Shown: positions 1-64,000 of the stretch, in pieces
Layout of the letters: the number at the start of each line of letters is the position of its first letter
Numbering within the stretch: the stretch's first letter is position 1
Origin: Eledone cirrhosa
Taxonomy: Eukaryota
Assembly (NCBI GenBank): GCA_964016885.1
Contig: OZ024740.1
Span: 307,582,001 to 307,646,000, forward strand
Reading direction: 5' to 3'
Length of the DNA stretch: 64,000 nucleotides
Program-made: the position numbers and the translations under genes
The notes under the pieces: model-generated
Databases searched by the model: none
What the model saw: only the letters and a program-made list of their open reading frames with translations
What the model was told of the DNA's origin: nothing

Positions 1-653
1 TTAATTCATACATGTGTGTGTCTGTGTGTGTGTGTGTGTGTCTGTGTGCGTGTGCGTGTGTGTGCGTGTGCGTGTGTGTGTGTGTGTGAGTGTGTGCGTG
101 TATTGACGTTTATATTTTTTTCCTCTACCAAACTCCATAGACTTGCAAAATCTAATGAGCGTGTGAGGGGTGGGGTGGAATAAAAACCCTGGAGGGGGAT
201 CTGGCTGAGAGGACGTGAATTATTGACGGACGTAAGAATTGATTGTAACTCAATACCGACGTATATTTTCTCCCCAAACTACCAAAACACAAATTTATTT
301 GTCTATGCGCTACAATTTATGTACATGCTATATTTATCGCCTATCGAGGTTTTCTGATCATTTTAGAGTGCAAAGATCTTAACTAATCACTACAATGAAA
401 TTGTCCAAATCCCCCCCCCCCTTCCCTTCAATTCAGAAATGCTTCCACCGCCCTTGATATAACGATATATACACACATATCCACCCCAAATACACAATTA
501 TTACTTCCTTTCCGAAACATCTCTAACGCTAAATATACACAATGGCTGACTGAATACACACACGTGTGTTGTTGTTTTTTTTTCTCATTTTTTTTCCATT
601 TCTTCCTGTTCTCACTCTTTATCTTTCTATTTCCTCTTTTATTTCTCATTCTA

Positions 654-770
654 TATTCTGATGAAGGACTAGTGTCCTAAACATTAAGACTTTTTTCGTA
701 CTATATCAAGCGTTAAACTAATACATTTCTTCATTGTACTGAGTCGTTTGTTTTGCTATTTCTGTTTACT
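654..770 (+). mobile_element. PLE-derived pLTR-like fragment (family C) with degenerate hammerhead
   Basis: CTGATGA-aggac-tagt-gtcc-TAAA-catt-aaga at 658-689 (GAAA mutated); downstream sequence matches copies at 20863-20975 and 37330-37458. Confidence 0.65.
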
Positions 771-792
771 TTTTACACACACACACACACGC

Positions 793-844
<52 letters not shown>

Positions 845-1490
845 TGAATATATGAGAGAGATGAACATAGATATAAGTATACACGTCTTCCATTGCAAAG
901 GACCAAGTTAGCTAGGTTGAAAAAATCGTAACTTAATACAATATGGTTTACCTGACTCAATTTAAAGTAATAAATCAATAAAAATAACAAACCTATATCG
1001 GGCAACAGCCTTTGATACACGGCTCCGAAAGATTCCCTTCTTTGAGCTATTTAATTGTAAAAGACTATTTTGAGTTTCTAACTCAATGTATGATATATGT
1101 ATGTATATTATATATTACTGATTTATCGAAGCGATGGGTTCAAATTCAAATTTGAAATGTTGGATTCCCAAACGAAGAAAATAACTATATAATGTTTATT
1201 ACCAACTGATACGTTTGAATAGATAGAATAACTTTTGTTGGGTACACTAGCTCCTCTGAGTTTCGAGACTGTTTGGGCGGGTACACATCACTGCCTTGCC
1301 GTGCTTCAATGGTTTTAATGCTGTATGTTTAATGAAATAAGAATGTCATATAATACAAAAATATATATCATTGATATTCCATAATGAATTATATGTATTT
1401 GAGACTTGTATTTCAGCATACAAAACTGTCATTTTAAAATTATGCAAGTGTAACGAATAAACTTTGTTACAGAAACAAAAATGTTTCTTA

Positions 1491-1533
<43 letters not shown>

Positions 1534-1864
1534 CGGGAATGAGTTGGTTATGTTTCAGCCAACGTCATCATGTTTGGCGTCGTTTCTTAAAGCAGGATCC
1601 AACCTATTTAGGGATTTCATCTGTTGGAAGTTGACGTCTGGTAGAGAGATATCAATGTGCCTCTTGTAGCTCTCCATCGCATATGCTTTTTTAATTTTCC
1701 AGTTTGGTTCAGTATTCTTACATTGCTGCTATAAATATTTCCTGTCAGATCACCTGCTGTACATTTATTCCACCCACCCCCACCCACACACACACACACG
1801 CTAGCGAGAGGGGCATAACAAGATCATTATTAACCAGAGATATCACCGGTTCTGTATAGAATTA

Positions 1865-2022
1865 CCGTATTTCCCGGTGCCGAAGACGATTCGTTCTCGA
1901 AGACGCACCCTAATTTTGACAACCAAAAATTTGAAAAAAAAATGATAAACAACCTTCGGCCTCCAGATTTTTTAGACTTATTTTAGGGAAAAAAGTAACG
2001 TCTTCGACGCCCGGAAATACAG
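1865..2022. mobile_element. Tc1/mariner-Tc2 (pogo-like) MITE
   Basis: TIRs CCGTATTTCCCGGTGCCGAAGACG / CGTCTTCGACGCCCGGAAATACAG, flanked by TA on both sides. Confidence 0.75.
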
Positions 2023-2445
2023 TACCTATTTGTTCATTATATGGCGTCTTGGACAGCTAAACATAGTGAAGCTCATCCTTCATCTGGTGTGACCACAGAC
2101 GATTCCTCCAGCTAGCTAAATTGCTCTTGTCATGAACACAAAGCTGTTACAGTTCATCTGGGAACTTATTGCGCCCTAGCCAAGGACTTCGTTTTAGAAG
2201 TAGTTCAGCCAGTGGTATTGTGTTAGCATGACCATCTTATGGGATTTCTCCCATTATCAATGGCATTACCTCAATCTAGAGTTCACTTTAACTCATATTT
2301 GACAACAAACAACCATGCAACTTTCAACAAGCGAGCAGCCTTTAAATCACCATGCTACGCTTTTTAAGTCTGCGATTACAACATGCCTCTCATTTGCTGT
2401 GTTAGCTTGATGTCTCCCATCATTTATCTGAAAATATATAATAAT

Positions 2446-2619
2446 TGTTTATACCAGCAATTGTCCCAGTGTATTACTGGTACTTTATTTTATCGACCCC
2501 GAAAGGATGAAAGGCAAAGTTAACCTCGGTGGGATTTGAACTCAGACTATAAAGGGCCGTAACTCTATGCTGCTAAGCATGGCGTCCGGCCCTCTACCGA
2601 TACTGCCAATCCACCGCCC
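2446..2619 (-). mobile_element. tRNA-derived SINE (main family of the window)
   Basis: Minus strand has A-box-like TGGCAGTATCGG and B-box-like GAGTTCAAATCC; ~17-bp TSD tgaaaatatat(a/g)ataat; multiple copies in window. Confidence 0.85.
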
Positions 2620-3699
2620 TGAAAATATATGATAATCAGAACAAGCTAGAAAACAAGTTAGAGCTATTAAAAGACGTGATCTCAAAGAACTGAGCAACCA
2701 TCTACATATATTTGTTGTGGGGTATATATGTTCTTGAGTGTCTGTGTGCGTGTGTGCGTGTGTGCATGTATGTGTGGGTGTGTGTGCGAATGTGCGTGTG
2801 CGGGTATGTGTGAGTGCGTGTGTCTGCGCATGAAAGTGAAAGAGTATTGGTAGCTTTTGTACTTAATTAATTAATAAAAACCATTATCCGTTAAACACAG
2901 AATAATTAACGAAACATGCATGTCGTTAATTAATAAATTAGAAAGTCAATTAGCTAACTAGTTATGTATGTATATTCAAGGTTTCTTTGCCTATTGTAAT
3001 CCACTACAAAAGCTATATATTGAGCATATAAAATCCCGGATACAGAAAAGGCAAACAGGGTCGCCTACGAGAAGCGAACTCATATCTGCTGTATACCGGA
3101 CAACTACTGTACAACTACATCAAAGCGTGAGTGACCCTCGCTCATAAACAAAGAAATGTGAACAAATAAACAATCGTTTTACGAAACGTTGAGCAAATTT
3201 GAATTTTGAAACGTGTTTATTGTAAGCTGCTACAACACAGGTTTAACTATAAAATAGTTTAACAATAAAATATGCCCAGACACCAAGATGATGAAAAAAG
3301 TGGACAGAGTCGCCCGCAGGAACCAAATTCATATCTGCTGTATGTCGGATGGCTGCGTTACCTTTACCCCAAAATGATACTGACCCATAAACAATACATT
3401 TGATCTAGTAGCACTATCAAGACCACTGTCAATTGGTGAGATTCTACACGGTCGCTCGAAATAGCAGCCAAATCAAGTTACACCTGGCTGCTTTTAAAAG
3501 AAGAAAGGATACCATAGATAAAGTATTTCTAACATAAAGACTATCTGAATAAAAAGACGGGAAAGGCGTATCTTGAATGCTTTTAATCAAAGCCTGTTTG
3601 ACCAGGTTTGACATGAAGAAGAAACGACCACAATAACCACAGAAACAAAACACAAACGTCAACACCACAAACACAATTACCAACAATAGTAACACCACA

Positions 3700-6600
3700 A
3701 ACAGCCAAACCACTACCATCTACACCTCGAATATTACCACAACCACTGACACCAATAAGATCCGCGTCTAGATCCACAAACACCAATACTATTACCAACA
3801 GCACTACTATCACCACCACCGCCACAGTAGCAATCGCCAACAACAACACTAGCGATACACAACCACCATCTACACCATTACCAACACCAACACCGCCAAC
3901 ACCATCACCGTCTACACCATCACCATCTACACCACTACCAATACCACCACCACTACCAATACCAACAACAACACCACCACCATCACCATCAACACCACTA
4001 CCAATACCACCACCAACACACACACCACCAACACCAATACCACCAACACCATGACCACCAACACCATCACCACCAACACCAATACCACCAACACCATCAC
4101 CACCAACAACATCACCACCACTACCACCAACACCAATACCACCAACACCATGACCACCAACACCATCACCACCAACACCAATACCACCAACACCACCAAC
4201 ACCAACACCACCACCACCACTACCACCAACACCATCACCACCACTACCACCAACACCATCACCACCAACACCAATACCACCAACACCACCAACACCAACA
4301 CCACCAACACCATCACCACCACTACCACCACTACCAATACCACCAACACCAATACCACCAACACCACCAACACCAATACCACCAACACCAATACCACCAA
4401 CACCACCAACACCATCACCACCAACACCAATACCACCAACACAATCACCACCAACACCAATACCACCAACACCACCACTACCACTAACACCATCACCACC
4501 ACTACCACCAACACCATCACCACCAACACCAATACCACCAACACCACCAACACCACTACCACCAACACCATCACCACCACTACCACCAACACCATCACCA
4601 CCAACACCAATACCACCAACACCACCAACACCAATACCACCAACACCACCAACACCAACACCACCACTACCACCAACACCATCACCACCAACACCAACAC
4701 CACCAACACCAACACCACCAACACCAACACCACCAACACCAACACCACCACTACCACCAACACCATCACCACCAACACCAATACCACCAACACCATCACC
4801 ACCACTACCACCACTACCAATACCACCAACACCAATACCACCAACACCACCAACACCAATACCACCAACACCATCACCACCAACACCATCACTACCAACA
4901 CCACTACCACCAACACTATCACCACCACTACCACCAACACCATCACCACCAACACCAATACCACCAACACCACCAACACCAATACCACCAACACCAATAC
5001 CACCAACACCAACACCACCACTACCACCAACACCATCACCACCAACACCAATACCACCAACACCACCAACACCACTACCACCAACACCATCACCATCACC
5101 ACCACTACCACCAACACCACCAACACCACTACCACCAACACCATCACCACCAACACCAATACCACCAACACCAATATCACCAACACCATCACCACCACTA
5201 CCACCAACACCATCACCACAAACACCATCACCACCAACACCAACACCACCACTACCACCAATACCATCACCATCACCACCACTACCACCAACACCATCAC
5301 CACCACTACCACCAACACCATCACCACCAACACCAATATCACCAACACCATCACCACCAACACCATCACCATCACTACCACCAACACCATCACCACCAAC
5401 ACCAATACCACCAACACCATCACCACCACTACCACCAACACCATCACCACCAACACCAATATCACCAACACCATCACCACCAACACCATCACCACCACTA
5501 CCACCAACACCATCACCACCAACACCAATACCACCAACACCACCAACACCAACAACACCAACACCATCACCACCAATATCACCAACACCATCACCACCAA
5601 CACCATCACCACCACTACCACCAACACCATCACCACCAACACCAATACCACCAACACCACCAACACCAACACCACCAACACCATCACCACCACTACCACC
5701 ACTACCAATACCACCAACACCAATACCACCAACACCACCAACACCAATACCACCAACACCAATACCACCAACGCCACCAACACCATCACCACCAACACCA
5801 ATACCACCAACACCATCACCACCAACACCAATACCACCAACACCACCACTACCACTAACACCATCACCACCACTACCACCAACACCATCACCACCAACAC
5901 CAATACCACCAACACCACCAACACCACTACCACCAACACCATCACCACCACTACCACCAACACCATCACCACCAACACCAATACCACCAACACCACCACT
6001 ACCACCACTACCACCACTACCAATACCACCAACACCAATACCACCAACACCATCACCACCACTACCACCAACAGCAGCACGACCAACACCAATACCACCA
6101 ACACCACTACCACCAACACCATCACCATCACCACCACTACCACCAACACCATCACCATCACCACCAACACCAATACCACCAACACCATCACCACCACTAC
6201 CACCACTACCAATACCACCAACACCAATACCACCAACACCACCAACACCAATACCACCAACACCATCACCACCAACACCATCACCACCAACACCACTACC
6301 ACCAACACCATCACCACCACTACCACCAACACCATCACCACCAACACCAATACCACCAACACCACCAACACCACACCACCCACCACCACCACCATCACCA
6401 CCACTACCACAAACACCACCCACACCATCACCACCACACCAATACCACCAACACCAATATCACCAACACCATCACCACCACTACCACCCACACCCATCCC
6501 CACCCACACCATCACCCACCAACACCACACCACCACTACCACCAACACCATCACCATCACCACCACTACCACCAACACCATCCACCACCAACACCAATAC

Positions 6601-9105
6601 ACCAACACCATCACCACCAACACCATCACCACCACACCACCACACCACCACCACCCACACCATACCACCAACACCAATACCACGCACACCACACCACCAC
6701 TACCACCCAACACCACACCACCACACCATATCACCCACACCATCACCACCACACCATCACCACCACTACCACCAACACCACCACCCCCAACACCACACCA
6801 CCACACCACACCCACCCACACCATACCACCCCACCCCATACCACCACACCCACACCACCACTACCACCAACACCATCACCACCAACACCCATATCACCAA
6901 CACCATCACCACCAACACCATCACCACCACTACCACCAACACCCATCACCACCAACACCATCACCACCACACCATCACCACCACTACCACCCAACACCAC
7001 CACCACCAACACCCAATCACCAACACCACCACCCACCACACCACCACCCACCACTACCACCAACACCATCACCACCAACACCATATCACCAATACCATCA
7101 CCCACCACACCATCACCACCACTACCACCAACACCCATCACCCCCACACCATATCACCAACACCATCACCACCACACCATCCCACCACTACCACCAAGAC
7201 CACACCACCCAACACCAATATCACCCACACCATCACCACCAACACCATCACCACCACTACCACCAACACCATCACCACCAACCCCCATATCACCAACACC
7301 ATCACCACCAACACCATCACCACCACTACCACCACACCATCACCACCAACACCAATACACCAACACCATCACCACCAACACCACACCACCACAACCACCA
7401 ACACCATCACCACCACACCATCACCACCAACACCACACCACCACTACCACCAATACCATCACCACCAACACCAATATCACCAACACCCATCACCACCAAC
7501 ACCACCCAACACCAATTACCAACACCATCACCACCAACACCATCACCACCACACCACCACACCATCACCACCAACCACCACACCACCAACACCATCACCA
7601 CCACTACCACCAACACCATCACCACCACACCATCACCACAACACCCATCACCACCACTACCACCAACACCATCACCACCAACACCAATATCACCAACACC
7701 ATCACCCACCACACCACCAACCACCACCCAACACCAATATCACCAACACCATCACCACCAACACCATCACCACCCACTACCACCACACCACACCACCACA
7801 CCAATACCACCAACACTACCAACACCACTACCACCAACACCATCACCACCACTACCACCAACACCCATCACCACCAACACCAATACCACCAACCCCCCAC
7901 CCCACACCAACACCACCAACACCAACACCACCACTACCACCACTACCAACACCACCAACACCAATACCACCAACACCACACCACCACTACCACCAACACC
8001 AGCACCACCAACACCCATACCAACCACACCACCAACACCAAAACTACCAACACCACCACACCACACCACCACTACCACCAACACCATCACCACCACAACC
8101 ACCAACACCATCACCACCAACACCAATACCACCATCACCACCAACACCAATACCACCATCACCCACCAACACCATACCACCAACACCAACACCACCAACA
8201 CCACCACTACCACCAACACCATCACCACCACTACCACCAACACCATCACCACCAACACCAATACCACCAACACCACCAACAACCAATACACCAACACACC
8301 ACCAACACCATCACCACCACTACCACCAACACCATCACCACCACTACCACCAACACCATCACCACCACTACCACCAACACCATCACCACCACTACCACCA
8401 ACACCAATACCACCAACACCAATATCACCAACACCATCACTACCAACATCACCACCATCTACACCACTACCAACACCACCAATACCATCACCACCAACAT
8501 CACCACCATCTACACCACTACCAACACCACCAACACCATCACCACCAACATTACCACCATCTACACTACTACCAACACCACCAACACCATCACCACCAAC
8601 ATTACCACCATCTACACCACTACCAACACCACCAACACCATCACCACCAACATCACCACCATCTACACCACTACAACACCACCAACACCATCACCACCAA
8701 CATCACCACCATCTACACCACTACCAACACCACCAATACCATCACCACCAACATCACCACCATCTACACCACTACCAATACCACCAACCTCATCACCACC
8801 AACATCACCACCATCTACACCACTACCAATACCACCAACCTCATCACCACCAACATCACCACCATCTACACCACTACCAATACCACCAACCTCATCACCA
8901 CCAACATCACCACCATCTACACCACTACCAACACCACCAACACCATCGCCACCAACATCACCACCATCTACACTACTACCAACACCACCAACCTCATCAC
9001 CACCAACATCACCACCATCTACACCACTACCAACACCACCAACACCATCGCCACCAACATCACCACCATCTACACCACTACCAACACCACCAACACCATC
9101 ACCAT
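3700..9105. repeat. Degenerate (ACC/AAC/ATC/ACT/AAT)n trinucleotide tract with a 51-bp minisatellite at its 3' end
   Basis: Almost no G on the + strand, triplet periodicity; 8446-9105 repeats a 51-bp unit ([17 protein letters not shown] in one frame). Confidence 0.9.
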
Positions 9106-9405
9106 ACAAATAATGTAAGCAGGTGCACTACATGCCTCTCAACACTTCGAGAAAGATGGGAGAGTATGAAATGTACCAGATGCACTTGCTGCGAGATTTA
9201 TCGCTGCTATTGTATCTGCGTCTTCATCAGCAACATCAATAACAACAACAGCTACACCAGCAGCAATAGCAGCAGTGGTGGTGTGCAACGAGCCACAACT
9301 AATGCAGTTTTGACTACACCTCCAGAGAGGCAATGTCTAATCAGTCATGCATGCATGGAAAAAGTGTTAGCAGTGGACTCAAAGGGCATATAGACATATA
9401 TTTTC

Positions 9406-9470
<65 letters not shown>

Positions 9471-9653
9471 CGTACGTACTCACACATATAAACACACAAA
9501 CATATATATAGTGAACCCTGTCTATTTTAGCCGATTATCCGTGTTAAGCGAGGGTAAGGGTGATATTATATATGTATGCGAAATATACACATTGTGCACT
9601 GAACATGATAAACAATAATAGAATTACAGAAAATACTGCAAACATCATATAAC

Positions 9654-9728
<75 letters not shown>

Positions 9729-9730
<2 letters not shown>

Positions 9731-9860
9731 CGAAGGAAGTGTGGTAAGGAACCAGATGGACCATAACGCACCAGATTCCTCAGTACTTAAGGTAGTAGAG
9801 TGGGTAATAGGAAAATGTTTAATCCCGACGGCAGAGCTCAAGCCGTTTCGACGGCTATTT
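9729..9860 (-). mobile_element. Short (TA)n-anchored element, family A
   Basis: Same ~140-bp sequence as 39134, 43948, 48942, 56313 and 57618; ends ttcgt directly against (TA)n. Confidence 0.75.
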
Positions 9861-10549
9861 GTCAAGTTTTGCTTTTTAATCTCGCAGAGTGTCCAAAATC
9901 ACCCTCCTCACCAAACAAACCTGGTGAGGTTATCGATTTAGTCACCGACGACCTGACCATATGACACGTTACACTGGGTTACATGTTACCCGTAGCACTC
10001 AGAAGTGCGTACATATGTATATATTGTGTGGGCATGTAAATATGTATATGTTAATTTAAGAGTGTGCAGACCTGTAGTAGCTTTCGCTGGTTGGCACTGG
10101 ATGATCTTTTGTGGCGTCCCCAGTGTCTGTTCAGCGTGCGAAACATGCGAACTGATGGCGCGCAACATATGCCCAATTCAAGCTGAGCACCTGGTCTCTC
10201 TCATTTCGAAAACCGACCTGCATGGTGAAGAGTCGCATCCTACACGAGGTGCCTCTGATACGGCTATCATAGGATAGTCTAGCAGAACAGGCCGGATCTA
10301 AAGGAGTAAGCTTCGATAAAAATCCCGCTTGTCTCATAGTAAACAGTAACTTATACGGCGATCATTAGTTTAATTAGATAACCTCGGCGTTGTGAACACC
10401 AATGGCTTCACAGATGATCGACTATTAATTCGATAATGGGTTGGCACATCTACTCCAGTTAGCGGAGTATGCAGGTTTGGCGAGCCGCATTTTTTCTAGC
10501 CATTAAAAAAAAATGCTTCACCTCCAATAGAGGGATGATTCAAGAACAA

Positions 10550-10960
10550 AATATATATAATACCCCAGGAGAATAAAGGGAATATGGTCATCAGAACACT
10601 CAGCATACAACAAACATATTGCTGATAATACTTTTGTTGTGCCTATCCTAACGCCAATATTTGACTTGCTGAACTGGTCATTGCAAAAACTGAACAAGAT
10701 AAATGCAAGGACTCGCAAGATGTTCAGTGTTTCTGGAAAATTTAACATCAATGGTGACGTGGATAGGTTATATTTCTCACGTAAAGAGAGACCTAAAATC
10801 CATATTAACAACATATGAGACCTGGATAGTAACACCGAAGTAACATCTTCAACGGAAGAAAAAGTCAGCAATCATCTCGCCCAGGTTTATGAGCATCATG
10901 AACATAATATTGTTCGGAGAACCACTGGTCTGGAGAAGAGACATAAAATAAAAGCTGACA
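10550..10960 (+). pseudogene. R4/Dong-like non-LTR retrotransposon RT C-terminal fragment
   Basis: Manual translation from 10561: YPRRIKGIWSSEHSAYNKHIADNTFVVPILTPIFDLLNWSLQKLNKINARTRKMFSVSGKFNINGDVDRLYFSRKE, matching the NK..A.N....P / RTRK / DVDRLY..RK pattern. Confidence 0.65.
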
Positions 10961-11311
10961 CAAATCTTTTTCCCGTGAATATTGGAATACTCTACTTAAT
11001 ACTTAAATAAAATATTAAAAAATGAACCAGTTCACCGAGAAGATTGTGTCTACTGCATAAAAAGAGAAAGCTATCGATTGACTATATATATACAATGCAA
11101 TAGTAAAAGTAACCCTGTCTTAACATTTCAAATGGAAACTCTGTCACACCTAATCCCCAACATTTCGGTGGGATATACTACTGATGTGAAGTGATTTGGG
11201 ATTGCTTAAGCCGGTTTATCCTAGTGGTATTACAGCGTAACCTACACGGATAAGCAACATAATTATCTGCCACACACACACGCGCACACACAGACACACA
11301 CACACACACAT

Positions 11312-11342
<31 letters not shown>

Positions 11343-11361
11343 CGCACACACACACACATAA

Positions 11362-11396
<35 letters not shown>

Positions 11397-11443
11397 ATTC
11401 AATGATATTAAATAAATGGAAACTATATTTATAAAACCATATT

Positions 11444-11508
11444 TATTTTATTATATATATTTCAAGGGTAACCAAGACAACATTGGTACGCTTTCATCAG
11501 ATAAAATA
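11444..11508 (-). ncRNA. Type I hammerhead ribozyme (family D)
   Basis: tattttat CTGATGA aag..gtaccaa..ttggttac..ctt GAAA tatata TA ataaaata; 8-bp stem I; palindromic stem III. Confidence 0.8.
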
Positions 11509-11629
11509 CAAAGTTTGTTTTATAAATAGAGACGTACCCATGAAAATCATACCTTGTCGGTTGGAAATTCACTGGGTTGTTATAAACATTTATGTTTGTC
11601 GGACTTCCAACAAATTAAATACATCTTCT

Positions 11630-12143
11630 TATTGTTATACTTGGGGAGGGTCATATTTGTGTAATATTGCCAGAATTAATAACAGAACACACTCACTGTT
11701 TGGTTGCTTTTTGCTTTTCGCTTCTGTGTCTTTTATATCGGTAATCTAATTTATTCGGTACTCAATGTTGCCATTGACTGACCGACGGTCAAAAATAATA
11801 CAGATACAATATAGACACAAACACATATATATAGTTTATCAAAGTTCTTTCGTTGCACATCTGCAACATCGTCAGTGGTGCTATTGTTTCCTCCCGTTAT
11901 ATTGTATGTCTACGCCATTTTTATTTAGTCTGTCTATATATTTATTTATTTGTTTGTTTGTTTATTTTATTTTGTCTTCTTTGCGCATGCGTTTGCGTGT
12001 GTGTATAGTGTTTTGTTTGATGTGTGTTCGTGACTGTGTATCGGTTAATGTATTCTATCTTTACTAGTGTGTGTTTATATGTGTTTGTTGTTATTGTGCT
12101 TGTGCATGTATTTATTTATTTATCTATTTATTTATTTATTTAT
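11630..12143 (-). mobile_element. 3' UTR/pLTR of the adjacent Penelope-like element (family E)
   Basis: Follows the GIY-YIG stop codon; contains an HHR; same sequence recurs without an ORF at 28520-29280 and 31358-31777. Confidence 0.8.
11837..11880 (-). ncRNA. Minimal hammerhead ribozyme (family E)
   Basis: cacca CTGACGA t gttgca gatg tgcaac GAAA gaac TT tgata. Confidence 0.75.
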
Positions 12144-13965
12144 TTATACTTCTCTTAGGTCAGTGTTGTTTGTTTGGGTGTTGTTGTTATTCCATTCATT
12201 ATTTCTGTTTAGTCTTGGCCTTCTAAGTTCTATTTCACTGGCCTCTCTGATTTGCCTATCTGCTGGGTCATTTCTATGTTTAGATATTATTCTAATTTCT
12301 ATGTTGTCTATGTTACCGTCGTGTTGTTGTCTGGCATGTTCGTATAGTACTGACCCGTTTTTTCGTCCTTTTAGTTCCCCCCAGTGTTGGTCTATCCTTT
12401 CACCTATGCTACGAGCTGTCTCGGCTATGTATGTTGTTGTCATGTTTCTGCAAGTACCCTCTGTACATCTTATGCTATAGACTACGTTTCTAGTTTTACA
12501 GTTTATCCGGGGGTTTACCTTACATATGATACATTTCCTATTGGTACAGTGGGTTTTCTTAAAAGGGTAGGTTTTGCTGATCAGGGATTTGATGGTGGTT
12601 CCTGGCTTTTCTACCACCTTAATTTTTAAGTGGGTCTTTCTCAGGGCCTTTCTACACTGGTTAGCTAATTTCCCTCCAGGGGTAGCGTCCACAAAGATGA
12701 CACTCTGGTATCTCTGGTTGTCGTACCATGAGGTGGCTTTCCCTATCTTATGTCTAGCCCTATCTAAGCTATTCCATGATTTGCTCCTGTATAATGGGCA
12801 AATTCCTTTCATGTCCAGTTCTATGAGGGTCTTATACTTCTCCATGGTTCCTTCGTATACTCTTATTCTGTCTCTTTGGTTGTAGCCAGAGAACTGCATG
12901 CAGTTGATGAAGTGTTAGATGTGTCTTTCCATTTCTGTTGGGTCGCACATGCGGGACAAATTCTTCATCACTCGTACCAAATCTGCGATTAGAATATTAA
13001 ACTTAGCACTACTGGACATTGCTGAGTTTTTGAGTATCAGGTATTTGGAGGCCATGGGTTTAGCATAGTGTGAGTGGAGAATTTGGGCTCTCTCGTCTAT
13101 AGTGTTAATCCAGAGTTCCGTGTCTAATACAGGTAGTCTATTGTTAGGGTGTTTGGAAGGGAAGTCGATAGTTACAGTTATACTCTGGTGTATGGAATTA
13201 GCTATCTGCTGGATGCTTTCCATTGTGCTACGTTCTAAATCAAACTTGTTAGTGCTCTCTTGTGGGGATGTTCTTATAACTATATTGATATCGTCTACGT
13301 AACGAGAGTACATGATGAGGTCTATGGAGCTCTCATTAAGGAGATCTTTAAGTCTCCTTTCCCACCATACCATGAAAAGGTTGGCAACATCACCAGCTAT
13401 GCTGACGCCAATGGCTGCTCCCTCATTTTGGGTGTAGATCTTCTCGTTGAACTTGAATATGTGGCCCTTTAGGGTAGTTTTGATACTAGCCCCCATTGCA
13501 TGTGCGACCATTTTTCTTACCTGATCATTGTTTTGGGGGGTCCGTATAGCTTTGGTCCACTCAATCCACCTTCCCATGGGAGTCTTTTTTGCCATTGAGG
13601 TTAGGGTGGGGGGGTCTACCTCTTATGGGTCTACTAGGGCAGAAACGTCTAAGGTCATGGCTGTCTAGGTAGTCAGTGTCGTAGGTAAGTCTAAGTAGGA
13701 GGCCCAGTTCGTCTGTGTCTACGTCGCAGAACTCCACCTCACTCTCAATGATCATCTCCACACATTTTTCCACAGCAAAATCAATGTTAATGGATGGGTA
13801 CAGTGATACCACATCCATGCTGCCTATTATGCAGTTGGATAGGTTCCTGTTTTTGTTGCACTCACTGATTCTGCTGAGGAGGTCCTCTGTACTGTCACAT
13901 ACATCTGGGGACATCTTGATTATGGGTCGTATAACCATTGAGAGGAAGTAGGAGATCCTGTAGTT
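12144..13965 (-). pseudogene. Penelope-like element RT plus C-terminal GIY-YIG endonuclease, 5' truncated
   Basis: RT motifs MDVVSLYPSI, GAAIGVSIAGDVANLFM, YSRYVDDI, LPVLD; Cys-rich linker CTNRKCIIC; VVYSIRC...TYIAETARSIGERIDQH; one frameshift near 13600 and one stop at 12915-12917. Confidence 0.9.
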
Positions 13966-14333
13966 GCTATATACAACTTCTACTTATATATATATATACT
14001 TAGGTTAGTAGGAGTTAGGTATTATATACCCGTGTCCCGTTAAGGTATTGGCAGCATAATAATTAGCTCTATGCTATATATATATACTATTTTGGCAATT
14101 TCAAAACGGAAACTCCTTCAAGAGGTGGAAGCAAGCGAACGAACTACTATGGAGAGCATTTTTAGTCAATGCAGTGGAAGTTAACCTTGTCCTTATGATA
14201 ACTTGGTAGAGTAGAGTGGGGAAAAACTTCAACTGAGTTATACATATTGTTGTCTAAATAGTTTTTATGTATAATCTGTGGGTATAGACTATGATAAAGC
14301 GTATATTGCCGTTTATTGTGGAGAGATTGGTGC

Positions 14334-14523
14334 CAGTGCCGGATTTACCATTGTGCTTAGGTGTACTTAAGCACAGGGCCCCGTTGGCCAGGGGAGCCCA
14401 TCTTCCTACCCCAAAAAATGTTTACGATAAACTTTTCAAATGTTTGGTGCCTCATAACTTAACTAGCACAGGGCCTCATAACGTAACTAATACAGGGCCT
14501 CATTTGTCCTAAATCCGGCAATG
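14334..14523. mobile_element. hAT (Tip100-like) MITE
   Basis: TIRs CAGTGCCGGATTTA / TAAATCCGGCAATG with perfect 8-bp TSD attggtgc. Confidence 0.85.
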
Positions 14524-14982
14524 ATTGGTGCCCATATATGCCTGGTATAATCCATGATTGGTATAAAGTGTAAAATAAAACACTGGCTGTTGTTTCTTTA
14601 TACAACTAAATGTGGTACATATGATTGATCTAAGAACGTTTATATGTCGTTTTTTAATGTCTTCCATGTATGTTGTGATTGTTGTGAAAGCGTGCTTCCT
14701 GTGATCATACAAACCGTACATGATATGAAACAAGGATTTTGCTTCGTGATTTGTTTATGAACTAGTAAACATGATGACAGGCCATCATTAGTTCACTTTA
14801 AAGGACAAGAATGATTTAAAACAAACAATATTTAAATTAGTTGTCTGTGTGTTGTCTGTGTGTCTGAACCTATCGATGTAAGATTGTTACGCTCCTAACC
14901 CGTTCGAGTGGAGAAGAGTGTATTTTTGTCTTCTCTGCATGTAGTAAGTATATATGTTGTTGATTATTATAGTTTGGTTATA

Positions 14983-15157
14983 ATTGTTTCTACTTTAGGA
15001 ACAAGGCCAGCAATTATCCCAGTGTATAACTGGTACTTTATTTTATCGACCCCGTAAGGATGAAAGGCAGGATTTGAACTCAGACCATAAAGGGACGTAA
15101 CTGTGCTGCAAAGCACGGCGTCCGACCCTCTACCGATACTGCCAATCCACCGCCCTC
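14983..15157 (-). mobile_element. tRNA-derived SINE
   Basis: Matches 2446-2619; TSD agtttggttata at 14971 and 15158. Confidence 0.85.
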
Positions 15158-15348
15158 AGTTTGGTTATAGTTGATATTTAGTGTAGGTAGTGATGAATTT
15201 GCTAGGGTGCTACTTTAAGTGTGTTGTTTGGTAGATATGTTTCTTGGAAATGTATGTTTATAGTGTTGAAGAAGTTGTACAACAGTGTCTAAAGTACGAA
15301 AGAAGGAGGTGAGTGTGATGCCATTTGTGTATGAAGGTGTGTGTGTGT

Positions 15349-15543
15349 GGCAAAACCAACCGGCATGAGACCCAGGGGTAGACCCTGGGCAAGATGGTTG
15401 GATAACATCCATGAGCTTGACTGATCTCGCTTTGGGATCCAGCTGGATCAGTTGGAGACGGTTGCTTCTGACAGGACCCGCTGGTAGTAGTATTTGAGGA
15501 CTCAGCTCCCATGGTCCTCCCAAGAAGATGAAGAAGAAGAAGA

Positions 15544-15546
<3 letters not shown>
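15349..15546 (+). mobile_element. RTE LINE 3' end with (GAA)n tail
   Basis: AKPTGMRPRGRPWARWLDNI...LETVASDRTRW; related copy at 56659-57050. Confidence 0.75.
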
Positions 15547-15616
<70 letters not shown>

Positions 15617-15883
15617 TGTATATATTTTAGTGTCTGACGGCTGTGGAGGTATAGTATTTTGTTTTGTTTTTAATGACTCGAGGACAGATACTTGCAGCAC
15701 GCCATCCACTCAGAAAATTAAATATTTCGAAAGTATTGACAGCTTGCTAGCCTACGTCTTTTGGTTGTCGAAAGTAATGTTTGTTATTAACAATATGGCT
15801 GAAGGTAAGAACCATAGGGGAGGTTTTTGCATACTAAATACACATAGTGTAGTCTAACTTCATTCAAGTCATGCCCACCAGTC

Positions 15884-16071
15884 AGTTAGATTGGCAGTAT
15901 CGGTAGAGGGTTGGACACCATGCTTTGCAGCATAGAGTTATATCACTTTATGGTCTGAGTTCAAATCCCACCGAGGTTAACTTTGCTTTTCATCCTTACG
16001 AGGTCGATAAAATCAACTACCAGTAATGCACTGTCATAATTGCTGGCCTTGTGCCAAAAGTAGAAACAATT
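15884..16071 (+). mobile_element. tRNA-derived SINE
   Basis: Matches the main SINE family including the gtagaaacaat tail. Confidence 0.8.
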
Positions 16072-16094
16072 ATTTAAAAATTATATTTTGTTCG

Positions 16095-16470
16095 TGTTGT
16101 TGTTTAACCCCCGGTCAGACCTGACCGTGCACACCTATGGTCAAATACTCAAAGCCGTTAGTCTCGTCATTATATACACGTTGAGTTAACACCATGCCGT
16201 CTTCTTCCTTTTTAAGGTATCGAAGCTATGATTCGTGGGAGATTTAGCTGTTATTTCTAGCTAGTTGGCCGGCTGTGTAGAGAATCCCTCATTGGCTCGT
16301 TTGTTGTTGTTTAACCCCAAGTCAAAACTAACCGGTCATACCTATGATCTAAAGTATGCTAACCATGACTTTATTTTGTGGCGTATATAAAACTACATTA
16401 TTTAGTGTGGTTTTAGGGAGATTTGGCTGTTATTTCTTGCAGGGGGGAGTGACAACATAGAGGCTCCAGT
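16095..16470 (+). mobile_element. Two tandem copies of a second, older short interspersed repeat
   Basis: Each starts gttgttgtttaaccc..ggtca..acctatg and contains gagatttggctgttatttctagc; diverged copies near 3440-3660, 19250-19440, 19770-19950, 19997-20076 and 55060-55240. Confidence 0.6.
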
Positions 16471-16559
16471 TGTTGATGTTGGCGTTATTACTAAGTGAAT
16501 AGTAATAGTAGGGGGAGTGTGCGCAGGAGAGTGTGACCGATGAATGGCGTGTGAATTAA

Positions 16560-18830
<2,271 letters not shown>

Positions 18831-20097
18831 TTTTTGTGTTTGTGAGAAAACGTTTGTTTGTTTGTTGAAAGTGATGTCAACACCAGTAAAAAGTCCAAGT
18901 GTACTTTTAAGTGCATTGCATATATAGCTGGGTATGGTAAAATATAACGTAGCTAAACTATATAAACATAGAATGCAGCCTAGCAACATATCACTGTGCT
19001 GCACATATCACATATATCGACTGTGCAGCTTATCACAACACAACAAGGACCACAACATCGCACGCCACCACAAGCCATAATACAACAACACTACATAAGA
19101 ATCACACCGCACCATAGGAAAACACGAGAGAATTCTATTGCACCGTGTATTACATTCTTTATATATCACGAACAGATACACCACGTTGCACTGCACTATA
19201 CTGTGTTACGGCCATGATACATTTAAATAGCATCTACAACATCATATGGTCGACATGCTAGAAATAACAACCAAATATCTTTCAAACAACATCCTAGAGT
19301 TAAAAAGAAAAATAAATCAGATCAGATAAATGCAAACTTGGATATACTAATTCTGAAGAAGACGAGATGGTCGTGGCTGGAATGTCAGTGATTATAGGTC
19401 TATTAAGACATGTGATTGATCCTTAGGCTAAACAACAATAAACACAACGGTAGCAACAACATGCTATAACTATACAGCTACACAGCATCACAGCACTGTA
19501 CTGTGTCGCACTATACAGTCACCATGCTACATTCGAACTACACCATACTATAACATAACACATTCATAATGCACCAAAGCATTGCAGATACTACACTACA
19601 TCAGCAGTCATTGCTCATCACATGATTGCAAATACCACACCAAAACAGACCACAACATAGTAGCTATATTACACTACTCCAAAAACACTCTCTAATCATT
19701 CCTTACCACGCGTTTGTTTACCATTTACATACTACTATTCACCATTGCCTCATATACATGCGATTGAGGGAACCTATACGATATGCTAGAAATAGCAGCC
19801 AAGTTTCTTTCAAATCATATTCAATTGTCTTAGAAATAAACACGGTGAATAGTGGGGTTCTTGTTTCTCTGAACACTGAGAAAAGATTGTATAGTCATAA
19901 CTAGATCATAGGTCTGACCGAACAGGGCTGACCTAGGGCAAAGGCAACCACTACTATTGTACACTACACTCACCTTGCATGAGCCCGTGAGAAAAGCTGT
20001 ATGTAGTCACTCGATCTGCTACAATTAGAAGTTAAATCTCCTTCAAATTATCCCCTACTATCTTGAAAAAAGGACAATATATATATATATATATATA

Positions 20098-20543
20098 TTG
20101 TTATGCTTTGGGAGGGTCATGTTGCCAATAAGAAACACACGCACCAGCTGTTTTCACACCAATTTATTATAAATTAAATTTATAAATTTAAGGATTTATA
20201 AATTTCCGGTTGGTTGGTTGGTTCCACAATCGGACGGTTGTTCATATATTGTCAAAGTTCTTTCGTCACATATTCTGTGACCTCTTCAGTGACTGGGGAT
20301 TCTTTTCTTTGTTTTTGTGCCTCTCCTTTGTTCTGTCCGACGCCATCTTGTTTTTGTGTAAACCAACCAACCAACCGGAAATTTATAAATTCTTAAATTT
20401 ATAAATTTAATTTATAATAAATTGGAGTGAAAGCAACTGGTGCGTGTGTTTCTTATTGGCAAAATGACCCTCCCAAAGTATAACAATATCGGTTTCAACA
20501 CACGTTTTCAGATAAAGAATCTTGCTAAACAAATTCAGAAACG

Positions 20544-20545
<2 letters not shown>
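20098..20545 (-). mobile_element. Fold-back PLE pLTR element (family E') with HHR at 20251-20293
   Basis: Inverted arms ~20098-20223 / 20360-20487; minus strand gtca CTGAAGA g gtcaca gaata tgtgac GAAA gaac TT tgac; (TA)n on both sides. Confidence 0.8.
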
Positions 20546-20631
<86 letters not shown>

Positions 20632-20708
20632 ATAATAATAAATGCGAAGACTAAAATTCAAAGAGGGCTCGATAAGCATCGATTCTTTGCTTAAACTTTA
20701 ATCTGTTA

Positions 20709-20789
<81 letters not shown>

Positions 20790-20862
20790 TCCTTTCAAGA
20801 TAGAAGGGAATAGTTTGAAGGAGATTTAACTTCTAATTGTAGCAGATCGAGTGACTACATAC

Positions 20863-21110
20863 AGGCAAACAGAAATAACAAAGCAAACGACACAGTACAA
20901 GAAATATATTATTTTACGCTTGATATAGCAGGAAAAGAGTCTTAACGTTTCGGATGCTATTCCTTCATCAGTAAATAGACAAATTAAAGATGTAATAGAA
21001 AGATAGAGGATAGCGGGCAGAAAAAACAGGTTTATTCACAGCACCATCTCTTATATACACTCACCTTTGGAAACATTCCTAGAGGAGGCTGCTTAAATGA
21101 AATCAATCCA
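20863..21110 (-). mobile_element. Family C element with HHR at 20940-20975
   Basis: CTGATGA agga atagca tcc GAAA cg TT aagac on the minus strand. Confidence 0.7.
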
Positions 21111-22133
21111 TTATACTTTAATGAATATATATAAACTAAATGCATAACAATTTAATAGAATACTACCTGAAATGTACACACCAAGTGGTTCTGATTGAAA
21201 TCAATGGTGCAATTTTTATAGCACCATGTTATTGATCTGGTCTAACAGTAGTGTTGGATGCATTTTAATACTGTGATTATTTCTGACGAAGGGTAATCCA
21301 TCGATAATAGACCATTCTGAGATTTGTGGACATTTGCCATGTTTTTCTTCACCTCTTCTTAAGAATTTCATAAGATGCTAATATCATATTTAAACTCCTC
21401 TTTACAAAGTCACTTTGCTTCCATTTCACAACACTCTTCAATCCAAGAGTTGGTATTTGCAAGAAAACGTTTGAAGGCGTCAGATTTAACTTTCACAACA
21501 CCTCCGCCTTCATTTTCGTGCGTTCACTTGCTCTGTCAAATCCGTTAATTATTCAAAAGAAAGACCTTTTTCTTCTGTTTTCATATCAGCTGTAAGATGT
21601 CATCTCACGTGATCTCATTCAACCCAGCTTCTCCTGCCAACTTTGAAACTTCTTGTATGACTCCAGCCTCTCCTCCACCGCCCCAAATAATAAAAGTTAA
21701 TTATAACTCTCCAACAGTCATCACATTCTGATCTACAATAGCTGACGAGTATTTCAACAACTAGTACCGGTCGCTCTCCGACAGGTTTGCGGTCGAGCCC
21801 GTGGCAGTGGATACATCTAGTGTCCTTGGCCTAGGGCTACCTTCCTACTTACCACCATATGTGCTAAACTGGCCAGCCGCAGATGTGAGCCTCGCGAGAT
21901 ATAATGGCTCTTCCAGCGCATCTCCCTTACCATCCTTCGGGGAAACGCCTTCTCCATTCTGTCCGTCGGGGCTGTGGGGCGGCCAGCACGTGGGACCCCA
22001 TTTGCTCACTATACAGAGAGATGGAGAGGGCGAGAGAGATGGGGGAGAAGACGGTGGGAGTTCGGCTCCTCCGTGTTCGGACACATTGCATCTATCAAGA
22101 GTGTAATTTCATACTTGTGACGAACACAGCTGG

Positions 22134-22166
<33 letters not shown>

Positions 22167-22579
22167 TAGATAGATTTATGCTTGTGAGAATGCTTAGTTA
22201 TTTCAGCGCAACTATCTCACGGAGATAAAAGAACTGCTACTAGAGGAACTTTCTACGGTCCACCTACGAATTACCATCAGAACGCACGTGCATATCATTC
22301 AAAAGAGTAAAAACACTTTTACATATACTACCAGGCAACATAAAATATACAACCCTAGTTACATACCAGAAATAACCTCACCAGAAACAGCCAAACAAAA
22401 CAGATCTCACATCTGTTTTGTGTGGCTGGTATATAACTAGGAACCAGAATTACAAACAGTCGAAATAAAATAACAAAAAACAACTGAAAAACGAAATAAA
22501 ATTAATAAATTTATAGATATACTATAGAAAACCAGAAACCTTAAATCACAAAATAGTAAAACACTTCCTTTCCTTCTCA

Positions 22580-22925
22580 TCTCATCATCATATCTGAGGG
22601 TCAGGACTTATGAACCAGCACTCTCCATATTTTCCTGTCTCTTGCTATTGCCGTATATTCCACCAAACTCATTCCTGTCTATTCCTTAATATCATCTGTC
22701 CATCTCCTTTTCTGTCGTCCCGTGATCCTTTCCCCTGTATTCGTCTCTCAAGGATGTGGGCGATCAAATTTTGGTCCCTGATGACATGACCAAAATACTG
22801 AAGTTTCCTTTTCCTTAACCAACTATCGATTGGTACCAATCTCTTCCAGGACAGATTTATTTGTTCTGTAATCTGTCCAGCTAATTCTAAGTGAACGCCT
22901 ATAGCACGACATTTCAAATGCACTA
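22580..22925 (-). pseudogene. RTE LINE 3' fragment
   Basis: AFEMSCYRRSLRISWTDYRTNKSVL / RKLQYFGHVIR. Confidence 0.8.
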
Positions 22926-23419
22926 TATAGAGTAATTAGCAGCAGTAACGAAAATGGTCTATCTTCTCCACACTTCATATCAAATAACAACCCCAAATAA
23001 TTTACCCACACTACAACACTTAAAAAGCATTCTTATCAGACCTTTTCCAAAAAATCAATCACACGAAGAAAACTGAAACCCAAAACTAATGTTAGCCACC
23101 TTCTAGCTAAACTGCTGCCGTCAGACTGGACGTACAGAAATAAACTGAACAATTGTGTGTGCAACATCTCCAGACCGTCATTTTTACTCCCCTTGAATCA
23201 TCACTACATGTCGGGAGTGCAAAATGTGGTCCCCTGCTAGAGGGAGACGAGGTATGCTGAAAAAATGGAACTGTAATACATGCCACATGGACTTATTTTG
23301 GTTTACATAACATAACTGCTGGCCACTACGGCATGACTATATATTTGCTTGATCTTGTAAAAGTGATACAGGGTGCGGCTAGGTTCGAATTCTTGAATTA
23401 CAGATACAATAAATTCGAT

Positions 23420-23580
23420 GAGCTCCCAAACACTTTCTATCTGCCCAATTTACCTCTAATTGATTGGGTTGATCCTAGGTTACGGTTAAAAAAAATCACC
23501 TGCCCAAGATGCTACGTTGAGGAATCGAACCCAGGACCTTGTGGCTAAAAAGCGAACATCTTAACCATCAACTATCCCCG
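23420..23580 (-). mobile_element. tRNA-derived, CORE-like SINE (third family)
   Basis: Minus strand: tagttgatggttaag (A box)..gggttcgattcc (B box)..cttgggcaggtga. Confidence 0.6.
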
Positions 23581-24250
23581 GATGGACATATATACACTCC
23601 CACACGTGTGTATGTAGTATATGTACTCACACACTAATTTCCATACACGACACAAGACTATTCTCTATCTAATTGTATACAAGATGTTTTCAGAAGCAAC
23701 GCTAATACAGAATTACATACGATATGTAAATAGTTTAAGATTACATTTATGTTTCATTTTCTTTTTCTGGTTTTTAACTCCCACCATGGGATTTTGTATA
23801 TATTTCAATCCCAACAATACTGAGTCAACATGGACATACCTATGTAACTAACGTGCCATTTTGTCTGACTAGAAAGACAAGCTTTTATCAATTTATACTA
23901 GAGAATCCTAGATATATTGAAATGGAGAAGAAAGGAGGTGCTATTGACACGGTGTACAACTTTTCCATCGGAGTTCCATCATGATATTCTGATATTCAGT
24001 TATCTTCAAATATTATATCACATAGGGTGACTTGTCTTGATTTTTTTTTTTTTTTTTTCAGAGGGTTTCTTTCCTTTGAGAATATAAATGCAATTAATAC
24101 GAATGGCAGCGTACGTATGGTGTGAAAATGGATAAACATTCCATTCTAGAGAAAAACCAAAAATAAAAAGGTGTTATTGGAAGACCAACGAATAAACCTA
24201 ATACTGATCGAGAGTCAATATGCCTGCATGTACTCATATGTATGTGTGTG

Positions 24251-24259
<9 letters not shown>

Positions 24260-24281
<22 letters not shown>

Positions 24282-24341
24282 ATAATATATATAATATATA
24301 TGTATATATATAATATATATATATATATAATATATATAATA

Positions 24342-24414
<73 letters not shown>

Positions 24415-24530
24415 CATATAATATACATATATATATAATATATATATATATAATATATATATAAAATCTTTGGATTTTAGTCTTCAAATTTATTATTATT
24501 ACTATAATATATATATATATATAATATATG

Positions 24531-24590
<60 letters not shown>

Positions 24591-24741
24591 TATACATAAT
24601 ATATATATAATATATATATATAATATATATATATATAATATATATATATATATAATATATATATATATATATAATATATATATATATATAATATATATAT
24701 ATATATAATATATATATATATAATATATATATATAATATAT

Positions 24742-24806
<65 letters not shown>

Positions 24807-24869
24807 TATATATAATATATATATATATAATATATATATATATATAATATATATATATATATAATATAT

Positions 24870-24942
<73 letters not shown>
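24260..24942. repeat. Interrupted (TA)n microsatellite
   Basis: Direct reading. Confidence 0.95.
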
Positions 24943-24947
<5 letters not shown>

Positions 24948-25162
24948 ACGTTGAAAATGTAACACACCCAGAGAGAGATATACAGTGCGCTATCAATAAT
25001 TATAGAGGTATTTATTTACGCTTTAATTTATATTTTTAATTATCGTATCTATAGTCTGCCTTTCATAGGTTATAGATTCCATACACTGGTGGTTTTTTCC
25101 CCTGTTTTATTGATAGCGCACTGTATATCTCTCTCTGGTGTGTTACCTTTTCAACATATTGT
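24943..25162 (+). mobile_element. 5'-truncated family F element with inverted 3' end in front
   Basis: 24999-25160 matches 26145-26303; 24943-24998 is the reverse complement of ~25107-25162. Confidence 0.75.
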
Positions 25163-25349
25163 ATTTTAAAGAGCTCAGGATTTTTTCTCCTTTGAGCACA
25201 TTATTTATATCGTGATATATAGGTATATGATTTTTAATGCGATGAAATATCAATGATGGTTGGCAAATCACTGAGGAGGGACTAATTTTATCATATGTAA
25301 CCCATGTGCAACCACGCAGTATTCTTCTTTCTTCTCATGTTTTTTATAC

Positions 25350-25392
<43 letters not shown>

Positions 25393-25506
25393 AAGAATTA
25401 GTATATCTAGTAACATATATATACACAGATGCATACTTATGCTAGCAAATATATAGGTTTTGTCTTAGTAACTTTGTGGTTCAATGCATGGGGATGCAGA
25501 ACAATA

Positions 25507-25660
25507 ATATGAGAGACGTAAAATAAGAAAATTATAAAATTAACTTACTAAAATTTCACTCCAACTAATTAGTTTATTCCCTTTCAGAAACTAATTAGTT
25601 GGAGTGAAATTTTAGTAAGTAAGTTAATTTTATAATTTTCTGATTTTACGTCTCTCATAT
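25507..25660. repeat. Inverted repeat (~70-bp arms, 12-nt spacer)
   Basis: atatgagagacgtaaaat...ctaattagttt / aaactaattag...attttacgtctctcatat. Confidence 0.85.
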
Positions 25661-25709
25661 ATATTATATCTGTATATATATAATATATATATATATATAT
25701 AATATATAT

Positions 25710-25769
<60 letters not shown>

Positions 25770-25773
<4 letters not shown>

Positions 25774-26303
25774 CACGATAAATTAACGGAGGCATAGGCC
25801 GTCGTTATTCCCGGGAATAACGACGGCCTATGCCTCCGTTAATTTATCGTGATATTTCGCTCCTAATAACAGTCTTTCCTATCTCTGTTTGGTTGAGCAC
25901 ACTTCTCCGAGTGGCTTTGGGCTGCCCTTTCTAGCAGTTCGTCTCTCAGAGGCCACTGGTTCACTGCCCTTAAACACGCTGTGATTTCTCTCTCCCACGT
26001 GTAGCTGGACAGTCAATTGTAAAATTCTCTTAGTGTTGTCTGAAATGTATAGCCTTACACACGCTGATGAACCGAGACTAGACCATTTCTTTCAACAAAT
26101 TTTTTGGTGAAACATATCTTTGGATTTGTACGTGTGTTATATAGTTATAGAGGTATTTATTTACGCTTTAATTTATATTTTTAATTATCGTGTCTATAGT
26201 CTGCCTTTCATAGGTTATAGATTCCATACACTGGTGGTTTTTTCCCTGTATTATTGATAACACACTATATATCTCTCTCTGGTGTGTTACCTTCTCAACA
26301 TAT

Positions 26304-26305
<2 letters not shown>
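25770..26305 (+). mobile_element. Family F element: perfect 86-bp palindrome head, HHR, (TA)n on both sides
   Basis: Palindrome 25770-25855 centred on ttattccc|gggaataa; HHR at 26057-26137. Confidence 0.75.
26057..26137 (+). ncRNA. Type I hammerhead ribozyme with full stem III
   Basis: acacacg CTGATGA accga..ttggt GAA ACA t atc tttg gat t TGT A cgtgtgt; GUA cleavage triplet. Confidence 0.8.
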
Positions 26306-26355
<50 letters not shown>

Positions 26356-26361
<6 letters not shown>

Positions 26362-26772
26362 ATACTTTGGGAGGGTCATGTTGCCAATAAGAAACACACG
26401 CACCAGTTGCTTTCACTTCAATTTATTATAATAAATTTATAAATTTAGGAATTTATAAATTTCCGGTTGGTTGGTTCCACAAGCAGATGGTTGTTTATAT
26501 ATTGTCAAAGCTCTTTCGTCACACATTCTGTGACCTCTTCAGTGACTGGGGTTTCTTGTCTTTGTTTTTGTGCCTCTCCTTTGTTCTGTCCTACGCCATA
26601 TTGTTTCCTAAATTTATAAATTCCTAAATTTATAAATTTATTATAATAAATTGAAGTGAAAGCAACTGGTGCGGGTGTTTCTTATTGGCAACATGACCCT
26701 CCCAAAGTATAACAATATCGGTTTCAACACACGTTTTCAGATAAAGAATCTTGCTAAACAAATTCAGAAACG

Positions 26773-26775
<3 letters not shown>
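26356..26775 (-). mobile_element. Fold-back family E' element with HHR at 26504-26546
   Basis: Inverted arms ~26356-26462 / 26608-26716; gtca CTGAAGA ggtcacagaatgtgtgac GAAA gagc TT tgac. Confidence 0.8.
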
Positions 26776-26860
<85 letters not shown>

Positions 26861-26884
26861 TATAATAATATATATATAATATAT

Positions 26885-26918
<34 letters not shown>

Positions 26919-26922
26919 ATAT

Positions 26923-27003
<81 letters not shown>

Positions 27004-27103
27004 ATATATATATAATATATATATATATATAATATATATATATATAATATATATATATATATAATATATATATATATATAATATATATATATATATATAA
27101 TAT

Positions 27104-27135
<32 letters not shown>

Positions 27136-27194
27136 ATATATATATATATAATATATATATATATATATAATATATATATATATATATAATATAT

Positions 27195-27251
<57 letters not shown>

Positions 27252-27276
27252 ATATATATATATATATAATATATAT

Positions 27277-27324
<48 letters not shown>

Positions 27325-27333
27325 ATTTATATA

Positions 27334-27373
<40 letters not shown>

Positions 27374-27398
27374 TATATAATATATATAATATATATAT

Positions 27399-27446
<48 letters not shown>

Positions 27447-27459
27447 ATATATTATATAT

Positions 27460-27509
<50 letters not shown>

Positions 27510-27538
27510 ATATATTATATATATATATATATTATATA

Positions 27539-27609
<71 letters not shown>

Positions 27610-27658
27610 ATATATTATATATATATATATATTATATATATATGTATATATATATATA

Positions 27659-27713
<55 letters not shown>
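26776..27713. repeat. Interrupted (TA)n microsatellite, ~940 bp
   Basis: Direct reading. Confidence 0.95.
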
Positions 27714-27719
<6 letters not shown>

Positions 27720-28406
27720 GGTAACAGATTATTGTTATATGCAGTCCACTTAAGTGTAGTCCAGTTATAGTACTCCGGGTAGTGGATGATATCAACGCTT
27801 GGCTAAGTTTGACTCAACAAGGCGTTTCCATAGTGATGTTGCGAGTACGCTGTAATTCCTATGTTGTAAACACTTGGAGTAATGATAAATCAGGAAAGAA
27901 GAGTGACACGGTTTGCTATACAAAAAAGGTTTTTAATCTCATTGCTGACAATTGTTTCTCTGAACTGGTAGGTCTAGAGATCGCTACCCGCTTGTTTTCA
28001 CGTCATTCGATCACCAATACATAGTTATAACCTTTTCAATTCATCGGAGCTTGTGAGTCAATTCATTCTCACAAGCTCCGATGAATTGAAAAGGTTATAA
28101 CTATGTATTGGTGATCGAATGACGTGAAAACAAGCGGGTAGCGATCTCTAGACCTACCAGTTCAGAGAAACAATTGTCAGCAATGAGATTAAAAACCCTT
28201 TTTGTATAGCAAACCGTGTCACTCTTCTTTCCTGATTTATCATTACTCCAAGTGTTTACAACATAGGAATTACAGCGTACTCGCAACATCACTATGGAAA
28301 CGCCTTGTTGAGTCAAACTTAGCCAAGCGTTGATATCATCCACTACTCGGAGTACCGTAACTGGACTACACTTAAGTGGACTACCTATAACAATAATCTG
28401 TTACCC

Positions 28407-28411
<5 letters not shown>
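27714..28411. mobile_element. Near-perfect ~700-bp palindrome of family B carrying two variant HHRs
   Basis: Arms ~343 bp, loop 28058-28067; HHRs at 27944-28050 (-) and 28075-28181 (+). Confidence 0.85.
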
Positions 28412-29899
<1,488 letters not shown>

Positions 29900-29914
29900 A
29901 ACTCATATTATTAT

Positions 29915-30048
29915 AGTGAATTGGCAGTATCGGTAGAGGTTGGACGCCATGCTTTCTAACGTAGTTACGTCCCCTTACAGTCTGAGTTCAAATCCCGCCG
30001 CGGTTATCTTTGCCTTTCATCCTTACGGGGTCGATAAAATAAAGTACC
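29915..30048 (+). mobile_element. tRNA-derived SINE, 3' truncated
   Basis: Matches the main SINE family. Confidence 0.8.
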
Positions 30049-30369
30049 ATGGTGAGGAGGGTGACTTTGGACATCCTGCAGGACTAAAAACAAAACCTGT
30101 CAAAGGGCAAAGGAGCTCTTAAGAGTCAATGGCCATCCAAAATCACCGGGAGAGATTACCCATTAGCCTTTGTCAAGGCAGAATTCTAGGAGAAGGAAAA
30201 CTCTGATATAACACCTGCAACCCTGATGGTATCCAATGATGTTGACTTGTTCTTCTTTTTGGTAAATATCATCTTGGTTAAGAGAGTGGGACTGGCTTTG
30301 TGCAGTGCCTTTTCTCACTATAAAAGCTTCACGGCACAGGCATTGCTTTATATCTGAAGATCTCTCTGC

Positions 30370-30990
30370 ACTTGTCATCACAGGGTACAATGGGCCCAGC
30401 AATATGTGTCAGTAATTGTCACAAGTGTAGTGTTTGTACCAGAGTTTTCAAGTCGCTGGGTGGACTAAAAAGTCACACTTGTTCAGCGCATCGGTAGGGG
30501 TTCTCCTACATGGATATAAAGTAGTGCCGTACTAGAAAACGAGTTGGCAGCCACCATGTATGTATGCATATGCCGAAGCAGCTGCTTTATGGCGAACTCC
30601 AAATGGGAAAAAGGAACGCGAGCAAACCCAAAATGCGTTTTAAGGACTGCATCAAGGGGCGCTCAAGAAAAGTAACATCCCTTGTGAGCACTGGGAAGCA
30701 TGCGCTAGCGACCGATCGCATTGGAGGAAAGCAGTGTCTAGTGGCAAGAGTCTATTTGAAGAAACAAGAAGAAGGCACGCGACACTAAAAAGAGATGTCC
30801 GGAAAGAAATCCATGTTGGCCTTCCCGAAGGCACTGACAGACGGCCTGACCTGACATGTGAGACCTGTAATAGGGTTTGTCTGAGCATGGCAGGTCTAAA
30901 GTGTCACCTGAGAGTGCACAAGAACAGGGAAGCAGGCAGCTGTGGAGCTATAAGTGTTCATCAGACGACGACATGTAATGTTTAATTGGC
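30370..30990 (+). pseudogene. RTE (BovB-like) LINE C-terminal fragments with C2H2-type fingers
   Basis: MPKQLLYGEL..GKRN..KPKMRFKDCIK; CETCNRVCLSMAGLKCHLRVH; upstream CSVCTRVFKSLGGLKSH followed by an (ATGT)n tail. Confidence 0.7.
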
Positions 30991-31305
30991 AAATGAATTA
31001 ACTATGGAGATATAAAAGATACAGAATAGTGTGTGGTTCTGTTATTATTTCTGGCAATATTATTACAACAATATGACCCTCCCCAAGTATAACAATATTT
31101 GTTTCGACACACAATTTCATATCAAATCCATCGTCGTCACGGCATTAGCTTATGCCCAGCTGAAAGGTTATTGAAAAACAGTTTTCTGTTATATAAGAAC
31201 TACAATAACAACAGAACAAATTCGCTTCTTAAAACACTGTTTCCTTCAAAATATACATATTAAAACAGGAAAATAATTTACTACTGAAAAACCCTCCCCA
31301 AGTAT

Positions 31306-31357
<52 letters not shown>

Positions 31358-31361
<4 letters not shown>

Positions 31362-31777
31362 GCATGCGCAAAGAAGACAAAATAAAATAAACAAACAAGC
31401 AAATAAATAAATAAATATATAAACAGACTGAATAAAAATGGCGTAGACATACAACACAACAGGAGGAAAATATAACACCACTGACGATGTTGCAGATGTG
31501 CAACGAAAGATTTATGATAAACTATATATATGTGTTTGTGTCTATATTGTATTTGTATTATTTTTGACCGTCGGTCAGTCAATGGCAACATTGAGGACCG
31601 AGTAAGTTAGATTACCGATATAAAAGACAGCGAGAAGCGAAAACCATCCAAACAGTGAGTGTGTTCTGTTATTAATTCTGGCAATATTACACAAATATGA
31701 CCCTCCCCAAGTATAACAATATTTGTTTCGACACACGATTTCATATAAAAAACCTCGCAAAACTAATTCATCGCCGC
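31358..31777 (+). mobile_element. Solo family E pLTR with HHR at 31476-31519
   Basis: Matches the reverse complement of 11630-11995; CTGACGA t gttgca gatg tgcaac GAAA gatt TA tgat; (TA)n on both sides. Confidence 0.85.
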
Positions 31778-31809
<32 letters not shown>

Positions 31810-32363
31810 AATATATGCTTTTCTGAATCAGATATTTTTAGCGATCTCTTTTATTGAGATGTTATATATATACGTGACAGATTTAATAATGCATAATAAT
31901 AAATACTGCTCCATTAATGCTGAGGTGATTGACAGTCCGCATTGACTGCTATTTCTCGTGACATTTTCGGCCTGTCACTTTATCCGTATGTACTAATATT
32001 TACCTTGTTGATAGATCTACGCATGCATGCAACATTATTGAATTTTGTTTATTTCTTATTACGCCATGCTGGTTCGACGAGAGATGGAGGCAATTTCTCC
32101 CAACTGGCATTTATATTTTTCTCATACCTCACACAATCCCACCGATGATAAAGTACTCTGTTAATGTTGTACATATCAATCTATTGGAATGGTCTGACTT
32201 ATTCTTCTGTTTTAGTCAGGGAATTTTAGTCAGGCTTCCTACTTTTAGGTTGCTTGATTGTGAATATGTCCCTAGGGAAAAATGCTTGTGAAGTGTTCTT
32301 TTTAGAGTGCTTTAATGGGATCTACCCTTCATTGATTTTGCATAAAATGTTCTATATATATAC

Positions 32364-32411
<48 letters not shown>

Positions 32412-32832
32412 GTGTGTGTGCATGTGTACGTACGGCTTTCTGGCTTCAGCAAATAATAAGTATTGTACTTATATATATATATATATATAAAGGAAGACGT
32501 CTAGAGTGGCACCCCAAGGACTTTCGTTACCCCTCATGGGTGCTTGATTTGATTAAGGTAAAAACTAAACCGCAAAATAAAGTATGTATCATTTTCCTAT
32601 CACGAAAGAAATTTTACCTTTTAATTGTAAGCGATTCATTACATATTGCCATCCTAGAATAGATATTGTGTAGTATCCGGTAAAAAATCAATATGGATTT
32701 GAATCGTATCGAAGGTACTTAACTGGAAGATTTCAATCTGCTTTTTGTTGGTTCACATTCCATCTTTGCTTAATTAAGCTGGAGTCATCATTTTGTAGAG
32801 AATAAACGTTATGTAAATACACACACACACAG

Positions 32833-32890
<58 letters not shown>

Positions 32891-32908
32891 ACACACACAT
32901 GTATATAT

Positions 32909-33790
32909 ATTTCACCGAATTTAAATTCATAGAAATCTGGGACTTGTCTCTTTCTTCCTCACTTTCTGTTGCTTCACCATTTTGTTTGTTTACCCTCGCG
33001 TCCCCTTTATTTACGTGTCCCAACGTCTTTTTTTAGCCGTTGCTCGCACCAACCGGAGGTATATGGTCTTTAAAGCGATGAAATGCCTATGATGGTTGGA
33101 AGATCACTGATGAAGGACAAACTTTTTTCATATGTAACCCATTTGCAACTCCGCAGCGCCCTTATTTTCATATTTACACATATTTTTTCCTCTGCTGCTA
33201 CATGTCTTTTTCGTTCTATGTATCTTTACCCTTTCTAGCAGTCTCTCTCTCTCTGTTAGCCTCTTCCTCACCCTTCACTCACTCATTCTCTGTCACTACC
33301 TCTCCTCCTCCTCTTTCTTCCCGTTTGACCTGTGTATAATTCTTTTCTCCCGCACGCTGGCCAAGCTGGTATGAATTTTTTCTCTCTCTCGTCTACGATT
33401 TCACAGAACTTATGTTTACCGAATTCGCAGACCAGACCCCTTCTTCCTCCCGTTAGACCTGTGCGAAATTCCTTCCTTGCTCACATTTCAACCAGGTTTG
33501 ATGGTCTTTATTCTCTCGTTCACGATTTCACCGAATTTAAATTCATAGAAATCTGGGACTTGTCTCTTTCTTCCTCACTTTCTGTTGCCTCACCATTTTG
33601 TTTGTTTACCCTCGCGTCCCCTTTATTTACGTGTCCCAACGTCTTTTTTTAGCCGTTGCTCGCACCAACCGGAGGTATATGGTCTTTAAAGCGATGAAAT
33701 GCCTATGATGGTTGGAAGATCACTGATGAAGGACAAACTTTTTTCATATGTAACCCATTTGCAACTCCGCAGCGCCCTTATTTTCATATT

Positions 33791-33792
<2 letters not shown>
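32909..33792. repeat. Partial tandem duplication (period 616 bp, 268-bp near-identical repeats)
   Basis: 32909-33176 equals 33525-33792; diverged relative at ~25220-25345. Confidence 0.85.
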
Positions 33793-33857
<65 letters not shown>

Positions 33858-33860
<3 letters not shown>

Positions 33861-34616
33861 TCATCAGGTCGAGCTTGCTCGGCTTTCTACGACACGCTTC
33901 CTCCATTCATCTCTGTCTCTCATAGCGTTTGCCAGTTCTTCCGCAGTGCATCCAGTATCGTCCTCAAGTTGCTTGACGTATGTCTTCTTGGGACGACCAG
34001 CGTTTCTTGCTCCATGAGATGGACTCCATAACAACACATCACCTGCTATTTCTTCCTTGCTGCGCCAACAGTGGCCAGCAAATCTGAGTCTCTGTCCACG
34101 TATTGACCTGCTGATAGGTGGTATATTGCCATAGAGATCCTTATTTGTTGGTTGTTCCCTCCAAGACACGTTTAAAGCAGCGCGGAGCATACGTGTGTAT
34201 GTCACGTCTAGCTTTTTCTCCAGTTTCGACGTTAGCGTCCAAGTGATAGAGTCATAAGCAAGCACAGATTCCACAGCAGCTCTGAAGAAATTCCTTTGAA
34301 GAAATTCGTTTGACCGGCAGGTTTGATTTCCATATCTTTTCCATTGTATTCAATGCTCCCCAGGCTTTTCCCAGTCTGATGTTAACATCATGTTCTGTGG
34401 AGGCGATATAGCTACCCAGGTATTTAAAGTCGTCAACTTGCTTGATTATATCGCCGTTTAGACTTCGCATACCAACTGAGGAGTCTTGGTTCAGGCAAAT
34501 ATATTCTATTTTGCCTGCGTTGACATAGAGTCCAATTTCCTTTGCAACTGATTCGATGCTGTGAAGTAGTGATGTTGCATCCTTAAGGTAGTCAGCGAGG
34601 ACCGCTAAATCATAAG
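33858..34616 (-). pseudogene. RTE LINE RT C-terminal fragment with (GAT)n tail
   Basis: DLAVLADYL..VDDFKYLGSYI..ESVLAY..WTLT..YTRMLRAALNVSW..RLRFAGHCWR..GRPKKTY. Confidence 0.9.
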
Positions 34617-34674
<58 letters not shown>

Positions 34675-34679
<5 letters not shown>

Positions 34680-35153
34680 TCTATCACTCTCCCCTCTCCT
34701 ACCGACCACATGGATATATATGTATGTATATTGCTTCCACCCCCTCACTGACCAGCAGCTGGCCATCTGGCCATTGCTAAATCTGACCTTAAAAAAACCC
34801 ACTCCCCACAAATAATTCCTCATTCACTACCAGAAAGGGACACACAGCAGTCAACTTGCTGCTACCAAGATGAAAACTACTATGAAATCCCACACTGAAT
34901 TTTATACTTGAATTTTCAAATCTCAAATTTTAACTCTTCTTATTATTAATTTTTCTTAATATTAATCAACATTTGAAAAGATGGCTTTTGCAGACCCATC
35001 GAAACCGGTCATTTTTTATACCCTTTATTCTTTCCTTACCTTATAAAATTATATGTTTTTTCACAAAAAAGTATTCTGTCTCTTATATATTCCATGTGCC
35101 ATTACCAACCTCAATTTTCTCTATAACCTTCGTTTTGTGTAGAAACTTACACT

Positions 35154-35160
<7 letters not shown>
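34675..35160 (+). mobile_element. (TA)n-flanked insert with degenerate HHR
   Basis: ttgaaaa gatgg..ccatc GAAA ccg GTC at 34973-35010; palindromic ACCGGT stem III, decayed 5' core. Confidence 0.45.
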
Positions 35161-35217
<57 letters not shown>

Positions 35218-35780
35218 CTTATGATTTAGCGGTCCTCGCTGACTACCTTAAGGATGCAACATCACTACTTCATATATATATATATATATATATATATAAC
35301 TTTCCAGGTGCAAATCCCATGATCGTTCGAGATCGAAGGGCGTCTTTACACTTTACCCTTTATATATATATAACGGGTAACGCTTTAAGTAGGATGAAAT
35401 TATCTGTAATCTGTAATCTGATAATTACAACCGAGCCATGCTTCGGCACTCATCTGAACCTGTATATATGTATATATATCTTTGACTAGGTTTCTTTGGT
35501 CTTACGTAATCGAATTGTACATTTCGTGATAATAAACCACTATGTAGTCACTCTACTAAAGATCTAATGTACATTAAGTTAAGAATTTAGTGGTTTGTGC
35601 CTGCTTTTCAGGAATTAAAAATTACAAATAAGTTAATACTAGTGAATCGGTTGCAAATAAATTACAAATTCTGAAGCAAACGTTAACCAAAATATACCTA
35701 TCAATCCTCAATTTTTGGTCAGAAACTTTGGATACAGAAGCTGTGGCTTATTTTCTTAGTACTCCTATATAGATTAATAG

Positions 35781-35940
35781 GCAAGGTGGTGAATTGGGAG
35801 AGTCGTTAGAACGTCGAATAGAATGATTTGCGGTAGTAGTTTCGGCTCTCTGCTCTCTGAGTTCAAATCCCAGCGAGGTCAACTTTGCCTTTCATCTTTT
35901 CGAAATCAATAAAAAAAAGTACGAGTCGAGTACTAGGTCG
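35781..35940 (+). mobile_element. Diverged tRNA-derived SINE
   Basis: ctgagttcaaatccc..gaggtcaactttgcctttcatc. Confidence 0.7.
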
Positions 35941-37329
35941 ATTCTTCCTCTATATCTCTTTCTTAACTTCCTCTTTCTCACTATTTATCCTTCTCTGGAA
36001 GAAATCTGTTGTATTCAGACCTGAAGAAGGAAGAAAAATGTCTTAGAAATGCCGTATGTCAATATGGCGTCCCTACGCCTCCTTCAGGAGTTATGGGACC
36101 ATGTATGTATGCATGCATATAGAATTTACCAGGAACAAATTTTAATTTTTTCTTCGGGCTTAATAATATCTCTAAACAGTATATCTGATCATGTTATAGG
36201 GAAATAGATGAGTGGATTGTCTGTGAGGTGAATAATACGTTAAGGAATGATGTGCTGAAAAGAATTTTCATATTTTTATATTTCCTATTTATAAAACATT
36301 GCGTATTCGGTGATATATTCCTCCATAAATTCAATGAAATAACTTAGTTAAAGTATCATTTTGTAATCTCCGGCCGAATGCTCTATTCTGAAATATTTTG
36401 TTAATTACTAAAGAATAAAAAAACAAACAAACATTCATGAATTTGTTTGCAGTGTTTTCATTATAAGAGCTTTGTTTTAAAAATACAATAGAATAGCAAG
36501 GACGTGAGCCACAACCGTAAACAGCCATAATCAACATGAATTGGCATATCATTATGAGTGACCATTAATAGAACACGAATGACTTGCATAGCTGCCTGGG
36601 TGCTTTTTATCACTACCACATTCTTAAAATTTTACTGAACCTTTGTACTTACTCAATATCTTTGACCTACATTAAAAAAATAACAATAATAACTGAGAAA
36701 TCGAGGGAGAGGGAGTAAGGGAAACAAGAAGAGAAAAAGAGAAAGAGAAAGGGAGACATGGAGAGAGAGAGAGAGAAAGAAAGAGAGAAAGAGAGAAAAG
36801 GAGAGAGAACGGGGTAGTTATCTGTCTGTCCAACATGGTCTATGCTGTTTTTCCTCTGCCACGTCATTGCCGCTTTCTTCGAGGACAACGTGACAATGAG
36901 TCAAGCAGACGACGCATAAGTTGCCTCGATATAGAGAGAAACAAGTTATGAGTAGATTACATTTGTTTCAAATTCGAAAGAAAACAACCAGAAAATTCTA
37001 TTTGAAATCACTGACCTAAATACAACATCCTACCCATTTTATCGACGAGTTTCCATTATGGCAAAAATATAATTAGAAGTTTTGAAGTCATTGTTTTAAT
37101 AAAATCGTATATCCCACGCCTTGGACATAAACAGAAAATAAGTGCAAGCTAGTTAGGAGATATCTACTGAGCACATTTAATTTCAAATATATTGATAGGC
37201 ATTGTATAAAAGCTTTGTTGTATAATGAATATACAAAGGAATTCTACAAAACCAGTTTCAGTTGTATGCACCATACTTAAGAACATATATTACGTCTCCT
37301 TTTAGATTAGTTTATATATATATATGTAT

Positions 37330-37560
37330 GTAACAGGTAAATAGAAATAACAACACAATCGTGTGGAGCACAGTATGTGGAAGGACTATATTAGGTTAAC
37401 GCTTGAAATAGTAGGAAGAGGGTCTTAACGTTTCGGACGCTAGTCCTTCATCAGAAGAAAGAATAAGAAATTAGATAGATTGAAGGGACGGGTGGGGCGG
37501 AATCGGAAAAAATGTTTTTAGAGAAAAATAACAGGTCCATTCAAGTTGCCATCTCTTGGA
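37330..37560 (-). mobile_element. Family C element with intact minimal HHR at 37423-37458
   Basis: tctt CTGATGA a ggac tagc gtcc GAAA cg TT aaga; ACGT palindromic stem III. Confidence 0.8.
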
Positions 37561-37724
37561 AAACTATATATATATATATATATATAATTATTTTTATTAC
37601 TTTCAAAGTAAAGGGTGTCATGAATGATACAAAATCAAACATATGTCTTGTTTCTAAAAACAGCTCAAGATAGAATTCAGAGAATAAAATCGACCCTTAA
37701 TCATTATAAAAAAGTGATTGAAAA

Positions 37725-38075
37725 ATATTCATACACAGATAAGTGCGCACTAAGACATATCAAAACATAGAACTAGAGACAATCTACACTGAAAGTAAGA
37801 CTACATAATTCGTTGAGTATCTTATTAAATTTAATTTAAAAAATTATAACAAAATACCTGATATCGATCAAATATATTACCCTTTAAATTTAATAAGATA
37901 CTCAACGAATTATGTAGTCCTACTTTCAGTGTAGATTGTCTCTAGTTCTATGTTTTGATATGTCTTAGTGAACACTTATCTGTGTATGAATATAGATATA
38001 TAGATATTTAATATAGAAATGGCTTCTACAGGACTAGAACTGTTTCATTCGGGAGAAATCATCAGGAAGTCCTGT
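37725..38075 (-). mobile_element. Fold-back element (110-bp arms) with adjacent HHR-like motif
   Basis: Arms 37725-37834 / 37884-37993; minus 38075-38028 acaggacttc CTGATGA tttctcccgaat GAAA cagtt ctagtcctgt. Confidence 0.65.
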
Positions 38076-38940
38076 CGTGTTTGCGGATGTTTGCGCCTCA
38101 CTTACCAGACTTTTAACGACAAGCACTAACCTCGTTGCTAGCACCTTAGCCAAACTCTGAAACTCTGTGTTTAGCAGTTATGGGCCTGAAGGTTTCTAAA
38201 ACATCCCCTTGTTCTCGTCTGTCCTCATCAGCGTTACTACGCCCCAACTCACAGAACTGGGAATTCTCCCATTCTGCTGCCAGTTGCAGTAAACTACTTC
38301 GAGAACATAGGAGAGGAAATCTGACATGTCAACTTAAAACTCATAGAGCCGACCACCTAAACCGGGCAATTTGTGCTTCGTGCAGCCGACCAGGGCTTCC
38401 CGTACCTCAGCTGCTGTTCTGGGCTTTCCCAGCACTCCGTATCTGCCGTCGAGAGCCGTGGTAGGCCGTCGAGAGTCGTGGTAGGCCATCAAGAGTCATG
38501 GTAGGCAGTTGAGAGTCGTGGAAGGCCGTCGTGGTAGAAAGTGAAGTCCGCTATCGTCTCCGACCCACCAGTTGCCCTGAACAGTCGTGCAAAGTGACGC
38601 TGAAAAGCCACACACGTCTGCTTGGAATTAAGCAGCACACACCTGTCTCGGTTAGTCAAAGACCAAATTGTAGTTTCCTCTGCCAATTTGGCCCAGCTTT
38701 CGAACAGTTTACGTTCCCTCGTTTCTTAGAGTACGTCTCTACTCTAATCGCTGTCATGAGAGCGCCTCACAACCTGTTGTTAACGACTGCCCCTGTCAAC
38801 CGGTATTTACTATTTGGAATCGCGTACACTATATGCTATCTTTCTCTTCTAACCAAATGAGAAACCTATCTAAATATGATCTAGATGACCCTATGCAATT
38901 GGACCACATCCACACTGGCACATTCGGAAAATCTAGTAGT
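38076..38940 (-). pseudogene. Tx1/L1-clade ORF2 fragment (end of APE, linker, start of RT)
   Basis: GSSRSYLDR; AFQRHFARLF..GLPRLST; EVREAL..PGLGG..YEF; NWQQNGRIP..GVVTL..FRPIT..AKVLATRL. Confidence 0.8.
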
Positions 38941-39133
38941 TGAAACTGTTGAAACTACTCGTGGCTTTTATATTAGGAGTTCCCACGTTTTTGTTTTTTT
39001 TTTGTATTTATGTGTTTTGTTTTAGTTGTGGTTGGTTGTGTTGCCTGATTCTTTGGGCATGTGTGTATTCTTTTAGTGTTTTAGGTCTGTGTTTCCTCTT
39101 CTTCATAGTTGCAATTAAATATATATATACATA

Positions 39134-39323
39134 TAGGAACGAGTAGGACGCCGACGGCTGGCTCAAGCCGTTTCGACGGCTAATAGTCCAGAATTAGCCG
39201 TCGAAACGGCTTGAGCTCAGCCGTCGGGGTCCTACTCGTTCCTATTACCCACTCTACTACCCTAAGTATTGAGTACTTTGGTGCGTTATGGTCCACCTGG
39301 TTCCTTACCACATTTCCTTCGTT
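39134..39323 (+). mobile_element. Family A element with fold-back head
   Basis: 39134-39184 is inverted against 39192-39246. Confidence 0.8.
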
Positions 39324-39331
39324 ATATATAC

Positions 39332-39362
<31 letters not shown>

Positions 39363-40562
39363 CATATATATACATATATATATATACATATATATATACA
39401 TATATAAGATTAATTTATTAACATAAGAGATCTGTCTAACTTATATGTTGAGTGCAATGAATTATGTATGAATAGTATGTGAGTTATATATGCAAGTATA
39501 ACTTGATGGATAGATTAATGACATTGTAAATGAGGGATGTATTTGTCTGCCCTAGAGATGTATTTGGCTTTGCCATACGCTGCTCTAGAACTTACCAGGA
39601 GTTATGTAGCCATAATTCTAATAGGTCCCTTGACATGTTCTGAGAGTAAACTACATTTGTAGTGAACTTTGATATAAAGATATGGCTCTTTGTATGGAGT
39701 ATTCAGTTGTAGCACTGTATGATACCTTTAGTACATCATGATAGAGTAGACTGTATTTAAAATTGGAAACTGGATATAAATATATAACCGTCTATATAAG
39801 GGACTCAATTGAGGCGCCTTATAATGTATGTTAGAACAATGAATTTAGTTATGGTAATCAGCTAGTTACCTCCCCTTACGCATTAACTCCCCTTAATTAC
39901 ACACTTACTTCCGGATAATAAACCGCTGTAAATTCTCGCAGCAGAATCAACCTATTCTATAAATTTGGATTAAATAACACTGAGCCGCAATAACCTAAAA
40001 TAATTTTATTTAATGCATCAAACATCCAATACGGAATCATCGTTACTTATGTGATGGATGTAAAAACTATGTATTACTTTTCATGAATGTGAAAATGGTG
40101 GTGGATACGAAAACCATAACTTTGTTTTGCTTCTCCTTTTATTTTTATTTTTCTGCACACATACTTTTTTATTATATACAAAATATACCTTACCACTACA
40201 ACCACCATAATGCTCTTACTTACCCGCTTAAAGTGTTTGTATTACATGTAACACCCTACCACACAATAATCATATATAAATGGGACACACTTGCATGCCC
40301 CACGTGTAACTAACGCATACACTAACTACTACATCTGACTAACAAACTATTCTCTTGCATTATCTGTGTTATCTGCCGAATGTATTTTAATTTTGTTTTA
40401 ATTTTGTTTTAATTTTAATTTTGATTTGATTTTGAATTTGAATTACTATACAGAAATAATATAGTATAATATATGTCACTCCACTGTACATCAATATATA
40501 TATATGTATCTATGTCTCTTGCGTTGGAAAGGAAGTCAATTATGTGTACAAACATTGAAAAA

Positions 40563-40609
40563 TGCTCCGAAGAATCCAAGCCTAGGTTTGGATGAAACAA
40601 TTGTAAGTG
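40563..40609 (+). ncRNA. Hammerhead ribozyme with CCGAAGA core variant
   Basis: tgct CCGAAGA atccaagc ctag gtttggat GAAA caatt GTA agtg, followed by AATAAA. Confidence 0.7.
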
Positions 40610-40806
40610 AATAAATGCTTTGAACAAAGCTTTGATTCTTGTGAATTCTATATAACTGCTCTGTAGAACAACTAATGTTATTACATTGAGCTATTTATCT
40701 TACTGGTAATAAGGTAGTAGTAAATTACTGACCTTCACTGTTTAGGGTTTAAAATAACTATAAAAAGTTTTAGTATATACATAACCATAAATAGTATCCT
40801 TAATAT

Positions 40807-40893
<87 letters not shown>

Positions 40894-41093
40894 CAATACC
40901 CGAATTACTTGATCGTTTTTTTATCGTTTTTTTGGCTATGCGAATGATTGTTTAACCATCGTCTCAGTGTGTTTGGCCTTTAACGTTTGTTATAGCTCTG
41001 GTTCTTCTGAATCATTGAGCACTTGCCGCACATCTCGGAGGTTGTTTTTCGTTATTTCGTGGGCCGAAATGCGAATCTCGATAATTTATGTTT

Positions 41094-41129
<36 letters not shown>

Positions 41130-41142
<13 letters not shown>

Positions 41143-41399
41143 TGTAGTTGTCTGTGTGTGTGTCCTCAATTTTTGCAAATTCTATACAAATCCACATTTC
41201 TCCTCCGATTGACTTCAAACTTGCATTTATATATTCCTGCAGCTTTTATTTTTCAAATTTCTGTTGTTAAAGGGGTGTTAGGCGCCGGTTATCGATCTCC
41301 GTCGCGCCCTTATAATATCTGTCCCTATGCCTAGCTGTCTGCATAACGACATTATGATCAGCACGTCATTGCTGACGTATTATCTTCTTCGCCACATTC

Positions 41400-41400
<1 letters not shown>
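41130..41400 (+). mobile_element. Helitron-like 5' fragment
   Basis: tatatataaaactgtagttgtctgtgtg start; 41304-41358 is similar to the reverse complement of 52594-52640 inside the Helitron. Confidence 0.5.
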
Positions 41401-41960
<560 letters not shown>

Positions 41961-42255
41961 TGCACATTAAAATCTATCTATCTATCTATCTATCTAGGGC
42001 GGGTAAAATTCCCGAGATCCATGGACGAGTTCTCTCCAGCGTGGGTTTTAGCCGTGTAAAAAAGGTTATAACAAGAAGATAGAAATATAAAAAAATTCAA
42101 AAATTCCGCAATAGGGGGAAACTTCCGAGGGTCACTCGTGGCGAAAACCACACAAAAGACCACAGCTACCATGACCACCAGGGCAAGCGCCCTCTTTCAG
42201 TTTTACACTCTTCAGTCTACAGGCGCATAATCAGAGCGGCCCGGTCAAGCGCTGG

Positions 42256-42765
42256 AAATGTCTAGATGCTCGGCACCGCTCTCAAGGAATATGAAGCAGT
42301 GACAGGAGCAAAGTTAAACCAGGAAAAGTTGGTGGGCTTGCAGCTCGGCACCTGGAAAGACAAGTCCATGCCGCCCGACAGCGTCGTGGGGCGCTGGACA
42401 GAAGGACCGGTTAAATTGCTCGGGGTCTGGTTCGGTCCGGACCTCCAGATGGAGAAAAACTGCAGGTGCGAGGTGACGAACAGGGTGGCCTCTCTCACCT
42501 AGAAATGAGCCGAGAGAAAGCTGTCCCTGAAAGGTCGGGCTGAGGTGGCGAATGCGTTCACCGCATCCGTTGTGCCTTGCCCCGGCCCAACTCTGACAAA
42601 AATGGAGCGCCTCCTCTTCCACTTCTTATGGAAGGCACGTGCTCCCATGGTCAGACGATCCATCTGCTGTCAACACCCGTTGCGTGGAGGGCTGGGCATG
42701 CCGTGGCTGATGATGCGCAAACACGCGCTGAGGCTGCGACATCTCTGGTGCTTCCTTGACGGTGC
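42256..42765 (+). pseudogene. Tx1/L1-clade RT C-terminal fragment
   Basis: YEAVTGAKLN.EK; VKLLGVWFG; RKLSLKGRAEVAN; FHFLWK; RGGLGMP. Confidence 0.85.
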
Positions 42766-42919
42766 AAAAATGAGGACACACACACACAGACAAATTCATT
42801 ATATGTCTGTATAGATATACATACATACACAAACACATATGCACATATATATATACACACATATACATATATATAAATATACACATATACATATATATAA
42901 ATATACACATAAAAATATA

Positions 42920-43170
42920 TCTATCTATCTATCTAGGGCGGGTAAGATTCCCGAGATTCATGGACGAGTTCTCTCCAGCGGTCTCTGTCCCTCATTATCG
43001 CTGCCATATCCTGCGTCTCCAACATATCAATGTCTGTCATTAGGGCATCAACATATGTTAATTTCGGTCTTCCTCTTCCAGTGTGTCCATGCAGGGGCTC
43101 CCACAGGAGCACTGAGTGCAGTGTCAACTCTGAATGTCGGTGAGCATGTCCAGTTCGCGAGTCTTTAACA
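42920..43170 (-). pseudogene. RTE LINE 3' end with (TAGA)n tail (same family as 58888-60456)
   Basis: [48 protein letters not shown]; short second copy at 41974-42041. Confidence 0.85.
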
Positions 43171-43399
43171 GGCACAGACAAATAAACGTTTCTCATTGGG
43201 GAAGTGTTATTACCAATGTTCTTACTCGTGCAACACAGGGATACACTGCTAGTATATATATATATATACATGTATGTGTGTGTCTGTATCTGTGTGTGTC
43301 TGTACGTGCGCGTGTGAACACATTAACAGTTTGGAATGCAAGTCAATGTTGACAAGACAAAAATCCTAATCCAGCCAACTTTCCTCTCTTGATTCCATG

Positions 43400-43845
43400 T
43401 TGTCAAACGTAATTACCTGTGAAAAGGACATCAATAATAGAGTGAAGGTTGTTCTCAATGCTAATACACAGAATCTTTAAAAATCAGTCTCACTCTCAAA
43501 ACGAAAGTCAATGTCTTTAAAACATTCTCCACATTAACTCGAAAAATGACGTTACAAACAAGGTCCTCTTCAGAACTTCCCTCTCCAGCATTGAGACTAT
43601 AATACTACGCCATCGCGTGTACTGGTCAGGACATTGCCAGAATGGGCCCTACTAGGTTGCTACGAACCGTCCACTTTCGAGAATTGCAAAGGACTTGTGG
43701 TGCACCCAAGCAACGTTTTAAGGATAAACTCAAGTCATCTCTGATCCAAAACATAAATCAGCCGAGATATTTGGGAGGAGACATTTGTAAATCGTATAAC
43801 TTGGAGAACAACCGCCATTAAAGGTTCAAATGATTCCGAAAACCA
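43400..43845 (+). pseudogene. Decayed RTE LINE C-terminal fragment
   Basis: GAPKQRFKDKLKSSL..WEETFVNRITWR. Confidence 0.65.
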
Positions 43846-43846
43846 A

Positions 43847-43882
<36 letters not shown>

Positions 43883-43947
43883 ATTTTATATATATATATA
43901 TATAGAAGTGGTTACACAACAGTTAGTTCACCATACCGAGAACAATA

Positions 43948-44163
43948 GGTAATAGGAAAATGTTTAACCCCCACGGCAGAGCTCAAGCCATTTCGACGGC
44001 TATTTCTGGACTAAGTGACACTTTAGTCCAGAAATAGCCGTCGAAACGGCTTAAGCTCTGCCGTCGGGGTTAAACATTTTCCTATTACCCACTCTACTAC
44101 CCTAAGTATTGAGTACTCTGGTGCGTTATGGTCCATCTGGTTCCTTACCACACCTCCTTCGTT
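43948..44163 (+). mobile_element. Family A element with ~70-bp fold-back head
   Basis: Palindrome centred on ggactaagtg-a-cactttagtcc. Confidence 0.8.
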
Positions 44164-44308
44164 ATATATATAGATATATTACATTTGTTTAGGTGTGGCG
44201 CACGTTTTGCGATTGATCAGCTCAAGGTTTGATCTGTGTCGATCGGGTCTGACTCTGGAATAAAATTTTCATCAGAATTCTGTTATCGTAATGACGGAAT
44301 GTTTCTTG

Positions 44309-44348
<40 letters not shown>

Positions 44349-44387
44349 TATATGTGTGTGTGTGTATGTATGTATACATGTATGTAT

Positions 44388-44640
44388 CAGGGACGGTGGA
44401 AGCATTTCTGAATTGGAGCGGGGGGGGAGGGGGGGGGGGCAAATTTGGACAATTTAGTTGTAGTGATTAGTTTAGTTCTTTCCACTCTAAAATAATCTGA
44501 AAACTTCGATATGCGATAAACATAACATGTACATAAATTGTAGCGCATATCCAAATAGATGTGTGTTTTGGTAGTTTGGCGAGAAAAATATAATTATTCG
44601 GTAGGGCCATTCCTACCCCACTGTTCCACTATTCCAGCGT
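44388..44640. mobile_element. Possible hAT MITE, right end truncated
   Basis: CAGGGACGGTGGAA ... TTCCAGCGT partial TIR match; no TSD. Confidence 0.4.
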
Positions 44641-44683
44641 ATATGTATGTCTATATATATATGTATATATATATATATATATA

Positions 44684-44866
44684 TAATTGTCTCTACTTTT
44701 GGCACAAGGCCAGCAATTTTTCCAGTGTATTACTGGAACTTTATTTTATCGACCCCGTAAGGATGAAAGGCAAAGCTAACCTCGGCGGGATTCGAACTCA
44801 GACCATAAAGGGCCGTAACACTTTGCTGCAAAGCATGGCGTCCGAGCCTCTACTGATACTGCCAAT
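44684..44866 (-). mobile_element. tRNA-derived SINE
   Basis: Matches the main SINE family. Confidence 0.85.
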
Positions 44867-44912
44867 CATATAATAAAGTGTAGTTTGCTTGATATTGTAT
44901 ATAATATATAAC

Positions 44913-45094
<182 letters not shown>

Positions 45095-45138
45095 AGAGTA
45101 AAACAAAGAAGCCTTTATTACATCAAAAGTTTTTATTA

Positions 45139-45176
45139 GCCGACAATGTTTCGTCCTATTAAGGACTCATCAGGGC
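45139..45176 (-). ncRNA. Canonical minimal hammerhead ribozyme in a (TA)n-flanked insert (45091-45450)
   Basis: gcc CTGATGA gtcct taat aggac GAAA catt GTC ggc, then AATAAA. Confidence 0.85.
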
Positions 45177-45453
45177 AATTAAAACAACAAGAAGTAATAT
45201 CGGCAGATACAAGCCGGAAGCTCCGAAGAATATGGAGTGTACATACACTAAAGTCTTGCAAAAATATATAATAAAAATAATAAAAATATATAATAAGAAT
45301 AACTAAGGATGTATATAACATTAAGAACCATATTACAAATATAGTCCAAAGCAAATAACTTAGAGCTAAACGAAGGTGGTTATATAGAGCAGGAATTATA
45401 TATAACACAATGTAATATAATATAATACATTATAATAATATACCTTTACCATA

Positions 45454-45484
<31 letters not shown>

Positions 45485-45549
45485 ATTATATATATATATA
45501 TATATATTATATATATTTATATATATATTATATATATTTATATATATAT

Positions 45550-45819
<270 letters not shown>

Positions 45820-46009
45820 TTTATGTTTGGTAAACGGTGATGCCACAAATTAGTTAAAACACTCAACGTTATGCAAATCATCCATCGTGGATGTGGTATC
45901 CAGTAGTTGGTGTAGGAACGGAGTTAAGTACACCTGATGAAATCGTCTAGTCTTATACCTTAATCTGATGGTAGATCTCGGCCTTCGAAATAATTCGCGG
46001 AATTAAAAT

Positions 46010-46145
<136 letters not shown>

Positions 46146-46399
46146 GTTAAAAGAATAGAGGTGTAACACACAAGTTATTATATATTGGTAAACGGAATAG
46201 AAAATGCTGACAAATTGTTCACAGTTGAAAAATGGTTTAATTAGGAATAAAAGAGTATTAGTGATTGTATGGATTCAGTTGTGGTTTTAAGTTTTTAAGT
46301 TTTTACCGGTTGCGCATTTCTAAATGCTTTTCAAAAATAATTTTGAGATAGAGTGTCCGTGCTGTTTGCTCTGATCTGATTAGTTTTGGGAATTCTACC

Positions 46400-46628
46400 T
46401 GTTTTTATGTTAAAAAAGTGGCTCCAGCGTTACTTTGGTGTTGCAAAATTTCTTGTGGTCAAAACAATTTTGATTGGTCGGTAGAGGTCATGTGAGTGTA
46501 AAAAATTGATTTTGCGCCAAGACTGTTTTTATGTTAAAAAAGTGGCTCCAGCAACAATTCTTGTGGTCAAAACAATTTTGATTGGTCGGTAGAGGTCATG
46601 TGAATAAAAAATTGGTTTTGCGCCAAGA
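46400..46628. repeat. Two-copy tandem repeat (~105-125 bp)
   Basis: tgtttttatgttaaaaaagtggctccagc..gattggtcggtagaggtcatgtga..ttttgcgccaaga occurs twice. Confidence 0.8.
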
Positions 46629-46656
46629 TTGAGAAATGACTTTCACAACAAATATG

Positions 46657-46772
<116 letters not shown>

Positions 46773-46832
46773 AGGTGTTCGATGTTGTGATAATGGTTAG
46801 CAGCGATGTGTGTCAAATGGCTATTGAGATAA

Positions 46833-46865
<33 letters not shown>

Positions 46866-47287
46866 GCAGAGTAATTCGTGGTGGCAGGGATGGTCAGTAA
46901 GAATGTGTCTGAAAGCAATGGGGGGTATTTTAGCATGTCAAAAGATATTTTTCAGCTTTTGTCTTATACGGAGAAGTGCGTGTGTGTGTGTGTGTGTATA
47001 TAAGTCTCTTTGTATGTTGATGTACGCGTGTGTATGTGTGTGTATATATATATATGTGTGTGTGTGTGTATGTGTGTGTGGGTGGACCAGTATTTTTTCC
47101 CCCCTGGTAGAATGGTGTACATTATTCGATTTTTTCAGTAAAATCGGTTCTCTTAATAGAACATTAAAAATCTTAACAATAAAAGGTGTGAAATGATATT
47201 CACATTATATATATACACACATACATATATTCACTATATACATATATATATATATATACATATATACATATATATACACATATATAT

Positions 47288-48251
47288 GCACATATATTTT
47301 TTTGTGTTGCACCATAGAGCATGTGTGTTTACGTATGTCATTGTGTTTATATGTGGGTAGAGATGTGTGCTGATGTAGGTATGTATGTTGACGTGTGTAT
47401 GTTGTGGGTTCGTCTTAGGGAGAAGTGTTTAGACGGGGTCCGTATTTGTGCCCTAAAACTCAGTACCCAGGACCTTAGACACCTTAAAGTAAATCAACCA
47501 AAACTAAAAGCTCTTCCATACATCTCCACACACAACCCCCTCAACAATGAGGCCTTTGACACCATCCTCCAGAACATCCCTGTATTGAAAAAGGACCATA
47601 GAATGAACCAAATTCTACGAACACACGATATCATAAAGAGCAAAAGACAATCCAAGTCAATGAAAAACATCTTAACACATGCCAAAGTACTGCCAACCAC
47701 AACAACGAAACCCACAGTAAAAAAATGCGATAGACCCAACTGTGGCATTTGCATCAACCTAATAAAGGGTTCGGAATTCTATTTCAAAGATGGACAACGT
47801 TTTATAGTAAAACACAATTTCACATGTGCATCGGAAAATCTAATATATGTATTAACTTGTTCAGGTTGTCGAGAACAATACATAGGCCATACCAAAAACA
47901 GCCTCCGCCAACGCATGACTGTCCATAGATCCCAAATTAAAATACGGGAATACAGGAAAATACCACTGAGTGAACACATTGATACCTGTGCCGCCCAAAA
48001 TCATCCCAACTTCAGAATCTTTCCCCTCTACAAATTCAAAGATAATGCCACCCACAGCCAGCGCATCAGCAAGGAATCTTACTTCATTAACAAATACGGA
48101 CCCCGTCTAAACACTTCTCCCTAAGACGAACCCACAACATACACACGTCAACATACATACCTACATCAGCACACATCTCTACCCACATATAAACACAATG
48201 ACATACGTAAACACACATGCTCTATGGTGCAACACAAAAAAATATATGTGC
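47288..48251 (+). mobile_element. 5'-truncated Penelope-like element with 162-bp inverted terminal arms
   Basis: 47288-47449 is the reverse complement of 48090-48251. Confidence 0.9.
47450..48124 (+). pseudogene. PLE linker plus GIY-YIG endonuclease, uninterrupted frame (Neptune-like Cys linker)
   Basis: [64 protein letters not shown]. Confidence 0.9.
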
Positions 48252-48266
48252 TTATATATATATATG

Positions 48267-48411
<145 letters not shown>

Positions 48412-48480
48412 ATATATATATGTGTGTGTGTGTGTGTGTTTGTATGCATACATATATATATATATACATATATATATATG

Positions 48481-48866
48481 TATTAATAAGAGGAATTCCA
48501 ACTTTGTCTGATTTACTCGTTTTATTTACAATCCTTTAAAATTTATAATGGCATTATAATGAAATAGTATGATAGAATATTAAATGTTAAGTGTTAATTG
48601 AACAAGTACTTTCATGCTTTCGCAATCTTCAGGTTCATAATGTGTGGTGACAGTCAAGTTTGCAATTTTCAACCGTGTTGAAAATTGCAAACTTGACTGT
48701 CACCACACATGAACCTGAAGATTGCGAAAGCATGAAAGTACTTGTTCAATTAACACTTAACATTTAATATTCTATCACACTATTTCATTATAATGCCATT
48801 ATAAATTTTAAAGGATTGTAAATAAAACGAGTAAATCAGACAAAGTTGGAATTCCTCTTATTAATA
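48481..48866. mobile_element. 386-bp near-perfect palindrome with an HHR in each arm
   Basis: 3-nt loop at 48674-48676; tgaac CTGAAGA t tgc gaaa gca t GAAA gtac TT gttca at 48710-48748 (+) and 48599-48637 (-). Confidence 0.85.
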
Positions 48867-48941
48867 TAATCTTCTATACACAATCATACACACCCGTGTA
48901 TATTTATCTATCTCTCTATATATATATATGTATATATATAT

Positions 48942-49113
48942 AACGAAATGAATTGTGGTAAGGAACCAGATGGACCATAACGCACCAAAGTACTCAATAC
49001 TTGGGGTAGTAGAGTGGGTAATAGGAACAAGTATGACCCCGACGGCAGAGCTCAAGCCGTTTCGACAGCTATTTCTGGACTAAAATAACCGTCGAAACGG
49101 CTTGAGCTCTGCC
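48942..49113 (-). mobile_element. Family A element with short fold-back
   Basis: 49084-49113 is inverted against 49044-49074. Confidence 0.8.
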
Positions 49114-49116
49114 ATG

Positions 49117-49150
<34 letters not shown>

Positions 49151-49419
49151 CGTGTATACATCCATCTATATACATATATATATATGTGTGTGTGTGTGTG
49201 TGTATGTGGGTGTCTGTGATACACGGGTCATAGACACACACACTTATACACACACACTCATACAAACACACACACATATATAAATATATATATATATACA
49301 CAACAACATCACCAGCTCTCTTCCATTCGCCTTCTCTGTCTCCTCTCTCTATGTCTCTCTTTCAATCTATTCTGTCACAACCACTATATTTACCTCTCTA
49401 TCTTTCTCACTCTTTGTTT

Positions 49420-49613
49420 ATGAAGGTACGGAAAAACCCCATATCTCGGGAACCCGTGCTCCGATTTACGCGAAACTTGTTTTATTACATTTGTATTTCC
49501 TTTTCAGGGGCAACTTCCTTTCAAAGTAGTTTCCCATTGTGCGCCCTTTTGGCTGTATTATATTACAGACAAGCAAGCAAGCAAACACAGACTTTTACTA
49601 ATATATAGATAGA
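49420..49613 (-). mobile_element. Helitron-like 5' fragment
   Basis: Minus strand starts a|TCtatctatatattagtaaaagtctgtgtttgcttgcttg. Confidence 0.45.
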
Positions 49614-50601
49614 TTGCTGTAGCTACTGGTGTTTAGTTTTGTTGTTTCTTTCACTGTTTGTTTACTGTAACTATAATTGTCATTGTTGGTTTTGCTGCTG
49701 TTGCTGTTATTTGTGAAGTATAATCAAAGATGAATTTTTTTTGTTTGGTATTTATGAACATACATAATTTAACAGCCAACGTGTGTATATAAAGATTATA
49801 AATATCAGCAAATCTATATATCAAGTTTCTTTGCTTCTATCATTTCCATTAATGACACTCTTCCATTACTGTGCAACGTTGCACGAGATGCATTAATATA
49901 TTTCACCATTCTGAGTTTAAATCCCGCCGAGGTTAACTTTGCCTCTAATCTTTCCGGAGTTGATAAAATAAAATAAGACATACGTGAAATTCATGGCCAT
50001 GTCTCTATATCAGAAAACTTGGCAAAGAACAGTGGATTGACAGAAATCGTTAGCGCTCAGATAAAATACTTTGCCGTATTTCTTCTAGCTCTTACCATAC
50101 TGCGTTGAAATCCCGCGGAAGTCAACGTTACTTTTCTTCCTTGTGGTGTTGTTAAAATAAAGTACCAGTGAAATACTGAGATCGACATAAACGAATTTTC
50201 TTTCTACGAAATTTCTGGTCTTATTTTTCAAATATTCTTATCGGATGTCGGCATGAAAGCGCGTGTTTCACTTCATTCCTAGCTATTGACTAGCTTTGAT
50301 TTGATTTTAATAAGGATTTTCTAGCTTTTGGATGACATTTTTACTCGTGTGTGATACACAAATCCTTTTATAAGTGTTTTTATCTGAGTTTTGTAAAAAT
50401 AAAGATAAATAAATAAATAAACGGTTGGAATATTTTAAACGTTGTTTTGGTTCGACTAAATTTATAATGGCGTCATCCTGACGTTTTTTTCATTAAAGAC
50501 CCCGCTGAAGAACTGCTTACGGCTAATTTTGGTGATCCCTAATAAAGATAAAATATGTGGTGGGCAAGCAGAAAGGTGGGAGCTCTTAACTTGCATGTTC
50601 T

Positions 50602-50680
<79 letters not shown>

Positions 50681-51554
50681 CGGCGGAAGGGGTTGGGTAA
50701 CCTTAAATGTTTTACGTGTTTTAGAATATTATATCTTGCTGCAATTATTGTATTTTATCTTATTTTTAGGCGCATTTCATGTTTTTGTCCAATTTGAATA
50801 CATCTACTGTATAAAATAGTTGCCCTTACCCTTGTTTTTATATAACTTTGTTTCGTCTAACCTCACATGTATTGTAACACCTTTGTTTATAACGTTTATC
50901 GTATTCTATTGCGAATGACAAATGAAAGAAATGTTACTATTATTATTTCATTTATTATCCACAAAGGGTCCCACTTAAACTTTTATTGTTTCGTCTGGGG
51001 TTGAGGGTATATTGTGTAGTGTAATTAGTTGTGTTTCTATAGTCTTCATTTTCAGTTTGGTTATACTCGCAGTTCCTCTCCTTGTGTTTTTGTTTTATTA
51101 TACTGTACTGTATTTTTTATTTTTTTTATTTTTTAAGAGTTATGTAGAAGTTTCCATTTGGTTTCGATTCTCCTTTATTGTACGTATGGTTACCTCTGCT
51201 ATGTTGCTTTCTTCCTTTAGTGGGATCTTATGAGTTTTGGAAGAAGTGGCTCTGTTGTACTATTTTCATTTGTTTGAAGTAGAGTGTGGTTAGATGTTTT
51301 GTTTTGTTTTCAATGTGTTTTGTGTTTATAGGTGAGACGACATGTCTATTTAGTGTTAACATTTCGAGAGGACACACTCTCTGAATACCATGTTCAGTGG
51401 ATCGTTTAGTACAGAGGTTCTCAAAATTGTTGGGCCACGTAATACCATCAGCGCCCTAACCATATTTCCAGAGAGACCTTCCTACACGCAAATCGCAAAT
51501 AATATATAATAAATAAAATCGTTAATTTATATATAATAAATAATATAATATATT

Positions 51555-52024
51555 TGAGTTTTTCGAATATTAATAATAATATTCGATTCGTTTGCAATTA
51601 TGCACACAGCCTCTTTAAGCCATGTCAGTAGAATGATTCCGTCATTTTGCTCTTGTGGTAGCATGTAAACAGAACTGCAGACACTAATGTTTCTGGGTGA
51701 TTACTCTTCCTCAGTACAGTATACTGCTTACCTGTTAATATGCAGATCTGACTGATCAGACAGTCTGCTAATATGCAAATCAGGCCGATCAGTCACTGTA
51801 TATTTTAGACAATATCATATATTTTCACTAGCTCTGAAAGTTGGCAGGTAAGCAGTATACTGTACTGATGAAGGGTAATCACCCAGAAACATTAGTGTCT
51901 GCAGTTCTGTTTACATGCCAACACAAGAGCAAGAATGCCAGGGTCATTCTACTGACATGGCTCAAAGAATGTTTGCATAATTGCAAACGAATCGAATATT
52001 ATTATTAATATTCGAAAACCTCAG
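51555..52024. mobile_element. Older fold-back element with an HHR in each arm
   Basis: Arms ~51555-51734 / 51845-52024; actgta CTGATGA a gggt aatc accc a GAAA cattagt GTC tgcagt at 51859-51905; CTGAGGA copy at 51674-51720 (-). Confidence 0.85.
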
Positions 52025-52168
52025 ATTATATTTATTGTATTCAGCCATGTAGAGCGATAAACTATTTGTTAGTTAATATAATATATACTATGTATAAATA
52101 AATATCAGATATTTTATTATTTTACTATATTTATATATAATATGTATCATTTGATATTTAATATACTA

Positions 52169-52455
52169 CTAGCAGAATGGCCCGGCGTTGCTCGGGATTT
52201 GCTCTAGGGTTCTTATATATTTGATATATATGTATCCTTATCGAGCCTCGTGAAATAAATACGTTTGTTTATAATTTGTTATTGTGTATGCAAAAATATC
52301 TGTACACGAATATATAATTATTTATATATATACATATATTAAAATAACAGATTAAAGTTTAAGCAAATAATCGCTGCTTTCACCCTTAACGAGATTTTCT
52401 GAAACTAAAAAAATCAATAAAAAAAGTAAATATTTCGAAAAACGTTACACACACA

Positions 52456-52496
<41 letters not shown>

Positions 52497-52870
52497 CACA
52501 CACTACACACACACACACACACACACACACACTATATATATATATATATACATACACACACTACACACACTACACACATACACACACACAGCGTCATAAT
52601 GTCGTAATGCAGACAGCCAGACATATATTATAAGGGCGCAACGTTATATCTATGTATCTATCTAAAAAGAAAGACTAAGAATTATAGAGAGAGATCGCTA
52701 AATCACCAAATGCGGTCCCTGGGGCATTGAAAATTAAAAAAGGTTTTTTTCTTAAAACACTCACAGGACCATAAGTATTACATTGAAAACAATCGGTTGG
52801 GTGCTTCTCGAGTTTTAGGGAGCTGACAGGCAGACATACATTCTCTGTTTTAAATATATAGATATATAGA
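52169..52870 (-). mobile_element. Non-autonomous Helitron
   Basis: Minus strand A|TCtatatatc.. start; 3' hairpin cccgagcaacgccggg then CTAG|T; no TSD. Confidence 0.8.
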
Positions 52871-53454
52871 TTATATCATCTTTATCGCCACATTAGGCCC
52901 CAGCGCCTCCTCGACATTCTGAAGTCCCCACCCCTCCCTTCAGTAGTACCCACTTTGAGAACCTCTGGCTTAGTAGATTGCATTAAGCTCACATTTCAGA
53001 ATTCACAAATATGCTATTTACCACCAGGTATAGTTAAATTTTTTTTCTTTTTGTTTAATTCAAAATAAAGAGGAGTATATTTCAAACATTATTTCGAGAT
53101 TGTGATTCTGTTTTGTTTTATTCATATTTGAAAATTCATTTTGTTTCGTTCTGTTTGTCTATTGTGATTTTCTGTATGTGTATGCTGTATAAACATTAAA
53201 TTGTGTGTAATAAGGTTTGTACCTACTGTATTTCTCTGTTTGTATTTAGCAGCTTACTCTGCTCTTATGTTTTCCCAGCATAATATTTTGAAGACACATC
53301 GAACGTAAAATAATCGTTCAATTTTATATCAGACTCCGTTTAACATCTCATTCTTCGTTTGCTTCTTAAATTAAATTTTCATTTTGGTGAAGTGATTATA
53401 CAAGCCGGACCGGAACTTATTCGACCGGACCGAAACTACTTCTTCACTATAACA

Positions 53455-53875
53455 GTGTAGTGGACGCGGCCGAGAGGGCTGAAGACAGACACTTTCCTCT
53501 CTGGCCAAGCCCTCACCAACTTTTTCAAGTTCCACTTGGAAAAGAAGTTGAGGGTGGGGAGATAAGTGCTTCCTCCCCTGTACATTTGTGAAAAGGGGGT
53601 AATTGACCATGCGCATATAGGCTGGAAGGATTAAAGGAGAGAGGGGAATCTTCCTAGGGTGCCCTTGGAGATGAAGGTGGGTTAAGATTTGTGGGATTCC
53701 TAACGTAGCCCCTGGGTGGTATCCCCCAATTGGGGAAATCTGTTTTTTTATTGTATTATAAATTGTTTTTGTTGCATCTTTTTTCACACGGATGTATGTA
53801 AACCCCTTCTGACCCATTTTTGCATTGTCCTTGTTCCTCCCTTGTGGCCAATAATAAAGAAATTATCATTATTAA
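53455..53875 (+). pseudogene. Tx1/L1-clade ORF2 C-terminus and 3' UTR ending in (ATT)n
   Basis: WTRPRGLKTDTFLSGQALTNFFKFHLEKKLRV..FVKR; AATAAA then (ATT)n. Confidence 0.65.
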
Positions 53876-53901
53876 TTATTATTATTATTATTATTATTAT
53901 T

Positions 53902-54203
53902 GGTGGATTGGCAGTATCAGTAGAGCGTAGGGCACCATGTTTCGTGGCATAGAGTTACGGCCCTTTACCTTCAGCGTTCCAATCCCGCCAAGGTTAGCTT
54001 TGCCTTTCACCCTTACGAGGTCGATAAAATAAAGCACCAGTAACGCACTGGGTCGATTTAATCGACTTTCCCCTCCTCCAAAAATTGTTGGCTTATACCT
54101 AAATCAGAAATCCCTTTTAGTTAGATTTGCAGTATCGGCAGAGCGTCGGGCAACTTGCTGTGCGGCATATAGTTACGGTCTTTTACGTTCTGAGTTCAAA
54201 TCT
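53902..54203 (+). mobile_element. Full SINE followed by a second SINE head
   Basis: Both match the main SINE family (53902-54110; 54118-54203). Confidence 0.75.
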
Positions 54204-55331
54204 TGTTTATTACTTTTGTTTGTTATCGACCTGTTTGAGTTGTGCTCCGTAATTGTGTTGTTTTTCACCTAGTTTTAAAACATTTTGCCGAAACTTTTGT
54301 ATCGTTTTGAAGCTAAACTGACAGCGATCCTAAAGTGTTGAATGGTTTTTGTCTATCGACAGCCCTTAGACGTTAAATATGCGTCTAATTTAAAAATACA
54401 AACCTCAAATTTTGCTTAAAAACATGGTAGAAAAACAATTTTCATCTGCATAAAAGAACAGCCAGCTGTAATTGAGTGTGAGTTGGTCTGTGTATATATA
54501 TGTAAATGAATATAGCTGTGTGTGTAAGTGTTGTAGATGTGTTTGGTTCCCCACCGACATTTGAATTATGTTCGACAATGGGACATTAACAGATAGGATG
54601 TTGACACAAACACCAGCAAAAACAACAACTAGAACGATGACACCAACAACAAACAGTTGAGCCAGACTAATTGTGGGCTAAAGACCTACCTACTTAGAGC
54701 TTGTCTGGTTTTCCAAAGCAGCTAGGACACTGACATCAATAACAGTGATAACAATATTGACAATACGAAATTGGTAATGAAAGACAACATGAAGTGAAAC
54801 AAAAGTACAGTACTACAACAATAACATCAACGACAAGCAACAATAACAACATCACTACTACAACAATACCAATATCCACCACTGCAACGCTAACATTAAC
54901 GACGGGGAAGTCTCTACGCATTTGCAAGAAATTGCTGCCAAACTGCCCCACAAATCCTTTCTTAACATCTTCAAACATGATGCCCACAGTTCGAATATCT
55001 ATGATAAAAAGACTGTCTAATCAAGACTGATTGTAGAGCTTCTAAACAATAACGACATCAGCCAGCCAGCCAACGATGGAGCCTGTTACATGGTCACATT
55101 ACTTGCTAGAAATAAATCAAATCTCTCTCAAACCACACCTTTAAATAAGAGTTTTAAGTAAGTAAAGAGAGAATGTAGTCCTACAGAATGGTTATGGCTT
55201 GAATGTCTTTGCTCATAGGACCGACCTGGGGCTAAACAACATCAACAACGACGACTATGCCAATGACTACTCTGAGCTCTTACCGTTTCAACAGCTAGTT
55301 CTGGACTCAAGAGCCATCAGGTCCCGACCCC

Positions 55332-55373
<42 letters not shown>

Positions 55374-56241
55374 CAGGCCTTGTGCCTAAATTAAAGATTT
55401 ACTGGCCTTGTGCCTAAATTAAAAATCTATATTACAACTTGAAGGAGGACAATTAAATTATGAAATATTTTTTTAACATATAGGAACACTTTGTCGTTGT
55501 TATTGTTGGAATGTTTTGCGGGAAAGTGTGTTGGGGTGGGTGTTGAATTAAAGAAATTGATTTTTGTTTTTTACAAATTCAAGTCCTACCTGATATAAGA
55601 GATAAAGCATAACATTGGTGTTTGTTTATATAAAAAAAACAAGCGGCGAATTTGTTTCTGAGTTCAGAGTTCAACTTTGAAATTCATCCTTGATAAATAA
55701 AGTGCCTGCCTAGTCATGGATAATTCTCTCCTTCCCTCCCTTCTCCTCCCTCTCTCTCTCCTCTCTCTCTCACCTCTCCCACCCCTCTCTCTCTCTCTCT
55801 CTCTCTCTCTTCCTCTTTCTCCCTTCTTCTCTTTCTCTCTCAGAATCGGCTACGTTGTGCTAGGAGGCCACTTACAACTTCGCTTTCTCCAGAAATGGAG
55901 AAGACATGAATGAGGAGCTAGCAACCTTTTCACGTAGAATACTGATATGTTTCTGAAACTGGCCAAGGACGACCACATACGCTGCGGAAAGGAAATAAAG
56001 AAGGAAGGAAAAGTCAAGAAACATTTTCTGTATAGATGTAAACTGCCGTTCGGGAGATTGATTGATGGGAATAAATGGAAACTGAAGATAGAAAAAATTC
56101 TAAAACTTTCTAATGCCTATAATGTTTTGCTGAGATCTTGAGGGTATACCTACCACAATCGCTACCCAAAATCATGATTATAATGTTTTAAACATGTATA
56201 TACAACTATCTATCTATCGTTACCTTTCCTACGGAAACACT

Positions 56242-56312
<71 letters not shown>

Positions 56313-56316
<4 letters not shown>

Positions 56317-56520
56317 AAAAGAGTCAGGAGCCCGACGGCTGAGCCCCGGCCGCTTCGACAGCTAGATCCGAACAATTCGGATCTAGCTGTCGAAACAACC
56401 GGAGCTCAGCCGTCGGGCTCCTGACTCTTTTCCTATTACCCATTCTACAACTCTTCTACCCTAAGTATCGAGTACTCTGGTATGTTATGGTCCACCTGGT
56501 TCCTTACCACACTTCCTTCG

Positions 56521-56521
<1 letters not shown>
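56313..56521 (+). mobile_element. Divergent family A element with fold-back head
   Basis: Palindrome centred on gatccgaa-caa-ttcggatc; (TA)n on both sides. Confidence 0.8.
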
Positions 56522-56567
<46 letters not shown>

Positions 56568-56658
56568 CGTATGTTACACGCAGTAAAGGTTTTGCTAATC
56601 GCAGATTTGAAATGACACTAGGCGAAAGTTGTATAGCAAGTAACTGACACTCATCGAT

Positions 56659-57050
56659 CTTCTTCTTCTTCTTCTTCTTCTTCTTCTTCTTCTTCTTCTT
56701 CTTCTTCTTCTTCTTCGCCTACTTATTCCTAAGAGGGTCATAGTGGCAGAGCTCTCAAACACTCCTTCCGGAGGGTCCTGTCAGAAGCAACCGTTTCCAA
56801 CTGGCTGGATGCCCAAGCAAAACCAGCTGAGATCATGGATGTTGTCCATCCATCTTGCTCGCGGTTTATCCCTGGGTCTCCTTCTTCTTCTTTCGCCCGT
56901 AAAATCCGTCCAGCGATTCTTTCCTGAGACATTCTAACCACATGTCCATAGTATCGGATCTGTGATCTCTCAATTCGGAGAAGTAACAGCTCTACCTGGA
57001 GTGACTCTCTGATCACCGATCTACACATTCTATCGAATGACGTTACGCCT
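56659..57050 (-). pseudogene. RTE LINE 3' fragment with (GAA)n tail
   Basis: IRESLQVELLLLRIERSQIRYYGHVVRMSQERI. Confidence 0.8.
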
Positions 57051-57338
57051 AAGTAAGTACTGGAGAAAATGTGTCAACTCATCTAATTGGCTGGAGATGA
57101 CTATGCTCTGCAGATGAGCTTTATTTAGACCGAAACATATTCATAACTGTTGACATGACTACAATTTTCTCCAAAACATGAATATTTATAACTTTTAGTT
57201 TAACTAATTTTAACTGCTTGAAATCATGACTCTTTCCTTGAGAAACTAAATTTTACTGTTACTTTTTTTTTTTTTTCTCTCCATTTAAGAAGAATATGGA
57301 ATTCATTGAACATTTTGTTGCGTGTGCTATCTAGTAGA

Positions 57339-57396
<58 letters not shown>

Positions 57397-57433
57397 ATAT
57401 TATAACATTAACGAAGATCGCTGGTATTCAGTC

Positions 57434-57466
<33 letters not shown>

Positions 57467-57617
57467 TGATGGCTGGCCCCTCGTTATCGAGTATGTCCAT
57501 TGCACGATACTCCATTATTAATAATTATCAATTAATACTATCGTACAATGCCTGTGCGTGAAGAGTTTTTTTAAAGTGAGGAAAGACTATATATATATAT
57601 ATAAATATATATATATA

Positions 57618-57774
57618 GGAGACTAAGTGACACTTTAGTCCAGAAATAGCCGTCGAAACGGCTTGAGCTCTGCCGTCGGGGTCTTACTTTTCTCCTATTA
57701 CCCACTCTACTACCCTAAGTATTGAGTACTCTGGTGCGTTATGGTCCATCTGGTTCCTTACCACAATTCTTTCG

Positions 57775-57776
<2 letters not shown>
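57618..57776 (+). mobile_element. Family A element
   Basis: Starts at the same ggactaagtgacactttagtcc hairpin as the 43948 copy. Confidence 0.8.
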
Positions 57777-57842
<66 letters not shown>

Positions 57843-57848
<6 letters not shown>

Positions 57849-58606
57849 CAGGAAAGAAGGTTGACATGGTTTGCTATACAAAAAAGGTTTTTAATCTCAT
57901 AGCTGACAATTGTTTCTCTGAACTGGTAGGTCTAGAGATCGCTATACGCTTATTTTCGCGTTACTCGATCGCCAATACAAAATTATAACCAGTCAGATCT
58001 TCGGAGCATGCGAGAATGAAGAAAATACACAGGCAAGAAAAGAATATACAGGCTACTATATGAAGTAGTAATGGCATTCAATTAGAACAATAACAACAAT
58101 TACAACAATGCTATTAATAAATTATTTGAGGAGACCCTGACATCCCTTAGGTGGGGGGTATAATGTATCTAACGTTACGGCGTGTAAAACTAGCTGTCAT
58201 GAGGCGGAAGTAAGAGTTTGGCATGTACAGAGTATCGAAGTGTATATCAATTTTAAATTATAAAGATAAGCCATGCTCCGAAGATCTGACTGGTTATAAT
58301 TTTGTATTGGCGATCGAGTAACGCGAAAATAAGCGTATAGCGATCTCTAGACCTACCAGTTCAGAGAAACAATTGTCAGCTATGAGATTAAAAACCTTTT
58401 TTGTATAGCAAACCATGTCAACCTTCTTTCCTGATTTATTATTACTCCAAGTGTTTACAACATAGGAATTACGGCATACCCGCAGCATCACTATGAAAAC
58501 GCCTTGTTGAGTCAAACCAAGCCAAGCGTTAATATCATCCACTACCTGGAATACCATAACTGGACTTTACCTAAGTGGACTGCATTTAACTATTATTTGT
58601 TACCCC

Positions 58607-58609
<3 letters not shown>
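57843..58609 (+). mobile_element. Family B element with 168-bp inverted 5' arm and two variant HHRs
   Basis: 57843-58010 is inverted against 58272-58439; gct CCGAAGA tctga ctgg..ccag t tcaga GAAA caatt GTC agc. Confidence 0.85.
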
Positions 58610-58650
<41 letters not shown>

Positions 58651-58887
58651 TCCTTTCTCCAGTGCCCCGTTACAGAACCCCAGGATGATATCATCAAAAT
58701 CACACCTCTTCATCACCTCTGATGCCACTCCATCTTCTCCATGAGCCTTGCCCTCCTTGATCCTCTTCTTGGCTCTCTGAAGCTCCTCTCTGGTGAAGGG
58801 CTCTGTCTCAACATCCAGTTCCTCAAACAGCCGCCTGATCTCCCCAGTGCTCTGGGCTGTGGAGGGTGGCTCTCCTAGTAGGGTCCT

Positions 58888-60198
58888 AAAAGGAGTTGCC
58901 CCGAATCACTGGAGGATCAGTAACATCGTCCCAGTGCCAAAAAAGGGAGATCTCTCTAACACCAACAACTACAGGGGGATCTCACTGACGTCACTTGTGG
59001 AAAAGACCCTCAACAGGATGATTCTTAACAGGATCCAGCCTGAGATGGAGAAGAAGCTCAGGGATAACCAGAACGGCTTCAGAGAGGGTAGATCAACCAC
59101 CAGTCACATCCTGGTGCTGAGGAGGATATTAGAGGGAGCTAGAGCAAAGTGCCTTCCTGCGGTCATGGTTTTCATTGACTTTAGGAAGGCCTTTGATTCT
59201 GTGGACCGTTACTGCCTGATGAAGATCTTACAGGCTTATGGAATCCCCAAGAAGATAGTGGACCTGATATCACTGCTCTACACCAACACCAAAGCCCAAG
59301 TCATTACACCTGATGGGATGACAGAGTTCTTTGAGATACTGGCTGGAGTGCTCCAGGGAGATACATTGGCTCCCTACCTTTTTATCATCGTAGTGGACTA
59401 TTGTATGCGCCTTGCACTGGAGAAACACCAGGACTCTGGCTTTACTGTAGCACCGGCTCAGAGCAGGAGAGTTAGGGCGAAAAAGGTATCGGATGCTGAA
59501 TTTGCCGACGACATAGTTTTGGTGACAAATACAGTGAAGGAGGCAGAGGATTTGATGCGGGAGGTTGAGACTGTGTCGATGAGTGTGGGGCTGAGAATGA
59601 ATGAGACTAAAACAAAATATCTGGTAGAGAATGTTGAGAAGCCAGAGGGGATCACTAATGTAGGCGGGAAGCCGCTAGAATTGGTTGAGGGCTTCCTGTA
59701 TTTGGGAGCAAAGATTGGGAATACGGAAGATGATGTGGTTGAGAGGAAGAGCAAGGCCTGGGCGGCGTGCCACAGCTTGAGATCGGTGTGGAAGTCGGAC
59801 CTTCGTAGAGACCTGAAAATCCGCCTCTTCATTGCTGTAGTGGAGTCTGTGCTGCTGTATGGGTCTGAGACTTGGACACTGACCAAGAAACTCACTCAGA
59901 TGGTGGATGGGTGCTACACGAGAATGCTGACGATGGCTCTGAACATTAATCAGTATACACTGAGGATGAAAAACTCAGAGCTGTATGGGAGCATCCCAAA
60001 AGTCAGCTCAAAAGTGACACAGAGGAGACTGAGGTTAGCTGGACATGCTCACCGACATCCAGAGTTGACATTGCACTCAGTGCTCCTTTGGGAGCCCCTA
60101 CATGGACACACTAGAAGAGGAAGACCAAGGTTAACGTATGTTGATGCCCTAAGGACAGACACTGGTCTGTTGGAGACGCAGGACATGGCAGCGATAAT
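58888..60198 (+). pseudogene. RTE-clade reverse transcriptase, open frame but no APE or true start
   Basis: IVPVPKKGD..NYRGISL; QNGFREGRST; FIDFRKAFDSV; GVLQGDTLAPYLF; FADDI; FLYLG; LLYGSETWTL. Confidence 0.92.
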
Positions 60199-60384
60199 TG
60201 TTTCTACTTTAGGCACAAGGCCAGCAATTACCCAGTGCATTACTGGTACTTTATTTTATCGACCCCGTAAGGATGAAAGGCAAAGTCAACCTCGGCGGGA
60301 TTTGAACTCAGATCGTAAAGGGACGTAACTATGCTGGAAAGCATGGCGTCCGACCCTCTACCGATACTGCCAATCCACCGCCCT
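60199..60384 (-). mobile_element. tRNA-derived SINE inserted into the RTE ORF
   Basis: Perfect 13-bp TSD tggcagcgataat (60186-60198, 60385-60397). Confidence 0.92.
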
Positions 60385-60467
60385 TGGCAGCGATAATGAG
60401 GGACAGAGACCGCTGGAGAGAACTCGTCCATGGATCTTGGGAATTTTACCCGCCTTAAAAAAAAAAA

Positions 60468-60971
<504 letters not shown>

Positions 60972-61147
60972 TCATAAATATATATATATATACACATATA
61001 TATATATATTTATATCTGTAAAAGTTCTATTTAAATTGTTGGGATACAACAAGAAAATATTTTTATAATTGATATAAAGCACTCAACAAATATTTGGAGT
61101 AAAAATACGATATTAACAAATGGAAACTATATTTATAAAACCATATT

Positions 61148-61212
61148 TATTTCATTATACATATTTCAAGGACACCAAGTTAAATTATGGTGTGCTTTCA
61201 TCAGATAAAATA
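61148..61212 (-). ncRNA. Hammerhead ribozyme (family D, second copy)
   Basis: tattttat CTGATGA aag c acacca..tggtgt c ctt GAAA tatgta TA atgaaata. Confidence 0.8.
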
Positions 61213-61244
61213 TAATATAGATCAGTAAAATATAATATAGATCA

Positions 61245-63200
61245 GTTTTCAAAGGCCAGGATTACTTAAGAAATATTTAAAATACTATTGAAAACTTGGA
61301 GAAAACGGAGAAAATTCTAGTGAAGTCTGACAAAACCAATAATCTTTACGGAATACAAAAGGACATTTATAACGATCTTATATTAAAGGAATTAAGAAAG
61401 AAATACAAAGTAGCAAATAAAAACGACCTTGAAAAATTGAATACAGATGCCTCTTATATAATGCATGAACTAGGCATTGAAAATAGAACACAACCCTTCA
61501 TGCCAAGGAAACCTAAGATTAATATGAAGGATCATAAAAGGAACTTCGAAACTGATTTACCAGTCAGATTAATTGCACCATCTAAATCGGACCTTGGCAG
61601 ACTTAGCAAAAATATTCTGGACAGAATAATACCACAAATTAAGAATGTATCTTTTTTTTAAATTATGGAAAGGAACTAGTGAAGTTATCGATTGGTTTAA
61701 AGAAATTAAATATAACTATAATAATAAGTTTATTCAGTTGTATATTGCTAACTATTATTCATCTATCACTCCTAATCTACTGAATAAGGCACTAACTTAC
61801 GCATTTAAACATACAGACATAACTAGCAATTAAATGCACATTATATTATCGGCACGGAAAACATTAATAGAATTTAATAACCAACTCTGGACTAGAAATA
61901 ATAATTTCGATATAACTATGGGATCATCCGATTCCGCTCAGGTAACGGATCTTGTGGGCCTATTTATAATTAATTCTCTACATAGAAAAATACCTGAGAT
62001 AACCGGAGGTTTATATCGTGACGACATGCTTTTACTTATAGAAAATAATAACTGCGAACTAAATAGAAAAAGAAAACAAATTATACAATTTTTTAATTAC
62101 CTTAATCTAAAAGTAGAAATAGAGAATAACCCTAAAATAGTCAATTTTCTAGATGTAACACTAAATCTTAACACATGTCTTCATTATCCATTTCACAAAC
62201 TAAATGAGAACTTACATTACGTCAATTTTAACTCTAATCACCCCCAGATCCGTTAAAAATACTATAGTGAACTCTGTACAAGAACGAATTTCGAGAATTT
62301 CAGCTAATAAGAATATATTTGATGAAAAAGCACATTATTACAACGAAGCGTTAGGTAGAGCTGGGTATAGAAATAAAATTAAATGCATCGATAATAATAA
62401 TAATATAACAACTAACCATAATCGTAACAATTTAAACTATGGTAACAATTTTAACAACTATAATAGAAAACCTTACATTAATTCCGAAAGCCAAAAAAGA
62501 AATAGAACTAGGAACATATTATGGTTCGCTCCTCCTTTCTCATTAAATATTAAAACCCCTATTGCTAAACTATTTTTTAAAGCTCTTGACAAATGCTTCC
62601 CTAGAACACATAGATATTACTCAATTTTTAATAGACATACTATAAAATTAACTTATTCTTCCACCAACAATTGAGCGCAAAATATTAATAGAATTACTAA
62701 TAAAAATTTAAAACCTAACCAAAATACCAACAATAACCCAAGCAATATTCAATCTGATAAATGTAACTGTAGAAATAAATCTAACTGTCCGTTAAATAAC
62801 AATTGCTTAGCTAAAAAATGTAGTATATAATTGTAATGTAAAAACTAATTTAAATTCATTTAATTATGTGGGATCTACTTCCACAGAGTTTAAATCCCGC
62901 TTCAATAATCATAAAAATTCTTTTACAGATCCAAACAGAACATCTTCAACTTCTCTATCTAGCCTATTATAGGACCTAAAACTAAAGAACGTTGAATATT
63001 CGTTGATTTGGAATATTATTTCAAAAGCTACTCCTTTTAACTCCTCTTCAGAAAATTGCGATGTTTGTATAGAGGAAATATTCTTTATATTAAAGACCAA
63101 AAATTCCCTGAACTTAAGGAATAATTTATTCAGTTGCTGCAGACATAGATTAAACTCAACGTTTAAATATAAATATAAATATAAATATAAATATAAATTT
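61245..63200 (+). pseudogene. Penelope-like element RT plus GIY-YIG (YRDD-type), several frameshifts and stops
   Basis: DKTNNLY; KDHK..RLIAPSKSDLG; FDITMGSSDSAQVTDLVG; GLYRDD; NFLDVTL; SNHP; WFAPPFS; CNCRNKSNCPL..VVY..YVGST..FKSRFNNHKNSF; CDVCIEE. Confidence 0.9.
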
Positions 63201-64000
63201 TATTAATTTTATTATTAATATATTGAACCTGTCGATAAATCATTAGATTCCTTCATCTTTTTTGACTGATTATACACTCAAGTAAAAATAACTTTTCTTC
63301 CTAAATATAAATAAATATAAATATAATAAACTATTCTAGAGAAATATATTGAGAGCTCTTGAAAGGAGAAAATATTTCTTATTTCTTATTTTTTTATTGT
63401 TTTTTTATTGTTCTGATAGCTTCTCCTATTTTCGAAAGTTTATCCTTTCAAAATTTTGAGTTAAGTATACGTAAAATAAATTTCTATACTAAATCTATTA
63501 AACATACTATTATTTTGAAATTATAACTTAAAATATTCTATAATATTTTAAAATTGTATTGCTTTTAAAGTTATATTGCTTATAATTATATTTCCAAATT
63601 GTAATATAATTCTTTTGTATTTTATGTACTCAATTATACTATGTACTGTATTTATATATACTTCTCTCTATATGTGAGTATATATGTATATGTGTGTATT
63701 GACATACATGTACATATGTTTTATGCGTTTTTATGAATGTATGTCTGTCTGTATGTATATGTATACGTGATGCGTATCTACCTATTGGCTGAGGGTACAC
63801 GCGCATGTATGTATATATATATATATGTGAGAATTGTGTATGTACATGTGCGTGTATATCCATACAATTTGATTGCACTTATGTATAGTGATTATCCCAA
63901 GATTCGTGACAGATAGACATATAATAACAGCCATAAATACATAACAGGTAATCTTATAAAACTTAAATAAAAAAAATTTTGTTTAATAACATAAAGTGTG

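Follow-up and report, generated by a model that had tools for sequence, protein, structure and literature searches.

A variant hammerhead motif with an inherited C at core position 4 and a long, covarying stem II in a Hydra-clade Penelope-like retrotransposon of Eledone cirrhosa

U4 is treated as an essential base of the hammerhead core, and its sole described natural change is a viroid variant. Within a 64-kb stretch of the Eledone cirrhosa genome (hereafter the window, meaning the whole stretch that was analysed), one site has the core CCGAAGA in place of CUGANGA. An earlier note on this DNA had read it as a natural core variant that keeps an extra domain of about 80 nt in stem II. We asked whether this motif is due to chance or decay, to what kind of element it belongs, and whether an RNA with C4 is likely to cleave itself.

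The sequence at 58272-58384 reads as the note described, and can be drawn as a three-way junction open at stem I, which is the type I layout (Table 1; positions follow the standard hammerhead numbering). Across 30 sequences, stem I is paired in 88%, the foot of stem II in 92% and stem III in 100%. The core bases C3, G5, A6, G8, A9, G12, A13 and A14 are all present, as are the A15.1-U16.1 pair and the H at position 17 expected from the NUH rule (GUC in this copy). Because the strict consensus fails both at U4 (C at 58279) and at 10.1-11.1, where neither G-C nor another stable pair is found, we classed the motif as a variant hammerhead. Overall, these comparative features suggest that the RNA likely behaves as a type I hammerhead, with cleavage predicted. 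In terms of folding, the whole 113-nt motif gave z = -1.6, and the 81-nt insert by itself gave z = -3.15 (1/200 shuffles equally good), so the description of stem II as structured holds. In the predicted fold, the insert is one long hairpin with interruptions, through which the two halves of the core come together. Two of the pairs lack conservation: where this copy has the outer A-U of acgc/gcgt, relatives have acgtg/gcga, and its U-A at 10.1-11.1 is A.A or U.U in relatives. Some natural hammerheads accept U.U there (PMC3088659). The hammerhead fold of the monomer (-24.8 kcal/mol) lies 2.3 kcal/mol above the MFE (-27.1 kcal/mol), and a duplex through the stem III palindrome was computed at -7.8 kcal/mol. 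A K-turn or loop E identity for the internal loop was weighed against the general consensus and dropped.

As the site is one arm of an inverted pair, an identical hammerhead, which the note did not mention, lies on the opposite strand (58010-57897). The sister copy at 28075 keeps the core CCGATGA, as the note had said, and has an 82-nt insert; this copy folds poorly (z = -0.5), owing to changes in the 5' strand of its base helix. Rfam returned no hammerhead match to the motif, either at the gathering threshold or at E<=10, and no family for the insert. The U4 relatives likewise went undetected by Rfam.

Table 1. Positions of the motif, its arms and other element remnants in the 64-kb window.
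Feature	Position	Strand	Remark
Type I hammerhead fold, plus-strand copy	58272..58384	+	Arm 5'-truncated exactly at the start of stem I
Stem I	CAUGCU 58272-77 / AGC(U)AUG 58378-84	+	
Core CCGAAGA (C3 C4 G5 A6 A7 G8 A9)	58278..58284	+	C4 (58279) instead of U4
Stem II, 81 nt	58285..58365	+	Base helix, A/U-rich asymmetric loop, conserved GUAUU/UAGAC helix start
Stem II, remainder	within 58285..58365	+	Covarying middle helix, AGU/UAG internal loop, 3-bp apical hairpin
GAAA	58366-69	+	
Stem III, 2 bp, palindromic AAUU loop (ACAAUUGU)	58369-76	+	
GUC, C17 = 58377; predicted cleavage between 58377 and 58378	58366..58377 (GAAA to GUC)	+	Site predicted from the hammerhead consensus
Second, identical hammerhead on the inverted arm	57897..58010	-	Native upstream sequence retained
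Inverted arm (assigned to the 3' UTR/pseudo-LTR of a Hydra-clade element)	57846..58273	-	Stops at the first fixed 3' end (62 nt beyond the predicted cleavage site)
Direct arm	58272..58439	+	To the first fixed 3' end
168-nt tail, 5' UTR of the next tandem unit	58440..58607	+	Ends at the second fixed 3' end; continues into an ORF in locus L040
(TA)n target, left	57776..57845		
(TA)n target, right	58608..58649		
Sister subfamily, 87-88% identical, inverted pair in (TA)n	27716..28412		CCGATGA hammerheads 28070-28186 (+) and 28055-27939 (-)
C4 hammerhead with short 20-nt stem II	40561..40612 (motif 40567-40605)	+	Same stem III; other abundant family
Further canonical hammerheads	+48715/-48632, +51865, +60809, -61204, -45173, -37454, -26542, -20289, -11500		
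Broken Hydra-type ORF	61281-63152	+	
Broken Penelope-like element, another clade	12144-13983	-	
GIY-YIG endonuclease fragment	47318-48124	+	
LINE-type RT fragment	58781-60328	+	Adjoins the C4 motif locus

To assess chance, exact motifs (all requiring GAAACAATTGTH) were counted on both strands of the genome, using the reversed pattern as a control; both arms of an insertion are counted, and a few long matches join an upstream core to a short hammerhead. C4 with a 65-95-nt stem II was found 4,001 times (control 3), and the motif is therefore not due to chance. With a stem II of 8-30 nt, there were 6,199 C4 motifs (control 4) and 8,019 U4 motifs (control 2). Allowing any base at position 4 with the 65-95-nt stem yielded 8,918 motifs (control 21), of which ~4,900 lack C4. 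The note had treated C4 and the long stem as a single package; each trait is real, but they are independent, as all four combinations occur.

For decay, we considered a family pattern that is blind to the core, which gave 1,982 matches (control 0). A hand count of the first 100 listed found CCGANGA in 80, U4 in 12 (9 in subfamilies with other diagnostic bases and 3 in the C4 background), G5A in 3 and other single changes in 5, for a C4 total of 88/100. The symmetry of three U4 and three G5A in the C4 background fits CpG decay after insertion. The note would have abandoned its reading had most copies shown CTGA or random bases, whereas most have C4. For the short-stem family, intact CCGANGA was present in 92 of the first 100 listed of 4,803 matches, and among older relatives C4 and U4 subfamilies are mixed. 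Judging from these counts, C4 is a fixed, inherited state of the family and not decay. A second inherited core variant, CUGAUGU (A9U), marks a subfamily seen repeatedly in the 100 matches listed for the older relatives (e.g., L287, L294, L308). There is also an abundant young C4 subfamily (L151, L157, L177) with the stem III loop AAAU, in which the palindrome is broken, and A17.

On the evidence of its ORF, target and arms, the C4 long-stem motif belongs to the 3' pseudo-LTR of a Hydra-clade Penelope-like element (PLE), an affiliation that the note had not recognised. Searching the 3.0-Gb genome with 58265-58607 gave 2,577 first-look candidates (97-100% identity in the 40 scored), and the young families are 98-99% identical. 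Longer copies contain an ORF with reverse transcriptase (RT) and a C-terminal endonuclease on the same strand, ending 0.75-1 kb upstream. In locus L040, the 168-nt tail leads into the start of the next ORF, and locus L034 has a 671-aa open stretch with RT motifs and a YIG motif. The translations of L040, L032 and L034 have RWK, DKT, a CxCX5C linker, and CxxC and CxH near the C-terminus, with no CCHH. The Hydra clade is defined by RWK, DKT, CxCX5C, no CCHH and a (TA)n target (PMC8557442). Also as in this clade, a single ORF combines RT with a C-terminal GIY-YIG-type endonuclease, and insertion is into (TA)n with tandem or inverted pseudo-LTRs and a tail. The placement is by motifs and target; reference proteins were compared as text, and the tree used metagenomic relatives. 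A protein search identified 373 relatives (31-47% identity in the 120 listed), and a Pfam scan of the element protein gave no match. In a query-anchored endonuclease tree, which is biased towards the query and links the short-stem family through 67 residues, C4 is found in three deep lineages.

Arms of the element stop at two fixed points, 62 nt (18/35 arms) and ~230 nt (16/35) past the predicted cleavage site. At this locus the fixed ends are 58439 and 58607, and TA-like bases of the element's own sequence follow each. The 168-nt tail here is far longer than the 30-40 bp described for PLEs (PMC8557442). Some other origins were considered and rejected: a Naiad is ruled out by the C-terminal endonuclease, and a MITE or foldback DNA transposon by arms that are variably 5'-truncated and lead into an RT ORF. 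For a non-LTR retrozyme, there is no short ORF-less head-to-tail array at the site, and long copies have an upstream ORF.

The note had named a stem II without covariation as a reason to give up its reading. When 30 diverse members are aligned by sequence alone, pairing is seen in 86% of cells, compared with 80.7% after shuffling (0/500), and there are 71 compensatory cells compared with 25.5 (0/500); the count of pairs with a double change was not significant (53/500). An R-scape-like all-pairs G-test with a tree null found no significant column pair in these 30 sequences (best E=0.36), and RNAalifold kept just 6 pairs. A tree-aware test restricted to the predicted pairs, using the 40/62 cluster representatives in which the core was intact and a central block of 49 nt could be parsed without gaps, gave 4.95 same-branch compensatory events against 0.62 +/- 0.86 for permuted partners (2/2000). 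The middle helix switches between C-G and U-A, G-C and A-U, and A-U and G-C, while the base helix is maintained by differing sequences in most clusters. The helix start GUA.U/UAGAC is nearly fixed, and the AGU/UAG loop is also conserved across subfamilies whose endonucleases are only 53-61% identical. Compensatory changes were seen in stem I as well as stem II. By its pattern of covariation, the extra arm is a conserved structural domain, and with the fixed C4 this bears out the claim of a natural core variant with an extra domain. No base was found that compensates C4: position 4 covaries with no column (best E>100, 30-sequence alignment). The stems II of other families are 62-97 nt long. Four further long-stem-II families share the ACAAUUGU stem III (L097, L081, L093 and L108, with 95-nt C4, 95-97-nt U4, 90-nt U4 and 62-nt U4 arms), some of which are tied to Hydra-type ORFs. 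Against the 81-nt arm, the other long inserts (90, 95, 95-97 and 62 nt) score 17-38 bits, and core-only matches score 25-35 bits.

We then considered whether the core is under selection, using 190 loci taken in genome order from three core-blind searches (50, 70 and 70); beyond the first 30 loci of each search, second arms were for the most part passed over. After removal of two loci without distinct sequence and 17 truncated or rearranged ones, 171 remained, and we mapped the changes on trees with pattern-fixed columns and two-leaf branches excluded. In lineages with a C4 parent, the 10 core sites had 0 internal-branch and 19 terminal changes, as compared to 68 and 264 elsewhere (P=0.031); with stem III added, there was 1 internal and 32 terminal changes (P=0.0099). 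The U4 lineages had 1 and 15 in the core (P=0.32), and 1 and 25 in core plus stem III (P=0.096). After removing G5 and CpG transitions, the C4 lineages gave P=0.079 for the core and P=0.039 for core plus stem III, and C4 and U4 lineages pooled gave P=0.004. Changes on internal branches fell on position 4 eight times, on N7 six times and on N17 about five times among the 171 copies. A or G at position 4 was confined to 3 single copies. N7 is A, U, G or C, so position 7 is as free as the note proposed, and N17 is A, C or U, with G in 2/171 copies. U4 and C4 interconvert repeatedly within one clade, in propagating lineages. These data suggest a modest signal of selection on the core in C4 lineages, with a catalytic pattern.

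Much of this has precedent: PLE hammerheads, the Hydra clade and the viroid U4C variant are already known, and what appears to be new is the family-wide C4 and the long structured stem II in a PLE. In this sense the novelty that the note saw in U4C would hold for its family-wide state, but not for the change itself. The viroid hammerhead with the same substitution is much slower in vitro and sufficient in vivo (Ambros and Flores 1998, cited in PMC3088659); it is a rare variant of one plant viroid, whereas here C4 is the majority state of several animal retrotransposon families, with ~10,000 exact motifs. U4C is reported to reduce in vitro activity considerably, and where core variants are tolerated, this has been put down to tertiary contacts (PMC3088659). 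A deep scan likewise reports low activity for single mutants in the CUGA turn (PMC9901934).

Among PLEs, CUGANGA and a loop 2 of <=10 nt are found in each of the 26 Hydra rows in File S2, which also lists a Selaginella element with 35 nt in loop 2 (Craig et al. 2021, PMC8557442). The Eledone motif resembles these Hydra-clade hammerheads in its type I layout, its place in the 3' pseudo-LTR, its short stem III and a stem II whose foot has an unpaired or mismatched base, and differs in C4 and the 81-nt stem II. Minimal PLE hammerheads are described as having a palindromic stem III and low activity, for which a dimer model was proposed, and as occurring in thousands of scattered truncated copies, with opposite-strand pairs 100-700 bp apart (Cervera and de la Pena 2014, PMC4209133). 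The pseudo-LTR location, short palindromic stem III and opposite-strand pairs are shared with the Eledone motif. Their reported consensus is CUGANGAH with G10.1-C11.1, the core variant mentioned is U3-A8, and no C4 core occurs in the one supplement file searched (PMC4209133). The published PLE descriptor (cuganga, loop 2 of 3-10 nt; PMC4209133) would miss our motif on both counts, which together with the Rfam result agrees with the note's expectation that standard searches are blind to it. Descriptors in a 2026 paper accept CYGANGA and 98-nt loops but demand G10.1-C11.1 (PMC13481778), which the Eledone motif lacks. Non-LTR retrozymes are animal repeats with type I hammerheads, some with a 2-bp stem III and a U.U stem II foot, that are reported to act as dimers (PMC7229834; bioRxiv 2026.07.22.740005). 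They are short ORF-less tandem repeats, in contrast to the RT-endonuclease ORF and truncated inverted arms here. For the anole PLE PAc, the hammerhead is reported to cleave only with protein, the main substrate is uncut RNA, and hammerhead mutants did not impair insertion in vitro (PMC11167929). The likeness to our element is in the PLE hammerhead, the uncut template and the fixed tail ends marking RT start sites; PAc differs in being of the Penelope/Poseidon clade with a hammerhead overlapping the ORF start, and its description includes neither C4 nor a long stem II (PMC11167929). In the literature consulted, neither family-wide C4 nor an 80-nt structured stem II is described for PLEs; the PLE variant alignments of Lunse et al. 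2017 could contain C4 cases.

Considering all of this, we regard it as likely that the motif, with its fixed U4C and covarying 81-nt stem II, is a working hammerhead of the 3' pseudo-LTR that self-cleaves after GUC (58377), slowly and probably helped by a partner copy or the element protein. Of 70 tail-anchored copies, 67 extend upstream through the cleavage site and none start there (0/70), so genomic 5' ends carry no trace of cleavage at that point. As the copies read through the site, the template would have been either uncut or religated, and new copies would be made from such RNA. If copying is from uncut RNA, only a slow or gated ribozyme would suit the element; position 4 would then be free to drift between U and C and stem II to grow, and position 4 may thus have relaxed to Y in a slow, assisted ribozyme. 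Two copies would likely pair via the ACAAUUGU palindrome. As inverted arms are copies on opposite strands, the partner would have to come from a tandem unit or another molecule, and in the young C4 subfamily with a non-palindromic stem III loop, the dimer step would be weakened. For the extra arm, a role as a structural or protein-binding appendix is likely, rather than one in rescuing C4. Counting against this reading are the low in vitro activity of U4C and CUGA mutants (PMC3088659, PMC9901934) and the absence of G10.1-C11.1.

The same damage in vitro (PMC3088659, PMC9901934), along with copies made through an uncut site and the unimpaired insertion of the anole PLE with hammerhead mutants in vitro (PMC11167929), could instead mean that C4 lineages have lost all or nearly all catalysis and retain the fold as a signal for binding or processing by the RT/endonuclease or a host protein, with the conserved extra arm as the true functional part. 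We consider this unlikely, since the conserved set is the catalytic set (C3, G5, A6, G8, A9, G12-A14 and A15.1-U16.1, with N7 free and N17 avoiding G), and the repeated U4/C4 interconversion in one clade is easier if both states work. It is more improbable that the long stem II acts through tertiary contacts or allosterically, either to rescue a weak C4 core or to make cleavage depend on protein binding. Its GUAUU/UAGAC start and AGU/UAG loop are conserved despite the 53-61% endonuclease identity, and tertiary contacts have been invoked for tolerated core variants (PMC3088659), but the 6,199 C4 matches have short stems, ~4,900 of the 8,918 long-stem matches lack C4, and position 4 covaries with no column. 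These observations make rescue of C4 unlikely; the objection touches rescue rather than gating in general. Finally, the hammerhead could be dispensable, with C4 and the insert as neutral passengers of a few successful master elements: Naiad PLEs are reported to thrive without canonical hammerheads (PMC8557442), and given the 98-99% identity of the young families, high copy number alone is no sign of selection. We give this very little weight, as inherited core changes are in deficit (P=0.004 with both lineages pooled), stems I and II show compensatory changes, and C4, which forms a CpG prone to decay to U4 or A5, nevertheless persists in at least 3 deep lineages. A bolder extension of the slow-cleavage reading, which we offer tentatively and regard as rather doubtful, is that position 4 acts as a natural U/C rate switch keeping PLE self-cleavage slow, while the 60-95-nt stem II extension serves as a docking domain for RT/endonuclease gating, with ~9,000 genomic motifs missed by current searches.

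Outside of this genome, we considered 79 metagenomic Hydra-type protein loci (the best 80 of 530 were kept), which contained 56 sense-strand U4 matches with a short stem II. One clean C4 motif was found, a short hammerhead with a 6-bp stem I (L411:2286-2330); it sits in a neighbouring element, upstream of an unrelated U4 Hydra element, and is the only clear C4 case beyond this genome. None of the 79 loci had a convincing long stem II; model R1 gave 1 weak match among them, to a short hammerhead, and an insert-motif scan of metagenomes gave 0 matches. A pattern scan of viral contigs matched at least 100 stretches, which we took as chance, with stems in 0/80 examined. Related copies occur in contigs of a second organism (5 sequencing runs of unknown kind), in pieces too few to read position 4 confidently. 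As the metagenomic loci and the published Hydra rows are nearly without either trait, C4 and the long stem appear to be concentrated in this host lineage.

If these hammerheads still self-cleave, core position 4 is freer in nature than laboratory mutants suggest. Sister subfamilies that differ at position 4 but are otherwise matched, with either a short or a long stem II, provide natural test pairs, through which one could ask how much cleavage a PLE hammerhead requires and whether the element protein helps. Hammerhead censuses also overlook large families. For example, the screen of PLE clades in which hammerheads were reported as missing, such as the Naiads with their 'core only' motifs, used cuganga and a spacer of 7-17 nt (PMC8557442), and these clades merit a renewed search with CYGANGA and a long stem II.

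Some minor features of the window and its relatives were also noted. A poly(A)-signal-like AUUAAA lies directly past stem I (58387-58392, plus strand). AUUAAA or AAUAAA is found within 25 nt past the cleavage site in 13/37 distinct metagenomic Hydra hammerheads, compared with 0/37 upstream control windows, and the predicted cleavage would remove such a signal from the coding RNA. The window contains ten more type I hammerhead motifs, all with a canonical CUGANGA core and belonging to about seven families; a GIY-YIG ORF precedes the pair at 48.6-48.7 kb, and the motif at -11500 has a PLE ORF upstream. A degenerate tandem array rich in ACC/AAC takes up 5.2 kb (3864-9105), and its stop-free frames reach 1,846 codons.
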